A stretch of DNA of 64,000 bases from Fidelibacterota bacterium (GTDB taxonomy: Bacteria; Pseudomonadota; Alphaproteobacteria; Rhodospirillales; Rhodospirillaceae), in assembly GCA_947476895.1 (NCBI GenBank), contig CANJRX010000001.1, forward strand, positions 184,865 to 248,864. The letters are read 5' to 3'. The notes beneath the pieces were generated by a model. That model had not been told where the DNA came from and ran no database searches. It saw nothing but the letters and a program-made list of their open reading frames with translations. Positions 1 to 64,000 of the stretch are shown one piece after another; position 1 is the stretch's first letter; each line of letters opens with the position of its first letter. The position numbers were made by a program, and so were the translations under genes.

Positions 1-1724
1 GCTCGAATTGGACCGATTACAACGCCAAGCTGATTTCAAAGGGCGGCGGGATTTTCGAACGCAGCGCCAAGACCATCAAGTTGTCCCCGGAAATGAAGAC
101 GCTGCTGGAGATCAACAAGGCCGAAGCTACACCGCAGGAAATCATGAACGCTATCTTGAAGGCGCAAGTGGACCTGCTGTTCTTTGGGGGTATCGGCACT
201 TACGTGAAAAGTGCTGCCCAATCCAACGCCGACGCTTCGGACAAAGCCAATGACGCCATTCGCGTCAACGGCGCGCAGGTCCGCGCCAAGGTCGTGGGCG
301 AAGGTGCAAACCTCGGCATGACCCAGCTGGGCCGCATTGAAGCCGCCAAGAGCGGCGTGCGTCTTAACACCGATGCCATCGACAACTCGGCCGGCGTGGA
401 TTGTTCGGATCACGAGGTCAATATCAAGATTCTGCTGAACGTGCAGATGGGCATGGGCAAGATCAGCCTGCCCAACCGCAACAAATTGCTGGCGGAAATG
501 ACCGAGGAAGTGGGCCATCTGGTGTTGCGCGACAATTACCAGCAGAGCCAGACCATCAGCATGCTGCAGCAACGTGGGCCGCAGTTGCTGGACGCCCAAC
601 AGCGCACCATCAAGCTGTTCGAGCGCGAAGGCCTGCTCAACCGCGAGATCGAGTTCCTGCCCAATGACGAGGAGATTCAGGAACGCATGGCGGCGAGCCA
701 GGGCCTGACGCGTCCCGAACTGGCCGTGTTCCTGCCCTACGGCAAGATGTGGCTCTACGACAAGATCATCAACAGCGACCTGCCGGACGATCCGATCAAT
801 GAGGACGATCTGCAGGAATATTTCCCGAAGCCTTTGCAGAAGAAATTCGCCGAGGCCATTACACGCCACAAACTGCGCCGTGAAATTGTCGGCACCGTGG
901 TCACCAATAACTTCATCAACCGCGTTGGGCCTTCGTTCCTGACGACCTTGATGGAGCGTACGGGTTTGGGTCCGGTCGATGTGGCGCGCGCCTATACGGT
1001 GACGGAAGCTGCCTATAGCTTGCGTGACATCTGGACCGCCATCGAAGCCTTGGACAACAAGGTGCCGGCGGCTGTGCAGATGGAGATGCTGCTGGAAGTC
1101 GCCCGCATGCTGGAGCGCAGCGTGCAGTGGATGCTGCGTCACATTCCGGCGCCTATGGATATGACCAAGCAGATCGGCATTTTGAAGCCCGGCGTCGATG
1201 CTTTGCGCAAGGCCTTGCCGACCGTGTGGTCCGACGAAGTAGCGGCTTATATCAACCGCCAATCCGAGATCTATCAAAAGAAAGGTGTGCCGGCGAAGCT
1301 GGCCATGGAAGTGGCATCGCTCTATCGCCTAGCCGCGGCCAACGACATCACCACCATCGCCCAGACCACCAGGCAAACGGTGCCGGAAGCGGCACGTTTA
1401 TACTATCTGGTGGGCGAGCGTTTTGGATTGGGTTCCTTGCGCGCCCGCACCGAAGGCTTCGCGACCATCAGCCACTGGGACAAGCTGGCCGTTTCCGCAG
1501 CCATCGAGGAATTGTTTGCGCATCAGCGCGGTCTTGCCCAGCGCATCACCGCGGCTTCGAAAGGCAAGCTAACGCCCGAGAAAGCCGTGGAAGCCTGGGT
1601 TGCGAGCAACAAAGCCCGCATCGACCGCTATGACCAGGTGTTTGCCGAGGTGAAGGCGGCTGACTCGCTCAGCCTCTCGATGCTGACCGTGGCGAACCGC
1701 CAACTCAGCGCCATGACGGCTTGA
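1..1724 (+). CDS. NAD-specific (large, ~1600 aa class) glutamate dehydrogenase, C-terminal part; 5' end lies outside the window
   Basis: The frame is open from the window edge (codons from nt 3: SNWTDYNAKLISKGGGIFERSAK...). Motifs GANLGMTQLGRIEAAKSGVRLNTDAIDNSAGVDCSDHEVNIKILLN are typical of the large NAD-GDH family. Stop TGA at 1722-1724. Confidence 0.85.
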   Translation, partial: SNWTDYNAKLISKGGGIFERSAKTIKLSPEMKTLLEINKAEATPQEIMNAILKAQVDLLFFGGIGTYVKSAAQSNADASDKANDAIRVNGAQVRAKVVGEGANLGMTQLGRIEAAKSGVRLNTDAIDNSAGVDCSDHEVNIKILLNVQMGMGKISLPNRNKLLAEMTEEVGHLVLRDNYQQSQTISMLQQRGPQLLDAQQRTIKLFEREGLLNREIEFLPNDEEIQERMAASQGLTRPELAVFLPYGKMWLYDKIINSDLPDDPINEDDLQEYFPKPLQKKFAEAITRHKLRREIVGTVVTNNFINRVGPSFLTTLMERTGLGPVDVARAYTVTEAAYSLRDIWTAIEALDNKVPAAVQMEMLLEVARMLERSVQWMLRHIPAPMDMTKQIGILKPGVDALRKALPTVWSDEVAAYINRQSEIYQKKGVPAKLAMEVASLYRLAAANDITTIAQTTRQTVPEAARLYYLVGERFGLGSLRARTEGFATISHWDKLAVSAAIEELFAHQRGLAQRITAASKGKLTPEKAVEAWVASNKARIDRYDQVFAEVKAADSLSLSMLTVANRQLSAMTA

Positions 1725-1731
1725 TATTTTT

Positions 1732-1824
1732 CCCTCCCCTGAAAGGGGAGGGTTAGGGAGGGGTCGTTGCCGGTTTGGGCAAATCAACCGACCCCCTCCT
1801 AGCCTCCCCCTTGCAGGGGGAGGG
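1732..1824. repeat. Triple-hairpin G/C-tract palindromic element, copy 1
   Basis: Three hairpins: CCCTCCCC-tgaaa-GGGGAGGG (1732-1752); AGGGAGGGGTCG-22 nt-CGACCCCCTCCT (1755-1800); CCTCCCCC-ttgca-GGGGGAGG (1803-1823). It fills the gap between convergent genes. The same architecture recurs at 9194-9291. Confidence 0.8.
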
Positions 1825-1827
1825 ATA

Positions 1828-3885
1828 CTATTTCTTCGTTTTCTTGGCGGCGCAGCGTGTAACCCACGCGGCGCGGAGAGCGCCGTAAAAGTCCGCGGTG
1901 AAGGTTTTCACGTCGCAGACGCGAGACGTCAGGAATCGTTCGCGCAAGGTGTTGCGCAACGTCTTCAGCGCGGCCGGATCATTCGCCAAGGCCGTGGCCT
2001 TCGCAACGAGATCGCTTTCGGATGTTGCGACACCTTCTGGATAATTACCGTTCGTGAGGTGTGCCGTCGCGTGACGGCTGCAGAATCTATCGCCCGGCAG
2101 CGTCAGAACCGGCACGCCCATGAGCAGAGCTTCGCAAGTTGTCAGCCCGCCTGAGTAAGGCGCGGTATCAAGAATGATATCCACGTCTGCGTATTGCGCG
2201 AGGAAGGCCGCGTGCAATCCGCCGTTCTTGAAAATCAGGCGGTCCGTCGAAATGCCTTCGTCCATAAAAGCGCTGATGATGCGCCCTTGGCGTGAAGTGT
2301 CGGCCAGGAGATAGCCGTTCAGCAGGAATTTCGCGGTCGGCACGGCCTTCAAAACTTTCGCCCAAAGCTTGATGGAGGCCGGCCCGATCTTGGTGACTTC
2401 GCTGAAGGTGCCGAAGGTCACAAAGCCTTTGGCGAGGACCGGCGCGGGCGCTACGGGCGGCGCGTAAGCTGGCGCGCGGTAGCAGATGTAATCGGGCGCA
2501 AAGCGCACCACGCGTTCGGTGTAAAATTTGTCTTCGGCCTCGGGCGTGTGGATGGCGTCGCCCAACAGCAGGTCGATGGTTTCAAGGCCGCGCGTATCCA
2601 CATAGTCACCCCAGGCCACTTGCAATGGCGCTGGCTTGGCCGCGAAGGCGGGCAGGCGATTGTGAGGTGCGTGGCCGGAGAGATCGATCAGGATATCGAT
2701 CTTATCGTGCACCACCAATTGCGCGAGATCGGATTTCGACAACCCGCGTACATCGCGCCATTGGTCAGACGCGGTCCGGAAATCTTGCGTGTAAGGATCG
2801 ATCTTGGCGGTCGTGGAATAGCAGAAGATTTCGAATTGCGATTTATCGCGCGCTTCCAGCACGGGCAGCACGAAGAACAGCATGGCGTGGAAACGCAAAT
2901 CGCCGGAGACGAAGCCGATCTTTAACTTACGCTCAGGCGCAAAGTCGTGTTTGGGATTGAAAGCCGGGGCGTTCGTATCCTTATGCAACGCGCCGAATTC
3001 TTTGTGCAGCTTGAACATCTCTTCGCGCGAGATATCCGGGACATAATGCAGGCACATGAGAAGGCTGGAGCGAATGGCCGCAAGATCTGGCTTCAGCGCC
3101 AACACCGCGCGACGGTGCGCAACTGCATCCATGGTGCCGTCGTCCACCAGATCGGCAAGGCCGACGTAAGCGGGTGCCAGATTAGGATTGAGGGCGATGG
3201 CGCGGCGGAAATTGGCTTCGGCCTTTTCCTTGAACCCGGCTTCGGCCAGCACCACGCCCAGGTTCACATGGGCGTCGGCGTGACGCGGGTTCAGCTCGAT
3301 GGCTTTGGTGTAGGCGGCTTCGGCCGTGGGCAGGCGTCCGGCCGCATGCATGATATTGCCGAGGTTGAAACGCAACTCGGCCGACTTGGGGGCTTGGCCG
3401 ATGGCTTCGATCAGAATGGCGGCGGCACTTTCGGCATCGCCCACGGATTTCAGGATCAAGGCCATGTTGTTGTAAGCGCCGACATGGCCGGGCCGCAGTT
3501 CAACCGTGCGTTTAAAGCTGTCCATGGCGGAATCGAACGCGCCGGCCTGACGCTCGGCGTTGCCCAAGTTGAACAAGATGTCGGCCTGTTCCGGCGCGGC
3601 TTGATGGGCCTTGCGCAACACCACCACGGCTTCGCCGCTGCGCCCCTGGGCCAGCAAACCGTTCCCAAGCGTATTAAGGTAAAGCGGATTGGTGGGTGAT
3701 GCCGAAAGAGCCTTGCGCACAAGGGTTTCTGCTTCAGCCTGCAAGCCTTCGTCCTGGGCGATCACGGCCAAAAGATGCAGCGCATCGCCGTTGCCGGGCA
3801 CGGATTTCAGGATACCGTTGGCGGCCACCTTGGCGGCGGGCCGGTCTCCGGATTCATAAGACGCGATAGCTTGCTCGAAACGCAT
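1828..3885 (-). CDS. TPR-repeat protein with C-terminal SPINDLY/OGT-like (GT41-type) glycosyltransferase domain
   Basis: Multiple 34-aa TPR units in the N-terminal half (e.g. ...AYNNMALILKSVGDAESA..., ...NPRHADAHVNLGVVLAEAG...). The C-terminal ~350 aa resemble the GT41 fold family. ATG at 3885 (MRFEQAIASY...) lies 8 nt after the upstream ABC gene stop. The longer 728-aa ORF would overlap that gene. Confidence 0.7.
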   Translation of the reverse strand: MRFEQAIASYESGDRPAAKVAANGILKSVPGNGDALHLLAVIAQDEGLQAEAETLVRKALSASPTNPLYLNTLGNGLLAQGRSGEAVVVLRKAHQAAPEQADILFNLGNAERQAGAFDSAMDSFKRTVELRPGHVGAYNNMALILKSVGDAESAAAILIEAIGQAPKSAELRFNLGNIMHAAGRLPTAEAAYTKAIELNPRHADAHVNLGVVLAEAGFKEKAEANFRRAIALNPNLAPAYVGLADLVDDGTMDAVAHRRAVLALKPDLAAIRSSLLMCLHYVPDISREEMFKLHKEFGALHKDTNAPAFNPKHDFAPERKLKIGFVSGDLRFHAMLFFVLPVLEARDKSQFEIFCYSTTAKIDPYTQDFRTASDQWRDVRGLSKSDLAQLVVHDKIDILIDLSGHAPHNRLPAFAAKPAPLQVAWGDYVDTRGLETIDLLLGDAIHTPEAEDKFYTERVVRFAPDYICYRAPAYAPPVAPAPVLAKGFVTFGTFSEVTKIGPASIKLWAKVLKAVPTAKFLLNGYLLADTSRQGRIISAFMDEGISTDRLIFKNGGLHAAFLAQYADVDIILDTAPYSGGLTTCEALLMGVPVLTLPGDRFCSRHATAHLTNGNYPEGVATSESDLVAKATALANDPAALKTLRNTLRERFLTSRVCDVKTFTADFYGALRAAWVTRCAAKKTKK

Positions 3886-3893
3886 GCAGTCTT

Positions 3894-5717
3894 TTAATCC
3901 GCCGCGACACCAGACGCAAACTGCAGTGTGTGCAGCCGCGCATAAAGTCCGCTCTTGGCTAAAAGCGCGGTGTGATCGCCGGTCTCGACCACCGCACCGC
4001 GTTCGATGACACAAATCTGGTCGGCGCTGGCGATGGTCGAGAGGCGATGGGCGATGACTAACGTTGTCCGCCCCTGCTTCAGGCGGTCGAGGGCGGTTTG
4101 AACCTGGCGCTCGGTTTCGGTGTCGAGGGCGCTGGTGGCTTCGTCCAACAGCAGAATGGGCGCGTTCTTCAATAATGCGCGGGCGATGGCGATGCGTTGG
4201 CGCTGACCGCCGGACAGAGTCTGGCCGCGTTCGCCCACGAGCGTCTCGTAGCCTTCGGGAAGCGCCGTGATGAAGTCGTGCGCGCCGGCATCGCGGGCGG
4301 CGGTTTCGATGTCGCTGTCACCAGCATCGGGACGGCCAAAGCGGATATTGGCGCGGATGCTGTCGTCGAACAGCACGACGTCCTGGCTGACGAGCGCGAT
4401 TGAGTCGCGCAAGGAGGCCAGCGTCACGCTCGAGACATCATGGCCGTCGATGAGGATCGCACCGCTGGTGGGTTCGTAAAACCGCGGCAGCAGATTGAGG
4501 AGCGTGGTCTTGCCAGCACCCGACGGACCCACAAGCGCCGTGGTTTTGCCGGCAGCTGCGGTGAAGGTAATGCCGTTCAACGCTGCCGCGTCGCCGCCAT
4601 AGGTGAAGGTCACGTTCTCAAACCGCACTTCGCCGCGGGTGACATTTAAGGCAGTTGCGCCGGGCTTTTCTTGAATGGCGGGCGGCGTATCGAGCACCGC
4701 GAACAATCGCGCCGCACCGGCTAAGCCTTCGTTGACCGAGGCGTTGGCATTCGCAAGCGCCTTCATGGGCCGATAAGCCGTGAGCAGCGCGGTGATGAAT
4801 GAGAAGAACGCGCCCGGCGTTGTTTCACCTTTGATGACGCGCCAACCGCCGTAGACGATCACGATGGTCACGGCCACACCGCCCAAGGTTTCCATGAGCG
4901 GGCTGGCGAGGGCCTTCACGCGTTCGGCCTTGATCACGAGATCGCGGATGGTGGTCGTTAACCGTTGGGCCCGCTCGCCTTCGTAGGCTTCCATGCGGTA
5001 GGCTTTGACGAGGCGGATGCCGGACAAGCTTTGCTCGACCAGCGTCATGAAGGTGCCGGTCTGAGCCTGGGTGTTGGCGGTGACTTTGCGCAAGCGCCGG
5101 CCCAGCGTGGCGATGGGAATGACGGTCGCGGGAAAGGCCACGAAGGCCACGGTGGCCAACAACCAATCCTGATAAAACATCACGGCCACCAGGAAGACGA
5201 TGGAGAGCACTTCGCGGCCAAGGCCCGTCAGCGCCGTGGACACTGCCATGCGCATGGCGGCGATGTCGGTGGTGAGGCGCGAGATCAGCGTACCGGTGCG
5301 GTGGGCGGCGAAGAACGCGAGGTCCATATTAAGAAGATGGCGGAAGAGCCGGTTCTGAAGATCCGTCAGGACGGTCTGGCCGACCTTGGTCATGATCAAA
5401 GCCTGACCGTAGGCCCCGATGCCCTTAAAGGCGAAGCTTGCGAAGACCGCGAGGCCCACGGGCCATAACAGGTCGGCGCGGCGCTCGACAAAGACCCGAT
5501 TCACAACAGGGTCCATCAGCCACGCCAAAGCGGCTGTGGATAAAGCCACCATCACCATGCACAGCCCGGCCAGAAAGAACCGCCCGGCGTAGGGCGCGAC
5601 CGCTTCCCGTAACAGCCGCTTATAGAGTCCACCGGTCGAAAGCGGTGCGCTTCCCGCTAGACGGGAGGCTTCGGCCGGGGTGAAAGAAGATGAGGGCGGA
5701 GTCATGTAATCAGACAC
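3894..5717 (-). CDS. Fused TMD-NBD ABC exporter, MsbA-like (lipid A/lipid flippase family)
   Basis: Six-TM N-terminal half. Walker A GPSGAGKTT, ABC signature LSGGQRQRIAIARALL, Walker B ILLLDEATSALD. Start uncertain: GTG 5717 or ATG 5705. Confidence 0.8.
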   Translation of the reverse strand: MSDYMTPPSSSFTPAEASRLAGSAPLSTGGLYKRLLREAVAPYAGRFFLAGLCMVMVALSTAALAWLMDPVVNRVFVERRADLLWPVGLAVFASFAFKGIGAYGQALIMTKVGQTVLTDLQNRLFRHLLNMDLAFFAAHRTGTLISRLTTDIAAMRMAVSTALTGLGREVLSIVFLVAVMFYQDWLLATVAFVAFPATVIPIATLGRRLRKVTANTQAQTGTFMTLVEQSLSGIRLVKAYRMEAYEGERAQRLTTTIRDLVIKAERVKALASPLMETLGGVAVTIVIVYGGWRVIKGETTPGAFFSFITALLTAYRPMKALANANASVNEGLAGAARLFAVLDTPPAIQEKPGATALNVTRGEVRFENVTFTYGGDAAALNGITFTAAAGKTTALVGPSGAGKTTLLNLLPRFYEPTSGAILIDGHDVSSVTLASLRDSIALVSQDVVLFDDSIRANIRFGRPDAGDSDIETAARDAGAHDFITALPEGYETLVGERGQTLSGGQRQRIAIARALLKNAPILLLDEATSALDTETERQVQTALDRLKQGRTTLVIAHRLSTIASADQICVIERGAVVETGDHTALLAKSGLYARLHTLQFASGVAAD

Positions 5718-5882
5718 TTAACGCCGCGACCAAGGGGTTGTCCAGGCGGGGGTGCGCCAACCCATTCCATTTGCATGCGTTGTTGTCAGGGTTTAATTTC
5801 AGAACGCACTTTAAACCGGCAAACGGACCGTTTATCACCCCTGCCCACATGCCCCGTTCCGGCAACCAGGACCTTCCCCTAC

Positions 5883-7034
5883 ATGCGTGATTCTGCGACG
5901 GCCCCGATCGATGTCTCTGCCATCGCGTTTATCGACCTCGCGGCTCAACGGGCGCGGATTGGTGCGCGCATGGATGCGGCTATCGCCCGCGTGCTGGCCC
6001 ACGGCGGCTTCATCATGGGGCCGGAAGTGGCCGAGGTTGAGCGCAAGCTGACCCAGCGTTCGGGTGCGAAACACGTCATCAGTTGCTCCAGCGGCACCAC
6101 CGCCATCGTCATGGCCTTGATGGCCCGCGATGTGGGTCGGGGTGACGCGGTGTTCCTGCCGTCGTTCACCTTCACCGCCACGGCGGAAGCACCGGCGATT
6201 CTGGGCGCGACACCGATCTTCGTCGATGTGCTGCCAGATACGTTCGATCTTGATCCCGCCAGTTTTGAGCGCGCCATTACTGTCGCCAAACAGACCGGTC
6301 TTCGTCCCGCCTGCGTGATGCCGGTGGACTTGTTCGGTCAGCCTGCCGACTACGACGCCATCGATGCCATCGCCAAGCAGCACGGCATTTGGACGCTGGG
6401 CGACGCCGCGCAAAGCTTCGGCGCTTATTATAAAGGCTGGGCACTCGGCACCTGCGCCGATGTCACGGCCACCAGTTTTTATCCGTCCAAGCCTTTGGGT
6501 TGCTACGGCGACGGCGGCGCGCTGTTCACCGATGACGATGAAACCGCCAAGCGCTTGCGCCAAGTGCGCATTCACGGCCAAGGGCACGACCGCAATGAAA
6601 ACGTGCGCATTGGTTTGACGGGGCGCTTTGATTCGATCCAGGCTGCGGTGCTTCTGGAAAAGCTCGCGATCTTCGACGACGAATGCAATGCGCGGAACGC
6701 CATTGCGGCGCGTTATACAGCGGGCCTCAAAGACGTCGTGACGACGCCGAACGTGAGACGCGACTGCACCTCGGTGTGGGCGCAGTACACCGTCGTCTCG
6801 CCGCGCCGCGACCGCATTGCCGCAACCTTGCAGGCGCAAAACATTCCGACGGCGATTCACTATTTGAAGCCGATCCATGGCCAGCCGCCTTACCGAGGCT
6901 TCCCGGTGACACCTGGCGGCTTGCCGGTGACAGAGCGTCTGTCGCAAGAAGTTATCAGCCTGCCGATGCATCCTTATCTTACGGCGGAGGCGCAAGCCCG
7001 CGTCATTGCCGCCGTACGCGCTGCACTGGCGTAG
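5883..7034 (+). CDS. DegT/DnrJ/EryC1/StrS-family PLP-dependent sugar aminotransferase (GnnB/WbpE-like)
   Basis: Family motifs include the catalytic-lysine region SFYPSKPLGCYGDGGA. ATG at 5883 (MRDSATAPIDVS...). The upstream part of the 419-aa ORF looks non-coding. Confidence 0.8.
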   Translation: MRDSATAPIDVSAIAFIDLAAQRARIGARMDAAIARVLAHGGFIMGPEVAEVERKLTQRSGAKHVISCSSGTTAIVMALMARDVGRGDAVFLPSFTFTATAEAPAILGATPIFVDVLPDTFDLDPASFERAITVAKQTGLRPACVMPVDLFGQPADYDAIDAIAKQHGIWTLGDAAQSFGAYYKGWALGTCADVTATSFYPSKPLGCYGDGGALFTDDDETAKRLRQVRIHGQGHDRNENVRIGLTGRFDSIQAAVLLEKLAIFDDECNARNAIAARYTAGLKDVVTTPNVRRDCTSVWAQYTVVSPRRDRIAATLQAQNIPTAIHYLKPIHGQPPYRGFPVTPGGLPVTERLSQEVISLPMHPYLTAEAQARVIAAVRAALA

Positions 7035-7035
7035 C

Positions 7036-7920
7036 GTGACCCTTAAACTTGCCGTTATCGGCGTCGGCGTCATGGGCCGCAATTATTTGCGCGCCGCCAA
7101 GGCTGCCGGCATTGAGATTACCGCCATCTACGACATCAACGCTGATCACGCGCAGAGTGCCGCCGCCGAATACGGCTGCCGCATTATGAGCAATCTCAAC
7201 GACCCGGATATCACAGCGGCCGTCATCGCCGTGCCCACGGGTGTGCATGCGTCTACAGCAGCTGCGTTTTTGAAACGCGGCGTGCATTGCCTGGTGGAAA
7301 AGCCCTTTGCTGCCACCGAAGCCGAATGCCGCGCACTTATTGAGGCAGCGGCCATTAACCGCGCCGTGCTGCAAGTTGGTCATATCGAGCGCTTTAATCC
7401 GGCGATTGTCGCGCTTAGGGCAAAAAACCTTGATCCAGCGGCGATCACGTCCATCACTGCCCGGCGCATGGGACCAGCAAGTGCGCGCATCACCGATGTC
7501 AGCGTGGTGGTGGATTTGATGGTGCATGATCTGGATATCGTGCTGGCCTTGAAGCCTATGGCCGTCACACGTGTAGAAGCCCACGGCACCCGTGATCATG
7601 CCGAAGCCCAGTTGACCTTTGTTGACGGCACAACGGCGTCACTTACTGCCAGCCGCTCATCGGCCGCGCGCGTGCGCGATCTGCATGTCGTCACGCGCGA
7701 TGCTGCTTACAATCTCGACTACATCGCTAAGACCCTCGTCACCGCTGAAGCAACCGAAACTCTTACCGGTGATGCGTTGGGCGCGGAATTGAACCACTTC
7801 CTGGCTTGCATCCGTAACAGTCGTTTGCCCGACGTGACGGGTGAGCAGGCCTTGGAAGTCATGAAGCTTGCCTGGCGCATTGAAGCGGCTTTGGGCCTCG
7901 CGAGCGAGAACGCCGCGTGA
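7036..7920 (+). CDS. Gfo/Idh/MocA-family NAD(P)-dependent oxidoreductase (GnnA/WbpB-like)
   Basis: N-terminal Rossmann motif KLAVIGVGVMGRNY and the EKP motif (CLVEKPFA). GTG at 7036 lies 1 nt after the aminotransferase stop. ORF-track start 7006 would overlap the upstream gene. Confidence 0.7.
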   Translation: MTLKLAVIGVGVMGRNYLRAAKAAGIEITAIYDINADHAQSAAAEYGCRIMSNLNDPDITAAVIAVPTGVHASTAAAFLKRGVHCLVEKPFAATEAECRALIEAAAINRAVLQVGHIERFNPAIVALRAKNLDPAAITSITARRMGPASARITDVSVVVDLMVHDLDIVLALKPMAVTRVEAHGTRDHAEAQLTFVDGTTASLTASRSSAARVRDLHVVTRDAAYNLDYIAKTLVTAEATETLTGDALGAELNHFLACIRNSRLPDVTGEQALEVMKLAWRIEAALGLASENAA

Positions 7921-9206
7921 GCGATACGAACACCCCAGCGTCCGACCGTAAACCGGTCATCGCGTTCTGCCTGTTCGACTTCGCCAACTCTGCCTTCACC
8001 ACTATCGTCATCACCTTTGTTTTCGCGACGTACTTCGCGAACGGCATCGCGGCCGATCCCACCACAGGCGGCGCGCAGTGGAGTTTCGCCATGGCCATTG
8101 CGGGCCTGGTGATTGCAATCTTGAGTCCCATCTTCGGCGCGATCGCCGACCAGACCGGCCGGCGCAAGCCGTGGATCTTTGCGGTGTCGGTGATCTGCGT
8201 CGTGGCCACGGCTATGCTGTGGTACGCGAAGCCAACACCGGGTGATGTGCCATGGGCTTTGACCTTCGCGATCATCGCCACCATAGGCTTTGAGATGGGC
8301 ATGTTGTTTTACAACGCGCTTCTGCCCACGGTCGCGACCCCCGCCACCATGGGCCGCATTTCCGGCTGGGCCTGGGGATTGGGTTATGCGGGCGGTTTGA
8401 TCTCGCTGGCCATCGCGCTTTTCGTGCTGGTGCAGGCCGATCCCGCGCCTTTCGGTCTCGATAAAACACAAGCCGAACATGTGCGCGCGACGTCGTTACT
8501 CGTGGCAGGATGGTTTGCGATTTTCGCTGTGCCGCTGTTCCTGTTCATCAAAGAACCCGATGCGGCGGGAATCCCCGCGGGCCTTGCTGTGCGCCAGGGC
8601 CTGAAACAGCTTGTCGTCTCGCTTCGCAATATTCGGAATCACGCCAACGTTTTCCGATATCTGATCGCGGCAATGATTTATTCAGACGGCGTGCACACGG
8701 TGTTTGCGCTGGGCGGTGTTTACGCCGGCGTGACTTTCGGTATGAAAACCGAAGAGATCATTATGTTGGGTATCAGCCTCAACGTCACGGCAGGCCTGGG
8801 CGCTTTTATATTCGGCTGGGTCGATGATCGCCTGGGCTCGAAGCCCACCATCGTCATCAGCTTGCTCGCGTTGATCGTCACCAGTGCCGTCGTTATGGCC
8901 GCGCCCGACAAAAACACATTTTGGATTGCCGCACTTGCTATGAGCACGTTCTTCGGGCCGGTCCAGGCCGCGAGCCGCACCTTATTGGCGCGGCTGTCAC
9001 CGCCCGCCATGCGCGGCGAGATGTTCGGCCTGTTCGCACTGTCAGGCAAAGTCACGGCCTTCGCCGGCCCTGCAGTGGTGGGATGGGTGACGCTGGCGAC
9101 CGGCAGCTACCGCCTCGGCATGTCGACCGTGTTGATTTTTCTGGTGGTCGGACTGCTTCTTTTACGCGGCGTAAAGGAGAACCAAGATTTAAGTCCCTCC
9201 CCCTGA
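7917..9206 (+). CDS. MFS transporter (UMF1/Atg22-like family)
   Basis: About 12 predicted TM segments. The N-terminus ...FCLFDFANSAFTTIVITFVFATYF is typical of the UMF1 family. The GTG start overlaps the upstream stop (GTGA). The last 4 codons and the TGA stop lie inside repeat copy 2. Confidence 0.7.
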   Translation: MSDTNTPASDRKPVIAFCLFDFANSAFTTIVITFVFATYFANGIAADPTTGGAQWSFAMAIAGLVIAILSPIFGAIADQTGRRKPWIFAVSVICVVATAMLWYAKPTPGDVPWALTFAIIATIGFEMGMLFYNALLPTVATPATMGRISGWAWGLGYAGGLISLAIALFVLVQADPAPFGLDKTQAEHVRATSLLVAGWFAIFAVPLFLFIKEPDAAGIPAGLAVRQGLKQLVVSLRNIRNHANVFRYLIAAMIYSDGVHTVFALGGVYAGVTFGMKTEEIIMLGISLNVTAGLGAFIFGWVDDRLGSKPTIVISLLALIVTSAVVMAAPDKNTFWIAALAMSTFFGPVQAASRTLLARLSPPAMRGEMFGLFALSGKVTAFAGPAVVGWVTLATGSYRLGMSTVLIFLVVGLLLLRGVKENQDLSPSP

Positions 9207-9291
9207 AAGGGGGAGGATAGGAGGGGGTTGTTTCTGTCTGAGCAGAAACAAAATAACGACCCCTCCCTGACCCTCCCCTTTTAGGGGAGGG
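9194..9291. repeat. Triple-hairpin G/C-tract palindromic element, copy 2
   Basis: Three hairpins: TCCCTCCCCC-tgaaa-GGGGGAGGA (9194-9217); AGGAGGGGGTTG...CGACCCCTCCCT (9219-9268), with a nested tttctg/cagaaa hairpin; CCCTCCCC-tttta-GGGGAGGG (9271-9291). Located between the convergent MFS gene and purH. Confidence 0.8.
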
Positions 9292-9297
9292 AGAAAA

Positions 9298-10872
9298 TCA
9301 GTGACGGAAATGACGCATCCCGGTGAACACCATGGCGAGGCCTTTGTCGTCGGCGGCCTTGATGACGTCTTCGTCTTTGATCGATCCGCCCGGCTGAATC
9401 ACCGCGACCGCGCCGGCTTCGGCGGTCACCAATAGACCATCGGGGAACGGGAAGAAGGCGTCCGACGCCACGACGGAGCCAATCGTCAGGGCTTCGGTTT
9501 GGCCCAGCGCCTTGGCTGCGTCTTTCGCTTTGCTATGGGCAATGCGCGCGGAATCGATGCGGCTCATTTGGCCTGCACCAACGCCAACCGTCGCGCCGTT
9601 TTTCACATAAACGATGGCGTTGGATTTGACGTGTTTGCAGATGGTGAAGGCCAGTAGCAAGTCGTCCATCTGTTGCGCCGTGGGCTGAACCTTGCTCACA
9701 ACTTTCAGATCAGCCTTGGTGATGCGGCCGTTGTCGCGGCCTTGCACGAGATAACCACCCGCGACATTGCGCACAGTACGACCAACAGTCGCAGGGTCGG
9801 GCAGACCATCGGTGCTGAGCAGGCGCAGATTCTTTTTCTTGGCGAAAAAGGCTTTGGCTTCGTCGTCGGCGCCAGGCGCGATCACGACTTCGGTAAACAG
9901 CTCGGTGATCTTGGCGGCCGTACGCCCGTCGATAGGACGGTTGAGCGCGATAATGCCGCCGAAGGCCGACACCGGATCGCAGACCAGCGCCTTGGTGTAA
10001 GCATCGAGACAATCGGTGCCCAGCGCCACGCCGCAAGGGTTCGCGTGTTTGATGATAGCGCAGGCAGGGCCGGAGAATTCCGCCACCAGCTCGTAAGCTG
10101 CGTCGGTGTCGTTGATGTTGTTATAGCTCAGCTCTTTGCCTTGCACTTGCAACGCCGAGGCCACGCCCGCGCGCTTTTCGCCGGTGACGTAAAGTGCGGC
10201 CGTCTGGTGCGGGTTTTCGCCGTAGCGCAAGGTCTGCTTCAACTTGCCACCGAAGCTGAGCCAGCGCGGATATTCGTCGTTGAGCTGACCCGCGAACCAC
10301 ATGGAGATAGCGGCGTCATAAGAAGCGGTGCGCGCGAAAGCGCGCGCGGCCAGCTGGCGGCGGGTGGTTTCGGTCACGGCGTTCTTGTTGGTTTTCATGT
10401 CGGCGATAACCACTGCGTAGTCCACAGGGTCCACCACCACCGCAACACCGGCGTGGTTCTTGGCGGCCGAGCGGATCATGGCGGGACCGCCGATGTCGAT
10501 ATTCTCGATGCAATCGGCGAAGTCGCCGCCGGCGGCGACGGTCTGCTCAAAGGGATAGAGGTTCACGACGATGAGATCGATGGGACCGATCTTGTGGTCG
10601 GCCATGGTCTTTTCATGTTCAGCATTGCCGCGAATGCCGAGGATGCCGCCGTGGATGGTGGGATGGAGCGTCTTCACACGCCCATCGAGCATTTCGGGAA
10701 AGCCGGTGTGTTCGGAAACTTCTTTGACGGGGATGCCTGCGTCCTTGATGGCCTTGGCCGTTCCGCCCGTGGACAGAAGTTCGACTTTGGACTCATGCAG
10801 GAATTTGGCGAAGTCGATGAGCCCAGATTTGTCGGAAACAGACAGCAGTGCGCGGCGAATGGCTGTGGACAT
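9298..10872 (-). CDS. purH: Bifunctional AICAR formyltransferase / IMP cyclohydrolase
   Basis: Full-length 524 aa. N-terminus [19 protein letters not shown]...GGTAK and C-terminus ...GMRHFRH are diagnostic of PurH. Confidence 0.95.
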
Positions 10873-10972
10873 GGAGGCACCCTCGTTAAAGTTGGTGCCC
10901 AGGCGCGCGGCGGTTATCTCAGCTGCGCTTCCCGATGGTCATCCATCTATGCGCCAGTCACGCAGCGCCGTT
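10873..10972 (-). promoter_or_regulatory. ZTP (pfl-motif) riboswitch in the purH 5' leader
   Basis: The minus-strand RNA reads GGCGCUGCG-UGACUGGCG-C..GAUGGaugaCCAUC-GGGAAG-CGCAGC-linker-CCGCCGCGCGCCUGGGCA. This contains the conserved GACUGGCG (10959-10952) and CGCCUGGGCA (10905-10896) blocks with a closing P1 helix. GGGCACC can alternatively pair with GGUGCCU next to the SD/AUG. Confidence 0.8.
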
Positions 10973-11034
10973 CTTATAGCTTGCGCGGTGACTCGCGGCA
11001 ATCACCCACAAAGGCCTGATTATATTGACGATTT

Positions 11035-12951
11035 CTACTTAACGATCTTGAGGTGCGGCTTCGCAGGCGCTGCGACACTGCGCCGTAACTCCGGCACCAA
11101 GTCAGCGACCAAAGCCAAAGCAGCGACTTCGTCGCGGCGGCGGCAGGCCTCCTCCAGGCTCGAGAGTTTGGCGGCGATGACGGCGTGGTCCACCGTACGC
11201 GGTCGGGCGATCAATACACCCGCCATGCCGGTGGGAAGCGTGGATTCCTCGCCATGGAAAAGTTCTTCGGACAGCTTCTCGCCGGGGCGCAAGCCTGTGA
11301 CCTGAATCGAGACGTCGACTTCCGGTGTTTTGCCGGCAAGGCGGATCATCTGGCGCGCGAGATCGATGATTTTCACCGGCGACCCCATGTCGAGCACATA
11401 GAGCGCGCCTTCGTCGTTGCGCTGCGGACCCAAGGCTGCCGCCTGCAACACCAACTCCACCGCTTCGTGCACGGTCATGAAAAAGCGCGTGATGTCGGGA
11501 TGGGTGATGGTGATGGGACCACCGGCTTCCAACTGCTTTTGGAACAGCGGCACTACGGAACCGGCGGAACCGAGCACGTTGCCGAAGCGCACGGTGATGA
11601 AGCGGGTGCCGACGTGGCGCAAATCCATGGCCTGGCAATAAATCTCGGCCACGCGTTTGCTGGCGCCCATGACGTTCGAGGGATTGACTGCCTTGTCGGT
11701 GGAGATGATGACCACAGCCTTCACATTGGCCGCCACGGAAGCATCGGCCACGTTGCGCGTGCCGACAGCATTCGTGAGCAAGCCTTCCAGCGGATTTAAT
11801 TCCACCAGCGGCACATGTTTCAAAGCGGCCGCATGGAAAACCACATCGGGCTGTTCGCGGGCGATGACGTCTTTAATGCGTTCGCCGTCGCGCACATCGG
11901 CCAGGATGGCGTTGCACGAGATGTTTCCCGACCAACGCCGCACATCCATATCGATGGAGTAAAGATTGAATTCGCCATTATCGACAAGGGTTAAATGCGC
12001 GGGGCCTAAGGCAGAAATCTGGCGCACGAGTTCACTGCCGATAGAGCCACCTGCCCCCGTCACCAAAATTCTGCGCCGGCGCACCATCTCGGCCATAGAC
12101 GCGCGATCGAGATTACTTTGCGGACGGCCCAACAAATCGGCGATGGCGATGGGCTGCGGCTTCAGGTCGTTGTCGTCGCCGGCGCGCACGCGTTCCAGCG
12201 GCAAGCCGGTCTCGCTGGCGAGGCTCAACATCTGACGCACGGTCGTTCCGGGAATGTCGCGGCCGACGAGAATAAGTTTTTCAGGGCGCAGGCCTTTGGC
12301 ATCCAGCGTCGCGATGACCTTCACCAAGTCTTCGTTGAGACCCAGGACTTCGACGCCTTGGATGACTTGACCGACGCGGTCACCGCGCGCGGTGACCATA
12401 CCGACAATGCGATAGGCGGGCGAAGGTTTGCGGATGAAGTGTTCGGCTTCAGGTCCGGCGCCAATCAGGAGAATGGGCGTGGCGTCGGGCGATACCATCG
12501 ACCCGCGGCCATGGCGGTCTTTGAGGACGCGGTAGAACAACCGGGGACCTGCGAGCAACATCACCAGCAGGAACCAGCTGATGAACGGCAGCGAGCGCGG
12601 GAGCGCTTCCAAACGCGCCAGCGTGAACCAGGCCGGCAGGAACACGAGCACGATGATGGTGGCGGTGCGCAGGATGTTGACGGCGTCTTTGGCCGACACA
12701 TATTCCCAGACGTGGCGGTAAAGCCCGGTGAACAGATAGGTCACTGCCGCCACGGCGGCGAAGGTCGCGGCCATTTGGATAATGTCTGGACGGCTATCGA
12801 GGAAGTCGGGACCGAGGCGCAGGAAGAACGCCGTCAGGAATGCGACGAAGGCCATGGCCGTGTCGTGGGCATAGACCACCAGATTGCGCGGCTGTTGCAG
12901 CCGGTGGAGGATGCCCGCACGGGAGAATCTATCGGGTGAAAAGAATGCCAA
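11035..12951 (-). CDS. Membrane-anchored polysaccharide biosynthesis protein, CapD/PglF/WbpM-like nucleotide-sugar 4,6-dehydratase
   Basis: N-terminal TM helices, then two Rossmann-like regions (VTGAGGSIGSEL...). CapD-family C-terminal half. TTG start at 12951 is uncertain. Confidence 0.8.
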   Translation of the reverse strand: MAFFSPDRFSRAGILHRLQQPRNLVVYAHDTAMAFVAFLTAFFLRLGPDFLDSRPDIIQMAATFAAVAAVTYLFTGLYRHVWEYVSAKDAVNILRTATIIVLVFLPAWFTLARLEALPRSLPFISWFLLVMLLAGPRLFYRVLKDRHGRGSMVSPDATPILLIGAGPEAEHFIRKPSPAYRIVGMVTARGDRVGQVIQGVEVLGLNEDLVKVIATLDAKGLRPEKLILVGRDIPGTTVRQMLSLASETGLPLERVRAGDDNDLKPQPIAIADLLGRPQSNLDRASMAEMVRRRRILVTGAGGSIGSELVRQISALGPAHLTLVDNGEFNLYSIDMDVRRWSGNISCNAILADVRDGERIKDVIAREQPDVVFHAAALKHVPLVELNPLEGLLTNAVGTRNVADASVAANVKAVVIISTDKAVNPSNVMGASKRVAEIYCQAMDLRHVGTRFITVRFGNVLGSAGSVVPLFQKQLEAGGPITITHPDITRFFMTVHEAVELVLQAAALGPQRNDEGALYVLDMGSPVKIIDLARQMIRLAGKTPEVDVSIQVTGLRPGEKLSEELFHGEESTLPTGMAGVLIARPRTVDHAVIAAKLSSLEEACRRRDEVAALALVADLVPELRRSVAAPAKPHLKIVK

Positions 12952-13107
12952 AAGGCCTCGCTCTATTGGAACGCCGAAATATACCTGATCGATGAAAATT
13001 GGGGAGACAATTCGTGAAGCCCGGCCAAGGACTTACCCCCGCGATTCAGTATGCTATAACCGTTTCATACCCCCACCGCGCGACCCTTATTCTTATAAAG
13101 GCCCCTG

Positions 13108-14190
13108 ATGTCTAAAAAAGCCGCCCCCAAGGTTGCCCTCATCACCGGCGTTACCGGCCAGGACGGCGCCTACCTCGCCGAGTTCCTTCTCAAGAAGGGC
13201 TACATCGTTCACGGCGTGAAGCGGCGCTCGTCGTCCTTCAACACCGGGCGCATCGATCACCTGTACCAGGACACCCACAAGACCGGCGTGAAGTTCTTCC
13301 TGCATTACGGCGATCTGACGGACGCCACCAACCTGATCCGCCTGGTTCAGGAAGTGCAGCCGGACGAAATTTATAACCTCGCCGCCCAAAGCCACGTGCA
13401 GGTGAGTTTCGAGACGCCGGAGTACACCGCCAATTCCGACGGCATGGGCACGCTGCGTCTTCTGGAAGCCATCCGCATTCTGGGGTTGGAAAAGAAGACG
13501 CGCTTCTATCAAGCCTCGACCTCCGAGCTTTACGGCAAGGTTCAGGAAATTCCGCAGTCGGAAAAAACGCCGTTCTATCCGCGCTCGCCTTACGCAGCCG
13601 CCAAACTTTACGCCTATTGGATCACGGTGAACTACCGTGAGGCTTACGGTTATCACGCGTCGAACGGCATTCTGTTCAATCATGAAAGTCCGTTGCGCGG
13701 CGAGACTTTCGTCACGCGCAAGATCACGCGCGCTGTTGCGGCGATCGAACTTGGCCTGCAAGAAAAGATTTATCTCGGCAATCTCGACGCCAAGCGCGAT
13801 TGGGGCCATGCCCGCGATTACGTCGAAGGCATGTGGAAAATCGTGCAGCAGAAAAAGGCTGACGATTTTGTACTGGCCACGGGCGAGACGCACGAAGTGC
13901 GGGAGTTTGTTGAACTCTCGTTCGCCGAGATGGGTCACAAGATTAAATGGAAGGGCAAGGGCGTCGACGAAAAAGGCATCGATGCCAAAACCGGAAAGGT
14001 TTTAGTCGAAGTAGACCCGCGCTATTTCCGCCCGACGGAAGTGGAGTTGTTGCTGGGTGATCCGACCAAGGCCCACAAGATTCTGAAGTGGAAACACAAG
14101 ACCAGTTTCCGCGACATGGTGAAGGAAATGGTCGCTTACGATTTCGCCGCCGTGAAAAAAGTGTCGCAACGTCTCGATCGCGAAGGCTGA
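13108..14190 (+). CDS. gmd: GDP-mannose 4,6-dehydratase
   Basis: [27 protein letters not shown]...[11 protein letters not shown], full-length Gmd signature. Confidence 0.95.
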
Positions 14191-14191
14191 T

Positions 14192-15130
14192 ATGAAGGCG
14201 TTTGCTCTGGCCGGAAAGCGCGTTTGGGTCGCGGGTCATCGCGGCATGGTGGGCAGCGCCATTGTGCGCCGCCTGGCCGCGGAGAATTGCGACGTTCTGA
14301 CGGCGACGCGCGCGGAGCTTGATCTTACACGTCAGGCCGCTGTGGAAACCTGGATGGCGGCAAAAAAACCGCAGGTGGTTTTCATTGCTGCTGCGGAAGT
14401 GGGTGGCATTCTTGCTAACGACACGCGTCCGGTGGATTTCCTCACCGACAACCTCGCCATCCAAAACAACATCATCTCGACCGCGCACACGATCGATGTT
14501 GAGAAGCTGATGTTCTTAGGCTCCTCTTGCATCTATCCGCGCCTCGCCGCCCAGCCGATGCCTGAAAGCGCGCTTCTAACCGGGCCGCTGGAGCCCACCA
14601 ACCAGTGGTACGCCATCGCTAAAATCTCCGGCATCATGCAGTGCCAGGCTTACCGCCGGCAGTATGGCCGCGATTTTATCAGCGCCATGCCGACCAACCT
14701 TTATGGTCCCGGCGACAACTTTGACCTGATGTCGAGCCACGTGCTGCCCGCACTGTTGGTTAAAGCGCACAAGGCCAAACTGGCCGGCGACACCTCCATG
14801 ACCCTGTGGGGTTCGGGTCAACCGCGCCGCGAGTTTCTCTATGTGGACGATCTGGCCGACGCTTGCGTGTTCCTGATGAAGACCTATTCGGACGAGCAGC
14901 ACGTCAATGTGGGCTATGGCGATGATGTCACCATCCGCGAGCTGGCCGAGACCGTGGCCGAGGTTGTGGGGTTCAAAGGCACGCTCAGCTACGACGCGAC
15001 GAAACCGGACGGTATGCCTAAGAAGCTTTTGGACAGCGCGAAGCTGAATGCCATGGGCTGGAAGCCGGCCATGGCCTTAAAGCCGGGCATCGCCGCAGCC
15101 TACGCGTGGTATCTCAAAAACGCGGCTTGA
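14192..15130 (+). CDS. fcl: GDP-L-fucose synthase (GDP-4-keto-6-deoxymannose 3,5-epimerase/4-reductase)
   Basis: Starts 1 nt after the gmd stop. VWVAGHRGMVGSAIVRRL...SSCIYP...YAIAKI motifs. Confidence 0.9.
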   Translation: MKAFALAGKRVWVAGHRGMVGSAIVRRLAAENCDVLTATRAELDLTRQAAVETWMAAKKPQVVFIAAAEVGGILANDTRPVDFLTDNLAIQNNIISTAHTIDVEKLMFLGSSCIYPRLAAQPMPESALLTGPLEPTNQWYAIAKISGIMQCQAYRRQYGRDFISAMPTNLYGPGDNFDLMSSHVLPALLVKAHKAKLAGDTSMTLWGSGQPRREFLYVDDLADACVFLMKTYSDEQHVNVGYGDDVTIRELAETVAEVVGFKGTLSYDATKPDGMPKKLLDSAKLNAMGWKPAMALKPGIAAAYAWYLKNAA

Positions 15131-15221
15131 ATGAAGCCCCCCTTTTGAAGTGAGTCCTTGAACACCAGCGGGGCTGCTTCTACAAAACCTTAGGGTTCTT
15201 CCCTTTAGGTCATTCCGCCCC

Positions 15222-16148
15222 ATGCAGATCTATCTGCCCATAGCCGAGATGTCGGTGAACATCTTCCTGGTCCTCGGACTGGGCGGTGCGGTGGGCCTGT
15301 TGTCGGGCCTGTTCGGGGTCGGCGGCGGGTTCCTGATGACACCGCTTTTGATCTTCATCGGCGTTCCGCCGTCCGTGGCGGTGGGCACGCAAGCTGCGCA
15401 GACTGTGGCCTCGTCTGTATCAGGCGTTATGGCGCATATGCGCCGTGGCAACGTCGACTTCATGATGGGCGGCGTTCTCACCGCCGGCGGCTTTGTCGGC
15501 TCGGCCATGGGCGTGTGGCTGTTCAATGTTTTGAAAAATGCCGGCCACATCGATCTCACGATTTCTTTGGGCTATGTGACGTTCCTCGGCGTTGTCGGCG
15601 GTTTCATGCTAGCGGAAAGTTTGCCGGGCGTTTTGAACAAGCGCCCTGTCGCATTGGCCTTGGCCGCGCGCGGACCCGGCCGCCATCTATGGATGCACGG
15701 CCTGCCCTTCAAAATGCGTTTCCGGCGCTCGAAGCTTTACGTCTCGGCCTTGCTGCCTTTGGCGATCGGTTGGCTCGTGGGCCTGCTCGTCGCGATGATG
15801 GGGGTCGGCGGCGGCTTCCTGATGGTGCCGGCGATGATCTATCTGCTCGGCATGCCGACGCAAGTGGTGATCGGCACATCGCTGTTTCAAATTACATTTG
15901 TTACTGCCGGCACAGCTTTGCTGCAAGCCACCGTCAATCAATCGGTCGACATCGTGCTGGCGCTGTTGCTGCTAGTTACGGGCGTCATCGGCGCGCAAAT
16001 CGGCGCACGGCTTTCGCCCAAGGTCAAAGGCGAACACTTGCGCATTATGCTGGCGCTGATCGTGCTGGCTGTCGCCATTCGCCTGGCGCTCGATTTGGTG
16101 CTGACGCCGTCGGACTTATTTTCGCTCGGCAGCGGAGATGCGTCATGA
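15222..16148 (+). CDS. TauE/SafE (DUF81) family anion-exporter-like membrane protein
   Basis: Polytopic membrane protein with duplicated GxGGGxxxxP motifs (GVGGGFLMTPLL, GVGGGFLMVPAM). Confidence 0.75.
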   Translation: MQIYLPIAEMSVNIFLVLGLGGAVGLLSGLFGVGGGFLMTPLLIFIGVPPSVAVGTQAAQTVASSVSGVMAHMRRGNVDFMMGGVLTAGGFVGSAMGVWLFNVLKNAGHIDLTISLGYVTFLGVVGGFMLAESLPGVLNKRPVALALAARGPGRHLWMHGLPFKMRFRRSKLYVSALLPLAIGWLVGLLVAMMGVGGGFLMVPAMIYLLGMPTQVVIGTSLFQITFVTAGTALLQATVNQSVDIVLALLLLVTGVIGAQIGARLSPKVKGEHLRIMLALIVLAVAIRLALDLVLTPSDLFSLGSGDAS

Positions 16149-16885
16149 GGTGCATTCTTTTCGCATGCCTTTTGCTTTTTGCGAACGTGGCGCGGGCCCA
16201 GGACGTGCCGCTGGTGGCCGATCTCTCGAACCATCTCGTCGCCATCACGACCGGTTTTACAGGCACGGACGTGCTGTTGTTCGGCGCGACCAACGGTACC
16301 GGCGATATTGCCGTCGTCGTACGCGGGCCTGCCAAAGAAGAAGTCGTGCGCCGCAAAGGTCGCTATGGGCCCATTTGGGCCAATGCCGATTCCGTAACCT
16401 TCCGCGACGTGCCGTCCTATTACCGCGTAGCTTCCAGCCGGCCACTCACTGAATTTGGCGCTGAGGGTTTGCTGTCGCGCCATCAAATTGGTCTCGACAG
16501 TTTGCGCTTGATGAACGCCGATGAGTCGACACCGGCGGAAGACGTAACCGAGTTCCGCAAAGCCCTCATGCGCTTGAAGAGCGAAGAAAACCTCTACGAT
16601 CAAGGTGTGGGCGACGTGCAGTTGATGTCCAACCGCCTGTTCCGTACCGAGCTGCATTTCCCCGCCAACGTTCCCACCGGCACTTACATGGTCGAGGTTT
16701 ATCTGTTCCGCGATGGGCAGGTAACGAGCGCCGAGATCGTGCCGCTGACGATTTCCAAAATCGGCGTCGGCGCGGAGGTTTATGATTTCGCGCATGGCCC
16801 TCTCGCCCTTCTCTACGGCGTGCTCTCGGTCCTGCTTGCCGCCAGCGCAGGCTGGACGGCGGGCGCTGTGTTCCGGCGGGTGTAG
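16145..16885 (+). CDS. TIGR02186-like alphaproteobacterial membrane-anchored protein (signal peptide plus C-terminal TM)
   Basis: The ATG overlaps the upstream stop (ATGA). Signal-like MRCILFACLLLFANVARA and a C-terminal TM segment. Only the 3' part of the 456-aa ORF 15515-16885 is coding. Confidence 0.6.
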   Translation: MRCILFACLLLFANVARAQDVPLVADLSNHLVAITTGFTGTDVLLFGATNGTGDIAVVVRGPAKEEVVRRKGRYGPIWANADSVTFRDVPSYYRVASSRPLTEFGAEGLLSRHQIGLDSLRLMNADESTPAEDVTEFRKALMRLKSEENLYDQGVGDVQLMSNRLFRTELHFPANVPTGTYMVEVYLFRDGQVTSAEIVPLTISKIGVGAEVYDFAHGPLALLYGVLSVLLAASAGWTAGAVFRRV

Positions 16886-16888
16886 ACA

Positions 16889-17386
16889 ATGAGCGATGTC
16901 GCGCTGGACTCTGACGGCACGGAAGCCAGCCGCACATTTCTGGTGGTCGTCGATAAATCGGAAGAGCTGCGGGCGGCTTTGCGTTTCGCCTGCCGGCGTG
17001 TGGTCAACAGCGGCGGCACGGTGGCGCTGTTTCACGCCGTGCCGCAGATCGAGTTTCAGCACTTCTCGAGCATCGGCGAGTTGATGGACCACGAGGCCAA
17101 AACCGAGGCCGAGCGCTTGCTGCAGCAGATCGCCGCCGACGTGCATCGCCAGACCGGGAAATTCCCCGACCTGTTCCTGCGCCAGGGCGATACCTTGCCC
17201 GAGCTGCAAAAAGTCATCGTGGAGAATCCGCAAATTTCCATGCTGGTTCTGGGCGCTGGAGTCGGCGCGGAGGGTCCGGGACCCATCGTCACCGCCGTAT
17301 CGGGCAAGCTGGCCGGAAAGCTGGATATTCCGGTGACTATTGTGCCGGGCGACCTCGATAACGAGCGCATCGACGCCCTGACCTAA
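16889..17386 (+). CDS. Universal stress protein (UspA family)
   Basis: 165 aa. TFLVVVDKSEE...PVTIVPG pattern of the Usp alpha/beta fold. Confidence 0.65.
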   Translation: MSDVALDSDGTEASRTFLVVVDKSEELRAALRFACRRVVNSGGTVALFHAVPQIEFQHFSSIGELMDHEAKTEAERLLQQIAADVHRQTGKFPDLFLRQGDTLPELQKVIVENPQISMLVLGAGVGAEGPGPIVTAVSGKLAGKLDIPVTIVPGDLDNERIDALT

Positions 17387-17478
17387 GCGTCCTTCATATA
17401 TAGTGCCCGCAGCCTTGATCGCGGACCGCTTTGGTCCTATTTAAAGCCCACATTTCAAAGCTTCTGGAGCCTTCCCAT

Positions 17479-18039
17479 ATGTTCATTCAGACCGAAGACA
17501 CCCCGAATCCTGCCGCCCTCAAATTCCTGCCGGGCCGGGCGGTTTTGGACAGCGGTGTGGCAGATTTCACTAGCCGCGATGCGGCGCAGCGTTCGCCGCT
17601 GGCGCGCCTGTTGTTCGAAATCGACGGCGTGGCGTGTGTGTTCCTGGGCAGCGATTTCGTCACCGTCACAAAGAGCGGCGACAAAACGTGGCAGGTTTTG
17701 AAGCCCATGGTGCTGGGTGCGGTGATGGACCACTTCACCTCGGGCGCTCCGGTCATGGAAGACGGCGAGACCGGAACCGAAGAGGAAATGAACGATGATG
17801 GCGCCGACGGCGAGATCGTCGCGCAGATCAAAGAACTCATTGAGACCCGCGTGCGCCCGGCTGTGGCCCAAGACGGCGGCGATATCGTCTACAAGGGTTT
17901 TAAGAACGGCACGGTTTACTTGAACCTGCGCGGATCTTGCGCTGGATGCCCCAGTTCCTCGGCCACATTGAAGATGGGCATTGAAAACATGCTGAAACAC
18001 TACGTTCCCGAAGTGCTTCAAGTCGAAGCCATCGCCTAG
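17479..18039 (+). CDS. NifU/Nfu-type Fe-S cluster scaffold protein (Nfu_N plus NifU C-terminal domain)
   Basis: [19 protein letters not shown] (Nfu N-domain) and the CxxC motif [12 protein letters not shown] at 17479. Confidence 0.85.
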
Positions 18040-18041
18040 TC

Positions 18042-18638
18042 ATGCCCGGACGCAGCGAAGCCAGCGGCGCGGATCTGGATCTGCTTTTCCGTAACGCGCG
18101 TACGCGAAACAGCTGGAAGCCCGAAGCCGTCGCCGAAGCTGTGCTGCGGCAGATGTACGATCTGGCCAAGTTGGGCCCGACGGCTGCTAACGGCACACCC
18201 GCCCGGTTTGTGTTCGTGGTGTCGCCCGCAGCTAAAGAGAAGCTCAAGCCGGCGTTGAGTGCCGGGAACCTGGAAAAGACCATGGCCGCGCCGGTGACGG
18301 TGCTGGTGGGTTACGACTCAGAATTCTACGAACACCTGCCGACGCTGTTTCCCCATGCCGACGCCCGCGCGTGGTTTGTCGGCAAGCCAGCGTTGATCGA
18401 GGAGAGTGGGTTTCGCAACAGCAGCCTTCAAGGGGCGTACCTGATGATGGCCGCCCGGTCTTTGGGACTCGATTGCGGACCCATGAGCGGATTCGATAAG
18501 GCCAAGCTCGAAGCCGCCTTTTGGCCCGACGGCCGCATCAAAGCCAACTTCATCTTCAACATCGGCTACGGCGACGATGCGAAGATCCACCCGCGCGGGC
18601 CGCGCTTGTCTTTCGAACAAGCATGCCAAATACTCTAA
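18042..18638 (+). CDS. Nitroreductase-family protein, RutE/malonic semialdehyde reductase-like
   Basis: 198 aa. [15 protein letters not shown]...[15 protein letters not shown]... is typical of the RutE-like subgroup. Confidence 0.7.
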
Positions 18639-18696
18639 TTTTCTCTATTACTTTTGCATTTTCCCTATATAGTAGTTTTATATAGGGAATTATAGA

Positions 18697-19389
18697 ATGC
18701 GCCAAATCGCGGTTTCCTTAGAGTTATTCGCCAAAATATGGGCTTTACGCCAGCCGGGCGAAGAAACCGAGAACGCCATCCTGACCCGCCTTCTTGAAGA
18801 GGGCAGAGTCCAGAAACTAGAGAATTATAGTGGTTCCGAAGCCGTACAGGGCTTCCGTGACCTGCGCCATGACGTCGTTTTCCCTGAAGGCTTCGAGATC
18901 TTTCGAAAGCTCAAAGGACAAGACGTCAGAGCCAGAGCAACCGCGAGCACTTGGGTTTGCGCGGGTGAGCGCTACGGCAGCCTCAATGCGCTGAGCCGCG
19001 GCGTCGGGGCAGGATCCGAGAATGCCTGGGTGTCCTGGTTCTTTCTGGATGCGGACGGACGCCGTCAGCAGATAGCGACTTTGCGAAACCCCGCCGCCGT
19101 GGCGCGCCGCGCTTCAACAACCGCGGCTCCCTCAGATGAGATGATTTGGCTAGATGACGTCGTCGCAGGTCTAAAGCGGATCGAAGACCGCCGCGGGCTT
19201 CTCGCCGACATTTATAGGTCGGTGGAAGGTATTCGGCGCGCAAACGACCGGAGCTGGCCTGATTCCGCTGAGCCCATTATTCGCCGAACGTTGGAGGAAA
19301 ACTCCTCCGACAGCGACGCCTTTAAAGGCGGGGCCGATCTGTTTGCCATGCCCTACGGTAAAGGGGCCGGCTTCTGGGCCTTAAGATAA
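18697..19389 (+). CDS. Hypothetical protein (orphan); the C-terminal ~80 aa look like a winged-helix/HARE-HTH-type module
   Basis: 230-aa ORF with an AT-rich palindromic upstream region and a strong downstream hairpin. I recognise no family with confidence. Confidence 0.5.
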   Translation: MRQIAVSLELFAKIWALRQPGEETENAILTRLLEEGRVQKLENYSGSEAVQGFRDLRHDVVFPEGFEIFRKLKGQDVRARATASTWVCAGERYGSLNALSRGVGAGSENAWVSWFFLDADGRRQQIATLRNPAAVARRASTTAAPSDEMIWLDDVVAGLKRIEDRRGLLADIYRSVEGIRRANDRSWPDSAEPIIRRTLEENSSDSDAFKGGADLFAMPYGKGAGFWALR

Positions 19390-19394
19390 TTGAT

Positions 19395-19447
19395 AATTGG
19401 GGTCAGAGTAAATTATCTAATTTTACTCTGACCCCAATTTGTTTTTG
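19395..19447 (+). terminator. Intrinsic terminator-like hairpin
   Basis: Perfect 18-bp stem AATTGGGGTCAGAGTAAA / TTTACTCTGACCCCAATT with a 9-nt loop, followed by TTGTTTTT. It begins 6 nt after the ORF stop. Confidence 0.7.
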
Positions 19448-19499
19448 CTGCACTTTATGCTGCAGCAATCCCTGCAGCAAAATTAGCAATTGCAAATAC

Positions 19500-20537
19500 T
19501 TAGCGTGAGGCTGGCAGGAAGCCGATGGTCTTATAGACCTCGGCCAACACCGGTTCGGCGATAGCGTTGGCTTTATCGGCGCCGCGCTTAAGCACTTTGT
19601 CGATTTCGACCGGGTCGCTCATCAGGCGCTTCATCTCGGCGTTGATGGGCCCGAGGACCGAGACCGCGGTTTCCGTGAGCTTCGCCTTGAACTGGGTGAA
19701 CTGCTGGCCGGCCTGCTCAGTCACCGCCTGCTCCAGAGACTGGTCCGTGAGGGCCGCATAGATATTGAGAAGGTTGGCCGCTTCGGCACGGCCCTCCAGC
19801 CCTTCTACCGACTCGGGCAGCGGGTTGGGATCGGTCGTGGCTTTGCGCACCTTGCCGGCGATGGTGTCGGCGTCATCGGTCATGTTGAGGCGTGAGAACT
19901 CGGACGGGTCCGACTTCGACATCTTCTTGGTGCCGTCGCGCAAGGACATCACGCGCATGCCGGGGCCGCGGATGACGGGCTCGGGTAGCGGGAAAAGCTC
20001 GACGCCGAAGTCGCTGTTAAACTTCTGGGCGATGTCGCGGGCCAGCTCCAAGTGCTGCTTCTGGTCTTCGCCCACGGGCACATGGGTCGCTTTGTAGACC
20101 AGAATGTCGGCGGCCATGAGGTTCGGATAGACGTAGAGGCCAGCCGAGGCAGCCTCGCGATTCTTGCCGGCCTTGTCCTTGAACTGGGTCATGCGGTTGA
20201 GCCAACCGAGGCGGGCGACGCAATTGAACACCCAGGCGAGTTGCGCGTGCGCCGGCACGTGGCTTTGCACGAAGAGGGCATTGGCGGCCGGATCGATGCC
20301 GGCGGCAATCATGCCGGCAGCGACTTCGCGTGTACTACAGGTGAGTTCTGCCGGGTCCTGCCAGACTGTGATCGCGTGCAGATCGACGATGCAGAACAGG
20401 CATTCAAAATCCTGCTGCAAGGCGACCCAATTGCGGATCGCGCCGAGATAATTTCCAAGGTGAAGATTACCGGTGGGTTGGATACCGGAAAGAATACGTC
20501 CTTTAGCGGACGCCTGCGGAGTGGACCCGCTGGTCAT
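19500..20537 (-). CDS. trpS: Tryptophan--tRNA ligase
   Basis: Class I motifs: HLGNYLG (HIGH-like) and KMSKS. 345 aa. Confidence 0.95.
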
Positions 20538-20638
20538 GGGGGATAATCCCTATATGTGTTGAACGGCGTGATTGGAATCAGCCGTAGCCGGTCCCCTTTG
20601 AACCGACGCGACGGGGATACTCCCGGCCTTAGTGGAGG

Positions 20639-22249
20639 TCAAGCGCGCTTGCGACGGACCGAGTCGAGATCGCTGACTTGGGCTGCACCCAAGACTAATG
20701 CCGCGATGAAGAACGTGAGGCCGCCAGCGCCAATGATTCCGGCGAGTGTTAGAGCGCGCAAGAGTTCGTGGCCGGCGGGCGCGTCGTGCGTGCCGAAGAC
20801 GGGTCCGAGATAAGTTGTCGCGAGGGCGACCGCCCCCACCAGAACGGCGATCATCAATGCCGCTGCGAGCACTGTGCGCGGCAGGCGGCGCTTGAGGCGC
20901 GCGTCGGCCCTTAAGTGACCGCGCTTATGCAGGATGACGGCGAGGATGCCGACATTGATCCAGGAAGAAATCGCGGTGCCGAGCGCAATGCCCACATGGC
21001 CGAAGCGATCCATCAGCGCGAGATTGAGGATGATGTTGATCACCAGTGCGAAAGCCGAAGCTTTGACGGGGGTTTTAGTATCGTGACGGCCGAAGAAACC
21101 CGGCGTCAGGGTTTTGTTGAGGACATAAGCCGGCAAGCCTAACGAGAACGCGAACAACGCCGCCGCCACGGCTTCACGGTCGGACGGTGTAAACGCGCCG
21201 CGTTCAAAGAGCGTTGCGGTGATGGGGCCAGCTAAAGCGGCGATGCCGGCCGCGGCTGGGATTGTTAGAAGAAGACTTATCTCGATAGCGCGGTTCTGAT
21301 TGGCCATGGCGGCCTCTTCGTTGCCCGACTGAATCTGGCGGGTGAGCAGCGGCAGCAAGGCCACGCCCACGGCAACGCCGATCACACCAACAGGCAACAG
21401 GTTCACGCGGTCGGCATAGTAAAGCCACGACACCGCGCCCTCTTCCACCAGGGACGCGATGCTGCGGTTGATGACAACGTTCAGCTGATAGACGCCCGCG
21501 CCAAAGGCCACGGGGACCATGCGCAACATCAGCTGCTTTACTTCAGGCGTGAGATGCGGCTTCACCAGCTTGAAGCGCATGCCGATACGTCGGCAATCAA
21601 TGGCGAGCCAAATGAACTGCAATATTCCGGCGAGGAACACGCCCCATGCGAGAAACACCGCGCGGCCTTGTTCGGTTTCGGACGCGCCAACGCCGGCCAG
21701 TAACGCTGCAATTAATGTGAGATTCAAAAGGATGGGTGCTGCGGCCGCCACGGCGAAACGGTTCATGGCATTGAGCACGCCCGATTGTAGCGAGGTCAGC
21801 GAGACAAACAGCAAGTATGGAAAAGCGATACGGGCGAGTTCGGTGATATCCGCAAGCTGCTCGGGCTGGTCGGCGTAGCCGGGCGCCATGACATAGATCA
21901 CTAGCGGCATGGCAATGATCATCACAATGCTGAAGAAGAGCAGCACGACACCCAGCACCGCAAAGGCGTCGTCGGCGAATTGTTTGGCTTTGCTTTGGCC
22001 TTCGCGTTCCAGGATCTGGGCGAAGATCGGCACAAAGGCTGCCGAGAACGCGCCTTCGGCGAACAAACTGCGGAACAGGTTGGGGAACGAGAATGCGATG
22101 ACGAAAGCGTCCGCGGTGGCGCCCGCGCCAATGAAGGTTGCCTGCAACACGTCGCGCGCAAAGCCGGTCACGCGGCTTAATAGCGTATAGCCGCCCACTG
22201 TTGTGACAGCGCGGAATAAAGACGGCGCGGGGTGCGGAGCCTGCGGCAT
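20639..22249 (-). CDS. murJ: Lipid II flippase MurJ (MviN)
   Basis: 536-aa polytopic protein. N-terminus ...TLLSRVTGFARDVLQATFIGAGATADAF is typical of MurJ. Confidence 0.9.
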   Translation of the reverse strand: MPQAPHPAPSLFRAVTTVGGYTLLSRVTGFARDVLQATFIGAGATADAFVIAFSFPNLFRSLFAEGAFSAAFVPIFAQILEREGQSKAKQFADDAFAVLGVVLLFFSIVMIIAMPLVIYVMAPGYADQPEQLADITELARIAFPYLLFVSLTSLQSGVLNAMNRFAVAAAAPILLNLTLIAALLAGVGASETEQGRAVFLAWGVFLAGILQFIWLAIDCRRIGMRFKLVKPHLTPEVKQLMLRMVPVAFGAGVYQLNVVINRSIASLVEEGAVSWLYYADRVNLLPVGVIGVAVGVALLPLLTRQIQSGNEEAAMANQNRAIEISLLLTIPAAAGIAALAGPITATLFERGAFTPSDREAVAAALFAFSLGLPAYVLNKTLTPGFFGRHDTKTPVKASAFALVINIILNLALMDRFGHVGIALGTAISSWINVGILAVILHKRGHLRADARLKRRLPRTVLAAALMIAVLVGAVALATTYLGPVFGTHDAPAGHELLRALTLAGIIGAGGLTFFIAALVLGAAQVSDLDSVRRKRA

Positions 22250-22266
22250 GGATATTGTTATAAGGC

Positions 22267-25056
22267 TTATTCTGCTGCGCTGGAGCGGGGTTTTTTGCGC
22301 CGCTCGCCGCGGGTGACTTCTACGGTGTCGACCTTCACGCCAATAGCCTTGCCGAGACCGTCGCGGATTTGGCGGATCTTAGTCTCATTTTCGATTTTCA
22401 TGCCGAAGACATCTTTGACGTAGAACACGTCCACCACGCGCTCGCCGTAGGTCGAGATATGAGCCGAGAAGATCTGAAGCCCCAAATCGGTGATGGCTTT
22501 GGTGACGTCGGACAGGAAACCAGGCCGGTCGTGGCCGTTGACTTCGACGACGCTGCAGACTTTGGACGCGCTGTTGTCGATGATGACGCGGGGCGGCACT
22601 TCCAAGGCGCTGACGCGGGTCGGCAACCGCGAGCCGGCTTTGGGCAGTTCCTGGTTCAGGCGCAAGCGCCCTTCGAGAGCCGCGACAATGCGCGTCTTGA
22701 TCCGGGCGAAGCGGTTGTCCGAGATGGCGTGGCCTTCGAAATCCTGGAGCGAGAAGGTATCAAGCGCCATGCTGTTGGAGAGCGTAAGGATGTTGGCGTC
22801 GACCACCGATACGCCGGCCAACGCCAGTGCGCCTGTGATCTTGGCGAACAAGCCGGGATGGTCGGGCGTATAGATCACCATGTGCGTGACGTCGCGGTAG
22901 CTGTCGATGGTGAAATCGACGGCGATATGTTCGCCGACTTCCTCCGCCGCCCGCATGAAGTGCGCCAGGCGTTCGTGGGTGTCGGTATCGTTGGAAAGCC
23001 AGAAGGCCGGTGAAGCGAGGCCCAAAATATTCTCGCGCATTTTCTCGGGCCAGCCGCCCAAGCGTTCGGCCAGGGCCGCTTTTGAGGCATTGATGCGCTT
23101 GTCGATGCCGGCGGCGGCTTGGCCGCCCCGGATAAAGTGGTCGGTGCGGTGATAAAGATCGCGCAGCAACGTCGCTTTCCAGTTGTTCCAGACGGCCGGA
23201 CCTACAGCGCGAATATCGGCGCAGGTCAGAATCAACAAGAGCTTCAGCCGCTCCGGCGACTGCACGACTTCGCAGAACTTGTTGATGGTCTGGGGATCGT
23301 CGAGATCGCGCTTGAAAGCCGTGTTGCTCATCAACAGGTGATGGCGCACCAGCCAGCTCACGGTTTCGGTTTCCTCGGCGGTCAGACCCAGGCGCGGACA
23401 CAGCTCAGTCGCCACATCGGCGCCGAGGTTCGAATGATCGCCGCCACGGCCTTTGGCGATGTCGTGCAGCAATACCGATACATACAACGCGCGGCGCGAT
23501 TGAACTTTTTCGACGACTTCTGAGGCCACCGGCAGCTCTTCCTTGAGCTTGCCCTGTTCGATGCGATGCAAGATGCCGATGGCCCGGATGGTGTGCTCGT
23601 CGGTGGTATAGACGTGGTACATGTCGTACTGCATCTGCGCGACGACACGCCCGAAGTCCGGCATGAAGCGCCCGAACACACCGCACTCGCTCATGAGCCG
23701 TAGCGTTGCTTCGGGCCCCTTGGTCGAGGTGAGAATATCCATAAACACGCTATTGGCTTCCGGATCGCGCCGCAGGGTCGAGACGCGCCGCGCATGGCGC
23801 GAAATGATGCGCAAGGCTGTCGGCTGAAAGTCGAGACCGTGGGTGAGCGCCGTCAGGAAGATGCTGAGGAGTTTCACCGGCTCGCGGATGAAAACGCCGC
23901 CGTCTTTCACGCCAATACGCCCGCCTTCAACAAGGAAGCCGTCGATCACTTTGCGGCGCACCGGCATGCGGAAGATGGATTTCTTTTTCTCGGTGCCGCT
24001 TTCTTCCAGCAGCGTGCAGAAGATGCGCGTGAGATCGCCCACATCGCGCGCCACCAGGAAGTAGTGCTTCATAAAACGTTCAACGGCCGTAGCGCCCGCG
24101 CGGTCCACATAGCCCAGGCGCGGTGCGATTTGGCGCTGTAAATCAAAGGTCAAACGGTTGTCGACGCGGCCTGTGATGTAATGGATGTGACAACGCACCG
24201 TGCACAAAAAGTCGTGAGCTTTGATGAAGCGGGCGGCGGCTTCGTCGTCGATCACGCCTTGATCGGCCAGCTTGCGCACGTCCGAGACGCCGTAAAGATA
24301 TTTGGCGATCCAAAATAATGTATGCAGGTCGCGCAAGCCGCCTTTGTCTTCTTTGACGTTGGGCTCGAGGCGATAACGAGAATCACCGAGCTTGGAATGA
24401 CGGTCATCGCGCTCGGTGAGCTTGGCCTGCACAAATTGCGTCGCCGTGCCTTTGACGATTTCTTTTTTGAAGCGCGTGATCAGCTCCGCCGCCAGCTCCT
24501 GATCGCCCCAGATCCAGCGCGCATCAAGCAACGTCGTGCGGATGGTCATATCGTTTTTGGCGTGGGTGATATTCTCGTTCACCGAACGCACAGCGTGGCC
24601 GACTTTGATGCCCAAATCCCACAGCATGTAGAGCATGAACTCTACCAGCTGTTCCGAGAACGGCGTCGGCTTGTAGGGTAGCAAAAACAGCAGATCGACA
24701 TCTGACAGCGGCGCCAGTTCGCCGCGGCCGTAGCCACCGATGGCCACGATGCTGACGCGCTCGCCTGTGGTCGGTACGCCACGGCGCACAAAGTGTGCTG
24801 TGGCGGCGTCGAATAGAATGCGGATCACTTGATCCATCAAATAACTATGGGCGCTGACCGTATCGTCGCCGCTGGCGCGGCCATTTTCAAAACGTTCCTG
24901 GATGACGGCAAAGCCCGCCTTGTAAGCGCCCTTGATGCCTTCCAGCAGGTGATTGCGTTTATCGGAGTCGGCCTGGTCTTCGATGTTGAGCGCGTCCAGC
25001 GCCGCAGCGATCTGGCGGCGGTCGATAATTTGACGAGGCTGGAAAATGGCGTTCAA
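22267..25056 (-). CDS. glnD: [Protein-PII] uridylyltransferase / uridylyl-removing enzyme
   Basis: 929 aa with a nucleotidyltransferase region (GGYGRGELAPLSDVDLLFL), an HD domain (LLHDIAKG) and two C-terminal ACT domains. TTG start is uncertain. Confidence 0.9.
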   Translation of the reverse strand: MNAIFQPRQIIDRRQIAAALDALNIEDQADSDKRNHLLEGIKGAYKAGFAVIQERFENGRASGDDTVSAHSYLMDQVIRILFDAATAHFVRRGVPTTGERVSIVAIGGYGRGELAPLSDVDLLFLLPYKPTPFSEQLVEFMLYMLWDLGIKVGHAVRSVNENITHAKNDMTIRTTLLDARWIWGDQELAAELITRFKKEIVKGTATQFVQAKLTERDDRHSKLGDSRYRLEPNVKEDKGGLRDLHTLFWIAKYLYGVSDVRKLADQGVIDDEAAARFIKAHDFLCTVRCHIHYITGRVDNRLTFDLQRQIAPRLGYVDRAGATAVERFMKHYFLVARDVGDLTRIFCTLLEESGTEKKKSIFRMPVRRKVIDGFLVEGGRIGVKDGGVFIREPVKLLSIFLTALTHGLDFQPTALRIISRHARRVSTLRRDPEANSVFMDILTSTKGPEATLRLMSECGVFGRFMPDFGRVVAQMQYDMYHVYTTDEHTIRAIGILHRIEQGKLKEELPVASEVVEKVQSRRALYVSVLLHDIAKGRGGDHSNLGADVATELCPRLGLTAEETETVSWLVRHHLLMSNTAFKRDLDDPQTINKFCEVVQSPERLKLLLILTCADIRAVGPAVWNNWKATLLRDLYHRTDHFIRGGQAAAGIDKRINASKAALAERLGGWPEKMRENILGLASPAFWLSNDTDTHERLAHFMRAAEEVGEHIAVDFTIDSYRDVTHMVIYTPDHPGLFAKITGALALAGVSVVDANILTLSNSMALDTFSLQDFEGHAISDNRFARIKTRIVAALEGRLRLNQELPKAGSRLPTRVSALEVPPRVIIDNSASKVCSVVEVNGHDRPGFLSDVTKAITDLGLQIFSAHISTYGERVVDVFYVKDVFGMKIENETKIRQIRDGLGKAIGVKVDTVEVTRGERRKKPRSSAAE

Positions 25057-25067
25057 ACGAAATGGTC

Positions 25068-25475
25068 CTAACGAACTTTAAAACCCTGTTCCCGAGCTTG
25101 ATCATCGGGAACGTGGATGACGCGTTCTTTCACAGGCTGGGTGATAACGCCGGGTTTTTTATCAAGGGGTGGCTGCGGGATCGAGGCCGAAGTCTGCATA
25201 TTGGCTTTGGCAAGGTTCTCAATAGCGAAGCGCGATTTAACCCGCGCGCTGACGACCGCCAGCAGTTCCAGAATTTTGGCCTGGCCGGCGAAAATCAAAG
25301 CCACCAAGAACGCCGCGACCGCGCCGGCCATGGCATAGGTTTCGTTGAGCCACTCGTAGTCCGAGAAGGCGAGCATCAAGAAGACCACGCTGCCGATAAG
25401 GCACAATATCCCCATGCCCGAGAGAATACGGGCGAGCGCCGGGATGTTGGGTTTGTCGGGATCGATCTCGAACAT
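25068..25475 (-). CDS. Small two-TM membrane protein, hypothetical
   Basis: ATG at 25475 preceded by GGAGGAG at the right spacing. Two hydrophobic helices. Located between mutS and glnD on the same strand. Confidence 0.5.
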   Translation of the reverse strand: MFEIDPDKPNIPALARILSGMGILCLIGSVVFLMLAFSDYEWLNETYAMAGAVAAFLVALIFAGQAKILELLAVVSARVKSRFAIENLAKANMQTSASIPQPPLDKKPGVITQPVKERVIHVPDDQAREQGFKVR

Positions 25476-25576
25476 GCGGATTCTCCTCCGGCCCACATAA
25501 GGCCCATGCGCTCCCACCGCTATCGCGCAGTATAGCAGATTTTCGTGAGACTTTACCGGGACTTATCGCCGGCGCT

Positions 25577-28357
<2,781 letters not shown>

Positions 28358-28618
28358 GAAAATTTACTTCCGGTGAGGTCAAAATCGTCCGCAGACTATA
28401 CCACCCGCGCTTCCGGAGGGAGGGGGAGACGGAGCGATCCCCCGTCCGCGGTAGAGTTGTGGAAAAGCTTGTGAAAGTTCAGTAATTTCAGTGGCCGAGT
28501 GCTATGCAGTCGGCCGGACAATGCTGCATAATGGGAGTTGCGCGCATTGTCTTTCTGTAATGCCGAGGCCGCCTCGCCAGATTTGGCCGGGCGCGTTAGG
28601 GGGAGTTAGGCAGGTATC

Positions 28619-30976
28619 ATGAATAAGATCGAAAACGGTAAGCCGGAATCTAAGAACGCCGATTCCAAGGCCGACGGCAAAAAGGGTGCGCGCCCCGCGG
28701 CGCGCCGGAATTTCGACCAGGAAGCGCTGCTGTTCCATTCGCAAGGCCGCCCGGGGAAAATCGAGATTACCCCGACCAAGCCGCTGACCACCCAGCACGA
28801 CCTGTCGCTGGCCTATTCGCCGGGCGTGGCCGCCCCCTGCCTTGAGATCGCGCGCGATCCCGACACGGCCTACGACTACACCAGCAAAGGCAACCTCGTG
28901 GCCGTGATCTCGAACGGCACCGCCGTTCTGGGTTTGGGCGACCTGGGCGCTTTGGCCAGCAAGCCGGTCATGGAAGGCAAAGCCGTTCTGTTCAAGCGCT
29001 TTGCCGATGTCGACAGTATCGATCTGGAAGTCGACACCAAGGACGTCGAAGAATTCATCAATGCCGTGAGATTCCTGGGCCCCAGCTTCGGCGGCATCAA
29101 CCTGGAAGACATCAAGGCGCCTGAGTGCTTTGTCATCGAAAGCCGCTTGCGCGAGATGATGGACATTCCGGTGTTCCACGACGATCAGCACGGCACGGCC
29201 ATTATTTGCGCTGCCGGCCTGATCAATGCCTGCGACCTCACGGGCCGTAAAATGTCCGATCTCAAAGTCGTGCTGAACGGCGCGGGCGCTGCGGCCATTT
29301 CCTGCGTTGAGTTGGCCAAGGCTTTGGGCGTGCGGTCTGAGAACGTGATCATGGCCGATTCAAAGGGCGTGATTTACCGCGGCCGTACCGAAGGCATGAA
29401 CCAGTGGAAGTCGGCGCACGCCGTTGAGACCAAGGCGCGCACTTTGGCCGAGGCGCTTGAAGGCGCCGATGCTTTCCTGGGCCTGTCTGTCAAAGGCGCT
29501 GTGACGCCTGCGATGGTCAAAGGCATGGCCAAGAACCCGATCATTTTCGCCATGGCCAATCCGGACCCGGAAATCACCCCGGAGGAAGTGGCCGAAGTTC
29601 GCGACGACGCCATTATGGCAACGGGTCGGTCCGACTATCCGAACCAAGTCAACAACGTGCTGGGTTTCCCCTTCATCTTCCGCGGGGCGCTTGATGTGCG
29701 CGCACGCACCATCAACGAAGAGATGAAGCTGGCCGCCGCACGGGCGCTTGCGAACCTCGCCCGTGAAAACGTGCCTGATGAAGTGGCCGCCGCCTATGCC
29801 GGCCGCCGCCTGCGCTATGGCCGCGAATACATCATTCCGGTGCCTTTCGATCCGCGCCTGATTTCAACTGTGCCGCCGGCCGTTGCCCAGGCTGCCATGG
29901 ACTCAGGCGTTGCCCGCAAGCCCATCACCGACATGGGCGCCTATCGCCGTCAGCTGGCCGCACGCCGCGATCCGACGGTTGCCACCTTGCAGTCTATCGC
30001 TGCCGAAGTGTCGCGCTCGCCCAAGACCGTGGTGTTTGCGGAAGGCGAAGAAGAACGCTCGATCCGCGCTGCCATCGCCTATCGCAATTCCGGTTACGGC
30101 AAAGCCGTGCTGGTCGCACGCCGCCGCAAGGTCGAGCAGATGCTGGTGGAATTGAATATCCGCCCCGAAGACTTGGAAGGCATCACCGTCACCAACGCGC
30201 GGGAAGCGGCCGAACTCGAGACCTATGCTGACTATCTCTACAAGCGCCTGCAACGTCAGGGCCATCTGCAACGCGATTGCGAGCGCATGGTGAGCCAGGA
30301 CCGCAACGTATTTGCGGCGTGCATGGTCGCCCACGGTCACGCTGATACGATGGTCACAGGCCTGACGCGCAACTATCACTCGGCCCTGACCGATGTGCGC
30401 CGCGTGATCGATAAGCAGACCAAAGAAGTCATCTTCGGCCTGACCATGGTGGTTGTGCGCGGCCGTACGCTGTTCATCGCCGATACGGCCGTACACGAAC
30501 GCCCCTCGCCCGAAGAAGTAGCTCAAATCGCCATTGCCAGCGCCGCCGCCGTGCGCCGCTTGGGCTATGAGCCGAAGGTCGCGCTGTTGTCCTATTCCAA
30601 CTTCGGTAACCCGCCGGGCATCGTGGCCGGCGTGATGCGCGAAGCCAAACGACTTTTGGACGTCGCCGCCAGCGATAACGTCATCGACTTTGAATTCGAC
30701 GGCGAAATGGGCGTCGATGTGGCGCTTGATGCAGACCGCACGATTTATCCGTTCTGCAAGCTGACCGGCCCCGCCAACGTTCTGGTGATGCCGGGCCTGC
30801 ATGCCGCCAACATTTCGACCCGGCTGGTGCAGCGTTTCGGTGCTGCCACCACCATCGGGCCGATGCTGATGGGCCTGGTGAAACCGGTGCAGATTGTCAG
30901 CATGGACGCGAGCGTGTCGGACCTTGTACAGATGGCCTTGATGGCAGCTCACGCCAGCTCACCAAAACTACTGTAA
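28619..30976 (+). CDS. maeB: NADP-dependent malic enzyme with C-terminal phosphotransacetylase-like domain
   Basis: 785 aa. Malic enzyme N-terminal and NAD-binding domains (LSLAYSPGVA..., VLNGAGAAAISC) plus a PTA-like C-terminal half. Confidence 0.9.
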   Translation: MNKIENGKPESKNADSKADGKKGARPAARRNFDQEALLFHSQGRPGKIEITPTKPLTTQHDLSLAYSPGVAAPCLEIARDPDTAYDYTSKGNLVAVISNGTAVLGLGDLGALASKPVMEGKAVLFKRFADVDSIDLEVDTKDVEEFINAVRFLGPSFGGINLEDIKAPECFVIESRLREMMDIPVFHDDQHGTAIICAAGLINACDLTGRKMSDLKVVLNGAGAAAISCVELAKALGVRSENVIMADSKGVIYRGRTEGMNQWKSAHAVETKARTLAEALEGADAFLGLSVKGAVTPAMVKGMAKNPIIFAMANPDPEITPEEVAEVRDDAIMATGRSDYPNQVNNVLGFPFIFRGALDVRARTINEEMKLAAARALANLARENVPDEVAAAYAGRRLRYGREYIIPVPFDPRLISTVPPAVAQAAMDSGVARKPITDMGAYRRQLAARRDPTVATLQSIAAEVSRSPKTVVFAEGEEERSIRAAIAYRNSGYGKAVLVARRRKVEQMLVELNIRPEDLEGITVTNAREAAELETYADYLYKRLQRQGHLQRDCERMVSQDRNVFAACMVAHGHADTMVTGLTRNYHSALTDVRRVIDKQTKEVIFGLTMVVVRGRTLFIADTAVHERPSPEEVAQIAIASAAAVRRLGYEPKVALLSYSNFGNPPGIVAGVMREAKRLLDVAASDNVIDFEFDGEMGVDVALDADRTIYPFCKLTGPANVLVMPGLHAANISTRLVQRFGAATTIGPMLMGLVKPVQIVSMDASVSDLVQMALMAAHASSPKLL

Positions 30977-30985
30977 CGGAGATCA

Positions 30986-32386
30986 ATGGCACAGCTCTCG
31001 CCCGCTTCCCTGCGCCGGTTGGCTGCTTGGGCGGTGGGACCGTGCCTGCCGGCCTGGGCTGTACTGCTCGGGCTGGCGCTCGTCGACCGCCTTGGTTGGA
31101 TCACCGCGCTTGTTTGCTGCGCCATTGTTTTTGTGTTGATGGCGGTGCTGGTGCTGACGCGCCTCGCCGACTTCGACCGCATCATCCGCTATGCCGAAGA
31201 ACTGCTGGCCAATCCCGACGCGCCTTCACCCTTGTTGCATACGTCGGCGACGGCCCAGAGGTTACTGAGTGGCCTCACGGCCTTGCGCAAACTGTGGGCC
31301 GACCGCCGCGACGAAGCCGATGCGCTCGCCAAATCCCGTCAGGACATCCTCGATAGCTTGCCTGATCCCTTTTTCCTGTTGGATCGCCGCCGCCGCGTGG
31401 TCAGCGCCAATGCGGCCGCGCGCGCTTTGTTCGAACTGGAACGGGGCCTCACGGGCCGCGATTTGGCCGGCGTCATCCGTGATCCCAAAGTGTTGGAAGC
31501 CGCAGATGTTGCCTTGGCCCAGAACCGCAAGACCGAAGCTCAGTTCACACTGCCCGCACCCGTCGAGCACACCTTCGGTGCGTTAATCGTACCTTTAAGC
31601 GCTACCGCTCAGGACGGTACGGCTTTGATCGTCGCGCTGCACGACCAGACCGAGCGCCTGAAAATGGACCGCATGCGCGCGGACTTTGTCGCCAATGCAA
31701 GCCATGAACTGCGTACACCTTTGGCCAGCGTGTTGGGTTTCATCGAGACCTTGCAAGGCCCCGCCAAAGACGACGCCGAAGCGCGCGAGAAATTCCTGGA
31801 AATTATGTTGAAGCAAGCCAACCGCATGACGCGGTTGATCGACGATCTGCTTTCTTTATCACGCATTGAACTGCGCGAGCACACACGCCCCACGGAAGCC
31901 GTCGATATGGGCGGCTTGCTGCAAAACACCGTCGAGCTTCTGGATCGTCAGATCAAAGAGCGCCGCGTGACGCTGGCTTACAACGTGGCGTCTGGTTTGC
32001 CGGCCGTGCTGGGCGACGCCAACGAATTGAGCCAGGTGTTTCACAACCTGATCATTAACGCCGTTAAATACGGCGGCGAACAAGGCCGTGTGGATGTGAC
32101 GGCTGAGATGTCCGACACGCGCCCACCGTCTATGCCGGGCCGGGGTCCGTGTTTGAAAATCTCTGTACGCGATTACGGCGAAGGCATTGCGCGTGAACAT
32201 ATCCCGCGCCTGACGGAGCGGTTCTACCGCGTCGATAACGCGCGTTCACGCGAGTTGGGCGGGACGGGCCTGGGCCTCGCGATTGTAAAACACATCACCA
32301 ACCGCCATCGCGGCGCGCTGGTGGTCGATAGCGATGTTGGTAAGGGTGCGACGTTCACGGTCTATCTGCCGGCAGTCGCGACCTAA
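30986..32386 (+). CDS. PAS-domain sensor histidine kinase, PhoR-like
   Basis: N-terminal TM segments and a PAS region. H-box FVANASHELRTPL. HATPase_c motifs (GTGLGLAIVKH). Confidence 0.75.
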   Translation: MAQLSPASLRRLAAWAVGPCLPAWAVLLGLALVDRLGWITALVCCAIVFVLMAVLVLTRLADFDRIIRYAEELLANPDAPSPLLHTSATAQRLLSGLTALRKLWADRRDEADALAKSRQDILDSLPDPFFLLDRRRRVVSANAAARALFELERGLTGRDLAGVIRDPKVLEAADVALAQNRKTEAQFTLPAPVEHTFGALIVPLSATAQDGTALIVALHDQTERLKMDRMRADFVANASHELRTPLASVLGFIETLQGPAKDDAEAREKFLEIMLKQANRMTRLIDDLLSLSRIELREHTRPTEAVDMGGLLQNTVELLDRQIKERRVTLAYNVASGLPAVLGDANELSQVFHNLIINAVKYGGEQGRVDVTAEMSDTRPPSMPGRGPCLKISVRDYGEGIAREHIPRLTERFYRVDNARSRELGGTGLGLAIVKHITNRHRGALVVDSDVGKGATFTVYLPAVAT

Positions 32387-34056
32387 GTCACCGGCTTGGT
32401 TTGCCGGCGCATGACGATGAGCACCAGCGGCAACGATGCCAGCCCGATGACAGCGGTATAAACAAAGAATACGAAATAGCCCGCACCTAGCGCTTCTACG
32501 GCGACGCCGGTGCGCGCGGCACCTACCACCAGCGTTCCATTGTTGAGCGAACTGAAGATCGCCTGGAACGGCGCCATCAACCCGCCGCTTGCAGCTGATT
32601 GCGCCACCGCATCGACAATACGGCCCGACTGGGTGGCGATCAGTTTATCGGGCAGCGCGTAAAGCGATGAGAACAACGCATACTGTGTCGCCGTAAATCC
32701 GATGCTGGTCAGGCTAGACATATAAGCGAGCAAACATGTGCCTGCGAAGGTTTGGCAGATGCTATTTACACCGAGCGTCAGCATGAGCGCGGATACGTCT
32801 GGGCCTTGGGTTGCGAGCCAAGCAAACATGAGATTGCTGACCGGCGCAATGATGGCGCCGATGAGAAGTGCCCGCATGACGCCCCATTTCGCCACGGCGT
32901 AACCGCCCATGAAAATGCCGAACAGCGATGTCGCAACTTGGAAGACTTTGCGCACTTCGGCGACCTGGGTGAGCGAGAACCCGATATCGAGATAAAACGG
33001 ATTCATGATGTTGAGCACGAATTCAGACAAACGGTAGAGACAGATCACACCCAGGATGAGTCCTGCCGTGCGCCCAAAGCGCTGGAAGAAATCGCCAATC
33101 GGTTCGCCGAACACATGCGAGAGAAAATACCCCGGCTGCGTTTGCTTACCGGGAATTGGCCAGGCGCAGATCACGATGAGGGCCAAGCCGACGATGACGG
33201 CGGTGAATTGATAGAAAATCCCGGCGGGGCGGGCGGCCCAGGCCGCGCGTAAACTCTCGGACATCTCTGGCGGGAGGAAGGACGCGATCAGCGCCACCTG
33301 CGCTGACAGGCCTGAACCCATAATCAGCGCGCCGACGATGAGAATGATCAGGCGCACCGCCCATTCTAGACGTTCGAGCCAAGGGTTGGCTTCGCCGGGA
33401 AGGCGGGGGATGGGTCTTACGTTATGCGCTCGCTCGCGCGGCGCCATAAGCACGGCCGCGATGCCGATGCCCATAAGTGCGGCCATGGCGAAATAAGATA
33501 CCGACCAATTGAAAGCGTCGGCCAGGAACAATGGTCCGGCACCTGCCATGATGTACGCCAGGCGGTGGCCCCATTGGTACGAGGCCAGCATGACGCCCTG
33601 CTCGCGTTCTTCGGCCACTTCGATGCGCCAGGCATCCATGACGATGTCTTGGGTCGCACCGCTGAAGCCGGTGAGCACTGCGAGGGCTGCGGTGACAGAT
33701 AAGTGCGCGACCGGGTCCATGACCGCGATCAGCACCAAGCCCACGACGATGAGACCTTGCGCGGCCAACATCCACGAGCGGCGATGTCCCAGCCAGCGCG
33801 TAAGGCCGGGAATGCTTGAGCGGTCCACCAGCGGTGCCCACAGAAACTTGAAAGCGTAAGCGAGCGTCGCAAGGCTGAAGAAGGCGATGACGTTGAGGGA
33901 CAGGCCCACCGTGCGAAGCCAGGCGGAGAGCGTATCGAAAATCAGCCAGAACGGCAGCCCCGACGCAAAGCCGAGGCCAAGCATGACCACCGAGCGGCGT
34001 TCGAAATACGCCGCAAAGGAATCGCGCCATGAGCGTGCGGGAGCGCCATCAGCCAT
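32383..34056 (-). CDS. ampG: AmpG-family muropeptide MFS permease
   Basis: 557-aa MFS. N-terminus ...MLGLGFASGLPFWLIFDTLSAWLR is typical of AmpG. Its stop overlaps the convergent kinase stop. Confidence 0.75.
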   Translation of the reverse strand: MADGAPARSWRDSFAAYFERRSVVMLGLGFASGLPFWLIFDTLSAWLRTVGLSLNVIAFFSLATLAYAFKFLWAPLVDRSSIPGLTRWLGHRRSWMLAAQGLIVVGLVLIAVMDPVAHLSVTAALAVLTGFSGATQDIVMDAWRIEVAEEREQGVMLASYQWGHRLAYIMAGAGPLFLADAFNWSVSYFAMAALMGIGIAAVLMAPRERAHNVRPIPRLPGEANPWLERLEWAVRLIILIVGALIMGSGLSAQVALIASFLPPEMSESLRAAWAARPAGIFYQFTAVIVGLALIVICAWPIPGKQTQPGYFLSHVFGEPIGDFFQRFGRTAGLILGVICLYRLSEFVLNIMNPFYLDIGFSLTQVAEVRKVFQVATSLFGIFMGGYAVAKWGVMRALLIGAIIAPVSNLMFAWLATQGPDVSALMLTLGVNSICQTFAGTCLLAYMSSLTSIGFTATQYALFSSLYALPDKLIATQSGRIVDAVAQSAASGGLMAPFQAIFSSLNNGTLVVGAARTGVAVEALGAGYFVFFVYTAVIGLASLPLVLIVMRRQTKPVT

Positions 34057-34107
34057 AGCGGCTGTTGTCGCACAGGTGCCTTAGAAAGTGAATCCCTCGC
34101 GGGATGA

Positions 34108-35931
34108 CTAGCCGGCAGCCGCGGTCTTGGACATGCGCTTGCGCTCGTTCTGGTCGAGGTAACGTTTGCGCAGGCGGATGGCTTTCGGCGTCACTTCCAC
34201 CAGTTCGTCGTCCTGGATGTAAGCGATGGCCTGCTCGAGGGTCATGACGCGCGGCGGCGGAAGGTCTTGTTTGTCGTCCTTCATGACCGTGCGGAAGTTG
34301 GTGAGCGCCTTGGACTTCAAGGGGTTCACTTCCAGGTCGTTGTCGCGGGTGTGTTCGCCGACGATCATGCCCATGTAAATCTTGGTGCCGGCCTGCACGA
34401 ACTGCGGGCCACGATCGATGAGGTGGAACAAGCCGTACTGGTTGGCTTCGCCGGTTTCCGTGGCGATCAGCACGCCCTGACGGCGCGAGGCCACCGGACC
34501 TTTGTAAGGACCAAACGAATGGAACAGGCGGTTCATGACGCCGGTGCCGCGCGTATCGGTGAGGAATTCGCCGTGATAGCCGATGAGGCCGCGTGAAGGG
34601 GCCAAGAACACCATGCGGGTCTTGCCGCCGCCGGCGGGCTTCAATTCCTGCAGTTCGCCTTTGCGCATGGACATCTTTTCGACCACGACGCCGGAGTGTT
34701 GCTCATCAACGTCGATGACTACTTCTTCGATCGGCTCGAGGCGGTTGCCCTGTTCATCGGTCTGGAAAAGCACGCGCGGGCGCGAGATCGAAAGCTCGAA
34801 GCCTTCGCGGCGCATGTTTTCAATCAGCACGCCCAGCTGCAATTCGCCGCGGCCGGCGACTTCGAAGGCGTCTTTCTGGTTGGATTCGGAAATCTTGATG
34901 GCGACGTTGCCTTCGGCTTCTTTGTGCAAGCGGGCAGCGATGACGCGGGTGGTGAGTTTGTCGCCTTCGAGACCGGCGAACGGCGAGTCATTGACCGAGA
35001 AGGTCATGGCCAGCGTCGGCGGATCAATGGGGCGGGCTTTCAAGGGCTCGGTGACTTCCGGTGCGCAGAACGTGTCGGCGACGTTGGCCGCGGTCATGCC
35101 TGCGAGGGCGATGATGTCGCCGGCTTCAGCGCTTTCCACGGGCACGCGGTCAAGACCGCGGAACGTCAGAAGCTTAGTCGCGCGGCCGGTTTCAAGCACC
35201 TTGCCTTCGCGATTCAGAACCTTCAGCGGCATGTTGACGCGGGCGATGCCGGTTTCAATACGGCCGGTCAGAATGCGGCCGAGGAAGTTGTCGAATTCCA
35301 GCGTCGTCGCCAGCATGGTGAACGGCGCATCGAGATCGCGCTTAGGGGCCGGCACATGTTTGACGATGGTTTCAAACAGCGGTGTCAGGTCTTTGCGCTC
35401 CTCACCTTCGAGGTTGCGCACAGCCCAGCCTTCGCGGCCGACGGCGAACAGCGTCGGGAAGTCGAGCTGTTCATCGGTGGCGCCGAGGTTGGCGAAAAGG
35501 TCGAAAATTTCCGTGTGCACTTCATCGGGACGGGCGTCGTGGCGATCGATCTTGTTGACGATGACGATCGGACGAAGACCAAGGCCAAGGGCCTTGGAGA
35601 GCACAAATTTGGTTTGCGGCAGCGGGCCTTCCGAGGCGTCGACCAGCAGACACACGCCATCGACCATCGAGAGAATGCGTTCGACTTCGCCGCCGAAGTC
35701 CGCGTGGCCGGGGGTATCGACGATGTTGATCTTGTAACCGCCCCACTCAACCGCCGTGCACTTGGCGAGAATGGTGATGCCGCGTTCGCGCTCCTGATCG
35801 TTCGAGTCCATGGCGCATTCGTCCATGCGCGCATTGGCGCGCACCGCGCCGGACTGTTTCAGGAAGGCGTCGACCAGCGTGGTTTTGCCATGATCGACGT
35901 GCGCGATGATCGCGATATTCCGCAATTCCAT
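34108..35931 (-). CDS. typA: Translational GTPase TypA/BipA
   Basis: LRNIAIIAHVDHGKTTLVD, DTPGHADFGGEV, NKIDR. 607 aa. Confidence 0.95.
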   Translation of the reverse strand: MELRNIAIIAHVDHGKTTLVDAFLKQSGAVRANARMDECAMDSNDQERERGITILAKCTAVEWGGYKINIVDTPGHADFGGEVERILSMVDGVCLLVDASEGPLPQTKFVLSKALGLGLRPIVIVNKIDRHDARPDEVHTEIFDLFANLGATDEQLDFPTLFAVGREGWAVRNLEGEERKDLTPLFETIVKHVPAPKRDLDAPFTMLATTLEFDNFLGRILTGRIETGIARVNMPLKVLNREGKVLETGRATKLLTFRGLDRVPVESAEAGDIIALAGMTAANVADTFCAPEVTEPLKARPIDPPTLAMTFSVNDSPFAGLEGDKLTTRVIAARLHKEAEGNVAIKISESNQKDAFEVAGRGELQLGVLIENMRREGFELSISRPRVLFQTDEQGNRLEPIEEVVIDVDEQHSGVVVEKMSMRKGELQELKPAGGGKTRMVFLAPSRGLIGYHGEFLTDTRGTGVMNRLFHSFGPYKGPVASRRQGVLIATETGEANQYGLFHLIDRGPQFVQAGTKIYMGMIVGEHTRDNDLEVNPLKSKALTNFRTVMKDDKQDLPPPRVMTLEQAIAYIQDDELVEVTPKAIRLRKRYLDQNERKRMSKTAAAG

Positions 35932-36048
35932 AAACTAACGTTTGGGCCGCAGCCCAACCTTCCAAAAATATGACGCGATTCCAACGTCTTAGCGTGCATC
36001 CGCCGCACGCGGGCGGTCACTTGGGGCTTATAAATTGGCGTTATAAGC

Positions 36049-36076
36049 AAAAGCCGGACGCGGTCAGCGTCCGGCT
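36049..36076 (-). terminator. Putative intrinsic terminator
   Basis: On the minus strand: GCCGGACGC-tgacc-GCGTCCGGC followed by TTTTGCTT. It lies about 120 nt downstream of the kinase gene stop. The T-run is short. Confidence 0.45.
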
Positions 36077-36197
36077 CCCTTCGACGCGCGCTCTATATAC
36101 TGAAAAAGGGTCGACGTTCAAGGTGCGCTGCAGTGAATTCGGCGCAAGTTGGCCGAAAACCGCTGTTTTTCAATGATTCGCGGGGGGCACCCCGCGA

Positions 36198-37193
36198 TTA
36201 AAGCCCGTTTTTCACCAAAAGATCGCGCAGTGACACTTCGGGCCGGGCACCCATGTGGCTGATGACTTCGCCCGCCGCGATGGCGCCGATCTTGGCGCAG
36301 TTGGTCAGGTCGCGGCCGTGGGTGTAGCCAAAGAGGAAGCCGGCGGCGAACAGATCGCCGGCGCCCGTTGTATCCACGACCTTGGCGACGGGGGCGGCTT
36401 CGACGGCAAGCGTCGTCTGGCCGTCGAACACGATCACGCCTTTAGCGCTGCGCGTCATGCAGGCCAGCACGCGGGCTTCACGGATGCGCGCAATGGCGCC
36501 TTCCATATCGGCGGCTTGGTAGAGGCTGAAGATCTCGTCCTCATTGCCGAACAGAATGTCGACGTCGTCGCGAATGAGCGCCAACAGATCAGCGCGGTGG
36601 CGATCAACGACAAACGGATCAGACAGCGACAGCGCGACTTTACGCTTAGCGCCTTTCGAGGCTTGGCAGGCTTTGCGGATGGCTTCTTTGGCCTGCGGCG
36701 TGTCCCACTGATAGCCTTCGATATAGAGAATGCTTGAATCAGCGACGATTTTTTCGTCGATGTCAGCGGGGCCAAGTTCGGTGCAAGCCCCCAGGAACGT
36801 GTTCATGGTGCGCTGACCATCCGGCGTAACAAGAATCATGCAGGTGGCTGTCGGCAGTTTCGTGGGGCGGTTTTCGCCGCCGTGGAATTCCACACCCACA
36901 GCCCTGATCTCCTTGGCGTAGGTTTCGCCCAGCTTGTCCGCGCCGACCTTGCCGATGAAACAGCCGCGGCCACCAAGCGAGGCGACGCCGGCCAGCGTGT
37001 TACCGACCGAGCCGCCGGAGATTTCAACGGCGGAACTCATAAGCCCGTAAATCTTTTTAGATTGTTCGGCTGTGGTGAGGGCCATAGTGCCTTTGACCAT
37101 GCCATTGGCGGTCAGGAAGGCATCGTCGGTACGGGCGAGAATGTCGACAATCGCCGAACCAATCCCCAGAACATCGAAACGGGCTTCAGTCAT
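36198..37193 (-). CDS. PfkB-family carbohydrate/adenosine kinase
   Basis: ATG at 37193 (MTEARFDVLGIGSAIVDIL...). C-terminal DTTGAGD motif of the ribokinase/PfkB superfamily. Confidence 0.8.
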   Translation of the reverse strand: MTEARFDVLGIGSAIVDILARTDDAFLTANGMVKGTMALTTAEQSKKIYGLMSSAVEISGGSVGNTLAGVASLGGRGCFIGKVGADKLGETYAKEIRAVGVEFHGGENRPTKLPTATCMILVTPDGQRTMNTFLGACTELGPADIDEKIVADSSILYIEGYQWDTPQAKEAIRKACQASKGAKRKVALSLSDPFVVDRHRADLLALIRDDVDILFGNEDEIFSLYQAADMEGAIARIREARVLACMTRSAKGVIVFDGQTTLAVEAAPVAKVVDTTGAGDLFAAGFLFGYTHGRDLTNCAKIGAIAAGEVISHMGARPEVSLRDLLVKNGL

Positions 37194-37547
37194 ATAGTCC
37201 CCACATTTAGGCCAAGCTTTGGGATGCGGAGTATAGCTGTTGATTTCGCGCCCACAAGCGGGGCACAAGCCGGACGGTGGAAGGGCCAAATATTAACTGT
37301 GCGGAGATAATCTCAGTATAAGATAACCCGCAAAATCGGGCATAAATGAGCCCACCTTCGAGGGGATAAGACGGGTTTGGACTCCGACAAGCCAGACATC
37401 CAGAAAACCGAAAGCGGGAGCGGCGCTGATTCGCCGCGCATCGATTTTTCGCAAAGTGCGCGCCGGGGCGATATTCGTCCGCCTCTAAGGCCGTTCAGCG
37501 CCAAGCGTAAATCGCAGGTCAATCCGTTCTTCCAAGTTGCGTCACAG

Positions 37548-37607
37548 CTAAAAAATTCAGAGCCAAAAATTTCTGAACCTAAAATTTCCGAGCCAAAAAT
37601 TTCAAAG
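37548..37607. repeat. Imperfect tandem repeat, 4 x 15 bp
   Basis: Units: ctaaaaaattcagag / ccaaaaatttctgaa / cctaaaatttccgag / ccaaaaatttcaaag. The array ends 16 nt upstream of the bactofilin ATG. Confidence 0.9.
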
Positions 37608-37622
37608 AGCAGGGGAGCTTCC

Positions 37623-38054
37623 ATGTCGGACAGATTCAACACGGACCGTATGGCCGCCTTTACGCCGCAAGTTCAAAAGCGCGTGGCGGACATCCCAAAC
37701 CTGACGGCGGTGCGCTCACCCGAAGCCGACCTTGAAGGCAAGCGTCTGGTCATCGGCAAACAGGTTCGCATGAGCGGCGAAATCGCCGGCTGCGAGAAGT
37801 TGGTGGTTGAAGGCACGGTTGAAGCCTCTATCAGTGAAGTGAAATCCATTGAAGTGACCGCCAACGGGACCTTCAAGGGCAACGCCGAAGTGGAAAATGC
37901 CGTGATCGCCGGCACTTATGAAGGCAGCTTGAAAGTGAACGGTCACCTTGAGATTGCCGCCTCAGGCGTGGTGAAGGGCGGCGTAAGTTATAGGACCATC
38001 GCCGTCGCCAACGGCGGTAAGCTGCTCGGGTCCATCGAGACCATTGAGGGTTAG
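37623..38054 (+). CDS. Bactofilin-family cytoskeletal protein
   Basis: ATG at 37623 preceded by AGGGGAG. Beta-helical repeat pattern (GEIAGCEKLVVEGTVEASI...IEVTANGTFKGNAEVENAVIAGTYEGSLKVNGHLEI...). Confidence 0.8.
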   Translation: MSDRFNTDRMAAFTPQVQKRVADIPNLTAVRSPEADLEGKRLVIGKQVRMSGEIAGCEKLVVEGTVEASISEVKSIEVTANGTFKGNAEVENAVIAGTYEGSLKVNGHLEIAASGVVKGGVSYRTIAVANGGKLLGSIETIEG

Positions 38055-38061
38055 CTCCTCG

Positions 38062-38158
38062 CTGTCATTGCCCGGCTTGTCCGGGCAATCCATAGAACAT
38101 CGAACACATTGATGAATGGATCACCCGCACTCGCCAAGTGCTCGGCGGGTGATGACAG
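38062..38158. repeat. REP/MITE-like palindromic intergenic element
   Basis: Terminal inverted repeats CTGTCATTGCCCG / CGGGTGATGACAG. Internal hairpins ATTGCCCGG-cttgt-CCGGGCAAT and ATCACCCGC...GCGGGTGAT. It fills the gap between the convergent bactofilin and nth genes. Confidence 0.7.
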
Positions 38159-38161
38159 AAA

Positions 38162-38863
38162 TTATTTCTTTTTTCCCGGCTTCGCTCTTTTCTTAGCCGC
38201 TTTTGCTTTTTGCGCCTCCGCGCTTTCGGGCGCGGGCGTTTTGGGTGTGTAGGGACACAAGTCCGCAACCACACAGCGCCAACATTCCGGCACACGCGCT
38301 TTGCAGACGTAGCGTCCGTGCAAGATCAGCCAGTGATGCGCATGCTGTTTGAACTCAGCCGGCGTGACCTTTTCAAGCTTCTGCTCGACTTCGAGCGGAT
38401 TCTTGCCTGGCGCGATTTTGGTCCGGTTGCCGACCCGAAAGATGTGCGTGTCCACGGCGATGGTGTGCTGGCCGAACGCCACATTGAGCACGACGTTGGC
38501 GGTCTTGCGGCCGACGCCCGGCAGAGCTTCCAGTTCCTCGCGCGTGGCGGGCACTTGGCTTTTATGTTTCTCGACGAGAATTTTTGAGAGCGCGATGACG
38601 TTGGCGGCCTTGGCGTTAAACAGGCCAATCGTCTTGATGTAATCCTTTAAGCCCTTCTCGCCCAGCTTCACCATCTTTTCCGGCGTATCGATGATCTTGA
38701 ACAACGGCCCTGTGGCTTTGTTCACGCCGACGTCGGTGGCTTGCGCTGACAGCACCACGGCTACCAGCAGCGTATAGGCGTTGATGTATTTGAGTTCGGT
38801 TTTGGGAACAGGCTCAAGATCGCGTAGGCGGCGATAGAACTCGGTGACTTTTTCGGGTTTCAT
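38162..38863 (-). CDS. nth: Endonuclease III (DNA glycosylase/AP lyase) with a Lys/Ala/Pro-rich C-terminal tail
   Basis: HhH-GPD region (LPGVGRKTANVVL). [4Fe-4S] motif C-x6-C-x2-C-x5-C (CKARVPECWRCVVADLC), followed by the ~30-aa tail PKTPAPESAEAQKAKAAKKRAKPGKKK. Confidence 0.9.
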   Translation of the reverse strand: MKPEKVTEFYRRLRDLEPVPKTELKYINAYTLLVAVVLSAQATDVGVNKATGPLFKIIDTPEKMVKLGEKGLKDYIKTIGLFNAKAANVIALSKILVEKHKSQVPATREELEALPGVGRKTANVVLNVAFGQHTIAVDTHIFRVGNRTKIAPGKNPLEVEQKLEKVTPAEFKQHAHHWLILHGRYVCKARVPECWRCVVADLCPYTPKTPAPESAEAQKAKAAKKRAKPGKKK

Positions 38864-38988
38864 GTGCCGGCGGAATTCGCTTCTAATTGTTTACCCCGGC
38901 TTCGCCGGGCACCAGCTTTTCTAAGTTCGCTTTGCTCACCAAGAAAAGCTAGGTGTCTGACCCCAATTTCCGCTGTGCCCGTGCTGTT

Positions 38989-39786
38989 TCAGCCCAGGCC
39001 CAACACATCGCGCATAGAGTAAAGACCCGGCGCTTTGCCTTTGGCCCAGAGAGCGGCACGCACTGCGCCTCGCGCGAAGATCTCGCGTGACGAGGCTTTG
39101 TGTGTGATTTCGATGCGTTCGCCGTCGGCGGCGAAGACAACGATGTGATCGCCGACCACATCGCCACCGCGTAGAGTCGCGAAGCCGATCTCGCCAGCCG
39201 GACGCGCGCCGACCTGGCCGTCGCGAGTGCGGCGAGCCACATCGTTCAAATTCACTTTGCGGCCTTTGGCAGCTGCTTCACCCAAACCCAGCGCGGTGCC
39301 AGAGGGTGAGTCCACCTTGTGACGATGATGCATCTCGACAATCTCGATGTCGTAGTCGTTGCCCAAAGTGGCGGCGATTTTTTCGGTGAGCGCCAAAAGC
39401 ACATTGACGCCGACGCTCATATTGGGCGCCTGCACGATCACGGTTTTTTTGGCGGCGGCTGCGAGCGCAGCGCGCACATCATCGCCAATGCCGGTGGTGC
39501 CGACGATGAGCGCCTTGCCCATGGAAGCGGCGAGCTCCGCATGCGCTTTGGTCGCGGCGGGTACGGTGAAATCGATGATGGCATCGCTGGCTGCAAACAG
39601 CGCGCGGGAATCAGTACCCACAGTAATGCGCACCGGCTTCGCGCCGACCAGCGTGCCCAGGTCCTGGCCTACGGCGGGGCCGGTCGGCTCAACGCCACCC
39701 GCCAGCTCAGCGCCGGCGGTGGCCAGCACTTCCTGGATGAGCATGCGGCCCATACGGCCCGCACATCCAACAATTCCGATTTTCAT
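38989..39786 (-). CDS. dapB: 4-hydroxy-tetrahydrodipicolinate reductase
   Basis: ATG at 39786 (MKIGIVGCAGRMGRMLI...). E(M)HHRHKVDSPSGTA motif. The 300-aa ORF's N-terminal extension is not coding. Confidence 0.9.
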   Translation of the reverse strand: MKIGIVGCAGRMGRMLIQEVLATAGAELAGGVEPTGPAVGQDLGTLVGAKPVRITVGTDSRALFAASDAIIDFTVPAATKAHAELAASMGKALIVGTTGIGDDVRAALAAAAKKTVIVQAPNMSVGVNVLLALTEKIAATLGNDYDIEIVEMHHRHKVDSPSGTALGLGEAAAKGRKVNLNDVARRTRDGQVGARPAGEIGFATLRGGDVVGDHIVVFAADGERIEITHKASSREIFARGAVRAALWAKGKAPGLYSMRDVLGLG

Positions 39787-39853
39787 AAGCCACCTTCGAT
39801 AGCATTCGTAGTCGGCGTAGCATTCAACGTGAACGCACTTTAGGCCCTCACCG

Positions 39854-40516
39854 TCACTCGTCAAGATCAGCGGCGGGATCGTCGCCAACATCTCCGATGA
39901 GCTGACGCTCTATTATTCTTTCCACTCGCGGGTCAGCAATTATGAACCGATATGCCGGCTGCCCTCCTAGTTCGCTATTTGGCGCCAAGGTTCCGCTTTG
40001 TTTTACGAGTCCAGCATCTTCCCAGTTTTTGATTTTTACTCGCGCGCTCTGATCGCCGATTTTGAAAGCGCCCTGAACATCTTTGTTGACGAAGGCATCG
40101 CATCCAAGGCGGTAAACTTGTTGGAGCAACTTATCTGGAAAAAAGCCTCCAATTGTTTCCACCACATACTTGTCTTGTCCCAGTTCAACCGATTCCGCAT
40201 CGAGGAGGTCGGGCGCGGAGTTACCGCGGGCATCATGTTCCCTAATAACAGTGTCCATTAGTTTTATAAGTTCGCGAGGAGAGTTTGTCGCAATAGATAT
40301 AAAAGATTTAAAGGCTGCATCGGCATCTACGCCATCCGCAAATATATCCTTGAAAGACACCCGGCCTTCCGAAAAATATTGAAGACGCGCATCCAACATC
40401 TGTCTCAACCCCTCGCCATTCCAAGTGATGTTGGCGTGCGCGAGCTTATCAAGGCGTACGGCATATTTGTCAGACTGAAAGTGGTCCACACCTTGCTCCA
40501 CAAGAATAACACCCAA
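39854..40516 (-). CDS. C-terminal portion of the island NTPase (AAA+ lid with sensor-2-like NSPRE plus winged-helix-like domain), or a separate 181-aa gene if started at ATG 40399
   Basis: Low-GC ORF that overlaps the upstream ORF by 112 nt in the -1 frame. It contains ...RLDKLAHANITWNGEGLRQMLDARL... and ...ATNSPRELIKLMDTVI... (AAA+ lid-like). The tail ...KIGDQSARVKIKNWEDAGLVKQSG...AYRF looks like a wHTH. The TTG start at 40516 follows TAG immediately. Confidence 0.55.
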   Translation of the reverse strand: MGVILVEQGVDHFQSDKYAVRLDKLAHANITWNGEGLRQMLDARLQYFSEGRVSFKDIFADGVDADAAFKSFISIATNSPRELIKLMDTVIREHDARGNSAPDLLDAESVELGQDKYVVETIGGFFPDKLLQQVYRLGCDAFVNKDVQGAFKIGDQSARVKIKNWEDAGLVKQSGTLAPNSELGGQPAYRFIIADPRVERIIERQLIGDVGDDPAADLDE

Positions 40517-41397
40517 CTAAAGTTGGGTATCTCTAAAAGCTGAACATGAGACAGCAGGGGATGAATAAGTTTTGTGGTTGCCTCTGAAGAGTTAGAAGTG
40601 GCGGGTGTTTCATCTACCTTGTCTACGAGAACCGCAACTCCTGAGAATCCAAAAGATTTCACAAATTCGACGAGCTTACTGAGAATTGCGCGAGGCGCAT
40701 TTGGCGCATCCCCTGTAAGAGATTTCAGTAATGCTTCGGCAGGTCCCGAAATATCAACGGAGTCGTTAAGGGTCTTTTTAGACAGCGCAGCGACAACGCC
40801 AGCCAAAATCTTGCTCAACGCATCCCATCGCTTGCCGGCCCAAATAGCGCTTTTTGTCATCCACGCGCTGTTAAGGAGACGTAAGGCATCGGTCGTTGAA
40901 ATTTCACGATCCATTTCAGGGACCGTTAAGTAAAAGCCCTTCACAAGCGCCAACGCGAGTGTTCGCTCTCCTTCGTCCAGTCCCTCAATGAAGATATTTC
41001 GGTCACCCTCCTCTAGAGAGGAAAGCCAAACTAAAATTTGTTCCACAACACAGAATGCGACAATACCTACCAATTCTCGCTCGGTAAGTTTGCCCGTTTT
41101 AAATGCTGTTTGGATTGAAGAATAGTCAGTCAGATTAATTGCAAACGGATGAGGTCCGCCAAACGCAGCACCGGCAATGTTTTTCCAAACCTCTCCGTAA
41201 ACCGTTAAGCGCGTAGCGCTTTTTCCTGCACCCCGATCGCCAAAGAGAATGAAGGAAGTTAGACCCCTAACTCTGTCTGATATTGCCTGAAGATATGGCG
41301 GGCGGACTGCGTAACTGACAATATTTGGCTCGGTTTCGGCCGTATAATGTTCGAACGGATTGCCGCGTAGTTTTAATGTCTCGACTAGCGTGCGCAT
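40405..41397 (-). CDS. Orphan P-loop NTPase (N-terminal portion: Walker A and Walker B), KAP/STAND/ORC-like, family unassigned
   Basis: ATG at 41397 lies 20 nt after the dnaJ stop, with GAGGGTGGGGA upstream. Walker A GDRGAGKS (aa 53-60). Helical insert of ~195 aa. Walker B AVLVDKVDE (aa 255-263). The last ~35 aa (WVLFLWSKVWTTFSLTNMPYALISSRTPTSLGMARG) look like out-of-frame sequence. Confidence 0.6.
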   Translation of the reverse strand: MRTLVETLKLRGNPFEHYTAETEPNIVSYAVRPPYLQAISDRVRGLTSFILFGDRGAGKSATRLTVYGEVWKNIAGAAFGGPHPFAINLTDYSSIQTAFKTGKLTERELVGIVAFCVVEQILVWLSSLEEGDRNIFIEGLDEGERTLALALVKGFYLTVPEMDREISTTDALRLLNSAWMTKSAIWAGKRWDALSKILAGVVAALSKKTLNDSVDISGPAEALLKSLTGDAPNAPRAILSKLVEFVKSFGFSGVAVLVDKVDETPATSNSSEATTKLIHPLLSHVQLLEIPNFSWVLFLWSKVWTTFSLTNMPYALISSRTPTSLGMARG

Positions 41398-41417
41398 CGT
41401 TCCCCACCCTCGCAAAT

Positions 41418-42572
41418 CTATTTTTCTGCCCTAGCCGCTCCAGCAATGAATTCCTTCACCTTGCCCAAGAAGCTAGAGCATTCAGGGCTGTAGGTGGCGG
41501 CTTCGCCGTCCTTCTCGAACTCTTCCATCAGCTTGCGCTGTTTGTCGGTGAGGTTCACGGGCACTTCGATTGCCGCTTCCAGGAACATGTCGCCGCGTGC
41601 TGTGGAGCGCAGCACGCTCATGCCCTTGCTCTTCAGGCGGAAGCGGTGGCCGTTCTGGCAGCCTTTGGGAATTTGAACTTTGACTTTGCTGCCGTCGATG
41701 ACCGGCATTTCCACTTCCGCGCCCAGCACGGCCGCGGTCATGGAGATGGGCATGCGCATGAAGAGGTTAGCGCCGTCGCGCTGGAACATGCGGTGCGGCG
41801 TGATGGCCAAGAAAATGTAGAGATCGCCCGCAGGTGCGCCGTGCATGCCGGCTTCGCCTTCGCCGGCGAGGCGGATGCGTGTGCCTTCTTCGACGCCCGG
41901 CGGAATGGTGACGTCGAGGCTTTTTTCTTTGCGCGTGCGGCCTGCACCGCTGCACTTCGGACAGGGATCGGTGATGACTTTGCCGCCGCCGTGGCAGGTG
42001 GGGCAAACGCGCTCGACGGTGAAGAAGCCCTGCTGGCTGCGAATTTTGCCCGCACCTTTACAGCCCGGACAGGTGGAGGGCGCCGCGCCGTCTTTCGCGC
42101 CGGAGCCTTTGCACTTTTCGCAGGCGACCGATGATGGAATCGTGACCGAAGCTTTCTTGCCGTTGAAGGCTTCTTCCAGCGTGATTTCCATGTTGTAGCG
42201 CAAGTCTTGGCCGCGCGCCGGACCGCCCCGACCACCACCGCCGCGCCGGCCCATCATGTCGCCGAACATTTCGTCGAAGATGTCGGCAAAGCCCGCGCCG
42301 AAATCGAAACCAAAGCCACCCGCACCGCCGCCGTTGCCTTGCTCGAAGGCCGCATGGCCATAGCGATCGTAAGCCGCGCGCTTTTGTTCATCGCGCAGGA
42401 TGTCGTAGGCTTCACTCAGAACTTTGAATTTGTGCTCGGCTTCTTTGTTGCCGGGATTACGGTCGGGGTGAAAATCCATCGCCAGTTTGCGATAGGATTT
42501 TTTGAGATCGTCACCCGACGCCGTTTTGGCGACGCCCAGAATCTCGTAATAGCACTGCTTTACCGCGGCCAT
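41418..42572 (-). CDS. dnaJ: Molecular chaperone DnaJ
   Basis: J-domain (YYEILGV...HPDRNPG), G/F-rich region and four CxxCxGxG zinc-finger repeats. 384 aa. Confidence 0.97.
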
Positions 42573-42682
42573 TGCTTAGCTGATCTCCATGTTCGCATGC
42601 GGCCCGGAGAATTTATTCTCCGGGCGCAGCGAGCATCGTTACCTCAAAGCCCACCAGGTCCCCCCTGTATAGGCAGCTCGTC

Positions 42683-44587
<1,905 letters not shown>

Positions 44588-44732
44588 ACGCTTTGTTCCT
44601 TCTTTCAGCGGCAGACATCGAGAACCCAGATTGGCGTTCCGGATGTCCCCAAAATTAAATACGCATCATGACGTTAGAGATGCCTCTTCCGAGACAGGCT
44701 TACTTCCCCAAGCCGATCTCGTCTGGGGCGGT

Positions 44733-44761
44733 ATATAAGGGGAGGCCTTCAGGGCTGCAAC
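44733..44761 (-). promoter_or_regulatory. Putative RpoH (sigma-32)-type promoter of dnaK
   Basis: The minus strand reads GTTG-N18-CTTATAT, against the alphaproteobacterial sigma-32 consensus CTTG-N17/18-CYTATNT. It lies about 140 nt upstream of the dnaK ATG. Confidence 0.4.
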
Positions 44762-44832
44762 GGGCCAAGCGACTCTTTCTACGATGTTTTTCAGGGGTTT
44801 CGGCAGGCCAAACCTGTCCTTAAGTACCTTTT

Positions 44833-45486
44833 ATGCGCAACCTCAGCCTTGCCTTAGAGGATACCGCCCCGGCCCCAGACCTGCCGGAGGGCCTCTTTTG
44901 GCAAAAGCAGGCGTTGGACCTGGCCGCGCAAAAGCGGGTTTGGGGAGCGTTGCAGCAGGTTTTGGACGCGGCACCCCCGGCCCAAAACCGCACCAAGGGC
45001 GGCGGCATGACGTCGGCGGCCATGACCAACTGCGGGCAAGCCGGCTGGTGGAGCGATCCCAAAGGCTATCGCTACGTCACGGCGAACCCCGCCACCGGCC
45101 AGCCTTGGCCGCAGTTTCCGGATGCATTTATTGAAATAGTACAAAGGGTTACGGCGAAAAGTCCTTGGCCGGATTTCGCACCCGATGCCTGCCTGGTCAA
45201 CTTCTATGGCCCGGGCGCGAAGATGGGTCTGCACCAGGACAAAGACGAGCGGGACTTCACCCAGCCCATCATCACTATCTGCCTGGGCGACGCCGCCGAC
45301 TTTCTGGGGGGCGGCTTTGCCCGGAGCGATAAAGCGCAAAACTTGGTCGTGCGGAGCGGTGACGTGCTCGTGATGGGGGGCGCGAGCCGCATGCGCTTTC
45401 ACGGGATTCGCAAAATCTATCCCGGCACGAGTCCTTTGCCGGACATTGCCGGGCGCTACAGCCTGACCTTCCGAAAGGCGCTTTGA
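44833..45486 (+). CDS. alkB: Alpha-ketoglutarate/Fe(II)-dependent dioxygenase AlkB (alkylation repair)
   Basis: ...CLVNFYGPGAKMGLHQDKDE...GGASRMRFHGI... HxD...H and RxxxxR motifs of AlkB. Confidence 0.85.
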   Translation: MRNLSLALEDTAPAPDLPEGLFWQKQALDLAAQKRVWGALQQVLDAAPPAQNRTKGGGMTSAAMTNCGQAGWWSDPKGYRYVTANPATGQPWPQFPDAFIEIVQRVTAKSPWPDFAPDACLVNFYGPGAKMGLHQDKDERDFTQPIITICLGDAADFLGGGFARSDKAQNLVVRSGDVLVMGGASRMRFHGIRKIYPGTSPLPDIAGRYSLTFRKAL

Positions 45487-45924
45487 ATGAAAATCGTGCG
45501 CGCGGAGGAGTCGCTTCTAGGGGCCTGGTTGAAACTCCGCATCGCTTTGTGGCCGGAGGACGTGGCCAATCTGGCCGACGATCTGCCCGGCCTGCTGCGC
45601 GACCCGCAGCTTTTGAATTTGATCGCGCTGGCTGAGACCGGCGAGGCGATCGGCTTTGCCGAGGCCGCCTTGCGCCGCGATTACGTCAACGGTTGTGAAA
45701 CGTCGCCGGTGGGATTCCTCGAGGGCATTTACGTGGTACCCGCCCACCGCAAGACCGGCGTGGCACGGGCGCTTATTAAAGCCGTTGAAGACTGGAGCCG
45801 GGCGCAAGGCTGCGCGGAGTTTGCGTCGGACGCCCTGCTTGAAAATGCCGCGAGTCACCAGATGCACAAAGCGCTCGGCTTCGCGGAAACCGAGCGCGTC
45901 GAGTATTTCCGAAAAGTGCTCTAG
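45487..45924 (+). CDS. GNAT acetyltransferase resembling aminoglycoside 6'-N-acetyltransferase AAC(6')-I type
   Basis: 145 aa. LWPE...LRRDYVNGCETSPVGFLEGIYV.P..R..GVARALI..VE.W....GC.EFASDALLEN..SH..H.ALGF.ETERV.YF.K matches my recollection of the AAC(6')-I family pattern. The ATG abuts the alkB stop (TGAATG). Confidence 0.6.
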   Translation: MKIVRAEESLLGAWLKLRIALWPEDVANLADDLPGLLRDPQLLNLIALAETGEAIGFAEAALRRDYVNGCETSPVGFLEGIYVVPAHRKTGVARALIKAVEDWSRAQGCAEFASDALLENAASHQMHKALGFAETERVEYFRKVL

Positions 45925-47169
45925 CTAGTTTTTATACGAGACCCGCCAAACGGTTTGGGATTCGTCGTCGGCGATGAGGAGGCTGCCGTCTTTGGCAACA
46001 GCGATGCCTGCGGGACGGCCCCAGACATCAGCTTGGTTATCGCCGCCGGCCCAGAAGCCGCTTGCGAACACGATGTAATCGCAAACAGGCTTTTTGTTTT
46101 CAAAGGGTACATAGACCACGTTGTAAGCACGCGGGATCGCTGCGTTCCATGAGCCGTGCAAAGCGACGAACGCTCCACCCTGATATTCCTTCGGGAATTG
46201 CGTGGCGGTGTAGAACGCGATGCCGAGCGGCGCTGAATGCGAACGGAACGGCACGTCCGGCACGATAGCTTTTTTCACAAGGTCGGGGCGTTTGTCGGCA
46301 AAGCCCGGTTGCGGATGTTGTCCGATATAGCTGTAAGGCCAGCCGTAAAATCCATTGTCGGCGACCTTGGTCATGTAGTCGGGCACCAACTCGTCACCCA
46401 AAGTGTCGCGTTCGTTAACCACCGTGTAGAGATCGCTGGTTCCGGGATAATATGCTGTGCCCACCGCATTGCGCAGGCCGCTTGCGAAGGTGCGTTGATT
46501 GCTGGCTTTGGTTCCGGCCGCATCGAGCGTGAATTCTTGAATGGTCGCACGCGGCAGCGGTTCTTCCGCGAGGTTGCCGCGCGAGCCGATGGAGACCATC
46601 AGCTTCGTGCCATCAGGGCTAAGCGTAAGTGTGCGCGTGGAATGACCACCGGCCGATCCAAAAGCACCCGCCGGTGTGATCATCACTTGCGGCGCGGTGG
46701 CTTTGGTATCGCCGGCCTTATAGGGAATGCGCCAAGCCCCTTCGCTGTCGCCGACATAGAGCGCGTCTTTGCCGATGGCGAGACCATAAGCGATGCTGAA
46801 GCCGCCGGCGAAGGTGGTGACAAGCTCGGCTTTGCCGTCGCCGTCGGCATCCCGCAGCAACGTAATCTTTCCAGTATTTTGTTCAGCCAGCAGCACATCG
46901 CCGTTGCTTGCGACGATCATGTTGCGGGCGTTGGTGAGGCCTTCGGCAAAAACATTCACGGTGAAGCCCGCCGGAACGCTGAGCGTTGCCTTGGCAGGTT
47001 TCGGAATAGTGCGCGAGCCGTTGGATTTGCTGGGCGTGGCACCCGGCTCAGCCAAGGTCTTCACATCGATCTTGATGCGCGTTCCGGGCTTTTGTGAAGG
47101 ATCGGCAGCAAAGGCTGTCGTTGCGAGGGAGAGGAAAACGGTTGCCACTAAAGCCGAACGTAATCTCAT
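45925..47169 (-). CDS. PQQ-dependent sugar (glucose/sorbosone) dehydrogenase, soluble beta-propeller type, secreted
   Basis: Signal peptide MRLRSALVATVFLSLATTAFA. Beta-propeller SGDH-like repeats. 414 aa. Confidence 0.7.
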   Translation of the reverse strand: MRLRSALVATVFLSLATTAFAADPSQKPGTRIKIDVKTLAEPGATPSKSNGSRTIPKPAKATLSVPAGFTVNVFAEGLTNARNMIVASNGDVLLAEQNTGKITLLRDADGDGKAELVTTFAGGFSIAYGLAIGKDALYVGDSEGAWRIPYKAGDTKATAPQVMITPAGAFGSAGGHSTRTLTLSPDGTKLMVSIGSRGNLAEEPLPRATIQEFTLDAAGTKASNQRTFASGLRNAVGTAYYPGTSDLYTVVNERDTLGDELVPDYMTKVADNGFYGWPYSYIGQHPQPGFADKRPDLVKKAIVPDVPFRSHSAPLGIAFYTATQFPKEYQGGAFVALHGSWNAAIPRAYNVVYVPFENKKPVCDYIVFASGFWAGGDNQADVWGRPAGIAVAKDGSLLIADDESQTVWRVSYKN

Positions 47170-47188
47170 CGCGCTCTCCCTATTTTAT

Positions 47189-47809
47189 TTAAACCGTGGC
47201 GTTCACTCCGCCCGTGCCGTTTGTGCTGCTGGGCGCGGCTTCGCGCTTCGGTCCGCCTTTGGAGACAACCACCATGGCGGGGCGCAGCAAACGATCATGG
47301 ATCATATACGCGTCTTGGAAAACCTGCACGACCGTACCACTGGGCACGCCCGGGTTATCGACTTCCTGAATGGCATTGTGGAAGTTGGCGTCGAAGGGCT
47401 GGTTCAGGACATTGAGTTTGCGCACGCCCTGGTTTTCCAGAACCGTGCCGAGTTCTTTTTCCGTGAGTTCCACGCCGGTTGCGAGATTACGCAAGGTTTC
47501 GTTGGCGGCGCGAGACTCTGGCGGCGCGGCAAGTAACGCGCGGCCCAGATTGTCGGCGACTTGTAACAGCGCCTTGGCGACGTTTGTAACAGAGTACTTG
47601 GCGTTATCGGCGATGCGCTTGTCAGCGCGCTTGCCGGCGTTCTCGGCTTCGGCAAGCGCGGTGAGGCGCTCAGCCTTCAAGATATCGACCAGCGCCTCCA
47701 CTTCAATGAGGCGTCTTTGAAGATCCTCATAGGACGGCGCGGCAGCAGGCGCTTGCTCGAAGGGCGCTTCGGGATTGTCTGAGGGCGTCGTTTGGTCTGC
47801 GTTTGTCAT
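47189..47809 (-). CDS. grpE: Nucleotide exchange factor GrpE
   Basis: 206 aa. ...FDANFHNAIQEV... and the C-terminal beta-domain pattern of GrpE. Follows hrcA. Confidence 0.9.
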   Translation of the reverse strand: MTNADQTTPSDNPEAPFEQAPAAAPSYEDLQRRLIEVEALVDILKAERLTALAEAENAGKRADKRIADNAKYSVTNVAKALLQVADNLGRALLAAPPESRAANETLRNLATGVELTEKELGTVLENQGVRKLNVLNQPFDANFHNAIQEVDNPGVPSGTVVQVFQDAYMIHDRLLRPAMVVVSKGGPKREAAPSSTNGTGGVNATV

Positions 47810-47859
47810 GGTGCGTAAATCTTTTACCTAAGGTGAGGGAGTAACTTATTTCTCAAATC

Positions 47860-48930
47860 TTATTTTTCAAGCATGCGGCCGACAAGCTTTGCCGTGTAGT
47901 CGACCATAGGAATAATGCGGGCGTAGTTGAGGCGGGTGGGGCCAATGACGCCGATCGCACCCACGATCTGTTCGCGCGCGTTCTGGAAGGGTGCGACGAC
48001 CATCGAACAGCCAGCCATTCCAAAAAGTTCATTCTGCGCGCCGATGAAAATCTGCACACCGTCGCCGCGGCCCACCAGATCGAGCACGCGCAGCATTTCT
48101 TCGCGAGCTTCCAGCACTGTGAACAAATGGCGGATGCTTTCCAAATCTTCCAGCGCTGTGACGTTGTTCAAAAGATTAGACTGACCTTTGATGATCAGCG
48201 CCGCATCGCGCACGTTCGAGGCGCTGGCACCGCCCCAGGTGGCGAGGCCGGCTTTGACGACCTTCGCTGTCAATTCATCCAGCTCAGCGCGGCGTGAATC
48301 GAGATCGGCGAGGATATCTGTCTTGGCTTCAGCCAGGGTTTTACCGGTGAGATGCGCGACCAGGAAATTTCCGGCCTGGACGAGGGCCGACGGCGGAAGA
48401 TCGGCCGGCACTTCAATCAGGCGATTTTCGACCACGCCGCTTTCGTTGACCATCACCACCAGCGCGCTGCCGGGTTTGAGGTGCACAAACTCGATATGCT
48501 TCAACGGCGCTTCGACCTTAGGCGCCATGACGAGGCCTGCGCACTGCGCGAGACCCGCCAGAGTTCCCGTGGCCTGGGCCAGCACATCTTCCGGTGATCG
48601 CCCCGCCGCTTGGCAATGGGCATCAATGGTTTTGCGTTCTTCGGCGTCGAGGCCGCCGACCTGCAAGAGCCCGCTCACAAACATGCGCAGACCCGCCTCG
48701 GTCGGCAAACGGCCGGCGGAGGTGTGGGGCGCGAACAGAAGGCCGGCATATTCCAAATCCGCCATGACGTTGCGGATGGTGGCCGGGGACAACGAGCCGT
48801 TTAGCTTACGCGCAATGGTACGCGAGCCGACGGGCTCTCCCGTTTCCACATAAGCATCGACAATGTGACGGAAGATCTCCCGCGACCGCTCGTTTAACGC
48901 AACGACACTATGGGCGTCGGCAGCGATCAT
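47860..48930 (-). CDS. hrcA: Heat-inducible transcription repressor HrcA
   Basis: LNERSREIFRHIVDAYVETGEPVGSRTIA..., 356 aa. Conserved hrcA-grpE arrangement. Confidence 0.92.
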   Translation of the reverse strand: MIAADAHSVVALNERSREIFRHIVDAYVETGEPVGSRTIARKLNGSLSPATIRNVMADLEYAGLLFAPHTSAGRLPTEAGLRMFVSGLLQVGGLDAEERKTIDAHCQAAGRSPEDVLAQATGTLAGLAQCAGLVMAPKVEAPLKHIEFVHLKPGSALVVMVNESGVVENRLIEVPADLPPSALVQAGNFLVAHLTGKTLAEAKTDILADLDSRRAELDELTAKVVKAGLATWGGASASNVRDAALIIKGQSNLLNNVTALEDLESIRHLFTVLEAREEMLRVLDLVGRGDGVQIFIGAQNELFGMAGCSMVVAPFQNAREQIVGAIGVIGPTRLNYARIIPMVDYTAKLVGRMLEK

Positions 48931-48964
48931 GAGGCTTTGAACCGGTGCTAAAAGGGTGCCCGCT

Positions 48965-48993
48965 ATGTAAGCTGGGACACTGGATGCGTCAAT
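48965..48993 (-). promoter_or_regulatory. Putative heat-shock/sigma-70-like promoter of hrcA-grpE
   Basis: The minus strand reads ATTGACG-N15-CTTACAT (ATTG-N18-CTTACAT), about 35 nt upstream of the hrcA ATG. Partial match to CTTG-N17/18-CYTATNT. Confidence 0.3.
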
Positions 48994-49049
48994 GCGCCCA
49001 TGTTAGACGAAGCCCTTCAATTTCTTGTCTTTAGAATCGGTGTGCCCTT

Positions 49050-49793
49050 ATGACGTCTAGCCCTGTCAAACGCCTGTCCGGCCGTGCCGCCGATGCCTTG
49101 CGCCCCGTGAGTTTTGAGCTCGGCGTCAACAAACACGCCGAAGGCTCGTGCCTCGTCAAATTCGGTGACACCCATGTGCTGTGCCTCGCCTCGGTGGAAG
49201 AGTCGGTTCCGGGTTGGCTGAAGAACACGGGCAAAGGTTGGGTGACAGCGGAATACGGCATGTTGCCGCGCGCGACCAATACCCGCATGCCGCGCGAAGC
49301 GGCTAAGGGCGCTCAGTCGGGCCGCACCCAGGAAATTCAAAGGTTGGTCGGGCGGGCCTTACGCGCCGTCGTCGACATCCGCGGCTTTGGCGAAATTCAA
49401 GTGCGCGTCGACTGCGACGTGATTCAAGCCGACGGTGGCACACGCACCGCCAGCATCACCGGCGGATACCTCGCCCTCTATCAAGCCTTCGCCACCATGA
49501 AGCGCATGGGCGCCATCAATAAAATTCCGTTGCGCGAACCAGTCGCCGCCATCAGCTGCGGCCTCGTGAAAGGCAATGCGGTTTTGGATTTGGATTACGA
49601 AGAAGATTCGGGCGCACAAGCCGACGCCAACTTCGTGCTGACGGCGTCCGGTAAAATTGTCGAGATCCAAGGCACGGCCGAGGATCATCCGTTCGAAGAA
49701 GCTGAATTCTTAAACTTGATGGCGCTCGCTAAGAAGGGCGTCGCGGAATTGGTAGACTTGCAGCGCGCCGCGCTGGCCAAAGCAGGACTCTAA
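49050..49793 (+). CDS. rph: Ribonuclease PH
   Basis: ...[36 protein letters not shown]...[15 protein letters not shown]. Confidence 0.93.
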
Positions 49794-49795
49794 CG

Positions 49796-50392
49796 GTGGC
49801 GCGACGTTTCGCCGGCGGCAAACTTGTTGTGGCAAGCCACAACGCCGGCAAGGCGCGCGAGATCCGCGAACTGCTTGCCCCGTATCCGGTAGAAGTTATC
49901 TCGGCTGCCGATTTGAATCTTCCCGGGCCGGAAGAAACCGGCCTGACGTTTATCGCCAATGCAGAATTAAAAGCACGCGCCGCTGCGACGACGTCTGGCC
50001 TTGTCGCCCTGGCCGATGATTCCGGCATGAGCGTTGACGGTTTGAACGGCGCACCCGGAATTTATTCCGCGCGTTGGGCTGGTCCCGACAAAGACTTTGC
50101 TTTTGCCATGAAGCGCGTTGAAACCGAGCTGGGCGGCAATCCAAATCGCGGTGCGCAATTCAACTGTGCGCTGACGTTGTGCTGGCCCGATGGCCATTGC
50201 GAAAGCTTTGAAGGCACGCTGCAGGGGCAGTTGGTGTTTCCGCCACGTGGTACAAAGGGCTTTGGTTACGACCCTATTTTCATTCCCGAAGGCGAGACCC
50301 GCACCTTCGGCGAAATCTCGGCGGACGAAAAACACGCCATGAGTCATCGGGCGTTGGCGTTCCGCCAGCTGGTCGCCGCCTGTTTCGCATGA
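49796..50392 (+). CDS. rdgB: Non-canonical purine NTP pyrophosphatase (dITP/XTP pyrophosphatase) RdgB
   Basis: [14 protein letters not shown]...FGYDPIF...SHRA motifs. GTG start 2 nt after the rph stop. Confidence 0.88.
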
Positions 50393-51570
50393 ACGATATC
50401 GCGCAAGGCGATGAAGGCTTTGGGCTTTATGTGCACTGGCCTTTCTGCCTGTCCAAATGTCCCTACTGCGATTTCAATAGTCACGTCGCCGAACGTATTG
50501 ATCAGAACGTATGGCGCGAAGCCTTGCTGCGCGAACTGGCCACAACAGCCGCGCGTACGCCTGACCGTGTGCTGACGAGTATTTTTTTCGGCGGCGGCAC
50601 GCCTTCGCTTATGGATCCCGCCACCACCGCCGACATCATCGAAGCCGCGCGGCGTCATTGGCGCACGGCCAATGATTTAGAAATCACGCTTGAGGCCAAT
50701 CCCGGCACCGTGGATGCCGATCGCTTTAAAGCTATTCGCGCGGCGGGCGTTGATCGCCTGTCGATGGGCGTGCAGGCCTTGAACGAAAACGATCTCACGT
50801 TTCTAGGACGGCGTCATAATGTCGATGAAGCGCGCAAGGCGTGGCGCGCCGCGTCAAAAATTTTTCCGCGTGTGTCCTTCGATTTGATTTATGCGCGACC
50901 CGGTCAGACCGAAGATGCGTGGCGCGGTGAATTGACCGAAGCCTTGCGCGAAGTGAGCGATCACGGCATCACGCATCTGTCGCTCTATCAGCTGACCATG
51001 GAACAGGGCACGGCCATGTTCGATGCCCACACGCGCGGCGACTTCACCTTGCCCGACGAAGATGCGAGTGCAACGCTTTACGACATCACGCAGGACATTT
51101 GCGAGGCCGCGGGTTTTCCGGCCTACGAGATTTCCAATCACGCGAAAGACGGCGCGCAGTGCCGCCACAACCTCACCTACTGGCGCGGCGGTGATTATGT
51201 GGGTGTCGGTCCAGGAGCCCACGGACGACTCACACTCAATGGAACGCCGCGCGCCACGCGCCAGATCAAAGCGCCCGCCCTGTGGCTGAAGCGCGTGGCC
51301 GCCGAGGGTCATGGCACACAGGAAGAAGAGACCCTGACTGTCGAAACACGCGCTCAGGAGCTCGTGATGGTGGGACTACGCTTGGCTGAAGGGCTAGATA
51401 AGGCGCGATTCGCCCGTCTGACCGGCCAGACCCTGGACCGGGTCATCGACCTGGAAGCCGTGACCACGCTGATCGCCGACGGATATCTGACCGATACGCC
51501 GGCCCGATTGACGGCGACCCCCAAGGGTAGGCTGACCCTCAACGCGGTCTTGCGGGAATTGCTGGCCTAG
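50389..51570 (+). CDS. hemW: Radical SAM heme chaperone HemW (HemN-like, oxygen-independent coproporphyrinogen oxidase family)
   Basis: [17 protein letters not shown] (CxxxCxxC). The ATG overlaps the rdgB stop (ATGA). Conserved rph-rdgB-hemW order. Confidence 0.88.
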
Positions 51571-51763
51571 TTCTTAAAGTTCGAAATATATAGCGATATT
51601 ATATAGTTAGGTGTGGTTCTGCACACTATCCACAGGTCTTAGGTAAAGACTCAAGACTCAGCCCGAGAACACTGAAACTTAGACATTTTTTGCCTTTTGT
51701 TTACGTTTCGTATACCTTGCTGCCCCAGGATCGGGACACGGTTGGGCTGGGCGCAGGGATAGT

Positions 51764-52963
51764 ATGTACAACACCCGTTTGGATGGGCTGACGGAGTATC
51801 CGTTTCAGCGTCTGACGGCGCTGCTGGCAGGCATTGAGCCGCCCAGCGAGTCTATCGTCATGTCCATCGGCGAGCCCCAGCACGCTCCGCCCGACTTGCT
51901 CCATAAGACCCTGGCTTTGAACCCCGCCGACTGGGGCAAATATCCGCCCACGCCGGGAAGCCCCGATTACCGTGCCGCCGTCGCCGCCTGGTGCGCGACT
52001 CGGTACCGCCTGCCTGCTGGATTCCTCGACCCCGAGAAACATGTGCTGCCCGTCGCCGGCAGCCGCGAAGGCTTGTTCATGGCCGCGCAGCTGTGTGTGC
52101 CGCCGCAAAAGCACGGCAAGACGCCGACGGTGTTGATGCCCAATCCGTTCTACCAAGTTTATTTCGGCGCGGCGGTGATGGCCGGCGCTGATCCCGTCTT
52201 CGTGCCCGCGACCAAAGCGACGCAGTTCATGCCTGATTATATGAGCGTGGCTGCTAGCGATCTTGATCGCGCCGCTATGGCTTACCTTTGCACGCCGGCC
52301 AATCCGCAAGGCACGGTCGCGAGCCTGGACCTTCTCAAAGACATGATCCGCCTCGCCCGCAAACACGACTTCGTGCTGGTGTCCGACGAATGCTATTCGG
52401 AAATTTACGCCCATACGCCGCCCGCCGGCGCGCTCGAAGCCTGCGCTGCGTTGGGCGAAGGCCTTTCGAATGTGCTGGTGTTTAATTCGCTTTCGAAACG
52501 CTCGAGCGTTCCGGGATTGCGTGTGGGTTTTGTCGCCGGCGACGCCACTCTCATTGCCAAGTTCCAGAAGCTGCGCGCTCACGGCGGTGCCGTTGCGCCT
52601 TTGCCTGTGCTGAGCGCTGCCGCTGCCTTATGGCGCGACGAAGCGCATGTGGAAGACAATCGCCGTCTCTATCGCGCTAAGGCCGATGATGCGGCTGCGA
52701 TCTTCGGCAGCTCATTCGACTTCTATCGTCCCGCCGGCGGATTTTTTCTGTGGCTCAATGTCGGCGACGGTGAAGCCGCCACAAAAAAACTCTGGCGTGA
52801 AGCCGGCGTCAAAGTTTTGCCGGGCGGCTATCTCGCCCGCGGCACCACTGCAAACGACAATCCCGGCAGCGCTTACATCCGCGTCGCCCTTGTGCATGAC
52901 CGCGACCGTACCAAAGCCGCACTTGTTCGTATGAAACACACGCTCGACAGCCTTTCCAAATAG
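51764..52963 (+). CDS. Class I/II aminotransferase, succinyldiaminopimelate transaminase DapC-like
   Basis: N-terminus ...[17 protein letters not shown]... and the [17 protein letters not shown]-lysine region. Confidence 0.7.
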
Positions 52964-52976
52964 GGAACCTGAGTCC

Positions 52977-55430
52977 ATGAACACCGCCGTCCGCGCCCAG
53001 AACGTTCCTTTCCTTCCGCCGGCTTGGGCCGCCATGCTGAAACGCAGCGCTTTGTTCGCAAGCGGTTTGGCCGTGATGTTGTTCGGCTTTGCCCTTGTTC
53101 TGGCGCTCGCGAGTTATGCGCCGACGGACCCTTCGCTCAACACCGCGACCGGCGCCACGCCCGATAACGCGCTGGGCCTTCCGGGTGCGATCGTTGCTGA
53201 CGCCATGCTGCAAGCGGCGGGCTTGGCCGCCATGACTTTTGTCTTCGTGATTGTCTCGTGGGGCATGCGCCTGATGCGCGCCGAGGTCGTGGGTTGGTTG
53301 TGGCTGCGCACTGTCGCGATGATTGCCGGCGCGCTGCTTCTCGCCATGGGCCTTGAAGTGATTCCGGCCCCCGATGTTTGGCCGGTGACGGCCGGCTTCG
53401 GTGGCTCGGCGGGCCAAGTGTTGCTCGATCTCGTCACGCGTCATGATTTCCTGTTGCGCAGCCTTGATCCGTTGGCGGCTGATGGCTTGCGCTTTGCGTT
53501 GGGTGTTGCGGCGGCTGTGGCCGGCGTTTTCACAACGCTGTGGGCCATGACCTTGAAAGCCGCCACCGCCGGGGAAGCGTTGGGCCATGCGGGCGCTTGG
53601 GTTTGGGGATTCACAGCTGGTGTGACGCAAGCCTTTGCCAACGTCGCGCAAACCGCCTTTAACCGCGAAGCCGTCGCCGTCGATAAAGCGCCGGCGAAAC
53701 GCATGCGCAAAGAGGTTCAGCCGATTATCGACACCGAACCCAAATCGGAGTTTGTGGCCGAAGACGACGACAATGACATTTCGGCAGCGGCTTTTGAAAT
53801 CGATATGCCTGCGAAAACTGAAGCGTCGGTGGTCGAGCCGCGCAGCAAAGCTGCCAAGCCGTCGAAGCGCGAGATGGAAGCACGTCAAGGCAGCCTGCTG
53901 CCCAAATCCAACAAAGGCTTCGACTTGCCGCCTCTGGAAATTCTGACGCCGCCACCGACAGACCGCGTCTGCAAAGTCGTGAGCCGTGAAGCGCTGGAAA
54001 ACAACGCGCGCGTTTTGGAATCGGTGCTGGATGATTTCGGCATCAAAGGCGCGATTACAAAAGTCCGCCCGGGTCCGGTCGTCACCCTTTATGAGTTGGA
54101 GCCGGCCCCCGGCACGAAGACCAGCCGCGTCGTTTCTTTAGCCGACGACATCGCCCGCTCTATGAGTGCTGTAGCCGTGCGTATCGCCGTTGTGCCGGGC
54201 CGCAGCGTTATCGGGATCGAACTGCCCAACGCAACACGTGAGACCGTGTTCTTGCGCGAAATGTTGTCGGCTGATGAATTTGAGAAGACCGACGGCAAAC
54301 TCATCATGGCGCTCGGCAAAGACATTGGCGGTATGCCAGTGTTCGCCGATCTTGCGCGTATGCCGCACTTGTTGGTGGCCGGCACCACCGGTTCGGGCAA
54401 GTCGGTTGCCATCAACACCATGATCATGTCGCTGCTCTATCGCAACACGCCTGCCGATGTGCGCCTGATCATGATCGATCCGAAGATGCTGGAACTGTCG
54501 GTATACGACGGCATCCCGCATTTGCTGGCGCCTGTCGTCACTGAACCCGGCAAAGCTGTCATGGCTTTGAAGTGGGTGGTGCGCGAAATGGAAAACCGTT
54601 ACCGCGCCATGAGCCAACTCTCCGTCCGTAACATCGCCGGTTATAACCAGCGCCTGCAGGAAGCCTCTAAGAAAGGCGCTGTGATCAAGCGCACGGTTCA
54701 GACCGGCTTTGAGCCCACCACAGGCAAGCCGATTTACGAAGAGCAGGATCTGGACCTGACGCCGCTGCCCTACATCGTCGTCATCATCGACGAAATGGCC
54801 GACCTGATGTTGGTCGCGGGCAAAGACGTTGAAGCTGCCGTGCAGCGCTTGGCCCAGATGGCCCGCGCCGCCGGCATCCACGTCATCATGGCGACACAGC
54901 GTCCATCCGTTGACGTCATCACGGGCACGATCAAAGCCAACTTCCCGACCCGCATCAGCTTCCAGGTCACCAGCAAGATCGACAGCCGCACCATCTTGGG
55001 CGAGCAAGGTGCCGAGCAGCTGCTGGGCCAGGGCGATATGCTTTATATGGCCGCGGGCGGGCGCATCACGCGCGTGCATGGTCCGTTTGTGAGCGACAAA
55101 GAAGTCGAGCAAGTCACCGCGCACCTGCGCGATCAATCGTCGCCCGATTACGTCGAGGAAGTTACCGAAGAGAACGATCTGGACGACGTGCCCGGCTTCG
55201 GCGGTCAGGGCGGCGGCAATACGTCGACCGGCGATGGCCTGTTCGATCAGGCGGTCGCGATTGTCGCGCGCGAGCGCAAAGCGTCCACCAGCTTCATCCA
55301 GCGTCATCTGTCGATTGGTTACAACCGCGCCGCCAAGATCATCGAAGACATGGAACAGCAGGGCATGATCAGCAAGGCCAACCATGTCGGCAAACGCGAG
55401 ATCCTGCTGCCACAACACGGCGATATGTAG
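52977..55430 (+). CDS. ftsK: DNA translocase FtsK
   Basis: N-terminal TM domain, Pro/Glu-rich linker, motor domain with Walker [10 protein letters not shown], and C-terminal gamma wHTH (...[22 protein letters not shown]). Confidence 0.95.
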
Positions 55431-55543
55431 CGCTTACTGGAACAAATGGTGAGCCAAGTCCCTTGTTGAGAGTGGACTTGGCCATACCCCCGCCATAGTG
55501 TGCGGCCAGATTTACGGCTCTTTTTGGCGTCTCGGGTACTTTT

Positions 55544-56158
55544 ATGCTGCGCAAAATTCTTCTGTCTTTAGCGGTCTTCGCCTCTCTCGCGACATCGCAC
55601 GCTTTTGCGCTGACGCCCGAAGAAACTGCCGCGGTCAAAAAGGCCGAGGACTATCTCAACGCCATCAAGACGCTGAAAGCGCGCTTCCTGCAGGTGAATC
55701 CCGACGGCAAAAGCGTCGAGGGTGACGTTTATGTGTCGCGTCCCGGGCGTATGCGCCTAGTCTATGATCCGCCGACGCCTATGTTGATGGTGGCCGACGG
55801 CAGCTTCCTGATTTACGTCGATACCGAAATGAAGGACGCGAGCCATGTGGGCCTGGACGACACGCCCGCAGGACTGCTGCTCAAAGAGAACCTCTCGTTC
55901 ACCGACCCGGGCGTAAAGCTGGGCGGCGTGAAACTGGGACCGGGCACCGTCGAGATTACGGCTTCGATGACCAAGGACCCCTCGGCCGGCAAACTGACGC
56001 TGGTGTTCAGTGATGCGCCCTTCGAGCTGCGGCAGTGGCGGGTGATTGATGCCCAGAACAAAGCAGTCTCGGTCACCCTGTTCGACGCCAAGCCGGGCGT
56101 GCCGCTGGATAAAAACCTGTTCCGCTACGACACCCGGCGCAGCGGCGACCGCGAGTAG
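55544..56158 (+). CDS. lolA: Outer-membrane lipoprotein carrier protein LolA
   Basis: Signal peptide MLRKILLSLAVFASLATSHA. LolA-like pattern ...FLQVNPDGKSVEGDVYVSRPGRMRLVY.... Confidence 0.75.
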   Translation: MLRKILLSLAVFASLATSHAFALTPEETAAVKKAEDYLNAIKTLKARFLQVNPDGKSVEGDVYVSRPGRMRLVYDPPTPMLMVADGSFLIYVDTEMKDASHVGLDDTPAGLLLKENLSFTDPGVKLGGVKLGPGTVEITASMTKDPSAGKLTLVFSDAPFELRQWRVIDAQNKAVSVTLFDAKPGVPLDKNLFRYDTRRSGDRE

Positions 56159-56264
56159 CCTGTAACAGCGTGCGGTGGCGTACGTTACATTCACTCCCTC
56201 ATAGGGCGAGTCGGCTTTTGAGGGGGTTCTTGACGCTTTTCCAGGCGGTCCCCATCTCAAATTT

Positions 56265-56532
56265 CACAGCTTTTGGCGCCGATCACGTGTTCGTGTTTGC
56301 TTTATATCACATTGATAATATTCGATTTATCCGCAACAATTGTGTTTTGCACAGCGTGCATAGCGGCTATGCGGTCGCGCACCTTTGCGAAAGCCAAAAC
56401 CGGTCTTATATCGATCCCACGAAGCGTCGACGTCGCAATGACGATCAGACGCTGCCTGGAGATGGTTTCCCCTGCCATTCCAAGGCAACTGCTAGGCGCC
56501 CGGTGTCCCCCCACACCGGGCGCCGTTTTTTT
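56265..56532 (+). ncRNA. Candidate sRNA or cis-acting leader RNA of unknown class (5' end uncertain)
   Basis: Possible promoter CTTGAC-N17-CCATCT (56229-56257), or TTGATA-N17-AACAAT further downstream. Internal hairpin CCUGGAgAUGG-UUUCCCCUG-CCAUuCCAaGG with a C-rich loop. Ends in a strong intrinsic terminator. No credible ORF: both long frames read through the terminator. Confidence 0.35.
56495..56532 (+). terminator. Strong intrinsic (rho-independent) terminator, plus-strand specific
   Basis: 12-bp GC-rich stem GGCGCCCGGTGT / ACACCGGGCGCC, loop CCCCCC, then G plus T7. There is no T-run on the opposite strand. It sits 30 nt upstream of the xthA ATG and 337 nt (56495) downstream of lolA. Confidence 0.85.
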
Positions 56533-56561
56533 GCGGCCCATTTTGCTGCAGGTCATGCTGC

Positions 56562-57371
56562 ATGAATGCTGCACCCTTGGTCATCGCCTCCTGGAACATC
56601 AACTCGGTGCGCAAGCGCATCGCCCAGCTTGAGCGTCTGGCGGAAGAGACCAACGCCGACATCATTTGCCTGCAGGAGACCAAAGCCAACGTAGAGGCTT
56701 TCCCGACCGCCGAGATAGCGGCCATGGGTTACCCGCATCAGGCGGTGTCGGGATTCGGCAGCTACAACGGTATGGCGATTCTCTCAAAGCTGCCGCTGAC
56801 CGAGATCAATCGGTATCCCCACTGCGACCGCAACGATGCCCGCCACATCAGTGCGACGGTTGCCGATATCAGCGTGCACAGTCTTTACATCCCCGCCGGC
56901 GGTGATCTGGCCTGTGTCGAGCGCAATCCAAAATTTGCCCACAAGCTGAAATTCGTCGACGCCGTGGCCGATCACTTTGCCGGCAATCACGGCTACCGCG
57001 ACGCCATTGTCGTCGCCGGCGATTTCAATGTGGCGCCGCTGCCAGCCGATGTCTGGGATCACGTGAAGCTGTCGCGCATCGTCACGCACACACCTATCGA
57101 GATCGCGGCCTTGGAACGCATGAAGCGCTCGCTGCAATTCATCGATGCCTTGCGCGAAGTGGTGCCCGAGAACGACCCTGTGTTCACGTGGTGGAGTTAT
57201 CGTGCGAGCGATTGGCAAGCCGCCAATAAAGGCCGCAGGCTCGATCACATTTGGGTCACCCAGCCTTTGAAGGCGCGCATCGCGGGTGTGGAGGTGCTCA
57301 CCGACATCCGCCACTGGACGCCGCCGTCGGATCACGTGCCGGTGATTCTAAAACTAAGTGCTGGAGAATAG
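56562..57371 (+). CDS. xthA: Exodeoxyribonuclease III (AP endonuclease)
   Basis: ...IASWNINSVRKR...ADIICLQETK...DHVPV. 269 aa. Confidence 0.9.
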   Translation: MNAAPLVIASWNINSVRKRIAQLERLAEETNADIICLQETKANVEAFPTAEIAAMGYPHQAVSGFGSYNGMAILSKLPLTEINRYPHCDRNDARHISATVADISVHSLYIPAGGDLACVERNPKFAHKLKFVDAVADHFAGNHGYRDAIVVAGDFNVAPLPADVWDHVKLSRIVTHTPIEIAALERMKRSLQFIDALREVVPENDPVFTWWSYRASDWQAANKGRRLDHIWVTQPLKARIAGVEVLTDIRHWTPPSDHVPVILKLSAGE

Positions 57372-57373
57372 AC

Positions 57374-57916
57374 TCACGCGCGTTTGCGTTTGAGCAGCAC
57401 GTAGAGCGCGCCCGTGCCGCCCTGACGCGGCCGCGCTTCGGAGACCGCAAGGATCAGTGGTCGCAGCGATGCTTGATTGAGCCAATGCGGCACTTCGCGG
57501 CGTATTTTACCCACACTTTGATCTTTGCCTTTGCCGGTGACGACAACAACACAGCGGGCACCCCGCGCTGAAGCACCGCGTAAAAAACCCGCGAGCGCGC
57601 TGTGCGCTTGATCAAGTGTCAGGCCATGCAGATCGATGCGCCCGTCTATCGCCATGTCGCCGCGTGTGAAACGCTGCGCGGTACGCCGGTCCATATCGGC
57701 AGTCACGCCGACGGCGAGCGGCGGTGCGGGACGCGGAGCAGATTTGGGTTCGGGAGCAGGTGTATGCGCTGGTTTTGCGCGCGGCGCGGGTTCGTCGGAG
57801 ACATCGTCGGCCGCATCTTCGCTAGGATGGCGTGCGTTGTACGGCGTGACGCTGCGCGTCACAAACCGCCAGGTCTTCAGGTCTTCAGAATTGAGATCAA
57901 GGCGGTTGCGGCTCAT
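57374..57916 (-). CDS. Smr (MutS2-related small) domain protein
   Basis: C-terminal Smr domain: IDLHGLTLDQAHSALAGFL...VVVVTGKG... Confidence 0.8.
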   Translation of the reverse strand: MSRNRLDLNSEDLKTWRFVTRSVTPYNARHPSEDAADDVSDEPAPRAKPAHTPAPEPKSAPRPAPPLAVGVTADMDRRTAQRFTRGDMAIDGRIDLHGLTLDQAHSALAGFLRGASARGARCVVVVTGKGKDQSVGKIRREVPHWLNQASLRPLILAVSEARPRQGGTGALYVLLKRKRA

Positions 57917-57919
57917 CGC

Positions 57920-58477
57920 CTACATATTCAGGTCTTGGAGACGCGCGGCTTCTTTGTCCTCTTGCGCGGGCTTATCCATGCGCTTGAAGTTGTTGTAGGC
58001 TTCGACGCCTTCCAACTCCATCTCCGGCAGATAGCGCGTGACGAAGGCGCGCCAGTCGCCGTCGGGCGCCACGCAGCGGGTCTTGTTCATGTAGTTGAGC
58101 GTGATGACCAGACCGCCCATCTTCCACAACAGATTCCAGTTATGCAGATTTTCAGTGGCGGCTTCGATGGAGCGGCGATAGACGCGCTGCGCGACCCACG
58201 GCCGCATCACAAAAAGATAGAACAACACACCCAGCACCATGGCGGCGGTACCGAGGATAAGGTGGACCAGAAACATCAGGAGCATCGAGCCGACCAGAAT
58301 GATCAGGAGCGGGCCAATGTTTTCCCAAGGGCTCCATACCGGCGAGCGCGGATGATTGAGGCGGTCGAAGTCGACAAAAATGCTGACGCGGTCGGCCTGG
58401 TAGGATTCCACCAAACGGGCATACAGCGCGCGGTCGCGTTTTTTCTCGCCGGACTTTTGGGGGGCCGCTTGGTTCAT
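57920..58477 (-). CDS. Hypothetical two-TM membrane protein
   Basis: 185-aa ORF between mltA and smr on the same strand, with its stop 3 nt from the smr start. Two adjacent hydrophobic helices. No recognised family. Confidence 0.5.
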   Translation of the reverse strand: MNQAAPQKSGEKKRDRALYARLVESYQADRVSIFVDFDRLNHPRSPVWSPWENIGPLLIILVGSMLLMFLVHLILGTAAMVLGVLFYLFVMRPWVAQRVYRRSIEAATENLHNWNLLWKMGGLVITLNYMNKTRCVAPDGDWRAFVTRYLPEMELEGVEAYNNFKRMDKPAQEDKEAARLQDLNM

Positions 58478-58580
58478 CTCATCCCTCGTTGGCGCCGCTC
58501 ATTTTTGAGTCGCGCGCCGCTCCATCTTCAACCGTAGTTGAGAATGTTTACCCGATTCTAAACAACCAGAGTCTTGAAAG

Positions 58581-59909
58581 TTATTTGGCGGAATCTTCGG
58601 GGTTTTCAGGGGGCCTGTCCTCTGACGCGGGCGCTGGCACCGGGATTTCGGCTTTCGGCACGAAGACGTAGTAATTGCCTGCGCTTTTCATGCGCCCCGC
58701 CTTTGCGAAGGCATCTTCGCCGTGGCCCCAGAAGATATCGCCGCGCACAGCACCCGTAATCGCCGCGCCGACGTCTTGCGCGACCATAAGCCGCTGCAGG
58801 GGAACGCCGTCAGGATCGACTGTATTGAGCCACATAGGCACACCCAGCGGCACAAAGCGGGGGTCCACGGCCATGGATCTTAAGGGCGTGAGCGAGACGC
58901 CTTGCGCGCCCACCGGCCCATCTTCGGTCTCGGACGGATCGAGGCGGCGGAAGAAAATGTAGCGCGTATTGCGGTTCATATAGTCTGCCGCTTCGGTTGG
59001 GTGAAGTGCGAGCCATTCGCGTACTGCGATCATGGAGGCGCCACCCGGTTTCAATTCGCCGGCTTCGAGCAAAATACTCCCGATCCCGCGGAAGACCCGG
59101 CCGTTGTGTCCGGCAAAACCGATGCGCATCACTTGCCCATCAGGAAGCGTGACGCGGCCCGAGCCTTGGATATGCAGAATGTGTACGGCGACGGGATCGT
59201 CGGCCCACAGCAGCACATCGGCGTCTTCGGCGATGGCGCCGGCGGCATCGATTTCTTCGCGCGTGAAATAGGGTTTGAGCTGACCGTTCTCGAGCACGCG
59301 GCCCACCAGGCTACCTGGGACGCCGTTCGGTAATTGGACGGAGGCCGGGAGAAAATCCTTGAGGTTCAACGTGACGAGATTGCGGGGCTTGCCGTAGATC
59401 GGCGTTTGGTAGGTGCCGCCGCGTGTCAGTGATCCTTTCAGATCGGTTTCGTAATATCCGGTGAAGGTTCCGCGGTCGATGATCTCGCTGCCTTCGCCTT
59501 GCGTCAGCGCAACACTATAGGCCGTGAAATCACGCGCTAAGAGTGCGCGCAGCGCAGCGTCGCCGTCGGTCACGCTTGCCAGCGCGCCGCAAGCCGTCTG
59601 CCAGGTCAGCGCAGACCGTGCGAGAACATCGCGCCCAATCACAGTCTCGGGCGTCAGTCCCGCAAACTTTTCGCAAGACCGTTTCAAGGCCGGCAAACTT
59701 TGCGAGACGGAGTCTTCCGTCCAGCCGGGCAGGGCGCTCACGTCGACGGGCGTATAAACCGCGACGGGATCGATCTTGGTGGGTTGTTGTGGTGTCGTGG
59801 GATTCGCGTTTGGCACAGGCTGCATGCGCCGGACGTAAGCCGCGCCAAGCCCTGCGCCCACAAGCGTCGACACCAGTACAACCAGCAAAAAGCGCGCGAG
59901 CGGACTCAT
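58581..59909 (-). CDS. mltA: Membrane-bound lytic murein transglycosylase A (MltA plus 3D domain)
   Basis: 442 aa with an N-terminal anchor. MltA-domain core and the C-terminal 3D-domain pattern ...MVAQDVGAAITGAVRGDIFWG.... Confidence 0.8.
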   Translation of the reverse strand: MSPLARFLLVVLVSTLVGAGLGAAYVRRMQPVPNANPTTPQQPTKIDPVAVYTPVDVSALPGWTEDSVSQSLPALKRSCEKFAGLTPETVIGRDVLARSALTWQTACGALASVTDGDAALRALLARDFTAYSVALTQGEGSEIIDRGTFTGYYETDLKGSLTRGGTYQTPIYGKPRNLVTLNLKDFLPASVQLPNGVPGSLVGRVLENGQLKPYFTREEIDAAGAIAEDADVLLWADDPVAVHILHIQGSGRVTLPDGQVMRIGFAGHNGRVFRGIGSILLEAGELKPGGASMIAVREWLALHPTEAADYMNRNTRYIFFRRLDPSETEDGPVGAQGVSLTPLRSMAVDPRFVPLGVPMWLNTVDPDGVPLQRLMVAQDVGAAITGAVRGDIFWGHGEDAFAKAGRMKSAGNYYVFVPKAEIPVPAPASEDRPPENPEDSAK

Positions 59910-59952
59910 AGGTCAGAGAAGGAGAAGCTGCGGGCCGAACGCAAGGCCGGGC

Positions 59953-60645
59953 TTATGATTCGATGCTGCGGGTCGCGACCAAAGCCCAATTGGGATCGTT
60001 GGTGGCAAGATCGCGCGCGAAGGTCCAGACGTCGGTGACGCTGTCCACATGTTCGCGGTCGCCTTCGATCACCGTGCCGGTCTTGTCTTTGACCACATTG
60101 ACCTGCTCGCTTTGGAAGCGCACATCGACGGTGGCGCGGTTGTCGCGCACTTCAACACCTTCAAGCTTTGGCGGCTTCAAAACCACCAGTTCGGTTTCCA
60201 TGGTCTCGCCGCGCTCTTCGCGTTCCTTAATGGCGGCGGCAAAGCGCGCATAGACGTCGGCGCTGAGCAACGGCTTCAAGGCATCGGTATCGTTCTTGGC
60301 ATAGGCCGCGACAATCATTTCAAAAGCTTTTGCGGCACCTTCCAGGAAGCCGCTGGCCGAGAAACTGGGATCGACCATTTTGATCTGCACCAAGCCGGCT
60401 TCGAGCGGCGTGCCTTGATAGGCCGGCTCAATGTCCTGCATCACGCTTTCGCGGGTGCGCCGGCTGGGCGGCACGGGCATTTGCACGACATTGTCGGGCG
60501 ACCGGGGAAAGGTTTCGTCCGCGCGGGGTTCGGCGGTGGGTTCGTGGCCGGTCCGGCGTCCCAACACACTGCGCAGGCGCAGGATGATAAAGCCCGCGGC
60601 CATGGCCAGGATGATGATGTCGATGAACTGGAAGCTTTCCATCAT
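59953..60645 (-). CDS. Tim44-like domain protein
   Basis: N-terminal TM (IDIIILAMAAGFIILRL) plus a C-terminal Tim44-like domain. Conserved neighbour of secB in alphaproteobacteria. Confidence 0.75.
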   Translation of the reverse strand: MMESFQFIDIIILAMAAGFIILRLRSVLGRRTGHEPTAEPRADETFPRSPDNVVQMPVPPSRRTRESVMQDIEPAYQGTPLEAGLVQIKMVDPSFSASGFLEGAAKAFEMIVAAYAKNDTDALKPLLSADVYARFAAAIKEREERGETMETELVVLKPPKLEGVEVRDNRATVDVRFQSEQVNVVKDKTGTVIEGDREHVDSVTDVWTFARDLATNDPNWALVATRSIES

Positions 60646-60932
60646 GTATCCGCTTTATGAGTGGCTGTTTGGGGCCAAAAAGACCGCCCGAAGCCCCAAT
60701 AATCACTGCTTGGGCCGAGGTAAAACGCTTCACAGGCAAAATAGGCCCATAACATCCAAAGGGCAAGCGAGGGTGGCGCTTTTGTCATGTGGTCTAAAGC
60801 GCCGTAAGCCTTTGGAGCAGCGCTTGTCTGGGGCGGCGAAGCATGTTAGTTCGCACGGCTTTTTGCGCACAGCCGCTGCTTCGAAATTGTGAAGCCGCTT
60901 TGGGCAGCCATAGCCTTCGGACGGAGACCAAA

Positions 60933-61463
60933 ATGAGCGATGCGACCCAAGATCCAGCCCCGCCGGCACCCGAAAACGGGCCCGATACCGCCGCAGGCAC
61001 CCCGCCGCTCAGGTTTTTGGGGCAATACATCAAGGATTTGTCCTTCGAAGCGCCCTTAGCGCCGGATATTTTCAATATTCTGCGTCAACAGTCACCCGAT
61101 ATCGAGGTTACCGTCGATGCCGGCGTGCGCCAGCTCGAAGGTCCGGTGTTTGAAGTCACCATTTCGGTCTCGATCGACGCCAAGACTGGAGAAAAGACCG
61201 CCTTCATTCTGGAGCTGGTCTACGGCTGTGTGGCCGAGGTCAATCCGCAGCTGGTGCCGCAGGAATATGCCCATTCGCTTCTGATGATCGAAGCGCCGCG
61301 CCATATGTACCCCTTCGTCCGCCAGATCGTGGCCGATGTCACCGGCACCGGCGGCTTCCCGCCCTTGATGATGCAGATGGTGGATTTCGCCGATCTCTAT
61401 CGCCGGAAGTTCGCCGCCAACAACGGCGGTCAGATGCCGGCCGAAGCCCCGGCTGTTCATTAA
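60933..61463 (+). CDS. secB: Protein-export chaperone SecB
   Basis: ATG at 60933. ...RFLGQYIKDLSFEAP...YPFVRQIVADVTGTGGFPPLMM.... Confidence 0.88.
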   Translation: MSDATQDPAPPAPENGPDTAAGTPPLRFLGQYIKDLSFEAPLAPDIFNILRQQSPDIEVTVDAGVRQLEGPVFEVTISVSIDAKTGEKTAFILELVYGCVAEVNPQLVPQEYAHSLLMIEAPRHMYPFVRQIVADVTGTGGFPPLMMQMVDFADLYRRKFAANNGGQMPAEAPAVH

Positions 61464-61466
61464 TCC

Positions 61467-62147
61467 CTAAGCGGGGACGCGAACCCAGATTGCGTTCTTG
61501 ATGGTGGTGACGAAGGTGGCGTGAGCTGCCAGTTCGTCTTCCGTCGCGGCGTGGGGACGGGGTTCGCGTACGGTCCGCTCGACCGAGACTTCCAATGTCG
61601 CGTTGGTTTCGGACGCGATCAACGCCAGGCCCGGTTCGCGGCCGCCAATGAGTTCCAGATACACTTTCGACAGCAACTTCGCATCGAGCAGCGCGCCGTG
61701 TTTGTCGCGGGCCGAGGTGTCGATCTGAAACCGGCGGCACAGTGCATCCAGGCTGGCTTGCGCGCCGGGAAATTTGCGCCGCGCCAATGTCACCGTATCG
61801 ATAGCGCGGTCGGCCGGCAGCGTGGGTTTACCAACGCGTTTAAGCTCGGCATTGATGAAATTCATATCGAAGCTCGCGTTATGAGCCACGATCGGTGAAT
61901 CGCCGATGAATTCCAGCATCGCATCGGCAATAGCCGCGAACAGCGGTTTGGTGGCGAGAAATGTGATCGACAGCCCATGGACGGCTTCAGCTTCCGACGG
62001 CATGTCGCGCTCGGGGTTCAGGTAAGCGTGGAATTCTTTACCCGTCGCCATGTGGTTGAAAAGTTCTAGGCAGCCGATTTCCACGACGCGGTGACCCGTC
62101 AGCGGATCAAAGCCGGTCGTTTCCGTATCCAAAACAATTTCACGCAT
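61467..62147 (-). CDS. dnaQ: DNA polymerase III epsilon subunit (3'-5' proofreading exonuclease)
   Basis: MREIVLDTETTGFDP (ExoI), ...VAHNASFDMNF (ExoII), ...HGALLDAKLLSKVY (ExoIII). Confidence 0.92.
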   Translation of the reverse strand: MREIVLDTETTGFDPLTGHRVVEIGCLELFNHMATGKEFHAYLNPERDMPSEAEAVHGLSITFLATKPLFAAIADAMLEFIGDSPIVAHNASFDMNFINAELKRVGKPTLPADRAIDTVTLARRKFPGAQASLDALCRRFQIDTSARDKHGALLDAKLLSKVYLELIGGREPGLALIASETNATLEVSVERTVREPRPHAATEDELAAHATFVTTIKNAIWVRVPA

Positions 62148-62156
62148 GATTGGCCC

Positions 62157-62807
62157 CTAACGTCCCGACACTAATGTGATCACTTGTTTGAGTCGACGCA
62201 AGGTTTCTCGTTTGCCAAGGCTAGACGGGATCACTGCATCGGCCGCGGCACGTTTGCGGGCGTCGGGCCATTGGCGCGCGAGAATGCCTTTAAGCCGCGC
62301 CGCTGTCATGCCGGGGCGCGCGAGGGCCCGTTGACGCTGCAAAAACGGTGGTGCGGTGATGACGACCACGGCGTCGAACATATCTTGCGAGTTGCCCTCG
62401 AACAGTAACGGGATATCGAGCGCAACAACTGCGCGGCGTCCGAACGCGGCACGGCGCAAAAACAGTTCGCGTTCTTCGCGCACCAGAGGATGCAAAATCG
62501 CCTCGAGCTCTTTTAAGGCTTTGGCGTCGGTGAAGACTTTCGCGCCCACGGCTTTGCGGTCGATGCCCTTTGGTCCGCCGGTGCCGGGAAAGCGCGCGGC
62601 GACAGCTTTGACGGCTTTGCCTTTCGCGCCAAGAAGTTTGTGCACAGAAGCGTCGGCGTCGAATACCGGAATGCCGAGCTCTTTGAGAAGAGCTGCCGCC
62701 GTGGATTTGCCCATGGCGACGGAACCGGTGAGGCCAATTAGGCGAAAAGCCCGGCGCTGCGCGCGGCGCGGACGACGACGCACTGTCTTGAGTTTAACCC
62801 GCCGCAA
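62157..62807 (-). CDS. coaE: Dephospho-CoA kinase
   Basis: IGLTGSVAMGKST P-loop. Start uncertain: TTG 62807 overlaps aroE; GTG 62783 lies 10 nt after the aroE stop. Confidence 0.85.
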   Translation of the reverse strand: MRRVKLKTVRRRPRRAQRRAFRLIGLTGSVAMGKSTAAALLKELGIPVFDADASVHKLLGAKGKAVKAVAARFPGTGGPKGIDRKAVGAKVFTDAKALKELEAILHPLVREERELFLRRAAFGRRAVVALDIPLLFEGNSQDMFDAVVVITAPPFLQRQRALARPGMTAARLKGILARQWPDARKRAAADAVIPSSLGKRETLRRLKQVITLVSGR

Positions 62808-63624
62808 GAACAGCTTTCCTGAGTTCGGGTGTCACTTCAGGTCTTTTACCGAACCAACCTTCGAAGCCGGGTTGGGCCTGATAGAGCAGCATACCGAGGC
62901 CATCAACCACTGTATTCCCACGCGCGCGGGCAGCTGCCAGCAACGGCGTTTCGAGCGGCACATAAACAATGTCGTTGACGGTGGCTTCTGGCGGCAGGTG
63001 CTTGAGATCGATGTCGAGCGGATCTTGACCCGTCATACCCAGCGTCGTGGTGTTGACCAGGAGGTTGGCCGCTTTTAGGGCCGTGGTGCGGTCGTTCCAG
63101 GAAGCGACCGTGATCTTTCCACCAAGCGCTTTCGCAAGTGCCCCCGCACGGTCGGCTGTGCGATTTATCAAAACGATATCCGGCACACCGGCATCTTGCA
63201 GAGCTATACAAATGGCGCGTGCAGCGCCGCCGGCCCCTAGAACCACCGCGGGACCAGCTGCAGGGTTGAACTTAGGCGCGCCGGCTTTGAGGCTGGTGAT
63301 AAAGCCATAGCCGTCGGTGTTGGTCGCTTTGAGGCGTCCCTTTTCGACGAAGATCGTATTCACTGCGCCGATGCGCTGGCCTTCCGGCGAGATTTCATCG
63401 ACGAGTTTCAGGGCGGCCTCTTTGTGAGGCACGGTGAGATTGACGCCCGCATAACCACTAGCCGCTAGACCGCGCAAAAACGTTTCCAAGTCTTCGGGCT
63501 TGACCGGCACACGTTCGTAGCTGCCGTCGATGCCGTAGGTCTTCAGCCAATAGCCGTGCAGGGCCGGCGAGCGCGAATGCGCCACGGGCCAGCCAACAAC
63601 AGCGGCTTTCAGCTTCGCACTCAT
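62794..63624 (-). CDS. aroE: Shikimate 5-dehydrogenase
   Basis: ...VVGWPVAHSRSPALHGYWL...VLGAGGAARA.... The ATG overlaps the maf stop. Confidence 0.9.
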   Translation of the reverse strand: MSAKLKAAVVGWPVAHSRSPALHGYWLKTYGIDGSYERVPVKPEDLETFLRGLAASGYAGVNLTVPHKEAALKLVDEISPEGQRIGAVNTIFVEKGRLKATNTDGYGFITSLKAGAPKFNPAAGPAVVLGAGGAARAICIALQDAGVPDIVLINRTADRAGALAKALGGKITVASWNDRTTALKAANLLVNTTTLGMTGQDPLDIDLKHLPPEATVNDIVYVPLETPLLAAARARGNTVVDGLGMLLYQAQPGFEGWFGKRPEVTPELRKAVLAAG

Positions 63625-64000
63625 CGCGGCACAGCCTCGTGTTCGCGCAAAAAGGCGAGCAGTTCTAAAAGCGGCAAGCCCAGGATAGTGAAGAAGTCGC
63701 CTTCGATGCGGCTGAACAATTGCGCACCGGGACCTTCGAGCTGGTAAGCACCCACCGACGACAGCACGGCCGTGCCGGCTTGCGCGAGGTAGCTGTCGAT
63801 GAAGGCATCCGAATAGGGCCGCACGGTCAAATGCGGCATGGCGACGTGGTGCCAGATGCGCGCTCCGTTCAAAGCCACCGCGACCGCTGTCGGAAGCACG
63901 TGCATTTTCCCGCGCAGCTTTAAGAGGTGCTGGCGGGCGCCGGCCATATCAACCGGCTTATCGAACCAATCGCCGTCGCATTCCAGCATCTGGTCGGCGC
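63621..64000 (-). CDS. maf: Maf-like nucleoside triphosphate pyrophosphatase, C-terminal part; 5' end lies beyond the window
   Basis: ...VGAYQLEGPGAQLFSRIEGDFFTILGLPLLELL... is a typical Maf C-terminus. The frame stays open to the window edge. Confidence 0.8.
   Translation of the reverse strand, partial: ADQMLECDGDWFDKPVDMAGARQHLLKLRGKMHVLPTAVAVALNGARIWHHVAMPHLTVRPYSDAFIDSYLAQAGTAVLSSVGAYQLEGPGAQLFSRIEGDFFTILGLPLLELLAFLREHEAVPR

Follow-up and report, generated by a model that had tools for sequence, protein, structure and literature searches.

Gene order and composition of the dnaJ-dapB interval

Four genes lie on the minus strand at this locus, in agreement with the single shared strand given in the initial annotation of this DNA: dnaK (42683..44587), recognized by its HSP70 Pfam domain, dnaJ (41418..42572; DnaJ Pfam domains), a gene encoding an ATPase, and dapB (38989..39786; DapB_N and DapB_C domains). 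All features located below are on the same strand, and the window refers to the whole 64 kb stretch of DNA that was analysed. The products of dnaJ, the upstream flank, and dapB, the downstream flank, are 90% and 81% identical, respectively, to their counterparts in the related locus L011. Twenty nucleotides separate the dnaJ stop codon (41418-41420) from the ATPase ATG at 41397, and 67 nt separate the ATPase stop codon (39854-39856) from the dapB ATG at 39786, in agreement with the spacings first reported. At its maximal extent, which takes in everything between the dnaJ stop and the dapB start, the insert that carries the ATPase gene occupies 39787..41417 and has a G+C content of 0.48 compared with 0.60 for the window. 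The coding segment itself (39854-41397) has a G+C content of 0.484; the mean of the window is 0.596, with an sd of 0.020 among intervals of the same size, and no such interval in the 64 kb is lower. The GC3 of the ATPase gene is 0.46-0.47 versus 0.70-0.73 in dnaK, dnaJ and dapB. A recount of the hand-counted G+C values given originally (53, 40, 59 and 66) returned exactly the same figures.

In the initial annotation, no promoter or terminator belonging to the insert itself was seen, and a scan for such signals agrees. On the minus strand, the dnaJ-dapB interval is without a terminator-like site above background, the scanned region as a whole containing 15 such sites compared with 10.3 +/- 3.8 expected. 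The sole promoter candidate, TTGACG-16-TAAAGT (39837..39864), resembles sigma-70 sites weakly, agreeing at 9 of 12 positions; it is located at the 3' end of the insert, with 51 nt between it and the dapB start downstream. Since three matches this weak occur in the scanned region and 2.9 are expected, it is no evidence of function. Upstream of dnaK, a promoter-like element of the form (C/G)TTG..GTTGC-N17-CTTATAT (44733..44770) contains blocks that are invariant in four species. The alphaproteobacterial RpoH consensus is CTTG-N17-CYTATNT, and we take the element to be an RpoH-type promoter with CTTATAT as its -10 sequence. Because this promoter-like element is conserved and no terminator-like site above background intervenes between dnaJ and the insert, it is plausible that the insert is co-transcribed from the dnaK heat-shock promoter.

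Motifs and predicted fold of the ATPase

The coding content of the ATPase gene is spread over two reading frames which, when joined, give a repaired protein of 514 aa, close to the ~510 aa first estimated. Codons 1-303 (40489..41397) encode an N-terminal NPFEHYTAE motif, Walker A, a helical insert, Walker B and strand 4. Codons 305-514 and the stop (39854..40486) follow in the -1 frame and encode RLDK, strand 5, a lid with the SPRE motif, a helical linker and a winged helix. The Walker A motif GDRGAGKS at residues 53-60 (41218..41241) and the Walker B motif VLVDKVDE at residues 256-263 (40609..40632) were correctly noted at the outset; within them and at the adjoining position, G53, R55, G56, G58-A61, D259, K260, D262 and E263 do not vary among 45 homologues. 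The Arg-containing segment and the SPRE motif are likewise present in the overlapping frame where they had been placed. RLDK (residues 315-318; 40445..40456) stands just before strand 5, with R315, D317 and K318 invariant in the 45 homologues and L316 nearly so, while SPRE (residues 373-376; 40271..40282) is invariant throughout (S373-E376) and sits among lid helices that span residues 359-390 in an AlphaFold2 (AF2) model. Invariance and position in the model make R375 a candidate sensor 2 residue and R315 a candidate arginine finger, the latter by analogy with ATPases of the ORC/Cdc6 clade (PMC12839542).

The AF2 model of the repaired protein (pLDDT 85, pTM 0.80) presents an AAA+ core that contains Walker A and B and has a helical insert following strand 2; a lid comes next, and a winged helix forms the C-terminus. 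The helical insert comprises ~155 residues (93-247; 40657..41121) between strand 2 and the Walker B strand, and it appears to lie at the position of the initiator-specific motif (ISM) of ORC/Cdc6 proteins. A single hydrophobic helix at residues 109-127 (Kyte-Doolittle 2.0) is read from the model as part of this soluble insert, and KAP-type transmembrane helices were not found in the P-loop domain. The C-terminal winged helix-turn-helix (wHTH; approximately residues 436-498; 39905..40093) is indicated by the model, by Foldseek and by a profile match. In the model it is formed by helices 438-445 and 449-461 followed by a hairpin (465-471/482-487), and a PDB sequence profile search, which returned nothing else, weakly matched an Lrs14-like winged-helix regulator to positions 418-505 (E 0.012).

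A Foldseek comparison, which had been proposed as a check, places Orc1/Cdc6 on top (2qby_A, E 2e-6), followed by ORC/Cdc6 and then by CED-4 and Apaf-1. Pfam searches with the ATPase and its homologues yielded only sub-threshold matches to AAA_16 and ORC-CDC6-like; the latter were weak matches in 33 of the 45 family members, with a score below gathering (15.8 vs 27 bits). The protein resembles ORC/Cdc6 in predicted structure only. With respect to the architecture first proposed, an ORC- or STAND-like P-loop ATPase with a long insert and a winged-helix tail agrees with the AF2, Foldseek and profile results. The suggested KAP likeness does not, as KAP_NTPase is absent from the Pfam matches of this protein and 44 homologues at E <= 0.1 to 1. 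No enzymatic effector domain was recognized by Pfam or Foldseek.

Membership in the DS-41 anti-phage family

At first, the protein could not be assigned to a named family or a known defence system and was put forward as an undescribed one. NCBIfam names it in two models. A profile search, also among the proposed checks, gives a confident match to a named anti-phage family, NF053860 (DS41_1_antiphage, "DS41_1 anti-phage protein"), with 351.6 bits (E 7e-105) over positions 2-448 of the 448 in the model. This score narrowly misses the equivalog cut-off of 370 bits, a threshold that intact relatives straddle (341.6, 348.6, 371.7 and 391.5 bits; two of the four miss it). Taken separately, the native ORFs score 194 bits for the N part (model 2-271) and 145 bits for the C part (model 273-448). 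The second model, NF047389 ("P-loop ATPase, Sll1717 family"), provides a subfamily name only; its cut-off of 75 bits is passed by the repaired protein (95.9 bits), and both separate fragments fall below it (49 and 31 bits). Many close homologues carry the "Sll1717 family" name in NCBI and UniRef, and a literature search for "Sll1717" found no papers.

Phage protection by DS-41 (construct AAA2, E. coli WP_033812887.1) has been reported in the DefensePredictor study (Science 2026; PMC13092281). In plaque assays, the E. coli protein gave a -log EOP of 3.6 for Bas63 and 2.3 for Bas19 (PMC13092281). The protection was published without a mechanism, and the authors describe Avs1B as a remote match of DS-41 at the level of the NTPase (PMC13092281). 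Residues 4-505 of the repaired protein align with residues 3-494 of WP_033812887.1 at 53.3% identity over 503 aa, and the two proteins are collinear over their full length. A plasmid-encoded DS-41 protein is identical to the published sequence at 398 of 399 residues. Both DS-41 of E. coli (502 aa) and the system described here (514 aa) consist of a single gene, and the proteins share the N-terminal NPFEHYTAE, Walker A and B, RLDK, SPRE and the C-terminal domain. They differ in setting and in status: the E. coli gene resides in the accessory region of an IncF plasmid and its product has measured anti-phage activity, whereas the present copy lies between dnaJ and dapB on an alphaproteobacterial chromosome and is frameshifted at codon 304. 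The gene in the insert is most likely a member of the DS-41 family and belongs to a defence family already known and not to a new system. The suspicion that it belonged to a conflict or defence family was well placed.

Other defence ATPases are less similar. AAA+ modules with a wHTH are used in defence by BrxC/BrxD of BREX and by ATPases of the ORC/Cdc6 clade and STAND class (PMC12839542). PADLOC-DB v2, which includes BREX and Avs models and predates DS-41, gave no match at E <= 1. The protein lies outside the STAND (Avs/AVAST) and BREX BrxC groups in that profile matches to them are lacking, the AF2 model shows neither an effector nor a repeat domain, and partner genes are absent. Avs/AVAST and BREX systems have a fused effector, a repeat-type sensor or partner genes, none of which accompany the DS-41-family gene here, and BrxC, at 1200-1300 aa, is far longer than the 514-aa protein.

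The family is patchy and mobile in its distribution, being found as solitary genes, in islands that also carry integrases and toxin-antitoxin genes, and in an IncF accessory region. Homologues are solitary in unrelated neighbourhoods, one of them on an IncF plasmid; here, as in seven contexts of homologues, the gene stands alone and no neighbours recur from one to another, which is the pattern of a system that consists of one gene and lacks conserved partners. A lone NTPase within a housekeeping operon had been considered unusual, yet a solitary position among housekeeping genes is normal for the DS-41 family.

A frameshift between the Walker motifs and RLDK

Alignment with homologues locates a 1-nt deletion at 40487..40488, where two nucleotides (TG) are left of codon 304. 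The split over two frames that had been described is real, and its site is sharper than in that description. V303 (40489) is the last residue read correctly in the N frame, and D305 (40486) is the first in the C frame. Translation across this junction gives LFLWSKV|WTTF in the N frame and GV|DHFQSDKYAVRLDKL in the C frame, where homologues have LFLWSKVRDHFNSEKYxVRLDKL. After Trp 304, the N product would continue for 26 non-native residues to a TGA (40405..40486) through DNA that encodes ancestral residues 305-331 in the other frame. The deletion separates Walker A and B from the invariant RLDK, the lid and the winged helix. Just downstream of the stop of the N ORF (40405-40407) is the ATG of the invariant Met334 (40397..40399), preceded by an SD-like GAGGGG; restart at this candidate site could produce a C-terminal fragment of 181 aa, and an ORF of that length is annotated by gene callers on Logan contigs. 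Residues 304-333, RLDK included, are missing from both possible products. Programmed frameshifting was considered and rejected, there being neither an X XXY YYZ slippery heptamer nor an A/T homopolymer at GTG-TG-GAC.

Ten contigs share the identical deletion; they derive from MEGAHIT, scaffold-type and Logan assemblies plus one MAG, and each was retrieved because it matches the truncated ORF exactly, a search that intact alleles would escape. An intact ORF of the kind found in DS-41 is present in none of the 10, and the exact 330-aa ORF occurs on at least 24 contigs. Because the contigs are at least 99.97% identical, the fixation of the frameshift may reflect a single clone, and with at most 1 nt of difference in 3584 a selection test from population variation is impossible. 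Otherwise, the 514 codons contain no stop and no second frameshift, and the family-invariant residues are all intact. Such a single lesion implies that the inactivation is very recent or that the pieces are still under selection. The frameshift had been handled as a mere matter of repair, but the same deletion is present in every recovered copy and the product loses conserved parts. Since the frameshift is fixed in all recovered copies and removes essential conserved parts, this DS-41-family copy is probably dead.

The insert in related genomes

A horizontal insertion between dnaJ and dapB had been proposed, and the comparison with relatives at the junction agrees with it: the insert is absent throughout and lineage-specific, with no ATPase gene in any of 80 related loci, and its G+C is low. 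Synteny from dnaJ to dapB was found in 47 species, with a gap of less than 300 nt in 28 of them. The nearest relatives have 62-215 nt between dnaJ and dapB compared with 1631 nt here, and the gap is 62 nt in the closest, whose DnaJ is 90% identical. Comparison by eye of the 67-nt spacer before dapB with the dnaJ-dapB spacer of relatives gave no convincing alignment, and the exact borders of the insertion lie somewhere in 39787-39853 and 41398-41417. A search for target-site duplications and terminal inverted repeats returned short repeats at chance level only, none of them at the borders. The borders also have no integrase, IS or tRNA, and the 64-kb window contains no tRNA integration site. 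With regard to a phage origin, no tblastn match was obtained in 50,697 phage records. In 19 of the 47 species, dnaJ and dapB are 0.9-3.5 kb apart and the ORFs between them have host-like G+C. Judged by their translations, these ORFs appear to be ordinary genes, LysR-, amidase-, pyrF- and cysE-like, and the idea that the dnaJ-dapB junction is a defence hotspot is not supported.

Origin and status of the cassette

On this evidence, the locus probably holds an anti-phage cassette of the DS-41 family that was acquired horizontally, settled in the dnaJ-dapB spacer and was later broken by the 1-nt deletion to become a young pseudogene. The recipient would have been an uncultured alphaproteobacterial lineage, and the single-gene cassette would have landed in the short spacer without leaving detectable repeats. 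The deletion in codon 304 would then have broken the reading frame, with the locus still passively transcribed along with dnaKJ-dapB. The main product would consist of residues 1-303 and the out-of-frame tail, retaining Walker A and B, and is expected to be inactive because RLDK, strand 5, the sensor-2 lid and the DNA-binding winged helix are lost. Such a history may suggest rapid turnover: the gene would have been acquired after divergence from the relative with a DnaJ of 90% identity, has not drifted in composition and is already broken.

The same facts can be read in other ways. It is unlikely that the gene still functions in its heat-shock-coupled operon, either as a split protein made of the N part and a re-initiated C fragment or through rare ribosomal or transcriptional frameshifting, even though there is only one lesion, the invariant residues are otherwise preserved, an SD-like sequence and an ATG occur at the stop of the N ORF, no above-background terminator-like site precedes the gene and every recovered contig has the same allele. 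That allele may be fixed only in the sense of a single clone, the junction offers no slippery sequence and a split pair would lack the invariant R315, D317 and K318. Full-length homologues measure ~500-547 aa, and among the 120 matches listed none is naturally split there in a tolerated two-piece form. We consider it very unlikely that the frameshifted allele is active, as a split pair or by rare restoration of the frame, and expressed (now or until recently) by way of the dnaK-dnaJ heat-shock unit; if it were, the gene would be a low-dose immune sensor gated by heat or proteotoxic stress. There is also little chance that the frameshift is an error of sequencing or assembly and that the DS-41-family gene is intact in the organism itself. 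A single base missing near a G-rich context (GTG TGG GAC → GTGTGGAC) is indeed a difference of the basecalling type. Nonetheless, the ten identical contigs come from several projects and assemblers as well as an NCBI MAG, their names suggest short-read assemblers (MEGAHIT-style k141, scaffolds, Logan), and a protein search of 5.8 billion clusters has a best intact homologue of 72% identity and none higher.

Two further readings concern the past and the role of the gene. That it is ancestral to the dnaKJ-dapB unit and was lost by relatives is the least probable of all and scarcely credible. The absence of duplications, inverted repeats, integrase, IS and tRNA at the borders would fit an ancestral gene, but its GC3 departs from that of its neighbours, its homologues turn up in scattered, unrelated contexts and also on plasmids, and it is missing from all 47 species with synteny, including some Gammaproteobacteria in which dnaJ and dapB are directly adjacent. 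As to role, defence may not be the primary function of the family, its members acting as ORC-like DNA-binding regulators or in the maintenance of mobile elements, with protection as a side effect of over-expression. This is doubtful in the extreme. The lack of a recognized effector domain and of a published mechanism for DS-41 would suit such a role, as would the function of archaeal Orc1-2 paralogues as DNA-damage regulators (PMC9738581). Against it are the protection measured in plaque assays with the E. coli protein and the patchy, mobile distribution of the family.

By itself, the finding of a probable DS-41 pseudogene is of little importance. What it contributes is one more member, alphaproteobacterial and frameshifted, of a defence family whose description and validation date from 2025-2026. 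It also shows that a solitary defence gene, distant from any defence island, is recognizable in raw sequence; DefensePredictor was designed for genes of this class.

Comparison with ORC/Cdc6 and a possible mechanism

For the mechanism of DS-41, the modelled architecture may serve as a starting hypothesis: an ORC/Cdc6-like ATPase that has a ~155-residue insert at the putative ISM position and a winged helix but lacks an effector. In intact members of the family, the ORC-like module would probably oligomerize on invading DNA in an ATP-dependent manner. Contact with that DNA would involve the winged helix together with the ISM-like insert, and phage replication would be blocked or the infection signalled. 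Archaeal and eukaryotic Orc1/Cdc6 structures (such as 2qby, 1fnn and 1w5s) are the best fold matches of the repaired protein, with E values from 2e-6 to 2e-4, although the identity is 9-12% and the TM-scores are 0.3-0.5. Both have the AAA+ core, lid and C-terminal winged helix in the same order and a helical insertion after strand 2, which is the ISM in ORC. The ISM of Orc1/Cdc6 is a short helix-extension-helix, whereas the insert here extends to ~155 residues. The Orc1/Cdc6 proteins are replication initiators; the DS-41 family, in contrast, is patchy, mobile and bacterial, and its tested role is phage defence.

A degenerate DS-41 gene

Judged from its sequence, the ATPase gene lying between dnaJ and dapB is a degenerate further member of the known DS-41 family, carrying a fixed, inactivating frameshift. 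The initial annotation had read it as an insertion encoding an ORC/STAND-like NTPase of a defence type, with a winged helix-turn-helix, and had proposed it as undescribed. The insertion is borne out by composition and by 80 compared loci, and the type of NTPase by fold and profiles; the novelty is not, since the family has already been named in NCBIfam and experimentally validated as DS-41.

Neither ATPase ORF had a significant match in Pfam or PADLOC-DB v2. In NCBIfam, the N-terminal ORF matched NF053860 ("DS41_1_antiphage") with 194 bits at model positions 2-271 and the C-terminal ORF with 145 bits at positions 273-448, while both matched NF047389 ("P-loop ATPase, Sll1717 family"). The repaired protein, a 514-aa conceptual product with one base restored at codon 304, aligned end to end with NF053860 (351.6 bits, positions 2-448 of 448), slightly below the curated equivalog cut-off of 370 bits. 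With intact relatives at 341.6-391.5 bits on the same model, the shortfall reflects the subgroup and not the damage. Against NF047389 the repaired protein reached 95.9 bits and passed the 75-bit cut-off.

DS-41 is named from DefensePredictor, as one among its validated systems (PMC13092281). The tested construct, AAA2, consists of one E. coli gene (WP_033812887.1, encoding 502 aa), and in plaque assays several BASEL phages plated less, with -log EOP of, for example, 3.6 for Bas63 and 2.3 for Bas19 (PMC13092281). Homologues reach as far as Halobacteria, and the sole similarity given by those authors is a remote one to Avs1B (PMC13092281). The same gene is carried by an IncF conjugative plasmid (CP058102.1, 86180-87688), whose protein is identical to published DS-41 at 398 of 399 residues, the lone mismatch being the GTG start codon. 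Compared with this plasmid-encoded protein, the repaired window protein shows 53.3% identity over 503 residues, collinear throughout. Together with the NF053860 match, this collinear identity to the validated E. coli protein makes the family assignment secure, though the strict equivalog threshold is missed and the copy is not intact. Among 5.8 billion protein clusters, the homologues spanning the full length measure about 500-547 aa and reach 72% identity at best; Rhizobiales, Pseudomonas and Paraburkholderia supply many of them, and several are titled "P-loop ATPase, Sll1717 family". By profile, about 825 clusters at 50% identity belong to the family (E <= 1e-10, among 1.84 billion representatives), which is widespread and of moderate size.

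Architecture and fold

A confident AlphaFold2 model of the repaired protein, built on an alignment of 45 homologues (pLDDT 85, pTM 0.80), orders its elements from a strand at residues 49-53, with the Walker A loop and helix behind it. A strand at 85-89, an all-helical block at 93-247, the Walker B strand at 254-258 and a strand at 293-300 come next. An invariant RLDK (315-318) directly precedes the strand at 321-323, and a helical lid (328-390) containing an invariant SPRE leads through a helical linker to a helix-turn-helix with a beta-hairpin at 438-487. Every motif first picked out by eye, namely Walker A, the long insert, Walker B, the Arg segment, the sensor-2-like SPRE and the wHTH tail, has its place in the model or alignments.

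Foldseek against the PDB ranks archaeal Orc1/Cdc6 first (2qby_A, E 2.3e-6), ahead of ORC subunits and Cdc6, then CED-4 and Apaf-1, HslU and RuvB. In agreement with this fold, weak matches to Pfam ORC-CDC6-like occur in 33 of the 45 family members, and the profile of the family has a weak hit to a winged-helix regulator of Lrs14 type (positions 418-505, E 0.012). By comparison with published features of ORC/Cdc6-clade ATPases (PMC12839542), the helical block of about 155 residues would occupy the position of the post-strand-2 insert, or initiator-specific motif. No effector domain (nuclease, protease, TIR, transmembrane or other) was detectable in the repaired protein, the lone transmembrane-like segment being a hydrophobic helix at 109-127. 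Phage protection by an ORC-like ATPase without an effector concerns the family as a whole, and an intact member would suit its study better.

Insertion into the dnaJ-dapB junction

All genes at the junction lie on the minus strand. Downstream of dnaJ (41418-42572), ORF 1 encodes the N-terminal part, starting with the ATG at 41397 and ending with a stop at 40405 (330 aa); ORF 2 overlaps it in the -1 frame, remains open between 40516 and its stop at 39854, and is followed by dapB (38989-39786). The spacings noted at the outset, 20 nt from the dnaJ stop and 67 nt to the dapB ATG, are correct, and four hand counts of G+C over 100 nt proved exact on recount. The compositional anomaly is large and real. 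At 0.484, the G+C of 39854-41397 is the minimum among equal-sized windows across the whole 64 kb (mean 0.596, sd 0.020), and third-position G+C is 0.46-0.47 in the insert versus 0.70-0.73 in dnaK, dnaJ and dapB.

A DapB scan with one genome per species provided 80 loci, in each of which DnaK, DnaJ, DapB, Nth and the ATPase were placed by tblastn. In 47 species, which include Gammaproteobacteria such as Marinobacter, dnaJ and dapB share a strand with dnaJ upstream, the gap being less than 300 nt in 28 of them; the nearest relatives have gaps of 62 nt (DnaJ 90% identical), 113 nt (89%) and 215 nt (77%). The 80 loci were all without a DS-41 homologue. This absence, with the unameliorated composition, upholds the claimed insertion and shows it to be lineage-specific and fairly recent, within a dnaJ-dapB adjacency that is itself ancient.

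The mechanism of insertion has left no trace: the segment shows neither a target-site duplication nor a terminal repeat, and no tRNA, integrase or IS, and the ATPase has no similarity among deposited phages. Homologues elsewhere are also solitary and in unrelated neighbourhoods: an island with integrase/HNH/PIN-MazE in Sinorhizobium meliloti, a site adjoining an IS fragment, a position flanked by TonB receptor and LysR genes in Metapseudomonas furukawaii, the vicinity of an ars operon, and an IncF plasmid accessory region.

One relative (DnaJ 85% identical) holds an unrelated 938-nt insert at the same junction (L012:5063-6000). Its opposite-strand ORFs resemble a SAM-dependent methyltransferase, in a translation read by eye, and are frameshift-split near a C8 run. 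Unrelated, broken cargo is therefore present at the dnaJ|dapB junction in two of the five closest genomes. Database records label the nearest relatives, L011-L014 (DnaK 92-97% identical), as "Candidatus Marinimicrobia bacterium" MAGs; the dnaK-dnaJ-dapB-nth region in them is alphaproteobacterial, with next-best matches in Phaeospirillum and Thalassospira, and the labels look wrong.

The frameshift and its consequences

Across the lesion, the homologue consensus reads LFLWSKV-R/K/Q-DHFNxxKYxVRLDKL. The window follows it as LFLWSKV in the N frame, then leaves it (WTTFSL...), while the -1 frame gives DHFQSDKYAVRLDKL. Between the GTG of V303 and the GAC of D305 just two nucleotides are left (TG, 40488-40487), so codon 304 has lost one base. 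At least 24 contigs carry the truncated 330-aa ORF in identical form, each time in the order dnaJ, ORF, dapB. Their sources are an NCBI MAG (GCA_947482685.1), several metagenome assemblies from ENA, and Logan assemblies; because they were recovered through their identity with the truncated product, an intact allele would have escaped. Ten retrieved contigs are 99.97-100% identical across the 3.6 kb of dnaJ-dapB and gap-free at the frameshift site, with at most one SNP among contigs. The search of 5.8 billion protein clusters found no intact protein more than 72% identical. Programmed recoding is unlikely, since GTG-TG-GAC offers neither a slippery heptamer nor a homopolymer.

The predicted main product comprises residues 1-303 and an out-of-frame tail, retaining Walker A, Walker B and the insert. 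It lacks the invariant RLDK, a candidate arginine finger, along with strand 5, the R375-bearing lid and the winged helix. A C-terminal fragment of 181 aa could begin at the conserved Met334 codon, which is preceded by GAGGGG and the N-ORF stop; neither piece would contain residues 304-333. The gene is most probably inactive, and the lack of a second lesion suggests that inactivation was recent.

At 40508-40531 (minus strand), within the coding sequence and some 20 nt before the frameshift site, a 10-bp hairpin (GATACCCAAC-TTTA-GTTGGGTGTT) with a T-rich tract after it was flagged as terminator-like; it may be no more than coding sequence. Two of the closest homologues (L099:6001-7230 and L100:6001-7179, 68-71% identity) are likewise truncated, at 409 and 392 aa. 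Going by contig names these may be long-read assemblies, and the truncations could reflect either further decay of the family or assembly indel errors.

Expression context and other features

Upstream of dnaK (44733-44770, minus strand), an element of the form GAGTCG(C/G)TTG...GTTGC-N17-CTTATATA is strongly conserved in four species (the window, L011, L012 and L014), ending in an invariant CTTATATA with GTTGC 18 nt before. The alphaproteobacterial RpoH consensus is CTTG-N17-CYTATNT, and by this measure the block is plausibly a heat-shock promoter. Further conserved blocks, TGGGGA and GCCGC, lie in the dnaK 5'-UTR. Between dnaJ and dapB, the minus strand has no terminator-like site above background and a single promoter-like match (39864-39837, 9/12 positions), just upstream of dapB. 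These observations make it plausible that the insert would be transcribed by read-through from dnaKJ, as dapB would be in relatives, which is of little consequence for a broken gene.

Elsewhere in the window, the sole Rfam match is a ZMP/ZTP riboswitch (RF01750) at 10890-10971 on the minus strand, scoring 58.8 bits where the gathering threshold is 39. A bactofilin-domain ORF at 37377-38054 (plus strand) has a long N-terminal extension with a tandem peptide repeat (SEPKI x3); the start codon, and hence the extension, is uncertain, and gene callers give 143 aa only.
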